Shown here: positions 1-64,000 of the stretch, in pieces
Numbering within the stretch: position 1 is the stretch's first letter
Layout: every line of letters begins with the position of its first letter
Source: Rhizodiscina lignyota
Lineage: Eukaryota
Direction of reading: 5' to 3'
Assembly: GCA_010015805.1 (NCBI GenBank)
Contig: ML978123.1
Span: forward strand, 2,356,001-2,420,000
Length of the DNA stretch: 64,000 bases
Made by a program: the position numbers and the translations under genes
The notes under the pieces: generated by a model
Seen by the model: the letters and a program-made list of their open reading frames with translations, nothing else
What the model was told of the DNA's origin: nothing
The model's database searches: none

Positions 1-1388
1 TGGGTGGATGCTCCGTAATTTATTAGTCTTAATACGTCAGCGATGGGAATTGGACGACATCCAGGTGCTCTGTTACAGAGACACCCACCTCAAACGGGAC
101 CAAGCCAATAGCATCATCCTCCATTTGCAGTCAGCAGAAGCTGCACCTACGGAAGAGATGCCCAAGATCACAGGCTGGGAAAGGAATGAGAGCGGAAAGC
201 TGACCAGTCGGATGGTGGACCTGTCAGAGTATATGGATCCTATGCGCCTCGCAGATCAAGCCGTCGACCTCAATCTTAAGCTCATCAAATGGCGAATAGC
301 CCCGAGCATCGATCTAGAAGTTATCAAAGACACCAAATGTCTCCTCCTCGGCGCAGGGACTCTCGGAAGTTATGTATCCAGGAATCTCATGGGGTGGGGC
401 GTGAGAAAGATAACCTTCGTTGACAACGCAAGGGTATCCTTTTCAAATCCTGTTCGTCAGCCGCTATTCGATTTCAAGGATTGCCTCGAGGGCGGTGCCA
501 AAAAGGCGCAAAGAGCGGCCGATATGCTTGCTGAGATATACCCTGGCGTCGAGGCAGAAGGACATGTCATGTCGGTTCCAATGGCTGGCCATCCGATCAC
601 GGACGAGGAGAGAGTGAAAAGCGAGTTTGAGCTGCTAAAGAAGTTAATTGATGAACATGATACTATCTTCTTGCTCATGGACACAAGAGAGAGCCGATGG
701 CTCCCCACCGTCATGGGTAAAGCGGCAGGCAAGATTGTTCTAAATGCAGCATTGGGATTTGATACATTCGTTGTCATGAGACATGGCCTGAAGTCAAGAG
801 GGCCCGAGGAAGAAGAGATGGGCTGCTATTTCTGCAATGACGTTGTTGCGCCAGCCGATGTAAGTCAATGCTCTTGTAACCAGTGAACCAACGCTGATAC
901 GTGTGCAGTCACTCAAAGATGCAACACTCGATCAACAATGTACAGTAACACGGCCAGGAATCGCACCCATAGCTTCTGCTCTGCTTGTCGAAATGCTTGT
1001 CAGCATCCTACAGCATCCCCTCCGCGCACATGCACCAGCAACTTCTGGCTCTAATGAGTCGGCAGCATTTGCAATGTCTGACCCGGAGTCTAGTGAATTC
1101 AAGCATCCACTGGGAGCAGTGCCTCATCAAATACGGGGATTCTTGTCATCGTTCTCAAACTTGTCAATAAACGGCAAACCGTACGACTGTTGCAGTGCCT
1201 GCAGTGAGACAATCATTCGAAGATATAATGAGGATGGTTGGGACTTTGTTAAGAGAGCGCTGAACGAGAGAGGATGGGTTGAAGAAATCTCAGGGCTTGC
1301 AGAAGTACAACGAAAAGCTGAAGAAGCAAACGACGACTTGGACTGGGATGAGGAGGAGGCAGAAGAAGGCGAAGGAGAGCTGATATGA
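1..1388 (+). CDS. ATG7: Autophagy E1-like enzyme Atg7, 5'-truncated by the window; intron 860-908
   Basis: ThiF/adenylation motif [31 protein letters not shown] and catalytic region [19 protein letters not shown]...GCTGAT...GCAG intron joins VVAPAD|SLKD in frame. Confidence 0.97.
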
Positions 1389-2276
1389 GAAGTATTTGTT
1401 AAACGATAGTCGATGTATTTTGGGCTGTCTGTCCTTATGGTATGTTAGGGAATCGAGTAACGTAAGGGAACTTGATGTGGCTTCGGTAGGGCAGAAAGTG
1501 GCATGCAAGTTATCACCTATTATGGATATTTTGGTGTAAATATGGGGGAAAGGGCATCGATATGAGCATTCGTAGAAACAATACCATACCCCTGAACTCT
1601 GCATACGTGCGGGACGGTCCGTGGACTGACTGGGATGATTTACGAGTTGCTCTCTCGAGATTTCCATGCAGGGAAGCCATACTTAAGATCGGGCATTAAG
1701 GAGATCTTCGATGCAGACACCTCCGGGTATAGAGGTGGTGTGGGTCAGGTTTGTCTGACAAAGTGGCAGTGTGCTCGATGCTGCGTCCTGCAGACGGGTC
1801 ATCCGTGAGTGAGAGGGTCATGCATATGCCCGCTGATGGAGATTCCTGCATTTCTGACATGCATTTAAATCAAAATCTCCGAGGTGTGTAGAGGCAAGTG
1901 CCATGTACCGATGGGTGAAGAGGTTGTGATATTTCGATGTTGCGGAGATGCTTCCTGATCCCCTGCAAGGGGCTCCACTCCACCTCAGCCTTACCAACGT
2001 CATGCAAGCTCCCACCATGAAAAGAGTACCTGCTGGACCTCCCACCTGCCATACGATCAACTATTCAAGCCCGGTTTCTTCGTTTCTCACTGTCTGGTTG
2101 CAGCGCATATCATTCTCTCCAGCTACTTTACGACAGTCAAATTGGCACGATCACAAGCTTTTCTGAGTTTCCTAAAGCGATACATTCCCGGTTTTCCACC
2201 GTCTAAAGATCAGCTTAGCAAGTCAGCACCAGCCTGGTTTGACAGAAGTGACGCCGGCTCAGGCCGGCGAGACGGG

Positions 2277-5200
2277 ATGACCTCCACTCCAGATCCGAAA
2301 AGCGCGACCACCTTGTCCAGTCTCTCTGGCATAACTGGATTCTCCCCATGGAGCTCTCGAAGTGCCACGCCTAGACCAGGACAAGCTGCAGATAATGAGG
2401 CCGATATCACAGAAGCGGGCTTAGGCACACAGAGGGGAGGAGATCATGCCGTGTCTAATCGTCACAGGCTGAGTTTGAAAGACTACCCAAGGGACTGTCC
2501 GAGGTTGAATGTTCAGTGGTTTTATGCGGTCGATGTATGACTCTTATCTATTGATGCTGAGTTATTTAGTGCTGATAATGACATTGTGCACAGTCGCCGA
2601 AAAGAAAACCACACCTGTATCCCTCTGGTAGCGAACCTGCCAACGCCCCTCCTCCACCTCCGCCAAAGAAATACGTACCATTTTCAGGTCGAGACTCGCG
2701 AACCATCGAAGCGGCATTCCAGAAGCTGGCAGAGGAAGAAGAGGCGGCTGAACAGAAGCAGCTCGCTCAAGAGAATAGGACAATACACCCCAATACAAGT
2801 TTGAAGGGCAAGGTTAAAGTGCCCGTTAATGAAGATTATCTTTTCGATGTCGACGTAGAGAACCGTGAGCTCGGCCCTGCGTATTGGCTCGGTCCGGTCT
2901 ACGATGTTAGAAGGGGCACGTGGTTCTATTCAGGTATGCTTTTGGTTTCAAGTCTCGAGGGGGTCGACGCTGACCATCGATTAGGTTCCGCTGGCCCAAA
3001 CCCATGCGATGAAAATCTTGCAACTCAGCTAGAAGAGGGATATCTCAAAATTCGCCCATGGACGTTTCCGCTGGAAGAACAAGTCCGATCCCGGTCTGCA
3101 TCTCAGACCAGATCACGACCCACTTCCCTGAGGGTTGAAGGTGATCCTAAATCCGCACTTACATCTTCAGCAGGAGTCACGCCAAAGGCCTCTTCAGACA
3201 ATTTAAAAGCTTCAGATGCTCTGCCTCGGCAATCAGAAGACAACGTGAACTCTCAAGCTCAACAGAAGACGTTCAGGTTATTCGGAGCTCATATGGGTTC
3301 AATGGTCACATATCAAGATGCATCTACGGCGTGGCTACTAACGGACGATTTCCTCTCGAGAATGAACAGTGCCATGTACGAAAGATTCGCTGGAGGCGGC
3401 CATTTCGCTGGGGTAAAGATTACGAGAGGATACGTCGCTTCAAAAAAGGCTGTGGTTAAGGATGGGAAGTCTCCAGATGCCAATAAAGACAGTACTTCTG
3501 ACAACCAGGGCGGAGAGCGTTCACAGCAGGACACCAAACCTAAAGACGATTCTGATGCGATTGCTTCTGCTGCGGAGAAGAGGCGTTTACGGTTGGAGCG
3601 ACAGCTGTCTTCACTAATGGAGTCCGCCGTTCCCGAGGATCGCGAGAAACAGGAGGAGGAGGCACGCAAACGGAATGAGCAAGAGATGGAGGATGACTAT
3701 CGAGACGACGACGAGAATCAGCAGGTCAGAGAGATCGAGCACCTGATTCTTGTCACCCATGGGATTGGCCAGCGTCTTGGACTGCGAATCGAGAGCGTAA
3801 ATTTTGTTCACGACGTCAACACGATGAGGAGAACGTTCAAGGACACATACCAGGAGTCCCCGGATCTTCAGGCGCTCAATGGCGACATCGATAAGGATTT
3901 CAAGAATAGCCGCATTCAGGTCCTTCCTGTGTGCTGGCGCCATCTTCTTGATTTTCCAAAACAAAGCTTGAGGCACAACCGGGAGGAGCACGATTTAGGT
4001 GTGTTGATATGTTGCTTGAATCCACACTATACGCTAATGTATCCTCAGGTGATGCGGATTTCGGAGAGGAGGATGAGGATTATCCATCATTGGAAGATAT
4101 CAACGTGGAAGGTGTTCCAGCCGTTCGTAATCTGATTACCGACCTGGCTCTTGACATTCTCCTATATCAGTCGCCTGCGTACAAGAACCACATATCACGC
4201 ATTGTACTCGAAGAGTGCAACCGTGTCTACGCGCTCTTTAAGGAAAGGAATCCGTCTTTTAATGGTAAGGTCAGCTTCGTAGGACATTCGCTAGGTTCTG
4301 CGATCATGTTCGATATCCTCTGCAAACAGCCAACCGCAAGTTCGAGGCCGAGTGCCGCGAAATCTCGCCGCAGTCACAAGCTAGAACCCAGAAATCTCAA
4401 GCTTGACTTCCCAGTCGAAGACTTCTACGCCTTAGGCTCTCCAATCGGTCTCTTCCAAATGCTCAAAGGTCGCACAATTGCCGGCCGTAACTTTATGGAT
4501 GCGCCAATTACTGCCGAGACGCCTGACGATGAAGGAGACCTGGCTGGCGACCCCTTCCTTGCGCTTGGAAACCCTTCAAACAAGAACAAATCGACGTTAT
4601 TCGATATCACGACCTCGTCACCTGCTTGTACTCATATCTACAACATCTTCCATCCCACGGATCCCATCGCATATCGCCTAGAGCCACTCATCTCGCCAGC
4701 GATGGCCCAGTTGAAAGCGCAGCCGCTGCCCTATACCAAGAAGGGTCTCTTCGGTGCACCTGGACAGGGTATCCAAGGCATCGGTGTTCACATCGGCCAA
4801 AGCGTGAGCGGCTTATGGAGCAGCCTTTCTTCCGGCATTGCAAGCAGCCTGCTGAATAGAAGTCTCGGCCTCTCGAACGACCAAGCAGGCCAGCTTGGGA
4901 ATCCTGTGACGCAAGGCCAGACCACCAGTCCCGAGACGCAGGATCCTGGGCTTCTGAATGATGCGCGCAAGAGAATGCTGGCGCAAGATCATATTACCAC
5001 CGGAGAGGATGGGAAGCATCCGCCGACGTTGATCGACGCAGAGATAGAGACGTTGTATTCTGGATTTCAGCGACAGGTGACTGTCAGTGGGGAAGACGAG
5101 GACGGGGACGAGTTGGAGAAAGCAAAGACGACAGAAGAGCAGGCGAGGAGGCTGAAGAGGGAGGAGCAGAAAGTCAGGGCGTTGAACTCGAACGGAAGGG

Positions 5201-5411
5201 TGGATTACAGCATTCAAGAGTGAGTGACAATATCAGCAGCGCCATTTTTGAATCGATTGATGCTAATCATGTGGACAGGGGTGCTTTTGACATTTCACTT
5301 CTTGCGAGCATTGCCAGCCATGTGTCGTACTGGGCTGACGAGGATGTGTCTCATTTCATGGTGTCGCAGCTACTGGCTAGGCATCGGGTCTTGAAAAGGC
5401 CAGGTCGATGA
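2277..5411 (+). CDS. DDHD-domain intracellular phospholipase A1 (Ddl1/YOR022C-like); introns 2535-2593, 2934-2984, 3999-4048, 5220-5278; start may lie upstream (see findings)
   Basis: WFYAVD|SPKRKP, VRRGTWF, LVTHGIGQ, lipase motif GHSLGS, YNIFHPTDPIAYRLEP, GRVDYSIQE|GAFD and SHVSYW. All four introns have GT/AG ends and splice in frame. Confidence 0.93.
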
Positions 5412-8400
5412 TTTTGACCATATTCAGGAGTAGCGATGAATTGTGGTTTAGGACATACAAATCTCCATTTGCATAGCGCTGGTGTACGCGCGGAGGCGAG
5501 CAAATAGACCGACAAGATACCATTAAACGTAAATCAATATTAGGGGACCTGAAAAATAGCCTTCCGAAGGTAGTGATATAAAATCATATACTCTGCTCTT
5601 GTCAGCTTCACGTCCAGTCCTTTGCCATTGTCTTTCAGTATCCAGCAATAGGAGACCACACTCCCTGAGATGCCTAGATATGATTTGCTGTAGTTAAATA
5701 GAGAGAGGCCCAGCCAACAGCTTCTTTCGTAGTAGTCAGAATCTTCCGCCACTTCAAGACGACCCCGGCCACAGAGCTCCTACTTGCTCACAACGATTTG
5801 TAACCCCTCTTCCAGCCGGAACATGTTTTCAAATACAGCACAAGAGCAGATGTTACGGCCGCACTTTGCGGGTAATATGGATCGGACCGTCGGCATGTGA
5901 AGCATATCATTCAAACGTCCGAAGAATTCTCCGCGGGACAGTATTCCGAGAAACCCTTGTTGAAAGTGCCACGTTCCTCTGTTGGAATTAATTATAAACA
6001 GTCATCCTGTACCAGGGATATGGGGCGGAGATGTCGTGCTGGACTCGACGCATGGAATAATAGGCGAGGTTGAAGTCTTACGTCAGGGAAAGGCGTTATC
6101 ATGAAGACATATAGCAGCCATCTTACACGCGAAACAAAGACATTTTGATTCTGGAATGTGACCTAGTGACCGGAGAAGAGGAGAGAGGAAAGAGGTCTGC
6201 GAGAAGCGGGCAGCTGGCGCCAAATATATGAACTTGCCTTGTCCTTAAATGCGACCCCAATCACACGCGTACATTAGCAGGCGCGGTCAAGCATTCGCTA
6301 CATGAATCGCCACATGGAACGGACACTGGTTTAGAGCGTGCCTATACATACAGCAGGCTGGCTAAGGAATTATAGCGATTTAAGAACGATCTGAGTGAGG
6401 GAAAGCTGCATTGCAGGACGCGCACTTGCCACCGTCTCCCGCCTGCGCAGCTGCTCAGCATCGAGCATGAGTGCAGAAGGCGGCCGGCACATCATTACAT
6501 GACGCACGACATACTTGCAGTGGACGTTGCGTTCGCAGGCCCCCAAGCTATGCTATGTACGTGAGCCTAAGCAACTCACCCCGGTTCAATGTACGAGCGG
6601 TTGATTTACGAGGCATGGCAGAATCTGGTGAGCGGCGGGTGTGAGTGGGCCGGAAACGGGCCTTTGTCGCGACAGCAAGGCCCTGGAAATGCGGCAGAAG
6701 CTGAAAGAAGGGCAGCTTTCGCTGCGCGGGGGATCAGGGAAGAATGGAACGTGGAAGAGGAGAGCCATGGGCGGAGGGTGAGGGTCGTTCTAGGAAGGCA
6801 TCTTTTCGGAGCCGGATTGCCGGATGAGGCAACGGAAGTCGATGGCATTTTTCTTCTCGAGCCATTTTTCTGCCCTTGGCATGGAATCGAGCTGCCGGAT
6901 CATCGCACTACTTTCCGCCAGCCATTGTGCTCGCGAGAAGTTGCAGCGGCCGTGCAAAGAGGGCCTGGAGGGCCGATCGAGAAAGCGGGGCGGGCACGAT
7001 GTTCACATGGTTTTCAAGCCCTCGTTGGACAGAGGCGAATTACTGGAATTAGATTAAGATTGTAGCGACGATTACGTGTCTGTGAGCAATAGGCGCCTTC
7101 GGACCACAGGCCGCGATTACTGGCAACGTGTGGGGGAGGAAGAGACGAAGCTTCTGCGCAAAGGGCAAGAGCGCAAAATGGCGGTGAGAGAGAGGCTAGG
7201 CAAAGGTCGACGCCGGCCATCTGGATCCGTTGATTGAAGGCCGCCCCATCCAGAGGGAAGGGAGCACGGAATCGGCATCGTTGAAGGCGCTGTTCAAGGA
7301 TGATTCCTGGTCGTCAAAGGCGATTTCGACAGAGGCCAGAGAGAGGACGTTGAAGATGTCTGCCGGTCGCACGAAGCTGGCGGGGAACTCCACCATGGCC
7401 AGAACCGGACAATCTGGAGTTCGTGATCCAATGAGCCTCCGGCCTCGCCCTGCAAGGGCTGGAGGGTGGAGCGGCGGGCTGAGTCGGTGGCTGGACCCGA
7501 TAACGGTGTTCGGCTTCACCTTGACGTGTCGGGATTTGATTGGCAGTGCGGTGGCTTTCTTGATCGAGGGATCAAATTGCTGGTTGAGGTGATTCGGTGC
7601 CTAACGTTCTCGTGCCATGGCGACACATTTCACCCTTCATTTCGTGGCTCTCTCCTCATTTCCAAGCAGCCGTCTGTGCCCACGCGAGCAGCTTTGGCAG
7701 TGGTTGAAACTGGTGCAAGAGCATTGATGAAGGCGGGGCAGAGACTGAGTGTCTGGTCTAGCATGGGGTGGCGCATCGATCACACGCATTACATGCACCC
7801 ACGGGAAGCCGCATGCTCCGCTTGAAACCTAGCGAATTGGCCGGCCGCTCCGTCTCGCCATCCCAGAGACTGCAGGAACAATGGGCCCGGCGGGAGAAGC
7901 TTTGACGCTGCTCTGCTTGATGAGAGATGCAAGATCACTCTCCAGCGCTTCTCTGCGCTCGTGACCTGTACGTTGGCGTTGTAGAGTCGAGGCCGAGTTG
8001 TACGTATAGGACAAAACCAAACCAAGCGAATGCCGGTTTCAGTTCATAATACTCGCCCAATAAGCTTCAAGCTCGCTTGCTGTTCCTAGCGTACCAAACT
8101 CAAGTCGACTTGATGGTGAGGGGTGACAGGTACAGGCATCTCAGAATATTCTTAGAGCTCGATGATCGGCTGATATCTATCCGGATATCAACTAAAACTC
8201 AATGTATACGGCACGGTGTGTGTTCATGGTCAAATGTCAATGGACAAAAAGTAATATTGCACTAGATACGGCGGTGGGGCATAGTCTGTTTGTTAATAAT
8301 CGCGTTTGATGTGGCGTTTTTGCTAGACTTGCTGCGCCCGAAATGTAGCAGAATGGCACCACAGAGGAATTCAGAGCAGGCAGTTTCAAACGAGACATCG

Positions 8401-11400
8401 TGGCATGACAGAGACACAGCTGAAATGAAGAAAGTAGTAGACGAGCTACGAAGCAGTGGAACGGTGCCTGCGTGACAGCATTGAGAGCGATAGTGGAGAG
8501 CACATCACGGAGCTTTGCTAGGGACGAGCAAGTCGATGTCTAGAAAGAAGACGAAGCTTGAGACGAGAGAGCACTGATGGACCGACGTTTCGAAATTCTT
8601 TGTGCGGCCCCAGAAGAGATTTGGACGATCGTCGCAGTTTCAAAACCCAAATATTCCGAGCAGCATGCAGAAGTGCGTCTCGGCCCAGTGCTGCGCTGCG
8701 CTGCGCTCTGCACTGCACGTTTATCCACGCGTTTCGTGCGACCTGCCCTTGCAGTTGCGCTACGGAAGATCGCTGACCAGAGTGGTGAGACAGCTGGTTA
8801 CGCTTCCGCATTCAGCGCGGCGCCACGGTTGGACAAGAAAATTGTAAATGCTGAAATGCTGTCAATGAACGGGTGTGTGCGACGTCTTGGGGCACTCGCA
8901 GCCCGTGACACGCATTTGCACATCGCGGATCGCACGATACGCAGGTGGCTGGCGGCCGCCGCCTCGCCTGCCTGAGACGAGTAATTTGGCTTCAAGCTTG
9001 ACGGTGCTCTCGCCGCACGTCCGTCCAGTAAGCACGATGGCGCGCGGCTAAAGGGCGTTTTGACGGGATGGCTGGGCTGGTGCTGCTGCTGGCGCAGGTC
9101 GCGACGAGACGAACGCTTTTCTCCTCCATCGTTCGCACCAGACGCACGACGAGCGGTCCAACGAACGATGCTGGCCATTCTATCGCTTGGCGAACGAGTG
9201 GAGCGTCATCGGTAGCAGGACTGCCGGAGATCAGGGTGGCAGAGCCTAAGACGCACAGTACAGTCCAGCACAGGCAAACGGCATTTTAACGTCGAGCAAC
9301 GTCGAACACAGCCTGGCTCGAAGTCAAGTGATGCCGGCGATTGCGTGTGAGGGCAATGGTGGATAGCCCTCCACATTATCCAATGGCCACTGGTCGCTGG
9401 TGTAACGACTGCTCGCATTTCTCAACAGCCAAGCGCCTTCGTGCCAGCGCTCCGGATCCCTCGAGCGCCTCTAGTCCCGCCAACGCACACCGCCACCTGG
9501 GATAGCATCACCCGCGAACGAGTTGATCAATCTCGCGCTCACGTTTTTGCCAACCACAGCGACGGGGCTCCATCCTCGCTCGTGTCTGTTCATCTCGCCC
9601 TCCACGTCGTACCAGCCACCCTCGCCAGCCTTTTCCGTGTCAGGCCGGATGAAGAAAGTACTTTTCGAAGGAAGCAACTGGTTGAGCGACGTCGGCCCAT
9701 GCTAAACGTCCTAGCAAGCCAATCTTGCCTTGCGAGCCAACCACATCCGAGCGCGACAAGTGCAAACCCTGCCTTCCGTCCGTCAATCTTTCTGCTCGGG
9801 GCAGTCGATGTGCAAGGCTGCCCTCGCCTTCTCGTCAAGCTCTCGCCGGAACACCCAGCCCATGTGCTCTCTTTGGCGCCCTCATGCCCCTCCATCGCCA
9901 GCGATAGGCGATGTTGCCGCCGCTGGCTCCATCGCCGCAGGGTCGCACGGCGGGTAATGCTCTATAATCTTGCTTTCCAACTTCAATTGGGCGTTTTTGG
10001 TGCGTAATCGGTCCCGCTCGCCCAACACGGCGACACGATCGAGCTGGAAGGGAAAGAACCAGAGGTTCCTTCGGACTGCTCGTCTGGGCCGACGATCTCC
10101 AGCTCGCCGGCTCTTCTCTGTCGGAAAGGCTGTGACCCACCTTCGAACTAACCGCACCATTTGGATGCGGAGAAAAATCCCACTCACTGTGCCCTGTCCC
10201 CGCTCAGGGTTTGACAAAATAGGTGTGCGCAAGGAAACCAGTATGCCGTTTTGGAGCATACCAGTCTTACGCTTCAACATGAGCGAGGAGGCCACTTCTG
10301 AAAGGCATTGACACATACTTGGGGCCGCGTTTGACAGGATTAGCCAGCCATGACATTCATATTCTTCGATGCCCGGAGGAGATATTCATCCTAGCACTTT
10401 GAGATCTCGAAGATATGGCGCAACTTTTTCGTGATGATTAACCCCCGTTTAGGTAAGGGCGGTGCATGTACGAGAAACGTTTTCCCTGCGAGCCAGAGCG
10501 TCGATCAAGCTCTAGCACGTCGTTCCACCATTCTTCCACCGGCGAGTGCGAATGGCCGATGGAAGGAAAAAATAAGTCATTGTCATCGTCTGCTGACTGT
10601 CGTGGCCGTAGTAGAAAGCCACTCATCCAGCCGTTCGAGGCGTGCTTTTCCCAATGCATCCGCGTAGTGCGCAACGCCGTTCTCTATCGCCGGGGAAGAA
10701 TGGCGCTTCTCCCGGAATCCTGAGCGAGCAGTGAGTGTAAAATTTCAAGGAAAAGGCGAGGGCCCTCGGGGTCCCCTGGAGCAGATTGATGAACGATTGA
10801 TTGAGAGCTTCCTGGCCGGGCGTGTCATGGACGAGCATTCAAGAGGCTCTTGCGCTCAGCTTCGCTCTGTGGCAGACCCCAAGTCATCAAGCATCTTCCA
10901 TGTCTCATGCTTGCCCTGCTGCTCCATCCCGGAGCACCAATCATCGCCACCTCCAAGGACACCAACTCATCCAGATCCCTGCGCTCGCAGCCCGATTAGC
11001 CTGCGATTGAGAGCCGAAGCCGCACTGTTCGTTCAATGCCCACACAGAAAACTCGCCGGCCTGGTCTGCTTCCCGCCTTGCAGCAGGCCATTCAAATGTT
11101 GCTGAATGTCCAGCACCAGCGCTCCGGCCCGGCCATGAGCATCCCATCCACTTTCTGATACTGCTTGCTCTGTGGTGCATCGCCATTGCTGCAGCCCAGC
11201 GCCTGCCTCCCCAAACGCTCCAGATCCAGTTCCTGCGCGCGAGCGACAGTCGAAAGGCCTCACGACTTGCCTCTGAGCCGTCAGACCGCACGCGGGCCCG
11301 AGCGTGTGTGCATTCTGCGCTGTCGGTCAACCGCCAGTCAAGAGCAGCGTGTTAGCTGCTTCACCCTGCCTGCCTCCGCTGCACAGAAGTGTTTGGATGC

Positions 11401-12017
11401 AAGCCGTCGAACTCCCACAGACGCATTGAAGAAGCACCGGCAAGCTCCTGCTTTTTGGCCAGCGACAGCGTGCGTACCTTACACCCGGAGCGCGTCGAAA
11501 TCGCCATCTGCCATCTCTCGGGGCGTCAGGAATCGCGAGCAGGCGCAGCGCTGAAGTCACTCGCTCAAGTCCCGGCTGTATGTGTCTTCTCTTTCCCCCA
11601 CCACCACTCGCTAGCAGCAGCCCCCTCCAAGCTCCGTTGCCCGTCCCGTGCTTCCACGCCTTCCACGCTGTCCCGCTATCTGTTGGCGTGGTTTGTTCGT
11701 GAAGCGCCAACCGGCAGCTGGCACTAAGCTTCTTTCCCAACCTCCTCCGCCTCTACACATCTTCGGCCCTCCACCTCCCATCTCTTTTTCTCCTCCACTG
11801 TTGTGCCTCGCGCCAACTTCTCCTTTGTGCAGCATAGCAGAACCACTTCTCCAGAGACGAATGTTTGTCCCCATTGGCGATTGCCGCCCCAATGTGCCTG
11901 CGTTTGCGCTGCGAAGATTTTGCTGACAAGCTGCCGTGCTGCAGGCGAGTGTCTTGGGACGCAGCGAAGCACCATCTCCTGCAGGACCCTGACGAGCGAC
12001 GCGCGACGACTTTCATG

Positions 12018-13125
12018 ACCAGAAACGAGCATATAGAGTATTAGCGGCTATCTATCACATATTTGCCGGCCTCAAAAGCGAGTGCGCCTCAGCAGCCTCA
12101 GTTCGCCGTCACCCAGCCTTATCCCAAGGAAGCGCGACCCGACTGTGCCTTCCTGAACACAAACGGGGACGACGACACCACTCCCCACGACATTTTCTTA
12201 CGACCCGACACGATTGACGCCCTAATTTCTTGCTCATCTTTCAGCATTGCAGCGTTCCTGTCTTCTGGCGAGATTCCGAATTGAGTGCCGCGCCGCATTC
12301 TTCTGCCATCAACCCACACCACACGAGAATTCCTCGGCTCCGTGCTACCTCGAGCTCTCCGTACCACGAGCTGCGCCGACATCACTGACACGCCTCACGA
12401 ATCACGCTTTCAAGCCTCGTCTTTGAACTCTAACATCCCAGCTCAAGGCAATCGAGCGTGTTTGCACTGACACTCAAACTCGACGTGCGGAACACCTAGC
12501 AAACAATTGCCAAGCCCATAGCTCGACAGCGCATCACCAACTCCGCGCTAAACCGACCCTATCTCGATTTCTTTTCACCGACATCGGCAAAATCCAGAAA
12601 ACTCGAGCTGGACTCCCGCCCTACTCCTGCCGAGCTCAATCGTCCTGAAATAGACTGTTTGACTCGAGACTTCGCTGCTCTCAAGCCGTGAAGCCTTGAA
12701 TCTCACTCTGCTGTCGCACTCGGACGTCTGGTCCGTGATCAAGCAATACCGTAAAGCTGGAGCTCCCGTCGATTTCTCAGGTCCACCAACGAGGCGCCGA
12801 CCAAGCGTACTACAATCATTACGCCCCTCGTCCAGCTGTATCGAGTGAGCGACTACCAGCTCTTCCTCAGATACAGACTCAAGCGGGGTCGTCATCGGCT
12901 TCGTCGTCGCCTCGGGGTGGATCATACAGCGGCTCCTCCGTTCTGAACGGAAGCGTATCTTCGAACACGTCCTACACCAACTCTGTTACTGGGCCACACG
13001 CAGCAGCCTTTAAAACACCCTCTCCCGAGCAAACACCGAGAGATAACGGCATTCCAGAGCAAGAATCGCCTTACGGTCAACAACAGATTTCAGGTTACGC
13101 ATACGGCCACGAGTCATACCCAAGC
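12018..13125 (+). promoter_or_regulatory. AUG-free 5' leader of stuA containing an in-frame open extension (12739-13125)
   Basis: No ATG on the + strand between the ATG at 12015 and the ATG at 13126. The stuA frame is open from the TGA at 12736-12738. Confidence 0.75.
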
Positions 13126-15132
13126 ATGAACACAATCCAACCCGCCTACGATGTGCATCAGTCGCACATGTCGCAGCACACCTCAGGCCCGCCATCGGGC
13201 CTAGGTCATTACTCGCACTATCCACAGCCACCTCTCTTGCAGCCCGGACCACAGACGTATTCTTCTGCCCCCAATTCTTACAGCCAATATCCATATGGCG
13301 GGGGCATGAATCAGTCTCCTGCGCATCCAGTGACTTCATCAATGGGCAGTGCAATGTTACAGCAAGCCCTTCCTCTCCCAGGTAAGTTCCGCACTTCAAT
13401 TCCCAAATTAAACATCATGTCACTAATTTCAAGGCACAGCTATGGCTTCACAAGCAGGCACTGGTTCTATGCAAGGTGCTCAAAGTTACCCTCCTCACCA
13501 GTTCGATACCACCGGCCAAATCGCACCTCCAGGTGTCAAACCAAGAGTGACAGCGACCTTGTGGGAAGATGAAGGCAGCCTGTGTTTTCAGGTAGAAGCA
13601 AAGGGTGTCTGCGTGGCGCGTCGTGAAGGTCAGTATATTTCCAATCAAACGATTTGAAGGTTAAAATGAGTACGGGGCTAATGAATGGTCAAGACAATCA
13701 CATGATCAACGGAACCAAACTTCTCAATGTGGCTGGAATGACTCGAGGACGTCGTGATGGCATTCTCAAGAGCGAGAAGGTGCGCCATGTTGTGAAAATT
13801 GGCCCGATGCACTTAAAGGGTGTCTGGTATGTCTAGTTGCAGACGAGGATGCAGAGACGACAACTAACTTTCAACAGGATTCCTTTTGACCGTGCTCTTG
13901 ATTTTGCGAATAAGGAAAAGATTACAGACGTCTTGTATCCTCTGTTCGTTCACGATATTGGCGCGCTTCTCTACCACCCCACGAATCAGTCAAGAGCCAA
14001 TGTTTCCACTGGCGCGATGGCAGCAGTAGACCGCAGTCGTACGCAGCAACGATATCTCCCAGCAACACAGAGCACTCAAGCGCCACCGTTACACCATCAC
14101 CATTCGATGAGCAATCCAATGAACCAGGCACCTCCCAATTCAATCGCCCCCCATCCAGCAGCTGGTCGACCTGGACTTGACAGGGCTCACACCTTCCCGA
14201 CTCCTCCTACGAGTGCGTCGAGTGTGATGGGTATGAGTAACCAATATGGCTCCTCGGAATGGAGCGCAAGCGGTGTTTCGGGTATGCAGAACACCCAGCA
14301 ATTGTCCATTGACACAGGGCTAAGCAATACTCGTTCAGTCCCTACTACTCCGGCAACTACACCTCCAGGTAACGCAATCGGAAGCATGCAGCAATACCCC
14401 ACGACTCAATCTTACGATACTTCACGCCAAGTATACACCGCTCCACCTACGCAGACTAGTCCATACGGAACGCAGGTTCGATATGGTCAAGTTCAGCCAG
14501 GTCAATATCCAAAGACTGAAATGGCACCCCCGGCGCGTGCAGGTGAGGGTGAACAAGGTGACATAAAGCCTCCTGATATGATGGGCCAGCCGGGCACGCA
14601 TGTTCCGCACGGTGAGGAGGAAGCAGAACATGAGCAAAGCGAATACACCCACACACAAGCGCCATACTCTTCAACTCGCGATCCGTATAATTATGCGCCA
14701 GGGCCTCCTCAAGGTGCCATTCATGGTGAACCCCAACACATGTCGCCAGAACTAGCGAGTTCTCCGCATCAGAATGGCTCTGGAAGGGCTACTCCCCGCA
14801 CTACTGCGACTTCCCAGACACAGTGGTCTGGCCAGTATGGCACGCCGCAACGCGCAGCTCCAGCGAGCAATCTCTACAACGTAATGGACAATCGAGGAGC
14901 TCCAGTGAATGGCGCTGATCCCGGCTATCCTACTGCTGGATATCCGAGTCAAGCATATGCCGCTGCAAACGGTGGATCATCTGTCAAACGTGGCCGTGAA
15001 GATGATGATCAGGATTACAGACCTGATTCCCGCGATACAGATGATATCAAGGGCTTGAAGCGTCGGAAAACCGACACTATGGGTGGTGCGGTCGGAGCCC
15101 CGGCTGCAGTTGGAGCACAGAGGAGGAGATAG
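13126..15132 (+). CDS. stuA: APSES transcription factor StuA, AUG-initiated form; introns 13382-13439, 13629-13693, 13827-13877
   Basis: Spliced APSES domain [111 protein letters not shown]-terminal KRGREDDD and LKRRKT. Confidence 0.97.
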
Positions 15133-15271
15133 CGTGCAATGGAACAAGAGCTAGTAGGATTGGGCGGCAATCTCTTTTCGGTAGACCAATGACCTGCACG
15201 AAAAGCACCTCTCGGATAATACGACGAAATTTGCCCACGACGACTTCACCACAGAAGAAGATTCCCGTTAT

Positions 15272-15300
15272 GAATCGAATCGAATCGAATTCGAATTCGG
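15272..15300 (+). repeat. (GAATC)n / GAATTC short tandem repeat in the stuA 3' UTR
   Basis: gaatcgaatcgaatcgaattcgaattcgg. Confidence 0.7.
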
Positions 15301-17481
15301 ATGACCACACCAACCATCTACCCTCATTTACGAACGCATAGCGCCTGCGGAGAATCGGAGCGACTACACTCATTAGTTTCTTATGTGTTTCATGCACTTG
15401 CGCCTTGATTTCCATGGGTTTTGCAACAGGATACCGGAATTCATGACGACGATTACGACCATTTCTTTTCCCTGGCTTCTGAACCTCTAACATTCGACTT
15501 TCACCCGCCTCTGCTTCTCACCACGAACGATAATGACACGGTCTACTTCTGCTGCATCGAAACGCGAATCGGAATTGAACGGATGCCAGTGACGAAACGA
15601 CGGAAGGATTGCGACCTGTTTTTGCGTGTACCATTCTCTCCCTTGTGGCTTGTATCTTCTTATGAAGCCTGGGGAGTTCCCCTTTGACTTGTCCCGGCGT
15701 GGGCGAGGAAGGGCTTAGATACATATTCCCCTCTTTGTGGTTGTTTTCTAATTCGGCTGATGAAGGTGCTGGCAACGCTCCACATGTGTCTCCGGAGGCT
15801 TTGCTGTCGAGATGTGCAATGCCATGTCGAGAAGCAGACGGAATTCGGCATGGAGTTGTGGAGCGTGGATGATATGTTGTTTGGGAAAAAGTTGTTGTTT
15901 TTCTCAATGTGTCGTATCAGCAGCTCGTGGCGACTTGTCGAAGAGGAGCTGAGACATTGGCAGATGTCATGAGCGACGAGCGATGATTGTGGCGGGCTGT
16001 AGTGAGCGATCTTCCTTTTAGTTTATTTTATTTTCTACCTTTTGCTTCGAGGTCTCTTATGTGGAATGGACGATGGCTGGGATGTGGATCAGAACTGATT
16101 GCTTCCGGCTTGGATGACATGGATTCATGATAATGAGGAATTCAAAAGCCACATTTTTTCTCTTCTTCACTTTTTGTTTATTAACCTTTATACCAAATTA
16201 CCGACCCTCTTCACTTCCCTGTTGCTGCCTGCGCCTCGTCTACCGTGATATTGCTCGTGCTTGTAAGTATCTCATATGAGACATCGTATGACCAAGCAGA
16301 AGCATTTTTCCCATGAAGATTCTACTTGCCTTTGAACCCCAAGCTTCTTCCTCGTTACCCCAAGACCAGCAATTGGAGGATTGCGGGATCCTCTCATTGG
16401 GACGACCATTGCCACAGACTAGAGATGAATTGAGTTCATGGCCAGAGTATGCATTGTTTGATATTCCAGAGTCTTCTTGGCTAGAGCGAATGGACGTGAC
16501 GAAAAAGTCGCGCTTATGGCACATTGAACTGCCTAGATACAGAGCCTCTTGAGACAATATACATTTCATTCATTGAAGCTACATATAATTAGTTCACATG
16601 GCTCACGGCTTAGCATGTGAACTTTTCAGATGCTCTTGCCTGCGTTCAAGAGGAAAAGTTGCGCGCTCCTTATACTGGACTTTCGACCTCTGTCTGGGCC
16701 TTAGCTATTTTGTCCGCTTCCAGAATAAAAGGGGTTGATCGTCTCCGCCATCAGACTTCATCCTTCGCTCCATTACTCCACACAGATTTTATGGCTTGAT
16801 GCTTGAGCATTGTCAGGCATCTTGATTGCGACAGACCTATGAATTTATGCAAGCAATTAACGATGACTGGTCTACGGCTTCGAGCCAGAGCTCCGGTTTG
16901 GATAAGACCTCTTCTGATTCCTTCGGACTGCTCTGCGATAATACTCCGCAATGGCCTTCAATTCTGTAGTTATCATATCTAACCGTGCTTGAGGCTTGGT
17001 AGGTAACCAAGTGCTAGCTACTGTCATTCATGTATCCGCGTTGTGGTTGAGATCTGTTACCTCAGAGACGCTACCCGTTCGTGGAAGTCTTTCTGTCACT
17101 GCAACACCAAATGGTGGCGCCCTCACCCCAGTCACATGGCACTCATTTTATACACACAACACAATTTCCCGCGTTCAGATGTAAACATTCTTTTGACCTT
17201 CTCCTTCTTTCTTCTTCCTCCGGACAACACGCGTCAACCAGAAACATGTCTTGATCGCTCGCTGTTTCTCTCCGCGTACGGCAATATACTAAGGAAAACA
17301 TTCATTTCTGCACTGGAAACTTCTACGACATTTTCACCCTTTCTTTGGGGCTGCCTGGCGCTGTCACCACCTTCCCAGACTCCTACAGCCTACATCCAAC
17401 CTGACAAATTTCAACGACACCTACACCTGCGCTACGCGTACGATACTGTCAATATATTCAACCTCTCCACCTGCTCAAACC

Positions 17482-19856
17482 ATGGATAGCGGAGGCAATC
17501 CAAATCGCTCGGGCGACCGCTTTACAGGTGGTCCGCCTCCTTACGGCTCCTCTTCCGCGCCTGAACGACACGGACGAGGCGAGCTCCACGCCGGCATGCT
17601 CCAGGAGGAGCAAGATCGCCAGCTCGCTGAACAAATGGCACGTCTTGGCTATGATGAAATACGAGGCAGATCTTCGACAGGACCAGTTTCTAGATCTGTC
17701 GACGACGCACCTGGACGCCCCTCCACTGGTGATCCAGCCAACAGTACAGCTCTTATACCATCAGCTGCCCATCTTACAATCGACGAGAGAGATATCAAAG
17801 CATTCGCATCTAAGATGCTGAATACTCGCTGCAGCACCCGCAATTGTAGGAAGACCTTGGTCTCAAACAAGACGGAGCTAGGAACTATCTTCGCGTTGTT
17901 CATGAGAGCTATGTCCTCTGAATTCCCAACACCTTTGACCCCAATCAGACAGTGTGTTCATTGTCACGGCTTTACCTGCATTGGCTGTGGAACACGGAAC
18001 GGGCCTCGTCCTGTTTGCGATAAGGGTTGCGTTGAAGGCGGCCTATTCGTCGTGTGGGTCTTTCTCTGCGGATTCGATCATCTGGGTGGGAAGACAATGA
18101 CGGAAGCAGAAGTGAGACAGAGGCAGACCAGCCTGCGTCCTCGCGATACGGCAAAAGGCACTGGGTACGACACAAGGAGTAATGCGGTTGCGTCCCTACC
18201 TCCTCCACCATATACTGGGTTCTATGCCCAGCCAAACCTCACCTTACCTGAGAGCAGAAACATAGCTCGTCGTGCGGTTCCGCGAACCGATGCTGTGGAG
18301 AGGGATATCGATTTCAGCTACGAGAAAATTATGCGTGGGCTTACGATGGTACTTCCAGCCCTAGACCGAAATTCCGCGTTCGACAGAGCACCACCGAGAA
18401 CTCTTGCAGCCATGATACTACGGTGTTCCATCCTCGACAAAGCAGCAGAGCTTCTGCGCAATGATTCTATCAACGATGTGCTCAAGCGCAGTGAAATCTA
18501 CATCGCTGTGTTGAATTTCACCTCCGCGTTGGTTAAGCACCCCTCAACTGCCATCACCGCTGTCAGTGACCGTACCGTTCGCGAAAAGGACTTGAATCTC
18601 CTGGAGCTTTCTTTCCATACCGACCACTCTGTGGATTCTGCACGCGGCAAGGTCGATGTTCGATCGTCCTTGGCCAAGGCAATCAGGAACATTGCAGAGC
18701 AAAGCCAGATGATCTTGCAGCGTGCGGCACGTAACCCACGCGAATTCTCGAACACGGAAGATCGGAAAGTTATCGACTTTTGCCGGTTTGCCAGTGGGCT
18801 GGCCACGTAGCTGAACATCAGCGCTTTGCAGCACGGGACCGCTGCTATGGAAGCTCCAACCTATGACAGGTCGGAGGAGGAGTGGCACCGGGAGCACTCC
18901 GTATCAGAAATCCCAGACGACCAGCTGTTCGCTCGTTTCCATTTTGCACCACAGGCAGCCAATTTTGGTCGTGGCAGGCATGGCCGGATGAGCAAACTAG
19001 TGACAGAGCTCGCTAATATGAAGACGTCGCTCCCAATGGGCATATTCGTGCGCTATGCAGAGTCTCGCATCGGCTTTATGAAAGTCCTTATCGTCGGCCC
19101 CCGGGACACGCCGTACGAGAACGGCCTCTTCGAGTTCGATCTCCTTTGTGGGTACAACTACCCCTACGAGCCGCCCAAGTTGTTCTTCCGCGGTGCTACA
19201 ATCGAAGGCTCTCCAAGGGAGATCAATCCAAATCTCCATAAAGATGGAACAGGTATGTTCCCGTGTCTCAAATGTTTCTATGGTATCAGATCCTACTACT
19301 ATTATTCGCAACTGGAGGGGCCACATCGCAAGATGAGCCGCTCCAAATTATGAATCTGATAGCGTAAGTTGTGGCGCTGATTGCTAGTCATTCGCTCCGA
19401 ATCTTCGCTAACTATCCTTTGTTAGTGTGCCTTTCGCTCCTTGGCACTTGATATGGAGAGCCTTGGAGGCCAGAGCAGAGCACGATCTACCAGGTGCTGG
19501 TCTCCGTGCAGTCGATGATCTTCTGTGAGGAGCCGTGGTATAACGAGCCTTCCCACCAGGCGAACAGTGGCACGCTTCCACAGGGAAGAGAGATATTGCG
19601 TGCACACAACGCAATGACGCGTCGCACGACCGTGGCGGGGATGTTGCGATGGCTCAATGAGGGGGCGGGCATCTGGACAGATGTGGTGCATCGACACTGG
19701 CACGTTAACCAGTTGAGAATTGTACAGGTGGCCCAGAGCTGGGCGATGGAAGAGGCTGGTGGGCCGCCGCTGCCGCAGCAGCACAGAGTGGGAGTTTTGG
19801 TGGCTGAATTGCAAAGGGCGCTCGACCGGCACTTGCGTAGCCAGGAGAGGAACTGA
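17482..19856 (+). pseudogene. BIRC6/UBE2Z-like ubiquitin-conjugating (UBC/E2) domain gene with Cys-rich N-terminus, interrupted by in-frame TAG (18808-18810) and TGA (19449-19451); intron 19253-19425
   Basis: [75 protein letters not shown]. ORFs 17482-18810 and 18826-19353 share one frame, separated only by a TAG. The TGA replaces the conserved Trp of CLSLLGTW. Confidence 0.8.
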
Positions 19857-20275
19857 ATTTGTGTCCTCCAATATGCGAAGGAGGTTCTATACCACGGGGG
19901 AATCGATTTTCGAGCGGGCGGACCAAGTGACTTTTGGATATCTCATGTATCGACACTCGCGGCATGGTCTCTACATTCCTGACCCTATTGAATCGGTCTC
20001 TTCGGAGTTCTCGTACTAGGGCGCCTGTAGTGTCTTGCCTTCTCTACTGGATCGGTCCCATTTTGGGTATTCGTACTAGAGTGACAGCGTAGTTAGCAAA
20101 GATCGATACCTTTCTCTTCAGCTTGCTTGATGCTTTTCACGGACTGCAGAAATCTCGATAGAACAAGTCTCTCTCGAGGCTATTTACAGAGCTCTTCCAT
20201 CTATGACTCTATGTGCTTTTCGCTGATCCCATGCGAAGCAGACTGAAGCAGACTCACAAATGAAAATCAAACGGT

Positions 20276-21371
20276 CTAAAAGCCTGCCCCAACCATCTCG
20301 CTTCTGCCGCCTCCGTACCATACTGTGCCCGCTCTGCAGTCCAGACCCCTCTCTTCACCCACAATCCATTGCACACCTTCTCTCCGCTCATCTCCCTCTT
20401 TTGGCCAGAACTCTGACTCCAGCCAGTGATTCAACTCCTCCACTGTCTCAACAAGCTGCTTCATCTTCTCCGGGTCCGGCTTGCCGTCCGCATCTGAGAA
20501 GTCGCCTCTGTCAATGAACCGCGCGATCGTCAAATGTGCACTCGGAACGACATATCTGCTTGCTACCTGAACGCCAGCCTTCTCAGCAGTAGTATACAGG
20601 TCGCGACGGAGATGGTGATAGCTGTACGAGTCCTCGTCAGCTGTGCGACCAGGTGGAAGCGCCTCGCCTGCTGCGGGGAGGAATGACAAGGCGAGCGCTT
20701 GAGCGTCATAGCTTATCATGGGTTTGATGAGGCGTGCACGATGGCTCTGCGTGTAGTTAACCAGGGTTGGAAGACTCGGCTTGATGGCTTCGACGAGAGC
20801 TGCAATGGTCTCGGCGGTCTGGGAGTGGTTGACCTCGATGGCTGTGAGATGGAGGTTCGGAGGCGGCATTACCCACAAATCTAGTGCCATGAGCTACGTC
20901 TTCATATGTTCAATTTTTTTTTGGGAGCGCGTAAGATTGCACTCTCTGGAAGACTCACTTGGCGCAATTGCGAGCAATTTCTGCTGTACCGTGTCGACGA
21001 GCTGACGTACCCGCTCAGGAGGGCGCGCCCAGAGAGTGAGACAGTGCCTAGGGTCATCATAACCAGGCTCTACTGTAGGGTCGTGAACTCTGCGGAGGAT
21101 CTCGTCGACGAGCACGCCAGAGAAAGCCGGATCAAGCAGCTTTGTCTTCTGCTGGGCGTTCCTGGTCGTCCGATGGGAGGCGTAGCGCGCCTGAATCGTC
21201 TTCTACAGAGCGTTGTGAGCATCTGGAATAATAAGGAACTGGGATCGATTGCAGTACAATATCATCGTTTGAGCCTTCGATGAGAGCGTCGTACGGGTTG
21301 GAATAGTTCCCGGACGAGCCTCCCGACAGGTCCTCAAATGCAATTTGAGTATGAGGTTGAATGTGAACCAT
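20276..21371 (-). CDS. 2H phosphoesterase (LigT/cyclic nucleotide phosphodiesterase-like); introns 21203-21257 and 20881-20958
   Basis: Two HxT motifs (NLHLTAIE, SAHLTIARF), DPRHCLTLWARPP and C-terminal GTVWYGGG. Introns splice in frame (DDI|KTIQARY; AP|NLWV). Confidence 0.85.
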
Positions 21372-22070
21372 AGTAATCTGCAGTAGTTTCTACAAATGTG
21401 GATCGAACTGACTATTAGTGCTAGACCTGCATTTGTACGATCTTTAAGAGATATTTTCTTTTAAAACTTCAGAGTCCGTTCAAGAACAAACTTGCACGTT
21501 TTAAGAAATAATAACAAAAGGGAAAATTATAGCTGAATGCAGAACTGGATAATCTCGCTATAGCCTAGTTTTTTGAGTCAAATATTTATGAATTAAGTAG
21601 TAAGAGTATACAGAACAATATCACGGATAGTCCTTCGTGGTAACAAGCTTTCGCCTAATATACTTCTTTGAGTTAGCGTAGCATGGAACTCAGGACGGGA
21701 TGATTCCGTAGAGTATCTGTCACTTCGATGCTGCCACTCAAACATCTACCACTACTTTAAGATGTCAACTTCGTCGAGGCTTACAACTCTTGCAACCTCT
21801 CTCCATAGTTATCAGTATATAAGAAGCCCCTACACTCAGTCTCAATGCACTCAACAAACTTCTACCCCACCCACCTTGTACTTCAAAAGAACAACTCCTG
21901 GTATGAGCCAGGTTGTTCAACATCTTTACTCTTTTCCTCCCTGCTATCGAGGTTAAAACTACGTCTGCTTTGCTTTACCTTACACTATGCTCGTTTCTCG
22001 TTTTAGCCTTCGATGTCCAACTCACAAAACACTCATCTTCGCTAAAGGAGGAATGGCGCCTAAAGTCGGC

Positions 22071-22133
22071 CGAAGCGCGGTAGGATGCCGGAGCGACTTC
22101 GGAAGACCTCAACGCGTTCGCGTTAAGACGCGA
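22071..22133. promoter_or_regulatory. Cluster of MCB-like elements upstream of DNMT5
   Basis: ACGCGT 22112-22117, TCGCGT 22118-22123, ACGCGA 22128-22133, about 190 bp before ATG 22315. Confidence 0.55.
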
Positions 22134-22314
22134 CTTCCAATTTTTGGAGCTCCCGTTTGTAGCATCACCTCGTCTACACGTAATAGTGGCGGCCCCTCAT
22201 TTGAGAAGCTGCTGGTGTGCTGCTCATCGTCTGAGAGCCAATTCCGAGTCAATTGTTCTCTCAGGGTGCTGCAACAACTCTTTACTTACTCGATGCACAC
22301 TTTCAAGGTGGGCC

Positions 22315-25300
22315 ATGCCTCCACCAAAGCAAACCTTACTTCGTCAATTCCTTTCCTTCTTTCCCACCAATGTTCTTCAGAGCTCGAATAGCAATCTTAA
22401 CCGTCAATCTCAGAACCAACCCGAAACTGGCAGCGTGACACCGAAGAAGCGGGCGCGAGATGAAGACGGAGAAATTCTTGACAATATAAATGTCGTCCCA
22501 GTCGACAGTCGTGCAGCGAAGAGTGCCAGGCGGCAACGTGGCTCTAAGAGCCATAAGCCAACCTTCCAGCCTCCACCATCTTCAGAGGGCGAAGAGCAGG
22601 AGCCACCACTCAAAGCTCGAAAAGTTTTGGATTGCGTTCTGAGTGCGTACATTTCTCAGCATTTCTCGGCATTTTAAGACTTTGCGCTTGTGTGCTAATT
22701 GTGATCATCCCGCAGTCGAACCTTCGAAACCTCAAACTCTTTCCGTGCAACAAGAACCTACGCCTCCAGATAGCACAGATTTCTCAAACGAGCCTCCTCG
22801 GAAACGTCGGCGAAGAACGTCAACACGACAGTCCACTTACTTGAGCGCTTCCACAGCCGAACTATTTTCCAACGACGCATCAGATAAATCCGTCTTCAGC
22901 CTCAATGACGAATCTGAAAGCGACACCGCTTTCGTTGGACCTTCAGGCGAGCCCTCAGATGAGTCGATGTTACAAGAAGGAGAGGAGTCCGGCTTCGAAG
23001 ACAAGAAACCGAAGCGAGCACGGGCGAAAACTATTCAGCAACCAAAGAATGCCTTCACCGCTATGATGCAGCGCAAGGAGTCGACTCAAGATGATGCTGA
23101 TGCAACGGATGAGGATGATGGGACGAAATACCCAAAGAGATTCAAGCAATTCCCGAAAGGCCTCGATCTCAGTCTGCCGCCGTTATCAGATGTTCGTGAA
23201 ATCTTCTCGTCGATCGCCGAGGTAGCTCTGAAGAATGGCCTCAAACCAATACTTAACAAACTGGAAGGGCAATCGATCCGAGTCGCAACTATGTGTTCAG
23301 GCACCGAAAGTCCCTTGATTGCCCTGAACATTATCAACGACTCTCTCAAAGCCCTTATCGGGAAGTCTTTCCAGTTTGAGCATGTCTTTAGCTGTGAAAT
23401 TGTGCCCTGGAAGCAGGCGTACATCGAGCGGAATTTCATGCCGCCGTTGATATTCTCGGACATCACCGAGCTCTTACATGCCGCCCGAGAAGACTTTCAG
23501 GCAACCACCGCATATGGTGCAAAAGTGGACGTTCCCGGAGACATTGACATTATCGTTGCGGGAACTTCTTGTGTCGACTTTTCCAGGAAGAATAAAAAGA
23601 GGAAAAGCATAGACGATATTGGCGAATCAGGAGATACCTTCCGAGCTCTCCTGGCCTATTGCGACGTTCGGCGACCGACCATTGTCATTGTTGAGAATGT
23701 ATGCTCTGCTCCCTGGAAAACGATGGTGAAAATGTTCAATGAAATTGGCTATGATGCCGATGCTGTCGAGGTCTCTAGCTCCGACTTCTACATCCCTCAC
23801 ATTAGAAATCGAGGGTACATGATTTGCATTGATCGAAAACCTTCTGGGAATGAAGGAGTTGCCACTACCTCCCACTGGGTCGATCTGATGGACAAGTTCA
23901 GACGACGAGCGAGTGCGCCTGTCACCGAATGTCTGCTTCCCGAAGATGACACTCGGGTCCTTCGGGCGCGCTCTGGTATTGGGCGATACGATAAGAAGCA
24001 GGTCTCAAAAGAGAAAAACTGGATGACCTGCAAAGAAAGAGGGGATAAGGAGAGAAGAAAGATGAAGCTCGGCATGCTTCGCCCACTTACCCGCTGGACC
24101 GAAGCAGGTGTCGTCGATGTGCCTGAGGGGGTCGACAAGGTGTACTTCCGTGGACAGACGAAACGCGTATGGGAGTTTTATGAGATCGCATGGCTACGAA
24201 ATGCTCTGCAAGAACGGGGAAGTTTTGATACGCGCTTTAAGACGTAAGTTGCCAAGGATTTGGCACATGGATCAGTTCTCTTTTCGATATGACGGATGGC
24301 TGTACTGTATCATGCTGCGCACCACGCTTACCTAGACGATGACACTCCAAGCTAACTATTTCACATAGGCGTTGTTGGGACGTCTCTCAGAATATCGACC
24401 TCCAAAAGGACACTCATCCCTTTGGCATAACACCCTGTATTACATCTATCACCGCTTATTTCCTTGATTGGTCAGTATCTAACCGGCTCCAGGTATCACA
24501 CCGACCGGTGACGTGTTGGTCACGAACCAAGGCCGGGCCCTTACAGGATACGAATCCCTGAGCTTGCAAGGCTTGCCTATTGACGATCTGTCATTCACGC
24601 TCGAGCTAAATAGAGATCTTTTAGATCTGGCTGGAAACGCGATGACGGCGACAGTCGTTGGTTCAGCCCTTCTTGCGGCTCTCATTTCTGCGGGCGACGA
24701 AATCAAGCACCCCATATCCTCGCCTCAGCCCACCGGCCCAAAAGAACCGACCCATCTGGATGCTCTTATCGACGCAGCTGTAATGGAAGATGATGATGTT
24801 GTGCTTGGCGCCAAAAGCGCTACTAACATGGATGAGTTGATGCATGATGCTGAGCTTAGCGCCTCTTACTGTCGTTGCGAAGGACCGTACATCACTTCTC
24901 AAGCATCCATCAAAACGTGCACAACTTGCCATCGAACCGTCTGTCAATCCTGCGCTGGAGCTTTACACACTTATGATCAGACGAGCATAACGTCCAATCA
25001 GCGGATGTCACCAATAGAATTCGAAAACCGCTGGAGACATCATTTCCCAGCTGCCTTTCGCATTTGCAGGCAACCTGACCTGAAGAGCTTGTTCCGCTTG
25101 CATAGCGATCTACCATCCTCCATCACCGACACCATTATCAGCCAGATCACTGAAGCCTTTAAAGAGCCAATGACTTTTGAAGGTTTACAACGTGGATCAT
25201 GTTGGAAAGCTTGCTATAGCTCAGCAACCGCCGCACTCGTCCTTTCACTGCAAAAGAATCCAGAATGGCAGCTATTTGTCAAACCAGAACGCGGTCTCCC

Positions 25301-28300
25301 TGCGAATAGCCGTATTCGAACGATTTTGAATAACCCCATCGCTCGAGCGGACATTCCAAACCATTCTTTACACGAAACGTGTCAGAATTGGCATTGGTTT
25401 ATCCCGACACAGGAGACCTTCGACGTTGTGATCACCGAACTAGGAGAGAGTGTGCCGTCATGGCGAGCGCGCGCCGGGTTACTCGAGGCTGCCGACGAAA
25501 CTCTCCCTAGAAAACTGTTTGTCCAATCTACTTCTCCTCTGCGATCGTTGCTAGGGGAAGATCTTTCAGGCGCATACAACCTTGTCGATAACTGTGGAAC
25601 CCCGTGCGACGTTCTGTATGTGAGGCCTCAAAGTGCTAAGCAGTGTCGGCTCTATCTCTTCCTCGACTGCTCTTCGATCGGTGATCCCAAAGCAGATCGT
25701 TTCGTCTTTGCTCGAAAGCTCCCTCAGCAAAATCAAGCTGTAAAAGAAGAGCTGCTTGCTGCTCTACCGGCACAATGGCGCCCATGGGCGTCCAAACCAT
25801 GCACTACGATCAAAATACAGCCTTTTGGGACTTGGATTACTTCAGAAAATTTTCAATTCGACATTAAAGCTGCCGACCTTCCTGTTCATTTCTTGAAACC
25901 TACATCAGCGCGAGACGTACTGAAGTCGACGGATGACTGCTCGCAAGCAGTGGTTGTTTTGGCTGCCGATTTCAACATCGATGATGGAGGATCTCGCTGG
26001 ACAACACCTGAGAGTGTGAAAATAAATGACCGGAGCTTCTGGAGGAGATTCTCTTCCGTCTTACTGCCCCTTCAATCAATGCCTACATTGAACGAATGGA
26101 GCGATGCCACATCCTATGTTCAACACGAACGCTGCTCGAGATGCGCTCCCTCCAACGCGACATTACGTTGGAAATGGGACAATAGCAATGAGTCGAGCGC
26201 CAAAAAGCAGACTAAGTTAGTGTCGTACGAGGATGCGCGAGAGGCCGGCCAGTTCGAGCGGCAACTCAAGCAACGACCTTCGCTTTTCACAATCAGAATT
26301 TCTCCCAAGGCAGACGACATTTCAGTACAGATAGGTGTCAATATCACCGGACTACTTCATCGAGCCTCGGCCCAACTGGAACACCTCCCAGGGAAGCCTA
26401 CCGTTACTTGGAGACTCCTTAGCAACCATGAGCCGGGTATTATTGGCCAATTTCCTCGCTTTACGATACCAAGCAACAATAGCGAGAAACTGTACGACAA
26501 GCCTTTGGATCTACAAGTATTGCTACGGCCGGAGCAGCTGAGATCGCTGGAATGGATGCGTCAGCGAGAAAGCGACGATGCCATGCTATTTCCCATCGAA
26601 GCCATTGAAGAAGCCATTCTTCCGGCTATGCATTGGAGAGCGGAAGCGCGTGTCCAGAAGCCAGTCCAACTCAAAGGCGGTGTTCTCGCTGATAGAGTTG
26701 GATACGGCAAAACCGGTCTAATACTAGCACTCGTTGAGTCCGATCTCCGTGACTTGGAAGCTGTGTCATCTAGAACTCAAATGGATGGAGAAGACCAGGC
26801 CTTGACCGGGCTAATCCCACTTGTAGCGACTTTGGTTATCGTACCAAAGCAAATGCCACAAGAGTGGCTACAAGAAATCAAAAAGTTTCTGCCTCAAGCA
26901 AGATTCTCTGAGCATCGAGTCGTTGTCCTCGATAAACTAAAGGATATCAAGGACTTGACCATTCATCGTCTCCAAATGGCTCGAATCGTTGTCGTAAACT
27001 GGAACGTTTTAGACAATAATAGCTACATCGAAGCTCTTGCTGGCATAGCCGCTATGCCAGAGCCGTCGTCAACTAAAGGACGATCTTTCTCAACCTGGAT
27101 GCAATCTGTGACAAGGCGCGTGGTCGAACACGTCCCGTTGCTCGAGAAACTTGGGAACGCGAGATTCGACAAGGAGCTCGCAGCTCGGTTCGAGGAAACT
27201 GCCAATAACTCTGACTTCCAGGCACATGTGCCGACGAAGCGAACCAGGGGAGCTAAATACATACCACCCAACGCTCGAAAGTCTACTGGACGTCAAGCTT
27301 CAAAGGCGGAGGATATTCCTCCACGGCCCGCTGGCTATGGGTCTCAGGGTCATTGGACTAAGAGAAGCAACCCTCTACTCCACATGTTTAGGTGGAGGAG
27401 AGTCGTCGTCGACGAGTTTCCGTATTTGACGAATGCGAGCCTGGCGTTAATTGTCAGTCTTCAGGCTGAGAGGCGCTGGATTCTGTCGGGGACACCGAAG
27501 TTGACTGATTTCATGGAGATAAAGAGGATTGCGGAGCTCCTTGGGACAGATCTCGGTCCAGATGCCATTCCAGAAGGCATCTCGTCAACACGACTCCAAC
27601 AACTCTTAAATGAAAAAACTAACGCCGAGGCTTTCCATACGTATCGCGAGATCAAGTCAACGCAGTGGCATGAGGCGCGTCATCGGTACGGTCAAAGATT
27701 CGTAGACACTTTCATGCGCCAGAACGAGCCAGATGTCAGTAGTATCCAGGTACAGGAACATCTCCGACCTTCGGTGATCTCGCCTGAGCACCGGGTTCTT
27801 TACGAAGAAACGCTACGACATTTTAACTCCAAGGGAATGGAATTTATCAAGCCTGACAGAGCTTCCTCCGCACAAGAACGTCGTATATGCGCCCTCATGG
27901 CCAGTTGCGATTCTCCGGAAGAAGCGCTGTTAAAGGACGCTTTGAGCCCTGGTGAGGAGATCCCGACGTTTACAGACCTGGAGAAAACCCGTCAGAGCGA
28001 CGTAGAGGATTGCAAAGACCGCCTCACAGAGGTCTTAGCCCGCTGCTGGAGTTTACGAAACCATCTTCGCGAGGCAGAAAGACAGGTGTGGAACGAATGG
28101 GAGAAAGAGGAGACGGACTTGGGAGACACGGAAGCCACTACTGTGCTTCATGAGCTGCTTGCACTCACGAAAAAGACGACACAAAAACAACGTGGCAATG
28201 CGGAAGACCTCCGAAAAGCTGTCGTCAAGCTTCGGGAAGAGTGTCGTGGTGCTCTTCTTGCTAGCATCAGAGGGCTTCGATATATTCAAGCGATTGTCCG

Positions 28301-29239
28301 ACTTCGAAAAGGCACATGGGATACTAACCTATGTGACGGTCTACGCTGCCATGGCACTTGTGACTCGAAAGGACTGGTTGTGCTACCAATGTGCGGCCAT
28401 ATTGCCTGCCAAAGGTGCCTTGATCGAGGGACCGACGATGGCAAGTGTGTCTCGAACGGTTGCAGTGCGGACCTTGACACTTTCGGCTTGACGAAGCACG
28501 CTGATATCACTCAAGCTCGCTTGGATGTACCGGATTCTAAGATGAAAGATATCGTCTCTGTCCTGAAAGGATTACCTAATGAAGACCAGGCCCTTGTGTT
28601 TGTGCAAGGAGATGCGATGACAGACGTGGTCAGTGCAGGGCTTACAGAAGCGGATATTGAGCACCGCGTCATCAAATCATCAGTCGATCACATTGGCAAC
28701 CTCGTGAACCTTTTTCGGGCAAGCAGTGACATCAAGGCTCTCATCCTTAATTTCGAATCAGGAGCAGGATTGTATGTAAAGCATTCTTGCGCAACTGACA
28801 CAAATGCTGACTCTGATACAGAAATGTCCAAAATGCGAACCATGTCCTCTTTGTCACTCCGTTCCTCGCGGAATCAAGTGAAGAATACCACGCTTGCATG
28901 GAGCAAGCTATTGGCCGAGCCGTCCGACCGGGCCAAACGAAGCCTGTGCACATCTATCGCTTCGTAACGCTGAACACTATCGATGTAGACATTCTGGAGA
29001 AGAGAGAGTTGCGCTCCAGGGCTCTTGCAATGGACCCTGTATCAGCTCTGCACAAGCAGAATGCTCAAGAGAAAGGTTCGCAGAGGGAGAGGGCTGTCCT
29101 CGTCAAGACTGCCGACGGCAAATATGCCCTTGTGCCAGTGTCATGGCTTGCAGAGGAAAATCCGGCGTATCTTTTCGGTCCAGATGACAAAAGTTTCACG
29201 TCACTCATGTCATTTTCAGAGCGATTCGCTGGAGAGTGA
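22315..29239 (+). CDS. DNMT5: DNMT5-family C5 cytosine DNA methyltransferase fused to SNF2 ATPase and RING finger; introns 22643-22715, 24244-24368, 24437-24492, 28772-28821
   Basis: MTase motifs IRVATMCSGTESP, FSCEI, AGTSCVDFS, IVENV, PHIRNRGY, WDVSQNID, LQGLP...DLAGNAM. SNF2 motifs GGVLADRVGYGKT, RRVVVDEF, RWILSGTP; RING CGHIACQRC; helicase C-terminus GL|NVQNANHV and EQAIGRAVRPGQ. All introns splice in frame. Confidence 0.92.
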
Positions 29240-29487
29240 GTGGTTGTAATATCGTGGACATAGGAAATAAGATGTTCGCTACGCCCTTGCAACGGCCAAG
29301 CGGTTTGTAAACTATGTATAAGGTCTATCTCGAAGTAGCAGTACAAATGGCGGCGGTCTGCCGCGTGTCCATTGGAGAGGCGTCCATATCTAAAAAACTC
29401 CCTCCCGTCATGAGTCGTATAATACACGTTTACCAATGATATCGAACTGAACCAGGAAGCGCTAGGCGAGAGCAGACAAATTTTCAC

Positions 29488-31089
29488 TCAAACCTTGGTC
29501 ATGGGGTTGAATCCGGCCAAGACAACTCTTGCGGCAATTATGAACAGCGCTCCTCCTGCCTGCATGCACCCACAGAAAACCTGCAAGCCCGTGAACTTTC
29601 CATTATTACTTGTAACAATTGCGCCACCAATTGGGCTACCAACAAGAGCCGCAATAGAGATGATGGCGAACAGCGCACCTGTGCGAACACCGATCTTGGA
29701 CACGTCCGGCGAGATCTGCGCTACGAGTGCTGGAGCCATCGAAACGAAAGCACCTGAGCCAAACCCATATAGCGCTGCGAAAACGATGATGGGTGCGTTG
29801 GACTTTGCGGGGATCCAAATCGCGAAGTCCAGGATGAAGGTGAAGACGCACATAACAACGATGACGTTGTAACGGCCAACCTTGTCAGCAAGATATCCGG
29901 GTATGACTCTGCCGAAGAAGCTGACGGCGTTGAGAATGGCAATTAGATAACCCGCTAGGTTAGCGGACATGCCCTCGAGTTGTGCCTGGACGATGAGGTA
30001 GTTGAATGGCAGGAACATGCCGAGGAAGAAAAGGAAGCAGCCGATCGTTGTAAGGAGGAATGGGAGCTCGCGAAGAGGTACGATGAATTCGGTGACGGTC
30101 ATAGGCTTGGGCACCGAGGGAATTCGCGAGCGCACTGTCAGGTTTGCGATAATCTACGAGATTTGTTAGCACGAGAAGAATCTATAAAACTGTGGTTGAA
30201 GATTGTGGAGAGGGTCCCGCGACGTACCAAGAGGAAAAGAATTAAGAAGGCTGCAATTCGCATTGCCCAGCCAAACCCAACCTGTGGCAAAAGCCTCTCA
30301 ACCATGATTGGAAGAATGATCCCACCAATAGATGAACCAGCGGCGACGACCCCGAAAGCGAGCGCCCTTTTCTTGAAGAACCAGGTGCTCACGGTCGACA
30401 TTGCAGGGTAAAAGATCATACTGGCCCCGAGCGGAGAGCATATTCCCTGAGCCAGAATGAATTGATAGTACTCCTTGCAAAGAGAGGTCATCATGAGGCC
30501 GAAGACGTGGAAAAAGGTGCCAACGACTAGGAGAGGTTGAACGCCGTAGCTGTCATAGATCTTGCCGACGATTGGGCCACTGCGGGCGGATGTTAGCACT
30601 TTATCGGGATGTCTTAGAACACGCATTGGATAGGCGGATCAGGACATACCCGCTGAACATCATGAACGCTTCCAGACTTGGTATCCATGCGATTGTACTG
30701 GGCGAATAATGTCGAAGCTGGTGTGTCTCGTAGTAGTTCTGGAAGACACCAATGGAGCTGATCCAACCAAAGGAGACGAAGCTACATTCAATCAGTACCG
30801 ATGCCCATAGAGGCTGAAGAGAAAAAACGTACAGACAACAGAATCCGCCGAGAACTGTTAACCAAGCTTCACGTCCACCATCCGGGTTGTTGACTGGGTG
30901 AAATGGTGGGAATTGTGGCATCTCAGCCTCCACCTTTTCTTCGTCTTGGGCTTCAGGTCTGATCTCAATCTCTGGAGCGTCATTTTCATTCACAGTCGAG
31001 GGCAAATGGGCCAAGCCCTTCTCGCTGTCTTTCTCAATGGTTGAAGACATGCTCGATTCGGCAAGAGAGTTCTTTGAAGAAGGGTCCAT
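29488..31089 (-). CDS. MFS monocarboxylate-transporter family protein (Mch4/Mch5-like); introns 30782-30832, 30580-30649, 30154-30227
   Basis: PDGGREAWLTVLG, GVFQNYYETHQL, WFFKKRALAFG, GFGWAMR, GRVIPGYLADKVGRYN; many hydrophobic segments; canonical introns. Confidence 0.93.
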
Positions 31090-32257
31090 AGCTGGAGGAG
31101 ATTTCCTTCTCTTCGATCCAAGCTGTCACACGGCAGACACGCTCCAAAGGCTGCTGCCCGTTATCGTATCGTCCGGGAGATCTGGGAGGTTGTTGAATCA
31201 CGGCACAGGGCACAGCATCGAGTGTAGGAAGTGGACAAAGGAGGTTCAAGTTTTATATTGGAAAAGAACATTTCCCTTTTCCGTAGGCGCTCCATTGTTT
31301 GAGAAACAGCGAAAGCGCTTCTAATTGGCCCATTTCGTCCAGTCTCGTCCGTGTTACTTCCCTTTAAAGCGCCGAGGAAGCGACTTTGCAGCACCTCGCG
31401 TTTTGTGGAAGGCCGAGAACCGCGATATGCCAAGCCGCTGCTTCAGCCCTACCCTTTACGCTCAGCCTAATTTTGCAAGATGCGTCGGCGGGAAGTACAA
31501 CAATATACGTTTTAAGAAAATAAACTCAACGGTGTGGTACCTATTAAACTCACGGAGAGATACCGGCCTTCGTTGTCGGATCCCGTTATTATGATTCAAT
31601 AGCCTATCGACGCGCAGTCGATCAAGCAGTAAATCTTCATCTGGACATATCAGATAAGATGGGACTTAGATTTCAACTCAACTCGGTCCCATCGCTCGGT
31701 CCCGAGACGAGTCCCGAGACGCTACCCTGAATCGGCGATAAGACCGTTTACTTCAACCATTCCTTCGAAGACGACATTTTGACCTACTGTGATAAATTCG
31801 CTCTTTCGCCAAACGCTAGCAGGGTGCCTTGACCTATTCGTACACGAACCTCTATGAGATTGCAACCAGTGGTATCCACAGTGTACCTTGGAGAGCTAGC
31901 TGCCGTTTTGAGCCCCGCTAGCGTTTGGCGCAAGAGCGCATCTATCACGGCATTATTGCATTCACCAATTCCTGGATGCTTGATGAATAGATTGATCTTG
32001 TGCGATTTCGATAATGAGATATTGTCGACATCGCTACACATCCTGAATGGATCTAGACACCATAACGAAGGCCATCACATTTGATATCAATCATATGCAG
32101 CGAGGTCCAGGGAACATCGGCAAGGCCGAGGATGTGATAGGATATCTATCTAAGAATCTTTCAGGGGCAAGTAGGGCCAGTTGATTTCGGTGTTTTCAAC
32201 ACTCCCCATCAACAAGCATGGCAAGCATGCAGAGAACCTTCAACAGCGTGTGGAACT

Positions 32258-33897
32258 TTAGTACCCTGGTAACTATCAGCTTCCTTCATTAACACTTAAT
32301 ATGCAGAGAGAGACTTACCGCCCTGCTCCTTCCTATTGTCAGTACTGTCATCACCACCTTGATTTGCTCCGGCGGCAGCGGCCTTCATGGCTTCAGCATC
32401 GCCTCTGAGCTTCTCAAAGTATGCCTTTATATCCTCTGCGCCAACGGCCTGACCGCTCTCTGCGAACGGTTGAAGGAAAGACTTGACCTTGTCCTTCAGA
32501 TGATTGTACACCATGACGCCCTCAATGGCGCGGACACGATCAATGTTGCTGAGCGCAGCTTCGCCCCTATCAAGCAGGCTTCCTGAACCTGCGCTTTGGC
32601 CACCGGCACCTGCATCGCCATCCTCTGAAATCGGAGGCTCGTATGCTTCTTCCTCCTCGAGCAGCTGTGGGTGCGGTTTGAGGCGTGGAAAGCATTCTGG
32701 ACAGTGGCAGATGTGTTCCCGGAAATCATACTTCAAGAATAGCGAAAGTTGGCCGACTGGAGCTGGAGGGAGCGCGGAATAAGTACAAGTCGTGGTTGTT
32801 GAAGGGGCATCGGAGGCAGGTTTCTCCTCCACCTTGGCGTCGTCTGAGCTGCGCTGCCGCTTAAGGCTCGACTCAGCACCTTCCATCCCATCATCATCTT
32901 CTGCCTTGCGTTTTCGTGACGTCGAATCTTCTGCAGCCACAGAGCTGGCGAGACCTGTTGAGGTGTCGCTCAATGTCGCGTTCGTAGCCGGTTTGAAGAA
33001 CACAGCGGGCAGAAAGCCTGGAGCCCCCGCATATCGTTTAATCCATGGATTCAATTCAACGCATTTGTAGCAGATGATGTGATCAAATTCATCCTCATTC
33101 GGGAATCCAGGTGGTAAAGGAGGGTCATCAGTAAGGGGCGCGTCTTGCGCTTCCTGAGCTGGCTCGGGAACCGGCGCAGTGGCACTCTCGGTAGATTGTT
33201 CGCCTTTAGCAGAGTTCACGACAGTATCTTCGGAGTGACCATTGCTGTGACCATTCTGCTTCTCCTTCTCATACCACTTTCTCTCCAGGCCCACAAGACA
33301 TTCCGGGTGCCACCAGTCTTCTCCGCATCCTCCATCCTCTGCCGTGCCTAGACCAAGACATTGAAACATAGTGCCCTTCTCCTGATGCGCGTCGTAGTCC
33401 TCTCCACACCCACAGAATCGGTTTCGGAAATTCTGATTATATTTGTTCCCCTCAGCTGGCTTCTCGCCGGTCACGCCGCCCTTGCTCCCAGTGGCCTCGT
33501 TGATTTGTAAGGTACATGGCGTCGAGTTTGGAAGACGTGTCGTGCCACAGTCGCAGACAAAGTTGCGCTTGTTAAAAAGCTCAACGAGAGTATGTTCGCC
33601 GTGGCAAGCTATGCTGCAGGAGTAGCAAACAGCAGCTGGTGTGTATGGATCTGACAGTGATGCGGGAGGCGGATTGCACGAAAGGCAGGCGAAGAGAATC
33701 TGTCGCAATGGTCCGAGCGATCGAGTGCAGGTCGAAAAGTCATACGGCATGGCCTCTCGCGCATCTGCTTCGAGTTGAAGCTGGCTTTCGATGAATTCTT
33801 GCGCGGTTTGCGAGTCTGCGCTGGTTATGCTGTTGGAGCGCTGTAAAGATTGCGAGGCGCCGTTGACAGGCGCAAAGGACGAGGAGCCTTCAGCCAT
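32258..33897 (-). CDS. mlo2: UBR7/Mlo2-like protein (UBR-box zinc finger plus PHD-like finger); terminal intron 32266-32318, last exon ends GY*
   Basis: QLQLEADAREAMPY, CYSCSIACHGEHTLVELFNKRNFVCDCG, NKYNQNFRNRFCGC, MFQCLGL...EDWWHPEC, DRVRAIEGVMVYNHLKDKVKSFL. Confidence 0.88.
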
Positions 33898-34233
33898 GGT
33901 GCGAGATGTAATCAGTATATCAGGCGTTGCTGAGGCCGATGGGGCGACGCTGGGCGAGAAGTTGTAATGTTTGCTATTGCGACTTCGAGGCGCATTGGAT
34001 GAGGCGCGTGAATGCCGCTAGTCCCAAAAAGATAAATTGAGCTGTGTCGCGGTGGCCAAAGCTTTTACGCGTCGCGTGTCGACACCAACTTGACCTCCAC
34101 TTGCGTCTTTCTCCACCTCGTCACCCTTTTCACTTCCTCACAGCTCCATGCCGACAGACTTTTTCAATCTCTAGAAGAGCAGACGCCAGGCATAAGCTTC
34201 GAGTCCTTTTCTCGTGAACTACTCTCTAGATCC
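33898..34233. promoter_or_regulatory. Bidirectional promoter of mlo2/UBR7 and MCM2 with MCB elements
   Basis: Head-to-head ATGs 336 bp apart; ACGCGT 34067-34072 overlapping TCGCGT 34072-34077; GCGCGT 34004-34009. Confidence 0.7.
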
Positions 34234-37016
34234 ATGAGGTAGTCCCCGCATCCCGAGTATGCGCCCCTTGGAATCCAGCACTGACTCTCAATTCCACAAC
34301 ACAGTTCTCCACCTGCACTACGACCAAACATGTCTGCCGCAAACCGTGGCACTACTTCTTCGTCCAGGCGAAAGCGCTCGCGTGAGCCGGACGACGACGC
34401 CATGTCTTCGCATCCACCATCGAGCCGTACGTGCTAAACGCCGAATTCTATAGCCATGGAATATTGCTAACGGCTGCCCAGCTCCTGCATCATCTCCTCC
34501 CATTGGCCTTCAAGACGACGAAGAGGACGACATCGACCCTGAAGATGACCTCATTGGGGACATCGACGACATCGACGAGATGGCTGAAGACGAAGCTGGT
34601 ATTGACCTGTTTGCGGACAATTTCGAGCGGGACTATCACGACCGGCCCGACGAAAACTATGAAGCTGCTGGTCTCGATGATGATGGTGACTATGATGAAC
34701 TCGACCTTGCTACACGTCGACAGCTTGAGGCTCGTCTCAATCGTCGTGATCGCGAGCTGAGGCGTCAGCGCGATATGCCTGCAGCGTTCCTCGCAGACGA
34801 TGAGGATGTTGGGATCGCCGATTTGACGCGCCAGCCCAGGAGGCGGCGACATCGATATGACGAGGATCAAGATGATGTTGACATGATGGATAATATCATG
34901 GATGAAGAGATCCCGCTCGAGGCCCTAAATGACATCAAGGCAGCCAGTATTACTGACTGGGTCGCTCAACCTGCGGTGCACAAATCCATTGCACGCGAAT
35001 TTAAATCCTTCCTCACAGAATACACTGATGAGCACGGCACATCTGTCTACGGCACGCGGATAAGGACGCTCGGTGAAATCAACGCCGAAAGCTTGGAGGT
35101 TTCTTACGACCATCTGTCCAGTTCAAAGGCGGTCATTGCATACTTCCTTGCGAACGCGCCCACTGAGGTCCTGAAGATTTTCGACCAGGTCGCAATGGAT
35201 GTCACTCTGCTCCACTACCCTGACTATGAGCGGATTCATACAGAGATTCATGTTCGCATCAGCGATTTGCCGATCAGCTACAGCCTGCGCCAGCTCCGTC
35301 AAACCCATCTCAACTGCCTTGTTCAAGTCAGCGGAGTTGTGACTCGCCGCTCTGGTGTCTTTCCTCAACTGAAGTACGTCAAGTTTGACTGCACGAAGTG
35401 CGGCACGACCCTTGGACCCTTCTCGCAAGACTCCAACGTTGAGGTCAAAGTATCATTCTGCCAGAATTGCCAATCGAGAGGCCCCTTCACTCTCAACTCG
35501 GAAAAGACGGTGTACCGCAACTACCAGAAGCTCACCTTGCAAGAAGCGCCTGGTACCGTTCCTGCAGGTCGTCTCCCTCGTCACAGAGAAGTTATTCTAC
35601 TTTGGGATCTCATTGACTCTGCCAAACCTGGTGAGGAAGTCGAAGTTACGGGCATCTATCGTAACAACTATGATGCATCTCTCAACAACAAGAACGGGTT
35701 CCCAGTCTTCGCTACTATTCTCGAGGCGAACCATGTCGTCAAGTCGCACGATCAATTAGCAGGATTCCGGCTCACGGAAGAGGATGAGCGCAACATTCGT
35801 GCACTCTCCCGCGATCCAAAGATTGTCGAAAAGATTATCAACTCTATCGCGCCTAGTATCTATGGACACACCGATATCAAGACTGCTGTTGCATTGAGCT
35901 TGTTTGGAGGTGTGAGCAAAGAAGCTCAAGGCAAGCATGCGATTAGAGGAGATATCAATGTTCTTCTCCTTGGTGACCCTGGTACCGCAAAGTCGCAAGT
36001 TCTTAAGTACATTGAGAAGACCGCTCATCGCGCCGTTTTCGCCACCGGCCAAGGTGCCAGTGCTGTCGGTCTGACTGCATCTGTTCGGCGGGATCCGATG
36101 ACTGCAGAGTGGACACTGGAAGGAGGAGCGCTTGTGCTTGCAGACAAGGGTACTTGCCTGATTGACGAATTCGACAAGATGAATGACAAGGACAGAACCA
36201 GTATCCACGAGGCAATGGAACAACAGACAATTTCCATTAGCAAGGCTGGTATCGTGACTACGCTGCAGGCGCGTTGCGCAATCGTCGCAGCCGCCAATCC
36301 GATTGGCGGGCGATACAATAGCACCATACCGTTCTCGCAAAATGTAGAGCTGACCGAACCGATTCTGTCTCGTTTCGACATCCTGTGTGTTGTTCGCGAC
36401 ACTGTAGATCCGAGCGAAGATGAGCGGTTGGCCAAGTTCGTCGTCACTTCTCACGGTCGCGCTCATCCGATCACTGCTTCCCAAGCAGCAGTGAATAGTC
36501 AGCTCAGCGAAAACGGGGATATGGATGTCGATGAGGAGTCGCAGCAGCAGCCAAAGCAGGAAGGCGAGATTCCGCAGGAACTGCTGAGGAAATACATTCT
36601 CTACGCACGCGAGAAGTGTAGGCCGAAACTTTACCAAATCGACCAAGACAAAGTGGCGCGTCTATTCGCAGACATGCGTCGTGAAAGTTTGGCAACTGGT
36701 GCTTATCCTATCACCGTAAGTCCCGGCTTCTTTTCAACTCTAGAGACTGCTTAGTGCTAACATCGCTCAGGTTCGACATCTGGAAGCCATCATGCGTATC
36801 GCAGAAGCATTCTGCAAGATGCGGCTGAGCGAATACTGCAACGCTACCGACATTGATCGCGCAATTGCAGTAGCGGTAGACAGCTTTGTCGCCAGCCAAA
36901 AAGTAAGCTGCAAGAAGGCCCTCGCAAGGGCATTCGCGAAGTATACGCTTGCGCGACCGGGTGCGGTGAGGAATGGACAGTCAAGAAGGAATAACGGCGT
37001 CATCGCCGCGGCATGA
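34234..37016 (+). CDS. MCM2: DNA replication licensing factor Mcm2; introns 34239-34304, 34427-34481, 36716-36770
   Basis: Acidic histone-binding N-terminus (EDEAGIDLFADNFERDY), Zn finger CTKC...CQNC, Walker A GDPGTAKSQ, CLIDEFDKM, arginine finger LSRFD, AYPIT|VRHLE. First exon is ATG AG. Confidence 0.97.
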
Positions 37017-37441
37017 GTAAGGAATAACACTGATTGATGTCGGCGTTTGGGGTTGAGGGCGAACTGCTTTGACGGTTGATAAGGCGATTTTCCACAAGAG
37101 GAGGTGATTCGCTGCATAATAACCAGATGAGTATGCGGCACATATAGAGTCCATGAGCGGAGTATCGTGGACAGCTTCGGTGGAAGTCATGTGTTTAGGA
37201 TGACGAGTTGCATATATGATACCTTCCTGAAAAGACTTGTTCACTTCATTCTTGCCTACGCGGCATGCACAAAGCATCTCTGTTTGCCCATCTGTTTGTG
37301 AGAGCTTTTCCCATGAAGACATGATGCTAATGGCCATTTGTCATCAAGTCGTCTCGCGAAGAAAACGCCTTCGCTATGCCTCTGAAGCAGAGAGCCTACT
37401 TTCATGCAATTATTTTATCTTCAGGTCTTTCCACATCGTAC

Positions 37442-37801
37442 TCAAGATGCTGTATTTCCTTGCTTCTTCTCCCACTCTTCAGGCGTAAAACACTTGGGCG
37501 TCCATGCATGGATTGCCGCGATTTCTTCCTTAAGCACCGAGTTCACCAGTCGATGCCGTGCCAGAGTTGTCTTCTTCGCAAATTGAGGAGACACTATCTT
37601 CGCCTCGAACATTTGACCACATCCACCTGCGGAGAATTAGCATGCCTACGTCAAGGAGCTGTTATGCTGCGCACCCGACATGTCTTCGATGTCGACATGG
37701 CTGGCTCCCAGTTTCTCCACCAGCTTGCCCTTCAGCGCCTCTGGGGTAATGCCGGTATCATTCTGCATCTCTGTTGCTTCTGCGTCGGTTCGAGCACTCA
37801 T
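37442..37801 (-). CDS. BolA-family protein (Bol2/Fra2-type), 103 aa; intron 37627-37674; not in the supplied ORF track
   Basis: Spliced translation [103 protein letters not shown], with BolA signatures SGGCG, RHRLVN and IHA. Confidence 0.93.
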
Positions 37802-38264
37802 GTCGATGGGAAGATGGGGCGATGGTCGACGATGAAGTTTTCCGATCTAGATCTGATAAAGATGTCGAGATTAGGTTGACCAAGACCTAAGGAACCCCTG
37901 TCGAGGCTGCAGAAGGGCAGAAGGGCCTCGCCAATCGCATTGGCCACATGTTTCATCGCCACTGCTCCGCTCCAGCTTGCATCCGCAGGCAAACTGTCTC
38001 CATACAGAGAACCTCACTTAATTCACCGAGCGCTTTCCTTTCTGCCTCGCCAGTGTGCTGCTGGGCTGAGGCTTTGTGTACTATAATAATTCTCCTTTGG
38101 AACTGAGTGCCATTACCACATCCTTTCATCACCCGCCTCGTATTGCACTGCCTCGACAGCTGCACCACCGACGGTCACGACTCCTTCGACTTCACCACTC
38201 TCATATACTGCAGGTACATATGTCTTCTGCTCGCAGATAATAACATCCAACGAGTCCGCTCGCC

Positions 38265-40024
38265 ATGGGGATACCCCAGGGTTTTAAGCGCGTCTGGGGC
38301 ATACGCGTCCTATCCAGCCTCCTCCTTTTAGCCCCACTCAACACAGCCGTCCTCCTGGCAGACCGTGGTGATGTCGACATCGATGTTACGCGTACAGGAG
38401 ACTGCACACAAAAGTCGCATAGAGGCGACACCTTGAACGTCTATTACACCTTGAGGCTGAAGGATGCAGAAAGAGTCACGGAGACAAACGTCGGCACGCA
38501 ACCGTTCGAGTTTACTTTGGGGACAGGCGCAGTCATACAAGGATGGGAGATTGGACTCGAAGAGATGTGTCTGGGAGAGGAGAGACGACTGACGATACCG
38601 CCTGAATTGGCGTACGGAGCATTCGGAAGTCCCCCTGCTATTCCAGGGGGCGCAACTCTAGGTGGGCCTTGATGTTCCAAAGGACGTGGCACACGAATGG
38701 GAGCTGACGTTGACGTAGTGTTTGATACGGAACTGGTTGGACTCAACGGCGTGGCAGCACCTAGTGGAACCCCTACTGTCGGCATAGTAACTGCTCCAGC
38801 AGAACCGACGTCCTCACCTACCTCTACAGCTGCGGCCGCCGAGTCTGAGCCTTCGGACGCATTAGCTGATGCTGTACTACCCCCAGATCTCCCAGTGGTA
38901 GATGTCCCTCCGCCAATCGAATCTGTTGCAGCAGAGGTTGAAGCGGCGGACAAAGATGAAAGCGACAATGGCGAGTGTAGACTTCTTGGTCCGTTCGCCA
39001 TCTTTATTCAAGGTGCTCTCGGCGCTCTCGCTCTCCTTTCGCTTGTTTATAAAAGATGGCGCGAGACGCCTCGCCGGCCATTGAAGATTTGGTGCTTTGA
39101 TGTGTCGAAGCAGGTCCTTGGTAGCGTATTGACGCACATCCTCAACCTGCTTATGAGCATGCTTTCAAGTGGACAATTCGATGTTGCGACAGCCGTCAAA
39201 CCTGGTTCTCCATCTTCGAGGATGCTGTTTGTGCGCGCCGATCCCGGGTTCGTTCAGGACGACGCAGCACCAATGAGGGACAACCCTAATCCGTGCAGTT
39301 TCTACTTGCTCAACCTGGCGATCGATGTAAGCTTCCCATTTATACAGTAATTCTCAGGCGAACTGGTTCTGACTATACTCCATTTTAGACAACGCTTGGT
39401 ATACCAATACTGGTTCTCCTCCTCCGAATCCTCTATCACCTCTTCATGTATACTGCTCTCGCCAATCCTCCAGAATCCATTCGCTCCGGCAACTATGGGA
39501 CTCCACCTCGGTACGGATGGTGGCTTAAGCAATCCTTCATATACTTCATCGCCCTCTTCATCATGAAGCTGTGCGTCTACGCACTCTTGCAAATGCTGCC
39601 ATGGCTCGCCTGGGTCGGCGACTGGGCACTGCGATGGACAGAGGGCAACGAGGCGCTGCAGATTGCGTTCAGCATGCTGGTGTTCCCACTGATCATGAAC
39701 GCGCTGCAGTATTGGATCATCGATAATTTTATAAAGGATCCTGCTGGTGGCAGTGAAGGTGCATGGGATGGCCATGAGCAGCTGCCTCAGGAAGATGAGG
39801 ACGATGATCATAGGAGAGGTCACGATGACGACGACGATGAGGAGGAGGCTGAAGATGAGATCGAGGAGGTTGAGAATGAGGATGTCAAAGCTGTTCGCCA
39901 GACGCTGAAAGATGCGAATCCAACAGCTCTGCCGGCGTATGACGAGCATGTAGACGGACATGGCGGTGGATCAAGTAGGGGAGAGAGCAGAGGTGGATCG
40001 TCCGAAGAGGAGGTCAAAACGTGA
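38265..40024 (+). CDS. Signal peptide + FKBP-type PPIase domain + STIMATE/TMEM110 (YPL162C-like vacuolar membrane) domain; introns 38662-38718, 39327-39388
   Basis: FKBP: PFEFTLGTGAVIQGWEIGLEEMCLGEERRLTIPPELAYG...IPGGATL|VFDTELV. STIMATE-like: ECRLLGPFAIFIQG, KRWRETPRRP..IWCFDVSKQ, NPCSFYLLNLAID|TTLGIP, SGNYGTPP, MNALQYWIIDNFIK; acidic tail. Confidence 0.85.
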
Positions 40025-40424
40025 GGGCCTTGTACGAATATGGTATACTGGATGCTTTGGCTTGGGTATCTCTGGCATTGCACGCACAGGCGCAATTGGT
40101 TTCCTTTGGGTTGAAAACAAGCTACTGTAGGGAATACACAGCTTCGCTCTTGCTTGGCCAACCAATTTGGTAGACCTTTTTTCCACTCCGCTGTCATGCT
40201 CTCCTCATGTGGTCGACTTTTCCAGTTTTACTGTCACAATTTGCAGTGTCGTCCGAGGGTGCTGTTGTCAGTCGCTATAATGCGCAAGACTGTGCGACTC
40301 TTTTTGGAAGGCACACTTGTCGTATTTGCATCTCTCGCAGCTCTCAGCCTCGTTCCATCATTCAATTTTAGTATTGTGAAAGACTTCATCTGGCCTTCTG
40401 TCCACCAACAGGGCGGTGCGCAAG

Positions 40425-42582
40425 ATGACCACATGCTCGTACGATTGCAGCACGGTGAAGAAGAAATGGCAGCCTGATCCTGATATTACCGGCCTTGGAG
40501 TAAGTATCAAAACAAGACGTCCAATTTTGTCGTTGACTCTCTAATGTACCAGCCAGGTCGTTATTGGATACTCCGCAACAGCCTTCATTGCCGTCTTTAT
40601 CCTTGCGGCATACTTTATTATGGCGCACCAGCCTAAACTTGATCCCTTTCGAGATAAAAATGGAAACCCCCCTCCCTCCTCCGAAAGGGCCGTCCCATAC
40701 AAGCCAAATCCCATCGACGAACTTGCGCTTGGGTTGTTGTCGAAGATATGGGAAAGAAGACGTCGGGTTCTAGAACATCCTCAGGTCAAGAACTCGCAGC
40801 TAGAGAGAGCCCTAACCAAGGTACGGAAGGTGGAAATATGATTCAGCGCGTCGATTAGCAATCCGCTAATGCTTTAAAGTGCGTTCTGAACATGGGCGAC
40901 ATTCAAATCGTAACGGGCATCTCTCTTCTAGTTACCGGTTACTCTCAACTCCGATGCGGCCTCTCCGTTTACGATTGGCAAGTCTTGGTTTTGTTGGTCT
41001 TTTTCTCAAGTGTCACCCATCTCGCGTGCCTGAGTTTCCTCCGAAATTACCTCTACATCCGCCGTCCTCAACGCTTGTTGAGAGTAATTTGGATGAGCAT
41101 TATGGCCATTATGCTAGTGGTGGCAATGGTTCCGACGGCCAATACCGACATCCTCTCATGGATAGATGCGGTCGGTCCAGTCGATTATGATAATCCAAAC
41201 CTCTCACCTGCGGCGTATGCGATCTGCAATTTCAGAAAGCCTCTCGATACCACTTCGGAGTCCTATCCTTCCGTGGTTGTCTCTGTGTTCCTTATTGTGT
41301 TCGGTCTTTCGTCCCGGTTTTTCAGACTATACAAGATCTTATCTGTGAACCTGGTGGGCCGACTCAGGAGATTCATGAGTGATAAGGCTCAGTTTGTGCT
41401 GCGAAGGGTATACGAATGGGCCGAAGTCGAAAGTTCTCCTATCGGTCTAAGGCGAATGTTAGTTTTTCGCCCGCTGCTTGCCACCTTTGTCTCCGCTCGG
41501 GTCTTAGTAGATGCGTACGGATCCATGCTAATAGAGGTATGATAATATGTCGATGAAGGCATTGGTCTCCTGTGTGCTCACTACAAACAGGTTTGTTGGC
41601 TTCTTGTTTGCTTCACCTGGGCTATCGCCCATCTTGTTGTCCTCCTACGGGAGCGAGGCGTCTTCATCCAGACCGACTGGACATTTGGCCAAATCCTCCC
41701 TATGATCCTTCTGGCTGCTCCACTGTTGACATTTAGTTCATTCTTACAGCCTTGTAAGTCTTATTTCCTCGCAGACTGCCTCTCCGAAACCGGTCCAGCG
41801 GCAGTTTTGTGGCCCACAGACTATTGGCCAATAATGAGACAGCTGTGCTGCTGATGCTGGTGCTACTACTGAGACGAACATGATCTGATTGAGAATACAT
41901 AGTTGAGGAAAGAGAGGATCAAGAGAAATGCGGAAACGGAAATGGCTTTCGCATCCGGCCATATCGATATCAAAGCGCGGAGCTCCAGCGGTCACCGTCA
42001 CCGTCGTCCTTGATTACGGAGACCTTCCAGCCCTCCAATAGCAGGAGAGAAGTGCAGCAAGGAGCCGTCGATGACACTCCTGAGCAAAAGTTTTATCGGG
42101 ACTCGTCTTGGGCACCAAATTTCGTTTTCTTCGTCTTATTTCAGCTGTTCTCACTCTCACTCGGAGCCCTCGATATGGTTGCACTTGGTGGCCACGCAAC
42201 TAGCCTTTTCAACCTTTTCGAGGCCGAGCATGCGAATATTAAATTCACTTGGCTCATCTCCTGGCCACCTGTGGCAACGATTTTATGCCAGTACTACTTC
42301 ATTTTATTTCAGCTCGACATCGAAAGCATCAGAGCACAGTGGCCTCGTCAGCGAGCAGCATATAGAGCATGCAGCCTGCTCAATTTCCTCTGCTTCGCAA
42401 GCATGACCGCGTGGTGCACCCTTCCGTTCCTGTGGATTGTTAATCCCGACCCCAACGATGCATCCCTCAGACCCGAAGCTGTCGTGGTCGCTTGCCCTTA
42501 CGGCATTTATTTGCTAGTTCATCTTATTCTAAGGGTTTCCCGCTTCATGTATATCAAAACTACAGTCTTAGAAAAGGCCTAG
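40425..42582 (+). CDS. Fungal multi-pass membrane protein of unknown function; introns 40500-40556, 40821-40879, 41537-41590, 41754-41902
   Basis: C..DC...PDPDITGLG|VVIGY, DIQIVTGISLL, SSVTHLACL, WTFGQILPMILLAAP. Four introns splice in frame; the last acceptor is the least certain. Confidence 0.75.
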
Positions 42583-43299
42583 CTAGAATACTCGTAAATA
42601 ACTATCAGCTATGCGCGTATAATCTGTGCACGGCTAATCAAGCATCAGACATGCTCTCGGAGTGTCGAATAGCAAAACTGGAACCTGTTGCACACGTTCA
42701 ACCTTCATCAATGTCAGCTATTTTGTCACCCTCGAGACGTCTCATGCAGCTCCGAGCCCTGTGTCATTGAATAGGGTTTCGTACTTCTACACTACACAGA
42801 GGTTTACGACTGTGACTACGTTTCTCAAGAAAAGTATGTCAAAAATTAGTAATAGTCCTCTTTACTCGAACACCCCCACCATACACTAATAACACTGCCC
42901 AGTGCAATATTCACTGCGCTCTTTCGACAGTACTGGCGACTTCACATTCTCTTCCCGTGCTTCGAACCTTAGCAAACTATCGTCCTCAGGTCTTAATCAA
43001 CTTGAAGCTCTTCCGCTCAACGTATTGCAGTTCTCCGTCACGTCATTCGAGAGTGGAAAGCAAGGTTTAATATCAATTCCCGAGCTAAGGCAGGTGATAG
43101 CTCGCCCTGGATGGCAAAGCCCTTCCCGAACGTTGACGTCCGCCAGAATTGAAAAGATGAGCCGACATTAGCAGTAATAGATACTGCAAAGTTACTTGTT
43201 ATCTCATCTTGTAATTACTCTCCATTGACACGTTTGTCGGAGGTATGTACATCTCATTCAGTCTTCGTAAAGTATCATTTACGAAGCTTCTGTACAGCC

Positions 43300-44574
43300 T
43301 TAGCTCGATCCTCCAGCAAACTCGCCCCCAGTCGTGATAGTCTGCGCCAACTCCACAACATATAACCTCGTCAGCGCCAAAATCACCAACTTGTTCCCTG
43401 CAAGCGCAAAATTGGCCAAGGGAACGGGCGGCTTCCGGCTCGGGCTCAAAAGAGGATTGCTATTCACAAGACCAATGACTTTACCTGCCTCATTCCTAAT
43501 CACGATCCCCTCTCCCTCGCCCGTCCAGATGCGGCCCGCGTCATCGATATGCATGCCGTCGATGCCTCCGGCGCGTGCAAAGCCGAACAATCGTTTGTTG
43601 ACGGGACGGGCCTCCTCATCTAGATCATACAGCCAAAGTCCGGGTGATGCGAAGCCTGCTACCCCGCCGCCGTATTGCGTGGTGTTTGATGTCTCGCCGA
43701 TATAGAGCTTCGTCATCTCTTTGTTGATGCGGATGCCGTTGCAGTTGAGGATGTCGGCTCTGCCGATAATTGGAAGAAGCACCCCGGCTTGGGGATCCCA
43801 CCGCCAGACGGCATCGGGGATGTCGGGAGTTGGGCGATCGGGATATCCAAGGGCCTTTCTGCCAGTTAGAGCCGGCAGAGCAATTGTTCAGGGCTTACTT
43901 ACTGCGTAGTCCAGATCGGTCCAGAACATGTACTCCTTGCCTGCTTTGGTTTTAATCCATTGGATATCATCTGGCCCGTTGAAGCGCAGACCCATGTAGT
44001 TATTGAGTACCTGCTTGGCCTCGCCAGTATGGGGATTGACCGCGGTGATACCACCTGGATAGCTGACAGACTGATACGTCGCGAAGTATATGAGCCCATC
44101 GTAATAGTACGCGCCGTTAGGATTAATGAGCACGGACGAGATCTTAGGCTCGTAGACCTCATATGTATCAAGCTTGAGAGCGCGGACAGTCGTGGCGCCG
44201 CCGGCTTGCACAGAGCTTGTAAACCAAACTTCATTACGATCGTAGATCCAAAGTCCAGCCTCGTAGAATGGGAGTCCAGTATCAATCTCCTTGATGAGCT
44301 TCAGTTGTGGGTTGTGTCCAAAGATGTCTAAGAACTCTTGATCATAGGAGATGAAGGGAGCATTCTTAGCAGATTCAAAGAGACCGCTGAGAGAAGTCTT
44401 GTCAGAGAAGACGGTGTCAACAAAGCCTTCCGTCAGGTTTGAGAAGTATGAGTTTGGTAGAAGATATGTATATTCATATGGAATTGAGACGACTGAAGAC
44501 TTCCCATAGCTCTGAGAAGACGCTAGCTGCGCGAAAGCAGCGGAAAACGTAACGAGCACGCTACGGAGAGACAT
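43300..44574 (-). CDS. Secreted SMP-30/gluconolactonase (beta-propeller lactonohydrolase) family protein; intron about 43855-43902
   Basis: Signal-peptide-like MSLRSVLVTFSAAFAQLASS, FYEAGLW, PNGA, LNNYMGLRFNGPDD, WTDLDY, CNGI, GIDGMHIDDAGRIW. Confidence 0.85.
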
Positions 44575-45706
44575 TTTGAGGAGATCTGAGATGAACTGTG
44601 GGATACTCAACCGCGACTGCCATTCTCAGGTTATAAATTTTCGAAATTCTCCGACTTCAAGATCAGGAACCTGCTGCCATGTACCGAAGTTCCCTGCGGC
44701 CCCGCATGCTGTGATGTAAACGGGCAGAGAACTATATTGCTGCCCCGCAAAGTCGACTCTTGATGAACGTCCGTTCACGTCGACTACCTGCTTCCGAAGT
44801 CGTCGACGGAGACACGGAATTGCACGGTGCGCATATGATATGACATCCCGAGTAATGGGGAGAGGGGGATTCGACCCATCTACTCATTTACGCCGGTTAT
44901 TGTGAGTTAGGTGCTTTGCCAAGCACGAAATAGGCTTCTGGAGTTCTGCCCGTGTCTGAAACTGGAGAGATCCTTTGCCGGCAATATTCGGCAATAAGGA
45001 AAGTAGGAGTCCATCTCCTGCGATCTCCTCCTCTTAGCTTGAAAAGGCAACAAGTAGGAACAATGAGATATGTTCTCGTGCGACAAATGTGAAAGGAGGA
45101 GAATGAGGTTATATGAAGAAAAGACGGGAGACGGAAAGATATTGGCCAAAGGAGGAGAAGTCGAGATAAGGACCAATCAGAGCTAGCCCTTTTCGTATTT
45201 CGCTGAGTGATCTGTCAGCACATTATTTCTCCAGCCACGTCACAGTAGTGACTTTATTTTCACTTTTCTCCCCCTAGATGCCGAACTCTCAGTCTAAATT
45301 GCAGCTTATCACTCCGAATTAATCATCAGAAAGAAGAAAATAATATCTGGTGCCTGATATTGTCGCCCTTTAGTGTTCCAAAATAGTTCTGTCTCCATCG
45401 CAGTGGTCGAGTTTATTTCAATTCCTCCCTGAAGCGTCTGCTCGGCGTTCCAGCATTTTGACTCCAAATATCTCTGAATCATTTCCAGTATTGCAGTTAC
45501 GATAAATTAGGCGCACGTACAGCTTGAAGTCATTTTCCTCTACCGCAATCTTGAATACTCCTCGAACACGGTGTAGAGTGAGTCAGAGTCTCGTACTCCG
45601 TACTCCATTCCGAATCTTCGCGTAGCAGCCTTGGCTATTTCCACCAACAAGTTATATCATACTCAGTGCGACCTTTCTTAATTGAGTTCTTTCCTCGTGC
45701 GTCAAG

Positions 45707-46865
45707 ATGTCTATCCGCCACTTCTTCCAATGGTTTCAGCCAACAATCGACGCTTTGACTGCGCCCAACATCCCGTTCGATTTGCGCTGGCGTCTGCTCC
45801 TTCTGCAACCAATATCTCTCCTAACTTTTCTCCTTAAACATACTCCTTGGGCTCTTTCGCATGCCTATACCGTCCATTGGATTCCCACACGCGATGGCCG
45901 CTCCCTCCGAGTTATTGTTTTCCAGCCATCTCGAACCAACGAGACAGGACTCAGACCTCTTCATGTCTCTATTCATGGCGGCGCCTTCCTCGGCGGCATT
46001 GCAGAGTATAATGCTGACTTTGCCTCCATTGTCGCACAGAGAACGGGTGCTGTAGTTGTGTGTCCGCAGTATCGATGCGCTCCAGCGCACCCATTCCCTG
46101 CCGCCATCGACGACATTGACGACCTTATGAAGTGGCTTGTTCGAAACGCAGAGCAAAAATTCCACGCAAATCCCAAGATTATGACAATGAGTGGGCATAG
46201 CGCGGGCGGCAATCTTGTGTTGGCGGCGTGCCAGCAGGAGGAATTTCACGGTCAGAGCGACACAGCTGTGAAGGCGGCCGTAACATTTTACGCTGCGGTA
46301 TGTCTGTACGACAATACCTGACTATCATGCTGACACGGAGTCTAGATTGATCTCCGTCTGGAACCAAGGAACAAGCCGAAACCTCCAAACTTCCCAAAGA
46401 AGGATCCGTTGTCCTTCCTTATGCCCCTATTCAACGCATATGCAAGATTAGCTCCTCCGGGTCATGGGAACGACCCTCGTCTTCACCCCGTCATTGCAGA
46501 GCTTGAGACGCTTCCCCGCAATTTGCTTCTGATCATTGGGGAGATTGACATTCTCTTGCACGAACAACTCACGTTTGTGCAGAGATTGAAAGGTGAGATT
46601 GAGGAAGCGGAGCGCGCTGGAGGTGCGAGAGGCGAGGCTGTTCGGGGGCGGAAGGTTGAGAGTGTGCTGTACGAAAAGGGATTCCACGGTTGGCTTGAAT
46701 GTTAGTGTTTTCCCTTCGACTGCTGTTAAAGTAACTAATTATGTTCGTGAAGTGCCCAGCAGTGTTGTCGACAACAAAGCCGAAAAGGAAGATGCGTGGG
46801 GTAGAGCTGTCTCCTTGCTGAAGGAGACGCATGAGCGGTGTGGCTTTTCTTTCCCTCAACATTGA
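45707..46865 (+). CDS. HSL-family (HGGG/GxSAG) alpha/beta-hydrolase esterase; introns 46298-46345, 46701-46752
   Basis: IHGGAF, YRCAPAHPFPAAIDD, GHSAGGNL, GEIDIL, GFHGWLE|LP. Confidence 0.9.
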
Positions 46866-47050
46866 TGTCTTGTCCAGTGGTCCTATTTCTCCTCCGATCC
46901 ATCTCAATTCATGTCGTCATTTCTCCAAAGATACCCGTGCTATGCTAGTTGTACATTAAAATCTCATACTCCGATTGTATGTCAATGATAATCATCTCCA
47001 GATCAACCGACCCGAGGTTCCATGAAGATATTCACAAGCTTGTTCGTTGA

Positions 47051-48173
47051 TTATGAGCCCATCGTCCCTCTCACATCCCACACCAATAAACGTTCGTCCC
47101 ATCCACATGACGCACACCATCCCTCGGCACCGAAGAGACACCAGTCGACACCAGTCACAAACTCTGTGTGCCGTCCCATCCTGCCCATCTCTTTGCCCAT
47201 TCCGACACCACCACCACCATCTATGCCCATTGCGCCGCCATCACTCCACACCCGTGCCGTCATGTCATAACTGGCACTCAGCAGCACATCCGCCAAGTGT
47301 GGACTCCACGCTACCTTCCTTACTGCATACTCGTGCCCGACTAATTGGCATAGTGGACCCTGATGAGGCGCTCTTATGTCAAATGTCCGTATCACCCTAT
47401 CCACACCCGCCGTCGCGATAATCGAATCGCGATACTTATTCCAATCGTGTGTCAGCGCCTCCGCCGGCGGGACTCCCCTCGGTGGTGGTTGTCCCGGCAT
47501 CGCCTTTGGCGGCGCATGTATCGGCATCTTCAGGGTCAGATGGTTGCTCGCGCTCGCCGGCGTACGCAAGTCGAACACGCGCAGATGCGAGTCGGAGCTC
47601 ACAGCGCTCAGGATGCCCGGCGAATGCGGGCTCCACTGCGCGCTGTACGTGCAACTATGCGTAGGCAGCGTCAGTACGCTCTGTTGCATCTCCGGCCGAT
47701 ATATTTTGACGCAGCCATCCCAGGAAGAAGAGAGGAAGCTGTCCTTAGATACGAGGTTCCACGCGCAGGAGAACACCTCGCGCGCGTGCTCGGTCCATTG
47801 CGCTATGGGAAAAGATGGTGAGTCGGGCGGGAGGGCGATATCGAAGAGTTTCAGTGAGCCGTCACCGCTAGCAGTGAGGAGCTGTGACTCGTGGGACTCG
47901 GACCAGGCGGTGTCGAAGAGGGAGTCTTGGGTATCAAACCTGTGTGAGAGTCAGAATTTGGGTCCTGCAGGAAGTGCTCATGAGCGATGAAAGTGGCCGA
48001 GAGACAGACCATTTCTCTGCTACGATGCCATTCGGCGTCAGACCTAATATGTATAATCTGCCATTGCCTACAAGCCCGAAATTTGCGGACGCGGCAACGG
48101 CTATGCGGGAGTCGAAGAAGGGAGAATATTTGACGGAGTAGCCATTGAAGCCCTGGGTGCGAAATTCGAGCAT
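47051..48173 (-). CDS. PEX7: Peroxisomal PTS2 receptor Pex7 (WD40); intron 47940-48009
   Basis: MLEFRTQGFNGYSVKYSPFFDSRIAVAASANFGLVGNGRLYIL, SSSWDG, DWNKY, GHEYAVRKVAWSPH, HTEFVTGVDW, CGWDE. Confidence 0.97.
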
Positions 48174-48525
48174 CACGGTTACCGGATACGGAGTACACCT
48201 CCGGTCGCTAAGTTATGCTGGTAACAGGCACCTGTCGTAGCTTCATCGCTCTGTATGCGTGGCTTGTTTCGATATCAAGGACATTGTTGACTGTGAAATG
48301 GGGAGCATTTTATCCTGTCATTGGAGATATCCAGAGCATCTGAGGCGCATTTGCGGGCCGAGGTCTGACGCATAGTCACGTTTCTTCGCGCCGCATTCGC
48401 CTCGAGCTTTGGATCTGTCATCAGTGCGCATCACTAAACACGTCCACTTCAAGCTCAAGACGCGTTCTTCTGCGCCAGCTTCACGATGCCCTCGGCGAAA
48501 CTTTTGAGGAAGAAGGCGAGGCGAT
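48174..48525. promoter_or_regulatory. Bidirectional promoter PEX7 / AlkB gene with two CCGAGG/CCTCGG (FarA/FarB-type) sites and an MCB
   Basis: CCGAGG 48358-48363, CCTCGG 48490-48495, ACGCGT 48460-48465. Confidence 0.55.
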
Positions 48526-50162
48526 ATGGACGCGTTCATCTCGCGCAAGCGGCAGCACTCCACGACGGAGGAACTCGCTGAAAATGCGCCTCCGAAAGAT
48601 GCAGCTCCTACCGGCTCACAAGATGATACGGACTTCAAATTAGCGATTCTTGCCTCTCTCTGGCCTGGAGTTGGGCAACAAACCTTGTTGGAGACTCTCT
48701 TGGCGCACGATGGAAATGTTGATGCAGCGACTGCGGCACTTGTAAGGGACGAAAGTCCCTCGCCCAGGAAGAAAGCTCGTACAACTGGAGCTCCAGGTAA
48801 GTCGATTTATTTGGGATTCTATTTCTGCGCATTCAAGTTGTCCAGACCTGTGGAACGGCTGTGTCAAAGCGAACAGGACCACAAGGACGCGTTTGGGATG
48901 AACAGAAGGCCCCTCAATGATCCGCTCAGCTTAGCCACAAGTGACACAAGAGAGTGCTAACATATTCACCGTACTTCAGGCTACCAATCCAGCCTCTCGT
49001 CTTTTAACATCACCTCCACAACTTCCAGCGGCGAGACCAGAACGATCAAGCCACTCACCAAGAAAGGCCGGACGCTTCATCTCTATTCTCCTACCGACAT
49101 CGAGCAACACTGTCCTTGCACTCTGATCCATAACTTCCTTCCCCAAGATGTGGCGAATAGTCTCCTTAGAGAACTGCTGGATGAAAGCCCAACTTATACT
49201 CGCGAGACTTTTCAACTATTCGACAATGTTGTCCAGTCTCCGCACACGATATGCTTCTACGTCGATGACTATGACGAAGCAAAGCGTCAGAAGACGGAAT
49301 ACATCTACAACGGAGCCCGCGTCAAGGATGTTCGCCCTTCACTTCCACGCATGCGAGAGGTTTCTGTCATTGTGCAAGAGGCGGTGAACAGGGAAGTCGA
49401 TCGTCGCATACGAGACTTCTACCCCGGCGGGAAGAAGCTCAAATATCAGACGGAAGACCCATGGGCTCCCAATGCCGCTTTTGTGAACTGCTACGATGGT
49501 GGCCACGAGAGCGTTGGCTACCACAGCGACCAACTCACGTACCTCGGCCCTCGTGCTATCATCGGCAGTCTGAGTCTTGGGGTGGAGCGAGAGTTTCGCA
49601 TCCGTCGCGTGGTTCCGCGCGACGACGAGACTGACAGTGATGCCGATGGACGTGCAGACGCAGAGGGCCAGATTGCAATACATCTACCCCATAATTCATT
49701 GCTCGTCATGCATGCGGAGATGCAGGAGGAATGGAAACACAGCATTGCGCCGGCACAGAGCATCACAAGTCATCCCATCGCGGGGAAGAAGAGGATTAAT
49801 ATCACGTACAGGCATTATCGCGCCCATCTTCACCCGAAGCTCACCCCGCGGTGTAAGTGTGGCACACCATGTGTGCTGAGATGCGTACAGAGGAATAAAA
49901 TGACGAAGGGCCGGTATGGATCAGCTAGTTTATTCCACGATGTATTCTTCAGGTACTGACTGCTCTTAGGTACTGTTGGATGTGTCACGTCAATTACACC
50001 CCTGGGAGAGAAGGATGTGGATGGTTTGAGTGGGCGGTCTTTGATAGAGACGGGCGGCCAAGTTGGGCGGAGGGATTTAAAGGAGACGGTGTAGAGAGTG
50101 ATGATGATAGCACGAGTTTGAAGGAACGAGGGAATGTCCATAACAACGAACCGAAGCAATGA
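48526..50162 (+). CDS. CUE-like domain + AlkB-family 2OG-Fe(II) dioxygenase + GRF zinc finger protein; introns 48797-48979, 49914-49969
   Basis: CUE-like TDFKLAILASL...LLAHDGNVDAA; AlkB NCYDGGHESVGYHSD (HxD), IGSLSLG, EEWKHSI, RINITYR; GRF PRCKCG..C...GR|YCWMC...GCGWFEW. Confidence 0.9.
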
Positions 50163-50689
50163 AACGCTGATATTGGCATGATTGTTGATGATCCCTCAAT
50201 TCACATTGTGTAGGCTTGGGATCTCGACCATCGGTGCATCTTCAAGCCACCATTTTGTGCTCGCATTTCCTAGTCCTAACCATTGGATCGAACGCCACCG
50301 CGGGGCAACGGTGTCAGGATGATTGCACAGCATGCAAGTTACTATGGAACGAGATGGAATGAGGTTGGTGGCGCCCCGGGGCCGGAAATAATTTGTGCCG
50401 TCTAGTGGGCCACCTTTCACCGCGGGATCAACATTGGAGCTGTGATACTCGCGCTTAGTCGACCGTAAAGAGTCCACCTTGCTTCTTTCTCCAGGCATCG
50501 ACTGAAGAGTTTCTTAATCAACACGCCCGAACCTTCGCCATCTCTTCCACTCTCGTGCAATGTCCTCGCAATAGCTTAAAGGTGAACGCGGACTGCCTAC
50601 GTCACCTTCAGCTTCTCATCCCTCTCGACCACCGACAGCTTTCTTAGCTCCACATCACAATTCGCACAATTTTTTATTAAAGCGGCACA

Positions 50690-53483
50690 ATGGATCCCAC
50701 AGATGGAGGAGCAGCTCCACTGCCCCAGGCGAAGAAGAAGCGCGCATACGCAGCCCAGGCATATGACTTTGGCGGCAATGCCGCTCTTACTCCACCTCAA
50801 GGCGGCCCTCCCATGGGGTCGCCAATACCACCCATGGGCCAGCCTATGCAACCAGGCATGCAACCGGGCATGCAACCAGTAATGCAACCCGGTATCCAGC
50901 CTGGCATCCAGCCTAGCATACCCCAGCAGCCGTTGGATCAACAGTTTGGACAGATGAATCTGGGAGGCGCACCGCCAGCGCCCATGCAGCAACAGCAACA
51001 GATGCCGCCACAGCAGACGCCTTTGAACCAGCTGTATCCCTCAGACCTCATCGGCCAACCTTTCCAAGTGCAAGAGCTTGATCTACCACCTCCATCCATC
51101 AATCTCCCTCCGAACACGAGTGTCACGTCCTCTCCGTTTGCCAACTGTCCTCCAAAATACGTCCGTTCTACGCTCAATGCCGTCCCCACCACCCACTCCC
51201 TCCTCAAGAAGTCCCGATTACCGTTCGCGTTGGTCATCCAGCCGTATACATCTCTTCACGATGCTGAAGACCCAGTACCTATCGTACCTGATCAAGTCAT
51301 CTCAAGATGTCGACGATGCCGATCGTACATAAACTCATTCGCAACTTTTCTGGACCACGGTCACAGGTGGAGATGCAATATGTGCAATCTTACAAACGAT
51401 GTCCCTCAGGCGTTCGATTGGGATGCGACGGCACAGAAGAATATCGATCGATGGCAACGGCCAGAGCTGAACTACTCGGTTGTCGAATTTGTGGCGCCAC
51501 AGGAGTATATGGTCAGGCCGCCGCAACCCCTCGTGTACCTCTTCCTCTTTGACGTCAGCTATGCCGCTGTCACAAGCGGGCTGTTGGCAACAAGTGCACG
51601 CTGTATCTTGGAAAGTCTTGATCGGATACCCAATGTTGACAGAAGGACAAAGCTGGGTTTCATGGCAGTTGATTCCGGCTTACACTACTTCTCTATCCCC
51701 CCAGATGAGAGCGAGAATGGCGATCCTAAGATGCTGGTGGTAAGCGACCTGGATGAGCCTTTCCTGCCGACTCCTGAGGACCTGGTCGTCAATCTAAGTC
51801 AGTGCCGGCAAAACATTGAAACTTTCCTGAACAAGCTGCAGGGCATGTTCCAGGATACGCAAAACCCAGCATCTGCCATGGGGTCAGCTATGCGCGCGGG
51901 ACACAAGCTCATATCATCGACGGGCGGAAAGATTACAGTACTTAGTGCTTCATTGCCGAACATTGGTTACGGAAAGCTCGAAGTCAGGGAGGACAAGAAA
52001 CTACTGGGCACTAGCAAGGAAGGCAGTCTCTTACAAACTGCCAACAGCTTCTACAAGAGCTTTGCGGTCGAGTGCTCGAAAGTGCAGGTCTCGATCGACA
52101 TGTTCCTTTTCTCGTCTTCTTACCAGGATGTGGCTACGCTCAGCAACCTACCGAGATACACAGGCGGTCAGACGTACTTCTACCCAGGGTGGAATGCGGC
52201 AAGGACTGAAGACGCGATGAAGTTTGCGCAGGAGTTCAGTGACTACCTTTCTGCCGAAGTTGGGCTTGAAGCGGTGCTGAGAGTGCGTGCAACCACTGGT
52301 CTGCGCATGAACGCATTCTACGGCAACTTCTTCAACCGTAGCTCTGACCTCTGCGCATTCCCGGCTTTCCCAAGAGACCAAGCATATGTCGTTGAAGTCG
52401 CCATCGATGAGACGCTTACGAAGCCGTACGTCTGCATGCAAACGGCCGTGCTCCACACTACCTGCAACGGCGAGAGACGTATCAGAGTTCTAACTCTTGC
52501 TCTACCAACCACCGAGACGCTGGCCAACGTATACGCTTCCGCAGACCAGCTGGCTATTGCCACATTCTTCAGCCACAAGGCTGTCGAGCGAGCACTCGGC
52601 AGCGGCCTCGAGGCCGCACGCGATGCGCTCCAAAGCAAGGTCATCGAGATTCTACAAACATACCGAAAAGAACTTGCAGGAGGCAACATGGGCGGAGGTG
52701 GGCTTCAACTCCCGCACAACCTTCGTGGCCTACCAGTTCTATTCCTCGGTCTAACCAAAAATGTAAGCAACTGATTGTGTCGTTAACCCTCCCCGATTAA
52801 CTGCTAACAATGCTTCCGCCTAGGTCGGCCTCCGCAAATCCGCGCAAATCCCTTCCGACCTCCGTTCTGCTGCCCTCTGCCTCCTCTCCACCCTTCCACT
52901 CCCCCTTCTCATGCAATACATCTACCCACATTTCTACTCTCTGCACGACATGCCAGACTCTGCCGGCACACCCGACCCGGACACCGGCGAGATCGTGCTG
53001 CCGCCGCGCATCAACCTCTCCTCGGAGCGCATTGTCTCGTACGGCCTGTACCTCATCGACGACGGGCAGACGCAGTTCCTCTGGGTGGGCCGCGACGCCG
53101 TGCCTGCGCTTGTACTCGACGTGTTCGGATTCGAGGACAGGACGCAGCTCAAGCAGGGGAAGACGATCATGCCAATCATCGACTCGGACATGAACGCTCG
53201 CGTGCGCGCGGTGATTGAGAAGAGCAAAGATCACAGGAGCAAGGGCGTCGGCAGCATCATCGTGCCGCCGCTCTACATTGTCAGGGAAGACGGCGAGCCG
53301 AGTCTCAAGCTGTGGGCGCAGACGCTGCTCGTGGAGGATCGTGCGGACCAGGGCGTCAGTTTGCAGCAGTGGATGGGTATGCTGAGAGAGAAGGTGAGTG
53401 CATCTGCGGATAGCATGTTCTTGGATAGCATGTGGCCGGATTGAGTATGTGCTGACCGTTTGTGCGTGTAGGTGGTGCAGTAA
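50690..53483 (+). CDS. SEC24: COPII coat subunit Sec24; introns 52763-52823, 53394-53471
   Basis: [14 protein letters not shown], Zn finger [10 protein letters not shown]...[25 protein letters not shown] trunk [22 protein letters not shown], gelsolin-like C-terminus, LVEDR. Confidence 0.97.
50833..50925 (+). repeat. Degenerate 12-bp coding tandem repeat (QPGM/QPGI)n in the Sec24 N-terminus
   Basis: [31 protein letters not shown]; atgcaaccaggc-atgcaaccgggc-atgcaaccagta-atgcaacccggt-atccagcctggc... Confidence 0.8.
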
Positions 53484-54927
53484 TGCTATTCAGAGCGAAG
53501 CGACAATGCGAGCGGCGAGATCAGTACGTTTAGTAATTGATGCTTGGCGGATACCAATTCTGTACGGTGTAGGCAAAGGCGGGACGTTCCACGTTTCAGG
53601 TGGTCAAAATGTCGCCGGGCATATAGGACTGGAACACGGTGGACTTTGATGCTGTGATGTCATAGATGTTGTGAGGTTTTGAAAAAGCAATCCTATTGGA
53701 ATAGCTATATCTGTGTCCTCGTTCACAATGCATGGTGAAAATCATCGAGCTACTGCAATAGAATGCTTATCCTCGTCGATGCGGATTCGTCGTCTCGACT
53801 CGGGCGTTTTGGTAATCACAAAAAACCAACACCACGTGCATGAAGCTCGAAACCCCCAAACCCTTAATATAGACATGCACCGCATTCCAAACATTGCCGC
53901 ATCACGCAGACGTGAAACTGGAATTCTCACAAAGGCGGGCGGGCGTAGGTGCGTGTTGAAAGATATAAATGTATATAATAAGCAAGCATAAGCTACTATC
54001 TGAGGTGAGAAATGTGGAGCGATTGTCGTTCAGGTACCGATTTCGCGTTAACCCTTCCCGGGCACACGCACGCGCGCTGCATTCCAGAAACCCGGCTAGC
54101 AGCCACGCAGAGGAGATCCTCCCCGGGCCAGGGATGAATTTCAAATCCCCTTGCCTTGCAAAAGAGGTGTGGATTGAATCTCAAAAAAACTCCCGCCCAA
54201 AAAGTCGAATCTGCAGAAAGAACCAGGGTTCGCAACCCACAGAAGCAGGTAAGAGAGGAAAATGGGGTATTCCTTGCGCGGTAGTCCATCACTAAATATG
54301 ACCCTGAACGAGAGTCCCTAGATACGCAAAAAAAGCAGCCATTAAAAGATGAATCGAGTCACATGATGAAGAGATAGTTTCGGTGGAGCGAGTGGCCGCA
54401 TATGGTATCGTCAAGTAGAGGAAGAAAACCGCAGTAAAACCGACTCGGAGAACACGCTGATGCAGCACAAACCCAGCCCAACAGCAGAAAAGATTGCAGA
54501 ATCGCACCCGCCCACAACAGACTTGCAGATAATCACAAATGAGACCATGTAGCACTGGCAGTTACTCGTAGATGCGCTAAAGCAGAGAATTACCGCTCCC
54601 CCCGTCTCGAGTTGGGTATCATAATAGAAAGCCCGAATCGATCCGAACCAAAGCCAAATCGTGCCAGATGAAAAAGAAACGAATGATTCGAAGATGGTCA
54701 TGCTCGTTGTCCATCGTCGACCCATTGCTCTCGTCGTTACGTCGTTAAATCTTCGACTCGTCCACAAAGGAAATTGGGTATCATTGGGTATCCAATCTCG
54801 TTCGCTCGTCAGCCGTAGTACATTTCCCCTACCCTAGTTAATAACCATGGAAATGTCGAATAGTAATAGCATTTCCGAATCGAATTGAAGTTCGCACTTC
54901 TCCATGCATGTCGTCGAATGTGCCGTT

Positions 54928-57432
54928 TCAAGCTCTTCCTTCGCCAGTAGCCACAGCAACAAGCGCCTCCAGCCTCCTCATATCTACTGGTCCGCCAGCG
55001 GCAGCCATAGTCACGTCTTCACCGACGCCAGAATCCCTGATCCTGTCCCGCTCTTCACGATCTCTCTTTCTGCTCTCTATCTGAGCACCCTGCAGACTCC
55101 AGTTTGCAATCTCTGGCCTGTATGCTGGTGCTTGTTGATGATGGTGACCAAATTTGGCATGCTCATCAACAGGTACAGGCGCTGGTGCTGGCCTTGCATC
55201 GATATATCCATCGGGTCGAACGACTGCTGGGTTCCATTCGCCCTGGTTTGATGACGAAGGGGTTGGGACACCATCAGAGGAACTGGAGTCTTCCGGAGAA
55301 GTGCGAAGATTGCTGAAAGAAGAATTATGCGCGTGAGACATTTGCGTGTGCAATTGGGGGTGCGGGACTTGTCCTTGGTGAGGCGAAGCCACGTGCTGAT
55401 ACTGAGAAAAGGATGCTTCTTGTGGGTGAGGTTGAGCAGCGATCTGAGTCTGGGGGAGCGGGCCATTGTACCATCCATGACGCTTATTGCGACGCGGGGT
55501 GGTTGGTTGGTCAGAATGGCGGAAGACTGTCTGCGGTGGTGGCTGTGAAACCTGAGCAGCTTGTTGTTGAGGGGCAGTAGGAGGCGCTGCGTGTTGAGGC
55601 TGGAAAGAAGTACTGTACTGAGGATGAGATTGTTGCGTATGTGGTGGTTGTACCGCAACGTTTTCGTGAGTCCTGAGGCTCGGCAACTGAGGAGGGCCTT
55701 GCGTCTGGTGGTGAGGAGGTTGATAGTGACTCCATCGGCCCTGCTGGTGGGGCTGAACATGCTGCTCGTTTCGCGAATCAGGGTTCGCTATTTCCAACTT
55801 TCGAATGCCGCTCTGCAGCACTGCCTCGCTTCCTTGCAGCTGCGGTGGTGCATCGAGTTGCATCGGGCTCGTCACCCTCTTCGGAAGTGCTGGAACTGGT
55901 GGTGCATGGTCAAAGCTCTCAATTCCTGGAAGCCGGAGAGTCTTCTGTGGTGTTTGAGCCGGACTCGGCGAATCTGGCGTCTGGTAGTAGCTCAGACCGC
56001 TAGTTGCTGGTCTCTGTTGGCCAAGTCCGGTGTAGGTGCTCGGATGCCACGTACGGCGTCGCCATTCTGCTTCAGCAGTTGAGTCGCGACGGTCGCCTAT
56101 GCCAGAAAATACAGAGGAAGTTGGAGAAGCAAAGACGCTACTGTTGTTCGACGGGAACTGAGAACCAGATGCGGAAGGAAGAGGAGTGATGAAGGCAGCC
56201 TGTCCGTACCCATTTGCACCTGGAGGTGCCTGGAATGGGTTGGCGGCAGACGATGGAACAGACAGACGCCTTGCATGCGTTTTCGGGGTACCACCGTATG
56301 CAAGGGTTCTATTGGTCGTTACAACAGGGCTTTGTAGTCCCGACGGGAATCGAGGGCTTCCGTTGGTGGAAGAGTAAGTCGCCGAAGGCGGAGTGCTGTA
56401 TCCAGTAGTTGGTGAGCGTGGCTGGTTGTTGTAGATGACCGGGCCGGGAGAGCCTCCGAGCATTTGTGGGTTGAACGTGTCGACGCTCAGACGCGACCTT
56501 GCGGCACCCTCACTTCCTGCAGCCATGGCGAGCGGCGCTGGCCGTCTTCTGAAATCATCCTGCTGCTGACTCATCTGACTCATGGTAGAAACGGTTGAAG
56601 CAGTGGAGGCGATGCTGGAAGTGGAGAGATTACGGCTGTGTCCCCGACTGTGAGAACCAGAACTACCCAATGTGGACGCTCTAGACCGGTTGTTCGGAGC
56701 TCGCACCCGGTCAGTTCTAATTTGGCGCTGAAACCTCGTGCCTGTGGCGGCAAGCGAGTCTCCAGGGATGTCCTCGTTGACGTGGACAGTCTGAGCGTGC
56801 TGTCGCAAGTTGTCCAATCGTGAGAATCGCCTCGAGCAATGGCATTGGAAAGGCCGCTCGCCAGTATGTTTCCTGCAAGAGTTAGCATTAAAGTAATAAA
56901 TGATAGGAAGTTATGGCGAGTACCTGATATGCCTCGCTAAATGTTCGCTCCTGGTAAAGCTTAGCTGGCACGGCGGGAAATCGGTGCAGAAGAAGCGCTG
57001 GCCCTTCTTCTTCTTTGCTGGACGAGTGGAGTCGCTATTGACGCTCTCATTGTCCGAGGCAGCATTGTGTGCGTCCTCGTCGTCCTCCATGTCGATGTCT
57101 TGAGAGTCGAGCGACTTTGTAGAGCGGTGTGAACTCTCTCTGCTGACGCCTCGACGACTCGGCGCGGAGGTGGGCTGTTCTACCTTGGTCTCTTGCGACG
57201 GCGGTGTGTACGGCGCGGAAGGGAGAGGACGTTGCCCCGCTAAGCCGTTGAAGCTGTCGCGGGTGGGCGTTTTCGCAGACGGGTCATCTGCTTGTCGAGA
57301 GTCGTCCTGCGATTGCTCTGGTTGGAAGAAGCGGTGCGGTCGGGGCGTCGTCGGCGTGGTCTCGTCGCCCAGTTTGCCCGGTGCGGCGTCCTGCACCGTC
57401 AAGGTGGTGTTCACGGCGCGAAAGCCAGACAT
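54928..57432 (-). CDS. nsdC: C2H2 zinc-finger developmental regulator NsdC (Usv1/Nsf1-like); intron 56873-56923
   Basis: [92 protein letters not shown]-terminal [12 protein letters not shown]. Confidence 0.88.
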
Positions 57433-60400
57433 TGTGGCGCGGGTGGAGAGAAGGGAGTCGCAAGCCGCGACTAAGCGGGCGGTGACCGAGTGGTGAGAAT
57501 GTGCACAGGCGGTGCTGCGACGACGACGATGGATATTGTCGATAGTTAGAAGCCGCTCACGGCCACGCAACAGTTGGAGAGGGGTTTGGAGGTGGAAATG
57601 CAGAGGGAGCCGGCGATGTGAGGATGATGGGTCGAGGCTGAAACGCGGAAAGATGTATTCGTAAGTCGGTGTCAAGGTGCGGGACCAGGTGGACTCGACA
57701 TGGAGCGCGCCCCGCAGTGCCTGGGAGGGCTTGCTGCTGCTTTCGTAACGCGCGCCGCTCTCTCAGCCGGCGATATGGCACGGCGCTGCTCGTCGAGAGA
57801 GAGTGAGAGTCGTCCGCGGCGTGAGGCTGCGGTACAGACGAGGGATGCAATGATGCAGAAGACGCAGTGATTGACGGCGTTTGCAACGGGCACTGGCGCC
57901 GATAAGAGGTGTGAATGGCGGTCCCGCCACTCTCGCCGATCGCTTGCTCTGAGGTGATGGGCGTGCTTGGTGCCTCGCAGGGTACAGTAGATGCGCACTA
58001 GGGCTCGGACACGCCCTGCCTGTGCGCCGCGTGAAGAGTCGAAGGGCCGTTGGAGGCTGGTCTAGTCGCTCTCCACCCGATTTCTCGACGGCTCACAGTG
58101 TGGGGAAGCGCTGCTACTTCTGCTCTCTCGAGCGAATGCCCCGGCGGCGTGTGTCTTACCAACGGGCATGCGAGGTCAGGATGTGCCTTGGACCCCAACG
58201 CACGATACACGATGTTTCGCACCGCGGTACCTGAGTCTGAAGCGCAGCAAGCAAGTAATTCTGCGTCTGCGCGCGCGTACACTCTGCTCCGTGCCTAACA
58301 GAGGTGAGGGCTGGCCATGCGGTGCCTAGTGGAGCGCAATGGTTCACTACGCTCCACTACCACACTCACTATCCCAAGAGCGGTGGCTGAGCTTCAGACA
58401 CCTCTGCCTCCGCCTGTGTCCCGCCTTTTCCTCAATCCGGCGTGCATTGCCAGCTCCAGCAAGGCTGCGAACTCGCTGAGACACGGACACGACGCTCGGC
58501 CTCCTCTGGATGTCATCACAGCTCAACTTTGACTTTCTCTTTGTCACTTCGCCTCGTTATACAAATCATATATTAAAACGCGGCCCTAGCCTGCCTCATC
58601 ATGCTCTGCGATATTGCTTGTTACCACATGTTCCTTGCTTCTCTGCCCTGGGCACGAGCACGATTACTCCGCTGCTCTGGTATCCTCACACAGCTGTTTC
58701 ACATGCCAAGTGCAGAATAGGCGTGCTCCATCGCTTCCTGCGGGAGTTGGACGTCTTCCACTCGGCTCACGGTGTCTCTGGCGGCCAGCGCTTATGCTTC
58801 TAAACGTAGTTCTTATCCGGCTAATCAAGGAGCACCTGGTACCTGACCGGAATCTGAGCAGGCGTCTTATTTCAGGTACATATTATTCAGTTGACGTGCC
58901 TAGATCCAGATGGATGACACGGCGTCCTCTCCAACCTCTCTTTTGTCGGACTCGACTCGAACCGTCCCCAGTAATACGGATCTGTCGTTAGGTAGGCACG
59001 ACTAGTCTCCACAATGCAAGGCTTCTCCAAAAGCTCCGTCGGCGCGGCAGTGATTGGCCCAATTCACCGCCTCTGCCCGCCCACGGCACAGCGCAGAAAA
59101 GAAACGCTCAACTCTTCTGCAAGAAATCCTCCAGTAAGGATAGTCCCGGTACCCCTTGCAGCAGCAACAACACACCCCACCGTTCGCTCGCCCAGGACGC
59201 CATCCCATTTGGCGACGCTGGATGTAAGAATCCTGACACGCTGCTCGCTCTCCTCAGCCATCGAGTGACGGATGACTTCCCATCGTATGAGCGCTCCGCC
59301 GGGTGTCTGTGCGCTGCAGCGACTCTTAGCCCCGATGCAAGCTGCAGCGCTGGCTGGTCGGAGTGTACCTGTAACCTCCTTGTGCCTGCCTTAGCGACTG
59401 TCACCGGTGCGTGCTCGTGACCATCTTCATGTCCGTCTGGCCCGGCTCCTGCGCGACTTCGCCCGTAGTCGTAGTCGTACTCGTCGCGTTTCCTATTTGA
59501 AGCATGCCCACATCTCCCCCTTCCGACGGCCCGACAACCTGATCGCCTCGCTTTGGCCATTCGCCGTTGATGTGGAGCCGATATCGATACGTACCCGTTT
59601 CGCTGTCGATTATGCCGGGATGCGCCCTCGTGCAATTTAGGCGCGAAGCCGACGTGCCTCAGGGGTACGAAGGGACCTCGCGGGGCTCGAAAAGTATCCA
59701 AGTACTTCGCACACGCCAATTTACTCCATTCCATCCAATGAAGGATGCTTCCTGCCATTCTCAGCTATAAGACCCGGTCTTGGAGGATGAGACCCTTACT
59801 TCTATTAGGGCCCGGTTTATACAGTCGCAAATCCTGATCCTCGTGTGATCCCGTACTCTTCCTCTGCCACCTCGCTGATACCGACATCTTGGTACCTTCC
59901 CTTACGGCGGCCTGTAGAGGTATATTAAATCAGGAACGTTGAAGTGCCGTCCAAGCCCCACAGCTGCGGTTCCATGTATCCAGCAACGTTCCCACTAAAA
60001 TGCGTGACATCTCGTATATCAACAAATTTGATACCAATCGCCAGTGTCGAAGGCGTGATAGTACAGTAGGCCCCTTATATTGTACTAATGACAACAGAGA
60101 CCATGTTTCGGGACTAGTCAACTAAGGATAAGTTAGCATGTTAGTCCTCAAATGTTGGCCGGAGCTTCTCCATGTACGCAACACTTCCATGATATCTACG
60201 AGCAGTAAGGCATACATGGCTATTGCCGACATGCTGTTGTCATAAACAGTCCAGAGGAGGTGGAACGAAGGCTTCAGAGATAGTCTCACTTACGTGAAGT
60301 GCAAGTGCTGCTCTCCATTGGGCACTACAATGCCCGACAGCCAACTAGTAGACCTCGAGAATGTACCACTCTTTGCCTCATTACTGAAGAAATTTGCGTT

Positions 60401-60572
60401 TAGATACTATTTTCAAGTTCATCAAGTTTATCACTTTGAGGTGGCGCCTGCTTCACACAAAGTCTTGGCAAAACTGTAAACAGCACGCTCGGAGTTCCAC
60501 GCAATAAATTGATTTTCAACGTTCCACTCTGATTTAACTTCTTTCACTCAACTCACGAAACATGCACGCATC

Positions 60573-62020
60573 ATGAGCGGCACTTTGGATTTAACCGCGT
60601 ACGTCCATTTACATGCTATCATACGATTTCGCTTACCTGGACTTATTAGGCTGTTTGAATCTGGCGATTTTGCAGATCTCACGATTCGCTGCAAAGATTG
60701 GACCTGGCTTGTGCATAAAGGAATCCTTTGCGCGCAATCGGAATGGTTTCTCAAGGCGTGTACCGCCGGATTCAAGGCATGCAAATCAGTCTCTGACAAA
60801 CAAAACTTCCACGATACATAATGATCTAGGAGACTCACTCGGGCGAGATTGATCTCAGCGACAATGAGCCACTTGCTGTCGACGCGATGCTGCGCTTCTT
60901 CTACAAGGGCGCCTACAATACCCCTAAATCCCGTCGCAAAGGATTGGAAGTCGGAACGGTTACCTTCCATGCGGCTGTGTTTATCTTGGCGGACAAATAT
61001 CAACTGGACAAGCTGGCCGAGTGCTCGTACAAGCATCTCTCCGATATACTCGATGCAAGGGCTTTCCTGATGCCGCGACTGCTTCGGGATATTCCGGCCC
61101 TATTCGACATGTTGCCGCCTGATGACCCTCCGGGACGCATAAGAGAGGCGCGCAAGCCAGTGGGTGGTTCTGCTCCTTCAGAGGGCACCTGCGGATACTA
61201 TCTTCGGAGTACAATTGTTTACGTCGTTACCAGAGACTACGTTGCATGCAACAGCTATCCGGCCTTTGCACCTCGGGCAGAGCTGCACGCCGCAGCTATG
61301 AAAGGCCTTCAAGAAGCAATCCAATCCTGTGCGGAATTCGGGGCCGCCTTCGCTCGCGCATTCTATGATCAGCTGGCATCGGATAACAGTACGGATTCCT
61401 CAGTGGAGAAGCTGCCTGCTAAATGCCTCATCTGTGGAGATCAGGTGCTACTGGACCCGCAGGATGAGGTTGCCAAACTGCATAAAAACGTCTGTCGCGC
61501 CTGCATCCAAGGCCATGCTCATGACGATTGGGCACATGCGACCTTGAAAGCAGAGGAACCCGAACCAGGAACGAACGGAGACAAGGAGGGAAATATTCCT
61601 GGCGCCGATGCCCAAGTCCATACGGTGGTGACCGAGGAAATGGCGGGCGTTGCGGCTAATCCGAGCGCTGGTCCAATTCCATTCTTCTTCTATGATAGTC
61701 AGAAAAGGTCTTCTGAATGGGTGAACACGTTCATGAAGGTAGATGATAACATCTCAATTGCTCGGAGGTAGAATGCTAACGTGTCTTTGTAGAGCCTTGT
61801 GGACAAACACAAGAAGTCGAAGAAAGCAATGAAGCTATCAACTCTCATCCGAGACACTTGTCGAGTGACCAAGACCAAAAAGCATCCCCAGACCAACCCG
61901 CTGAGAGTCAAGATTCTAATTGCTGATTTGGTACGGCGCGGTGGTCTCCAGGCTCTGAAAGGCGATACCTATAAGTGTTCCCCCAAATTACTGAGTGCCA
62001 CTGGCGAAGATAAGGAGTAA
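60573..62020 (+). CDS. BTB/POZ-domain protein; introns 60599-60649, 60777-60829 (GC donor), 61739-61792
   Basis: LFESGDFADLTIRC..WLVHKGILCAQSEWFLKACTAGFK|ETHSGEIDLSDNEPLAVDAMLRFFY...VFILADKYQLDKLA; later CxxC...CxxC. Confidence 0.82.
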
Positions 62021-62872
62021 AAGGTCGCGTTGTGACAGAACCGAATTCACTCAAATTCAGATGTGTATGTAATTTTAGTCTACTTCGGGCTGAAAGACGT
62101 GGAATGGATTGTCGAGCTCTTCGGTCGTCAAACCTCAATGCTATACAAAGACTTAACGTTCGTGCCCCTATGCCTCGCGCCCGTAGTACTGAAGGAGCAA
62201 ACAACTCGCTGTTGAGACAGACATGAGAAATTCACTTTATTTTGGGTCAACGGGAAAGCTTAGGATGCAGTGCATTTTCATGCTCTTGATTCGTTCCGCT
62301 TAGATATACCTCGGAGTTTGAGGATGACAGGCTTATCAGAAGATGAAAGGACGCCTTGGGGTCACGCCGCTAAAAGCCAAGTACATATTGATGCTTAGAT
62401 AGCCAGTAAGTATCTCGAAGTTCTGAAAGACGATATGTTAGTGTATATTTCTTAAGCACAATTAGTGAAGTATTGGAATTAAAGGCTGCGATTTGAGACA
62501 AAATTAAGTGGATTAGTCTAGCAGTCTATCAGATTGCTTTAATATACAACTTCGCTGCGATGACTTGTGACCCCATTTCTTCGAGCCCCGGAGGATGTCG
62601 AGTACGCAAGCGGTGACAAAAGAGTTGGCCGCAGCTTTCAAGATACTAAGCAGCATCGGTGTTCTGCCTCTACGGATAAAGTAATAGACACGTTTTCAAA
62701 TGGCTTGCTGTAATCTAATGCACTCCAGAGGCTACACAACTGAACTTTCAGAGATAGTCTCGATTACTGTGAGCTGGAAGAGCTATTAGCCACTGACTGT
62801 AACACCCCCTGCTCGCTGCCAACTGAATTGTCACCCCGAGTGCCTCCATATCGTTCGACCATTGAGTCGAGG

Positions 62873-64000
62873 CTAGCCTTCGTATGAGCTTTCATCAATC
62901 TCATCGTCGGACTCCTCTTCAGGAGCACCCTCTACCCCTTGGAGGTGTTCGGGGATTCCGACAGACGGGACGCTCCCAGGTTTCTTCTACCAAGAGCATT
63001 CGTCATGAATGCTGAGCAGATCCTCGAGCATCTCGTCATACAAGTTGCTATCGTAATTATGCTTTGCATGATTCGAGATCTGCAACTTGAACAGGATGTT
63101 ATTAAGGCTCTCGTCGTGATCGACGAGTGAGGTGGGAAAACTTGTCGTCTACCTAGTCCTCATCTGCATACTATGAACGAGATGCGTAATAACGAAGCAT
63201 AGACGATGTCTAGCATATATAGTCATCTCCAGCCAGAGAAGGGCATCCTTGCCCTTACATTGGACATACTGGACAACACATTCTAAGAATATGGTCTCCA
63301 CGGTGTCGAGGGTCTCCCAGTACTTGTTGCACCACCCGCTCATACGAGCGAGGCGCTCTGAAAACACTTTTCAAAGCTTGTACCAGTTCCAATTTGAGCG
63401 CTTAGACTTCTGATGGACAGAAAACGAGCGGACGCCAAGCAGTCTGGTTGAGAGGCTGTCCTATTCAACTGAACGGCTGTAGTAAAAACAAGTTTTATTC
63501 TTTAGCACGAGCGGGAGCGTCTCTGAGCGCTCGATTAGATATATTCTAGGGCTTATTCATCTAAAACGCGCAGCTTTAGTATATATAATCTATATTAACT
63601 GCTAAGGATATGCATCCCTGTAGTTCGATACATTGCAGCTATAACTTAACTATTTTATTACCCACTTGGTAGAGTCGCCGGCGAAGTCGTATCTCTTAAT
63701 GTAGAATAATGGCCGTACTCCTCGTCTAGGACGATTTATAAGAACGGTGTGCTATTCGCATACGTTTAGCTTTAATTGGTCAAAGCCGGGGAGAATTTGC
63801 TCACCGGAGTATGATGTCTCTCCTCTTGCCTTCGAGAGGTAATTCACACTGCGCTAGGTAGTGCCAATTTCAGCAGAGTTGCTAGATCTGTATCGATCCG
63901 ATCCTGCAAATATCGTAAGGCTTGTATCCCTGCATATTACTTTGAGGATGACAAAATAGCAGGCCGCCTGGCACTTTGTAACGTTTAGGAGCAAGCAGCC
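62873..64000 (-). pseudogene. Degraded reading frame with repeated TAG/TGA stops in a TpA-rich segment (RIP-like relic, identity unknown)
   Basis: One minus frame reads as protein through stops at 63461-63463 (TAG), 63371-63373 (TGA), 63149-63151 (TAG) and 62987-62989 (TAG). Flanks such as tttagtatatataatctatattaact. Confidence 0.5.

Follow-up and report, generated by a model that had tools for sequence, protein, structure and literature searches.

The stuA locus and its upstream open frame

The window, meaning the whole 64,000-nt stretch of Rhizodiscina lignyota DNA that was analysed (GenBank assembly GCA_010015805.1, contig ML978123.1, positions 2,356,001 to 2,420,000), contains the gene for StuA on its forward strand. 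In filamentous ascomycetes, StuA and its orthologues hold a central regulatory place in sporulation, sexual development, secondary metabolism and pathogenic development, and they have usually been studied as AUG-initiated proteins. The protein read from the annotated AUG is 100% identical to P0005, an NCBI model of 599 aa that bears the name 'apses-domain-containing protein, partial [Rhizodiscina lignyota]'. The APSES/KilA-N DNA-binding domain (PF04383) typical of the StuA/Asm1/Efg1/Phd1/Sok2 transcription factors is precomputed on P0005 as well as on all listed protein matches, while the ORF of L009, a contig from a relative, gave a direct Pfam match to the APSES domain (E = 1.1e-09). Exons 2-4 encode the APSES stretch of the window. 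The locus comprises the following features:

11861..11926, + strand: 21-codon upstream ORF MFVPIGDCRPNVPAFALRRFC, aligning weakly to the L009 uORF (local score 21)
12015..12044, + strand: 9-codon uORF opened by the last upstream ATG, read from the sequence
12018..13125, + strand: 1.1-kb zone free of ATG in all frames, the flanking ATGs being at 12015 and then 13126
12736..12738, + strand: TGA stop closing the stuA frame, 6 codons 5' of the CTG, read from the sequence
12744..12756, + strand: conserved 13-nt element CAATACCGTAAAG (consensus CAAYACCGNAAAR in 45 representatives), abutting the CTG on its 5' side
12754..12816, + strand: best-conserved motif of the extension, with K6, L7, L9, P10, S11 and S13 invariant
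12757..12759, + strand: candidate CUG start of a long StuA isoform, an invariant CTG in comparative sequence
12757..13125, + strand: putative N-terminal extension of 123 codons from CTG to ATG, conserved at the protein level
12847..12876, + strand: 10-residue motif, whose counterpart lies directly behind the starting AUG in many Sordariomycete models
13009..13038, + strand: FKTPSPEQTP motif with two Ser/Thr-Pro sites; P94 invariant, T93 and P96 nearly invariant
13126..13128, + strand: first in-frame ATG, the annotated AUG and predicted short-isoform start, at which M130 and N131 are invariant
13126..15132, + strand: StuA coding region from the AUG, whose joined exon translations equal P0005
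13382-13439, 13630-13693 and 13827-13877, + strand: StuA introns, with GT..AG sites read in the sequence
15130-15132, + strand: StuA stop TAG, read from the sequence

Direct reading of the sequence revealed that the first-exon frame of stuA is open over 129 codons (12739-13125) and contains no in-frame ATG, GTG or TTG. This open frame, the TGA that closes it, the lack of those three codons and the context of the CTG had been reported in a preliminary description of the stretch, all coordinates of which were reproduced. The CTG at 12757 lies in the context AAG CTG G, which places A at -3 and G at +4. Near-cognate codons in this frame are AAG 12754, CTG 12757, ATT 12772, ATA 12871, CTG 12943, ACG 12967, ATT 13051 and ATT 13087. 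Further upstream, the ORF at 11861..11926 may lie in the mature leader and is possibly related to a conserved uORF of the relatives. Consensus-like candidate sites for a leader intron are also present, namely a GTATGT donor at 11578, a CTGAC branch site at 11923 and a CAG ending at 11944. A search for sequencing runs of the window listed none of RNA. The single run found, X1, was considered as an RNA source and rejected, as its one near-identical contig spans the entire stretch with the introns present and no joints; given these introns, X1 was taken to be genomic DNA, and it may be where this DNA came from.

Conservation of the extension and of its CTG codon

Comparison with related loci revealed that the open stuA frame upstream of the AUG exceeds chance. 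The same frame is open in 42/42 representative loci, with 0 stops between CTG and ATG in frame 0 and 53 and 135 in frames +1 and +2, respectively, and an in-frame Met codon within the extension occurs in 0 of these 42 representatives. After the CTG, conservation is ~1.0 at the first two codon positions and 0.4-0.8 at the third, and this 3-nt periodicity is confined to the sequence downstream of the CTG. The median dN/dS of the extension was 0.26 in 548 usable pairs, which is a rough value obtained from protein-guided codon alignments of divergent sequences with a median dS of 1.6, and pN was below pS in 861/861 pairs across the extension. The in-frame control upstream of the CTG was near neutral, with pN/pS values of 1.4, 0.87 and 0.58 in the informative close pairs. 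The preliminary description had proposed that dN/dS should fall below one downstream but not upstream of the CTG, and that the frame should be open in orthologues; the low dN/dS downstream, the near-neutral control upstream and the frame open in 42/42 loci agree with this. A lack of coding conservation, which it had named as speaking against an extension, was looked for as well, and the extension was found to be conserved as protein in related loci.

At the candidate start site, the Leu codon is CTG in 81/81 loci (80 related metagenome loci and the window), a count that comes from phylogenetically non-independent loci, many of them Pleosporales-like. It reads as 'always CTG where Leu is encoded', because presence of the peptide K-L-[EA]-L-P-S was a condition of the scan and orthologues with another residue at the start position would have escaped it. 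Among the representatives, CTG occupies this site in 45/45. The next conserved Leu is spread over four codons (CTG 18, CTC 19, CTA 7 and TTG 1), and CTG makes up 28% of the other Leu codons of the extension. The flanking A at -3 and G at +4 were each present in 45/45 representatives, so that the conserved CTG and context suggested earlier as a check were found throughout the orthologous loci; according to the available text of Ivanov et al. (2017, PMC5487733), these two are the most important context positions in Pezizomycotina. An in-frame stop lies upstream of the CTG in 77/81 loci, the remaining 4 running off their contigs, and an in-frame ATG before the CTG is absent in 81/81. In the relatives, the nearest in-frame upstream stop is 6-176 codons away (median 26), with medians of 26 and 5.5 in the other two frames, and between the upstream stop and Glu-Leu-Pro the CTG is the sole near-cognate codon present in all species.

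Median pairwise nucleotide identity was 0.28 at -60..-15, 0.89 at -13..+6 and 0.76 at +7..+48; the rise across the first boundary indicates that conservation begins at the CTG site, and upstream of the 13-nt element identity drops to random level. The element itself, CAAYACCGNAAAR, shows nucleotide-level conservation that follows no codon periodicity. In the 45 representatives, base conservation is 1.00 for A at -9, C at -7, G at -6, A at -3 and A at -2, and 0.98 for A at -4, whereas -5 is variable (0.42). Thus the third-position bases C at -7 and A at -4 are fixed, while the second-position base at -5 varies and switches the encoded residue among V, E, G and A. RNAalifold on 24 sequences detected no conserved RNA structure near or downstream of the CUG (-2.6 kcal/mol, 5 pairs, 0 compensatory changes), and the fold of the window's own sequence (z-score -0.51) gave no sign of a stable stem-loop assisting the CUG.

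The best-conserved motif, which would form the very N-terminus of the long form and ends in D..(W/Y)YN, further contains the nearly invariant residues V15, R18, D21 and W24; at position 24 the window has Y. Further conserved motifs of the extension are ERLPALP, SSSPRGGS and KTPSPE, set in a low-complexity region, and FKTPSPEQTP could, judging by its sequence, be a proline-directed phosphorylation site. A search for Pfam families in the extension returned 0. AlphaFold2 modelling of the extension together with the APSES domain (26-row alignment) gave a mean pLDDT of 36.8 and a pTM of 0.16, and since scores were low even for the APSES domain, no conclusion was drawn from the predicted fold. Neither analysis lent support to the idea of the preliminary description that LPSI and LPAL in the extension resemble motifs that recruit co-repressors. 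Long models that carry the extension are named for five classes, Dothideomycetes, Eurotiomycetes (with the motif in Aspergillus, Penicillium and Onygenales), Lecanoromycetes, Leotiomycetes and Sordariomycetes, and a segment that the preliminary description had named as occurring in long StuA annotations is indeed present in long models of many genera. Many Sordariomycete models place their AUG immediately before the counterpart of the 12847..12876 motif, and 18/38 Sordariomycete and related models start with M-x-x-(E/D)-R-(L/I/V)-P-S-L-P or close variants.

The downstream AUG, spliced transcripts and alternative readings

Counted per 100 nt, ATG occurs 0.20 times in the 400 nt preceding the CTG, 0.10 times from CTG to ATG and 2.99 times in the 240 nt that follow the ATG, which makes the extension ~30-fold poorer in ATG than the post-AUG sequence. 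Codon shuffles of the extension contained 66.9 +/- 7.0 ATGs (minimum 45 in 500), compared with the 16 observed. The annotated AUG has a purine at -3 in 41/42 loci (A in the window), and the Ser codon preceding it is AGY in 29/29, as opposed to 23% AGY among the other Ser codons of the extension. The ATG depletion and the purine at -3 of the AUG are consistent with leaky scanning that would give rise to two isoforms.

In thirteen cDNA-like contigs from relatives the APSES domain is contiguous, and the ORF, counted from the CTG, comprises 750-779 codons. They were taken to be mature mRNAs because they lack introns, a comparison with genomic DNA having been made for one species, in which L009, L010 and L012 align to the same-species genomic contigs L011 and L014 with GT-AG introns removed, two of these introns sitting in the leader. 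A leader of 700-1070 nt was found in 11/13 contigs, and in 11/13 an upstream in-frame stop is followed by no ATG before the CTG, the other 2 ending first. In the species compared with its genomic DNA, the CTG-bearing exon begins 222 nt upstream of the Lys codon that precedes the CTG and holds an in-frame stop at -132.

These transcripts bear on the possibility that both isoforms exist but that an alternative promoter, with its transcription start downstream of the CUG, supplies most of the short one. Such a promoter can operate alongside CUG initiation of the long form, and Aspergillus nidulans stuA has two transcripts with two transcription start sites, as given in the available text of PMC3563288. 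Two contigs, L022 and L048, have just 21 and 174 nt before the CTG, possibly as incomplete assemblies. However, none of the 13 contigs starts inside the extension, and the depletion of ATG for hundreds of nucleotides upstream of the CUG, together with the 700-1070 nt leaders, fits a long scanned leader. We therefore regard an alternative promoter as an unlikely main source of the short form.

That the CUG is the sole start, so that the annotated AUG encodes an internal Met of one long StuA and no short isoform is made, appears unlikely as well. In its favour, the invariant Met and Asn could be kept for protein function alone. Yet ribosomes that did not scan past the CUG would impose no selection against ATGs in the extension, and for this reason the shortfall of ATGs relative to the shuffles, the absence of any in-frame Met and the high ATG density after the AUG count against a CUG-only gene. 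The context of the AUG is also constrained at synonymous sites, as evident from the AGY Ser codons, and AUG is in general a stronger start than a near-cognate codon (Ivanov et al. 2017, PMC5487733, available text).

Many public gene models suggest a different origin of the long protein, namely a normal AUG on an unannotated upstream exon that joins the frame just before or within the conserved block, and the window has AG at 12742-12743 and 12755-12756 and a CAG ending at 12780. The N-termini supplied by these models are, however, mutually unrelated. P0009 reads 'MPM' before LELPSIS, whereas the DNA of L026, which encodes a 96% identical protein, reads ...NTVK-CTG, which suggests that gene predictors have invented these exons. 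Moreover, the AG at -2/-1 is missing in 9/45 representatives, where Lys is encoded by AAA, the counterpart of the CAG is TCG in 19/45, and the CTG exon of the relatives, starting 222 nt upstream, already contains the in-frame stop described above. The preliminary description had itself pointed to an AUG exon spliced into this frame as the finding that would undo a CUG start; a search of the relatives' spliced contigs found none, and we consider such an exon very improbable. The N-termini 'MELPSIS' (P0012), 'MLELPSIS' (P0049) and 'MPMLELPSIS' (P0009) were also considered as natural CTG-to-ATG variants and rejected, as they are models without DNA and, for P0009, the DNA of L026 reads ...AAG CTG.

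Finally, the notion that the conserved stretch is an untranslated RNA or DNA regulatory element of the leader is scarcely credible: the nucleotide-level conservation of the 13 nt before the CTG does imply some RNA-level constraint, but the codon periodicity, the uniform excess of pS over pN, the stop-free frame, the negligible consensus folding energy without compensatory pairs, the window's unremarkable z-score and the ordinary AUG-started coding of the homologous region in 18/38 Sordariomycete and related models all speak against it.

A proposed CUG/AUG dual start and its parallels

We consider it probable that a long StuA is initiated at the CUG 123 codons upstream of the annotated AUG and that this AUG is also used, by way of leaky scanning. 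The stuA mRNA would have a long leader poor in AUG, and scanning ribosomes would first meet the CUG at 12757, whose context, CAAUACCGUAAAG CUG GAG, is strong and of unusual length. A fraction would initiate there, presumably with initiator Met-tRNA, and yield a StuA that is 123 residues longer at its N-terminus, while the remaining ribosomes would pass 369 nt that selection would have kept free of AUG and start at the AUG at 13126. The motifs of the extension would supply the long form with extra interaction or phosphorylation sites. Initiation at the CUG, the presence of both isoforms in cells and a role of this kind for the extension are inferences from the sequence comparisons. The core of the preliminary description, a CUG-initiated extension of 123 codons beside an AUG start, is strongly supported by the invariant CTG, the coding conservation that sets in at the CTG, the lack of an AUG exon in relatives and the depletion of ATG; as to the source of the short form, for which it had named leaky scanning, these comparisons accommodate leaky scanning and an alternative promoter alike.

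If the long form exists, gene models for much of Pezizomycotina would be either too short or furnished with invented N-termini, expression constructs anchored at the AUG and tags at the N-terminus would miss or disrupt one isoform, and start-codon choice would become a testable control point of fungal development. With its single invariant codon, the 13-nt upstream element and no downstream hairpin, stuA offers an unusually clean case for CUG selection. More tentatively, the 13-nt element might be a dedicated near-cognate initiation enhancer. Start-codon stringency and the conserved leader uORF would then set the CUG:AUG ratio, and with it the balance of two StuA isoforms that differ in function and direct developmental switches throughout Pezizomycotina; we regard this as possible, if doubtful. 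In that case, three decades of AUG-based StuA genetics and tagging would have left out part of the protein, and a CUG/AUG mechanism would account in part for the 'translational control' described for A. nidulans stuA. None of the papers listed by the literature searches linked StuA to non-AUG initiation.

Animal regulators with a CUG/AUG dual start include c-Myc, FGF2 and C/EBP, for which the isoforms have been experimentally shown and functional differences are known. They resemble the proposed stuA arrangement in that an in-frame non-AUG start precedes the AUG on one mRNA, with long and short forms arising by leaky scanning, but they are unrelated proteins from an unrelated lineage. C/EBP is among the cases discussed in the available text of Ivanov et al. 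(2017, PMC5487733), which describes how near-cognate initiation extends CPC1 (cpc-1) at its N-terminus in Neurospora crassa and further Pezizomycotina and in whose available main text StuA, asm-1 and APSES receive no mention. As far as that text goes, cpc-1 and stuA are alike in several respects: both encode a fungal transcription factor behind a long leader with uORFs, both have an AUG-less in-frame extension under purifying selection and conserved near-cognate codons with A at -3 and G at +4, and in both cases automated annotations sometimes take in the extension with its start left unresolved. In contrast to cpc-1, which is described with several near-cognate codons and an extension overlapping an inhibitory uORF, stuA has one invariant CUG, the 13-nt upstream element and an extension cleared of AUG. 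The cpc-1 extension has the support of in vitro, reporter and ribosome-profiling experiments in that account, whereas the long form of StuA is predicted from sequence comparison.

For A. nidulans stuA, Wu and Miller are said to have described in 1997 alpha and beta transcripts with long leaders and translational control, both mRNAs reportedly yielding the same protein from the AUG. The gene belongs to the same family, and its long leader, leader introns and uORFs have counterparts in the relatives of the window; Aspergillus models also share the extension motif, and a longer, CUG-started protein is absent from the description of A. nidulans stuA as far as this was checked. A further fungal parallel is 6-phosphogluconate dehydrogenase, for which the available text of PMC7214817 describes non-AUG initiation that gives rise to peroxisomal isoforms. 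As proposed for stuA, a cryptic coding extension lies there in the annotated 5' UTR and is reached by non-AUG initiation, but it represents a targeting signal on a metabolic enzyme, whereas that of stuA would be a motif-rich region of 110-140 residues on a transcription factor.

The upstream open frame of stuA

The APSES (StuA-type) transcription factor gene stuA was located by sequence reading and protein match, and joining its exons from ATG 13126 reproduced at 100% identity P0005, a 599-aa NCBI model named 'apses-domain-containing protein, partial [Rhizodiscina lignyota]'. Upstream of this ATG, the stuA frame is open for 129 codons and free of in-frame ATG, GTG or TTG, while the 1.1 kb at 12016-13125 contain zero ATG starts in all frames. 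Re-reading of the coordinates in the window confirmed every detail of the preliminary description here, including the closing TGA and the context of the CTG at 12757.

Features of the stuA locus and its leader
11578 (donor) and 11944 (end of acceptor), + strand: candidate leader-intron sites, read from the sequence
11861-11926, + strand: 21-codon uORF
12015-12044, + strand: last upstream ATG, opening a 9-codon uORF
about 12.7-15.1 kb, + strand: stuA
12736-12738, + strand: in-frame stop TGA closing the stuA frame
12757, + strand: candidate CUG start, CTG in the context AAG CTG G
13382-13439, 13630-13693 and 13827-13877, + strand: three stuA introns with GT..AG ends

On sequence grounds, the best reading agrees with the preliminary description: a long StuA would start at CUG 12757, and leaky scanning past this codon to AUG 13126 would yield a second, shorter isoform. 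The CUG lies in a conserved extended context. No hairpin was found downstream of the CUG.

Conservation of the CTG codon and onset of coding-type conservation

A single scan of metagenome contigs with alignment and the peptide pattern KL[EA]LPS[IV]S[QS]V returned 80 loci, which by best blastp match to named proteins were Dothideomycete-like (many Pleosporales-like), Penicillium-like, Onygenales-like, Lecanoromycete-like, or distant from all named proteins. Including the window, the leucine codon at the start site was CTG in 81/81 cases, which, as the pattern itself demanded leucine, means always CTG among the six leucine codons rather than never another residue. The preceding lysine codon was AAG or AAA, an upstream in-frame stop was found in 77/81 (the other four run off contig ends), and none of the 81 carried an in-frame ATG between stop and CTG. 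Among 45 representatives (<95% identity over -60..+150, loci without that flank being dropped), the conserved CTG and context anticipated in the preliminary description were found throughout, with CTG, A at -3 and G at +4 each present in 45/45. The next conserved leucine was encoded by CTG in 18, CTC in 19, CTA in 7 and TTG in 1 of these sequences, and the CTG share of leucine codons elsewhere in the extension was 28%.

In the same representatives, codon positions 1 and 2 downstream of the CTG were conserved near 1.0 and position 3 only at 0.4-0.8, which in the alignment columns is a coding signature. The stretch from -13 to -1 was also conserved, but in a non-coding manner: C at -7 and A at -4, would-be third positions, are fixed, while -5, a would-be second position, varies freely, the residue switching among V, E, G and A. 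Median pairwise nucleotide identity was 0.28 for -60..-15, 0.89 for -13..+6 and 0.76 for +7..+48. The expected retention of the open frame was borne out in 42 representatives (three with contigs ending before the ATG being omitted), which contain 0 in-frame stops between CTG and ATG, the two alternative frames having 53 and 135. Selection likewise followed the predicted course, with pN<pS in 861/861 pairs and a median dN/dS of 0.26 for the extension (548 usable pairs; a rough value, given divergent sequences and a codon alignment that follows the protein alignment). In three informative close pairs, equally rough pN/pS ratios were 1.4, 0.87 and 0.58 for the in-frame stretch upstream of the CTG, which thus appears about neutral, versus 0.30, 0 and 0 for the first 41 extension codons.

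The annotated AUG, leader splicing and leader uORFs

The first in-frame ATG lies 111-139 codons downstream of the CTG in 57/61 distinct sequences, the other four contigs ending earlier, and opens a conserved M-N-(Q)..Y.DV block in all but loci L047 and L066, where it is an earlier methionine, eight residues ahead of the conserved MNQ. ATG density per 100 nt was 0.20 over the 400 nt ahead of the CTG, 0.10 from there to the ATG and 2.99 over the 240 nt that follow it. Within the interval bounded by the two starts, 16 ATGs were observed, compared with 66.9 +/- 7.0 upon codon shuffling (minimum 45 in 500 shuffles) and 153 predicted from base composition. A purine occupies -3 of the AUG in 41/42, and the serine codon ahead of it is AGY in 29/29, versus 23% of serine codons elsewhere in the extension. 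Under leaky scanning, selection of exactly this kind is expected, keeping AUGs out of the stretch between two in-frame starts and preserving a good context at the second. A second promoter within or immediately ahead of the extension, as an alternative source of the short form, would predict much of the same AUG clearance and context pattern.

The other alternative, an AUG-bearing upstream exon spliced into the stuA frame, for example at the CAG ending 12780, does not hold in relatives. In thirteen cDNA-like loci, the ORF runs from the CTG for 750-779 codons without interruption, the APSES domain is contiguous, and 3' sequence is present as well. Three of them (L009, L010, L012) match genomic contigs L011 and L014 of the same species at 99-100% identity, except for missing blocks with GT..AG ends and branch-like sites. 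These define two GT-AG leader introns in this Pleosporales-like relative.

Leader introns of the Pleosporales-like relative
L011 1903-2211 (same in L014): first leader intron
L011 2579-2787 (same in L014): second leader intron

The CTG-bearing exon of this species starts 222 nt upstream of the lysine codon and already contains an in-frame stop at -132. An upstream in-frame stop with no later ATG was present in 11/13 cDNA-like contigs, the other two ending first. In 9/45 representatives lysine is AAA, so that the AG at -2/-1, a possible acceptor, is missing, and the counterpart of the CAG is TCG in 19/45. The one sequencing run found for the window consists of genomic DNA.

After the APSES domain, an in-frame segment of 19-21 codons (L011 about 4253-4315) differs between L009 and L010/L012, whose ORFs comprise 774, 755 and 753 codons, respectively; this could reflect alternative splicing, length polymorphism or an assembly difference.

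The cDNA-like leaders span 700-1070 nt; those of Dothideomycete-like loci have 0-1 upstream ATG. In the leaders of several Pleosporales-like loci, some of them spliced cDNA-like contigs, a uORF of 19-27 codons recurs 430-735 nt upstream of the CTG (L002, L006, L007, L009, L020, L023, L029, L030, L031, L034), with the conserved peptide M-F/L ... Y-S-S-R/W-P-A-F-V-N, often ending C-V-F. By sequence comparison, the window uORF at 11861-11926 weakly resembles it (score 21). The conserved uORF may account for the translational control that has been reported for stuA.

The extension in protein databases

With the 129 residues as query, phmmer found 24 matches at E <= 0.001 among 1.84 billion representatives, 12 of them at E <= 1e-10. 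A word-indexed search with exon 1 returned 22 longer proteins, every one with an APSES Pfam domain, and most span 97-100% of the query and therefore include the extension. In the protein alignment, conservation sets in abruptly at ..[13 protein letters not shown], and K6, L7, L9, P10, S11, S13, M130 and N131 (numbered from the start of the open frame) are invariant in 16 aligned sequences. Further searches found the block in models named Penicillium, Aspergillus and Onygenales, and in others named Colletotrichum, Stachybotrys, Monilinia and Lachnellula, among others; the motif pattern matched 57/69 proteins >400 aa in an interim collection. No known Pfam domain was found in the extension, where what is conserved are short motifs, two Ser/Thr-Pro sites among them, and a fold model including it was of too low quality for use. 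The evidence speaks neither for nor against the co-repressor recruitment suggested in the preliminary description.

In 18/38 Sordariomycete and related models examined, the initial methionine stands two or three residues ahead of (E/D)R(L/I/V)PSLP, the counterpart of ERLPALP at window 12847-12876. These models (P0108-P0113, P0115, P0116, P0118-P0127) place the start AUG inside the extension-homologous region (M-S-S-E-R-L-P-S-L-P), and the frame of other Colletotrichum models extends upstream as far as KLDLPSISQV, so that Sordariomycete lineages may possess three in-frame starts. Judged by these models, most of the window 'leader' corresponds to sequence that is accepted as coding, with an AUG inside, in another class, which provides independent support for translation of the region.

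Residues preceding the conserved block in public models bear no relation to one another. P0002, P0004, P0007, P0009, P0013 and many others start at arbitrary, mutually unrelated upstream ATGs, and some long models start 150-640 residues ahead of the block. P0009 reads MPM ahead of LELPSIS, while the DNA of the 96% identical locus L026 encodes NTVK-CTG. The N-termini of public long StuA models look like artefacts that would have arisen because gene predictors need an AUG. Prokaryote-style ORF calls on fungal contigs (P0015, P0020, P0031-P0033) start V/M-S-S-E-R-L-P, apparently at GTG; the window codon at this position is GTA, and GTG is therefore not a general alternative start there.

The closest described case is CPC1 of Pezizomycotina (PMC5487733), also a near-cognate-initiated extension. 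Both share the A at -3/G at +4 context rule, purifying selection and unresolved annotations; the StuA extension differs in being cleared of AUGs and in having one invariant CUG, preceded by a conserved element of 13 nt. A literature search for 'StuA' together with 'non-AUG' found no paper, and the main text of the cpc-1 article does not mention StuA, asm-1 or APSES. With good comparative support, the StuA extension would join this known kind of near-cognate-initiated extension.

A near-perfect copy of its first motif ([32 protein letters not shown]) occurs mid-protein, in unrelated surroundings, in P0044 (405 aa, predicted), which ends C-terminally in a GATA-type zinc-finger-like C-x2-C-x17-C-x2-C stretch and could be either a chimeric prediction or another protein with the same motif.
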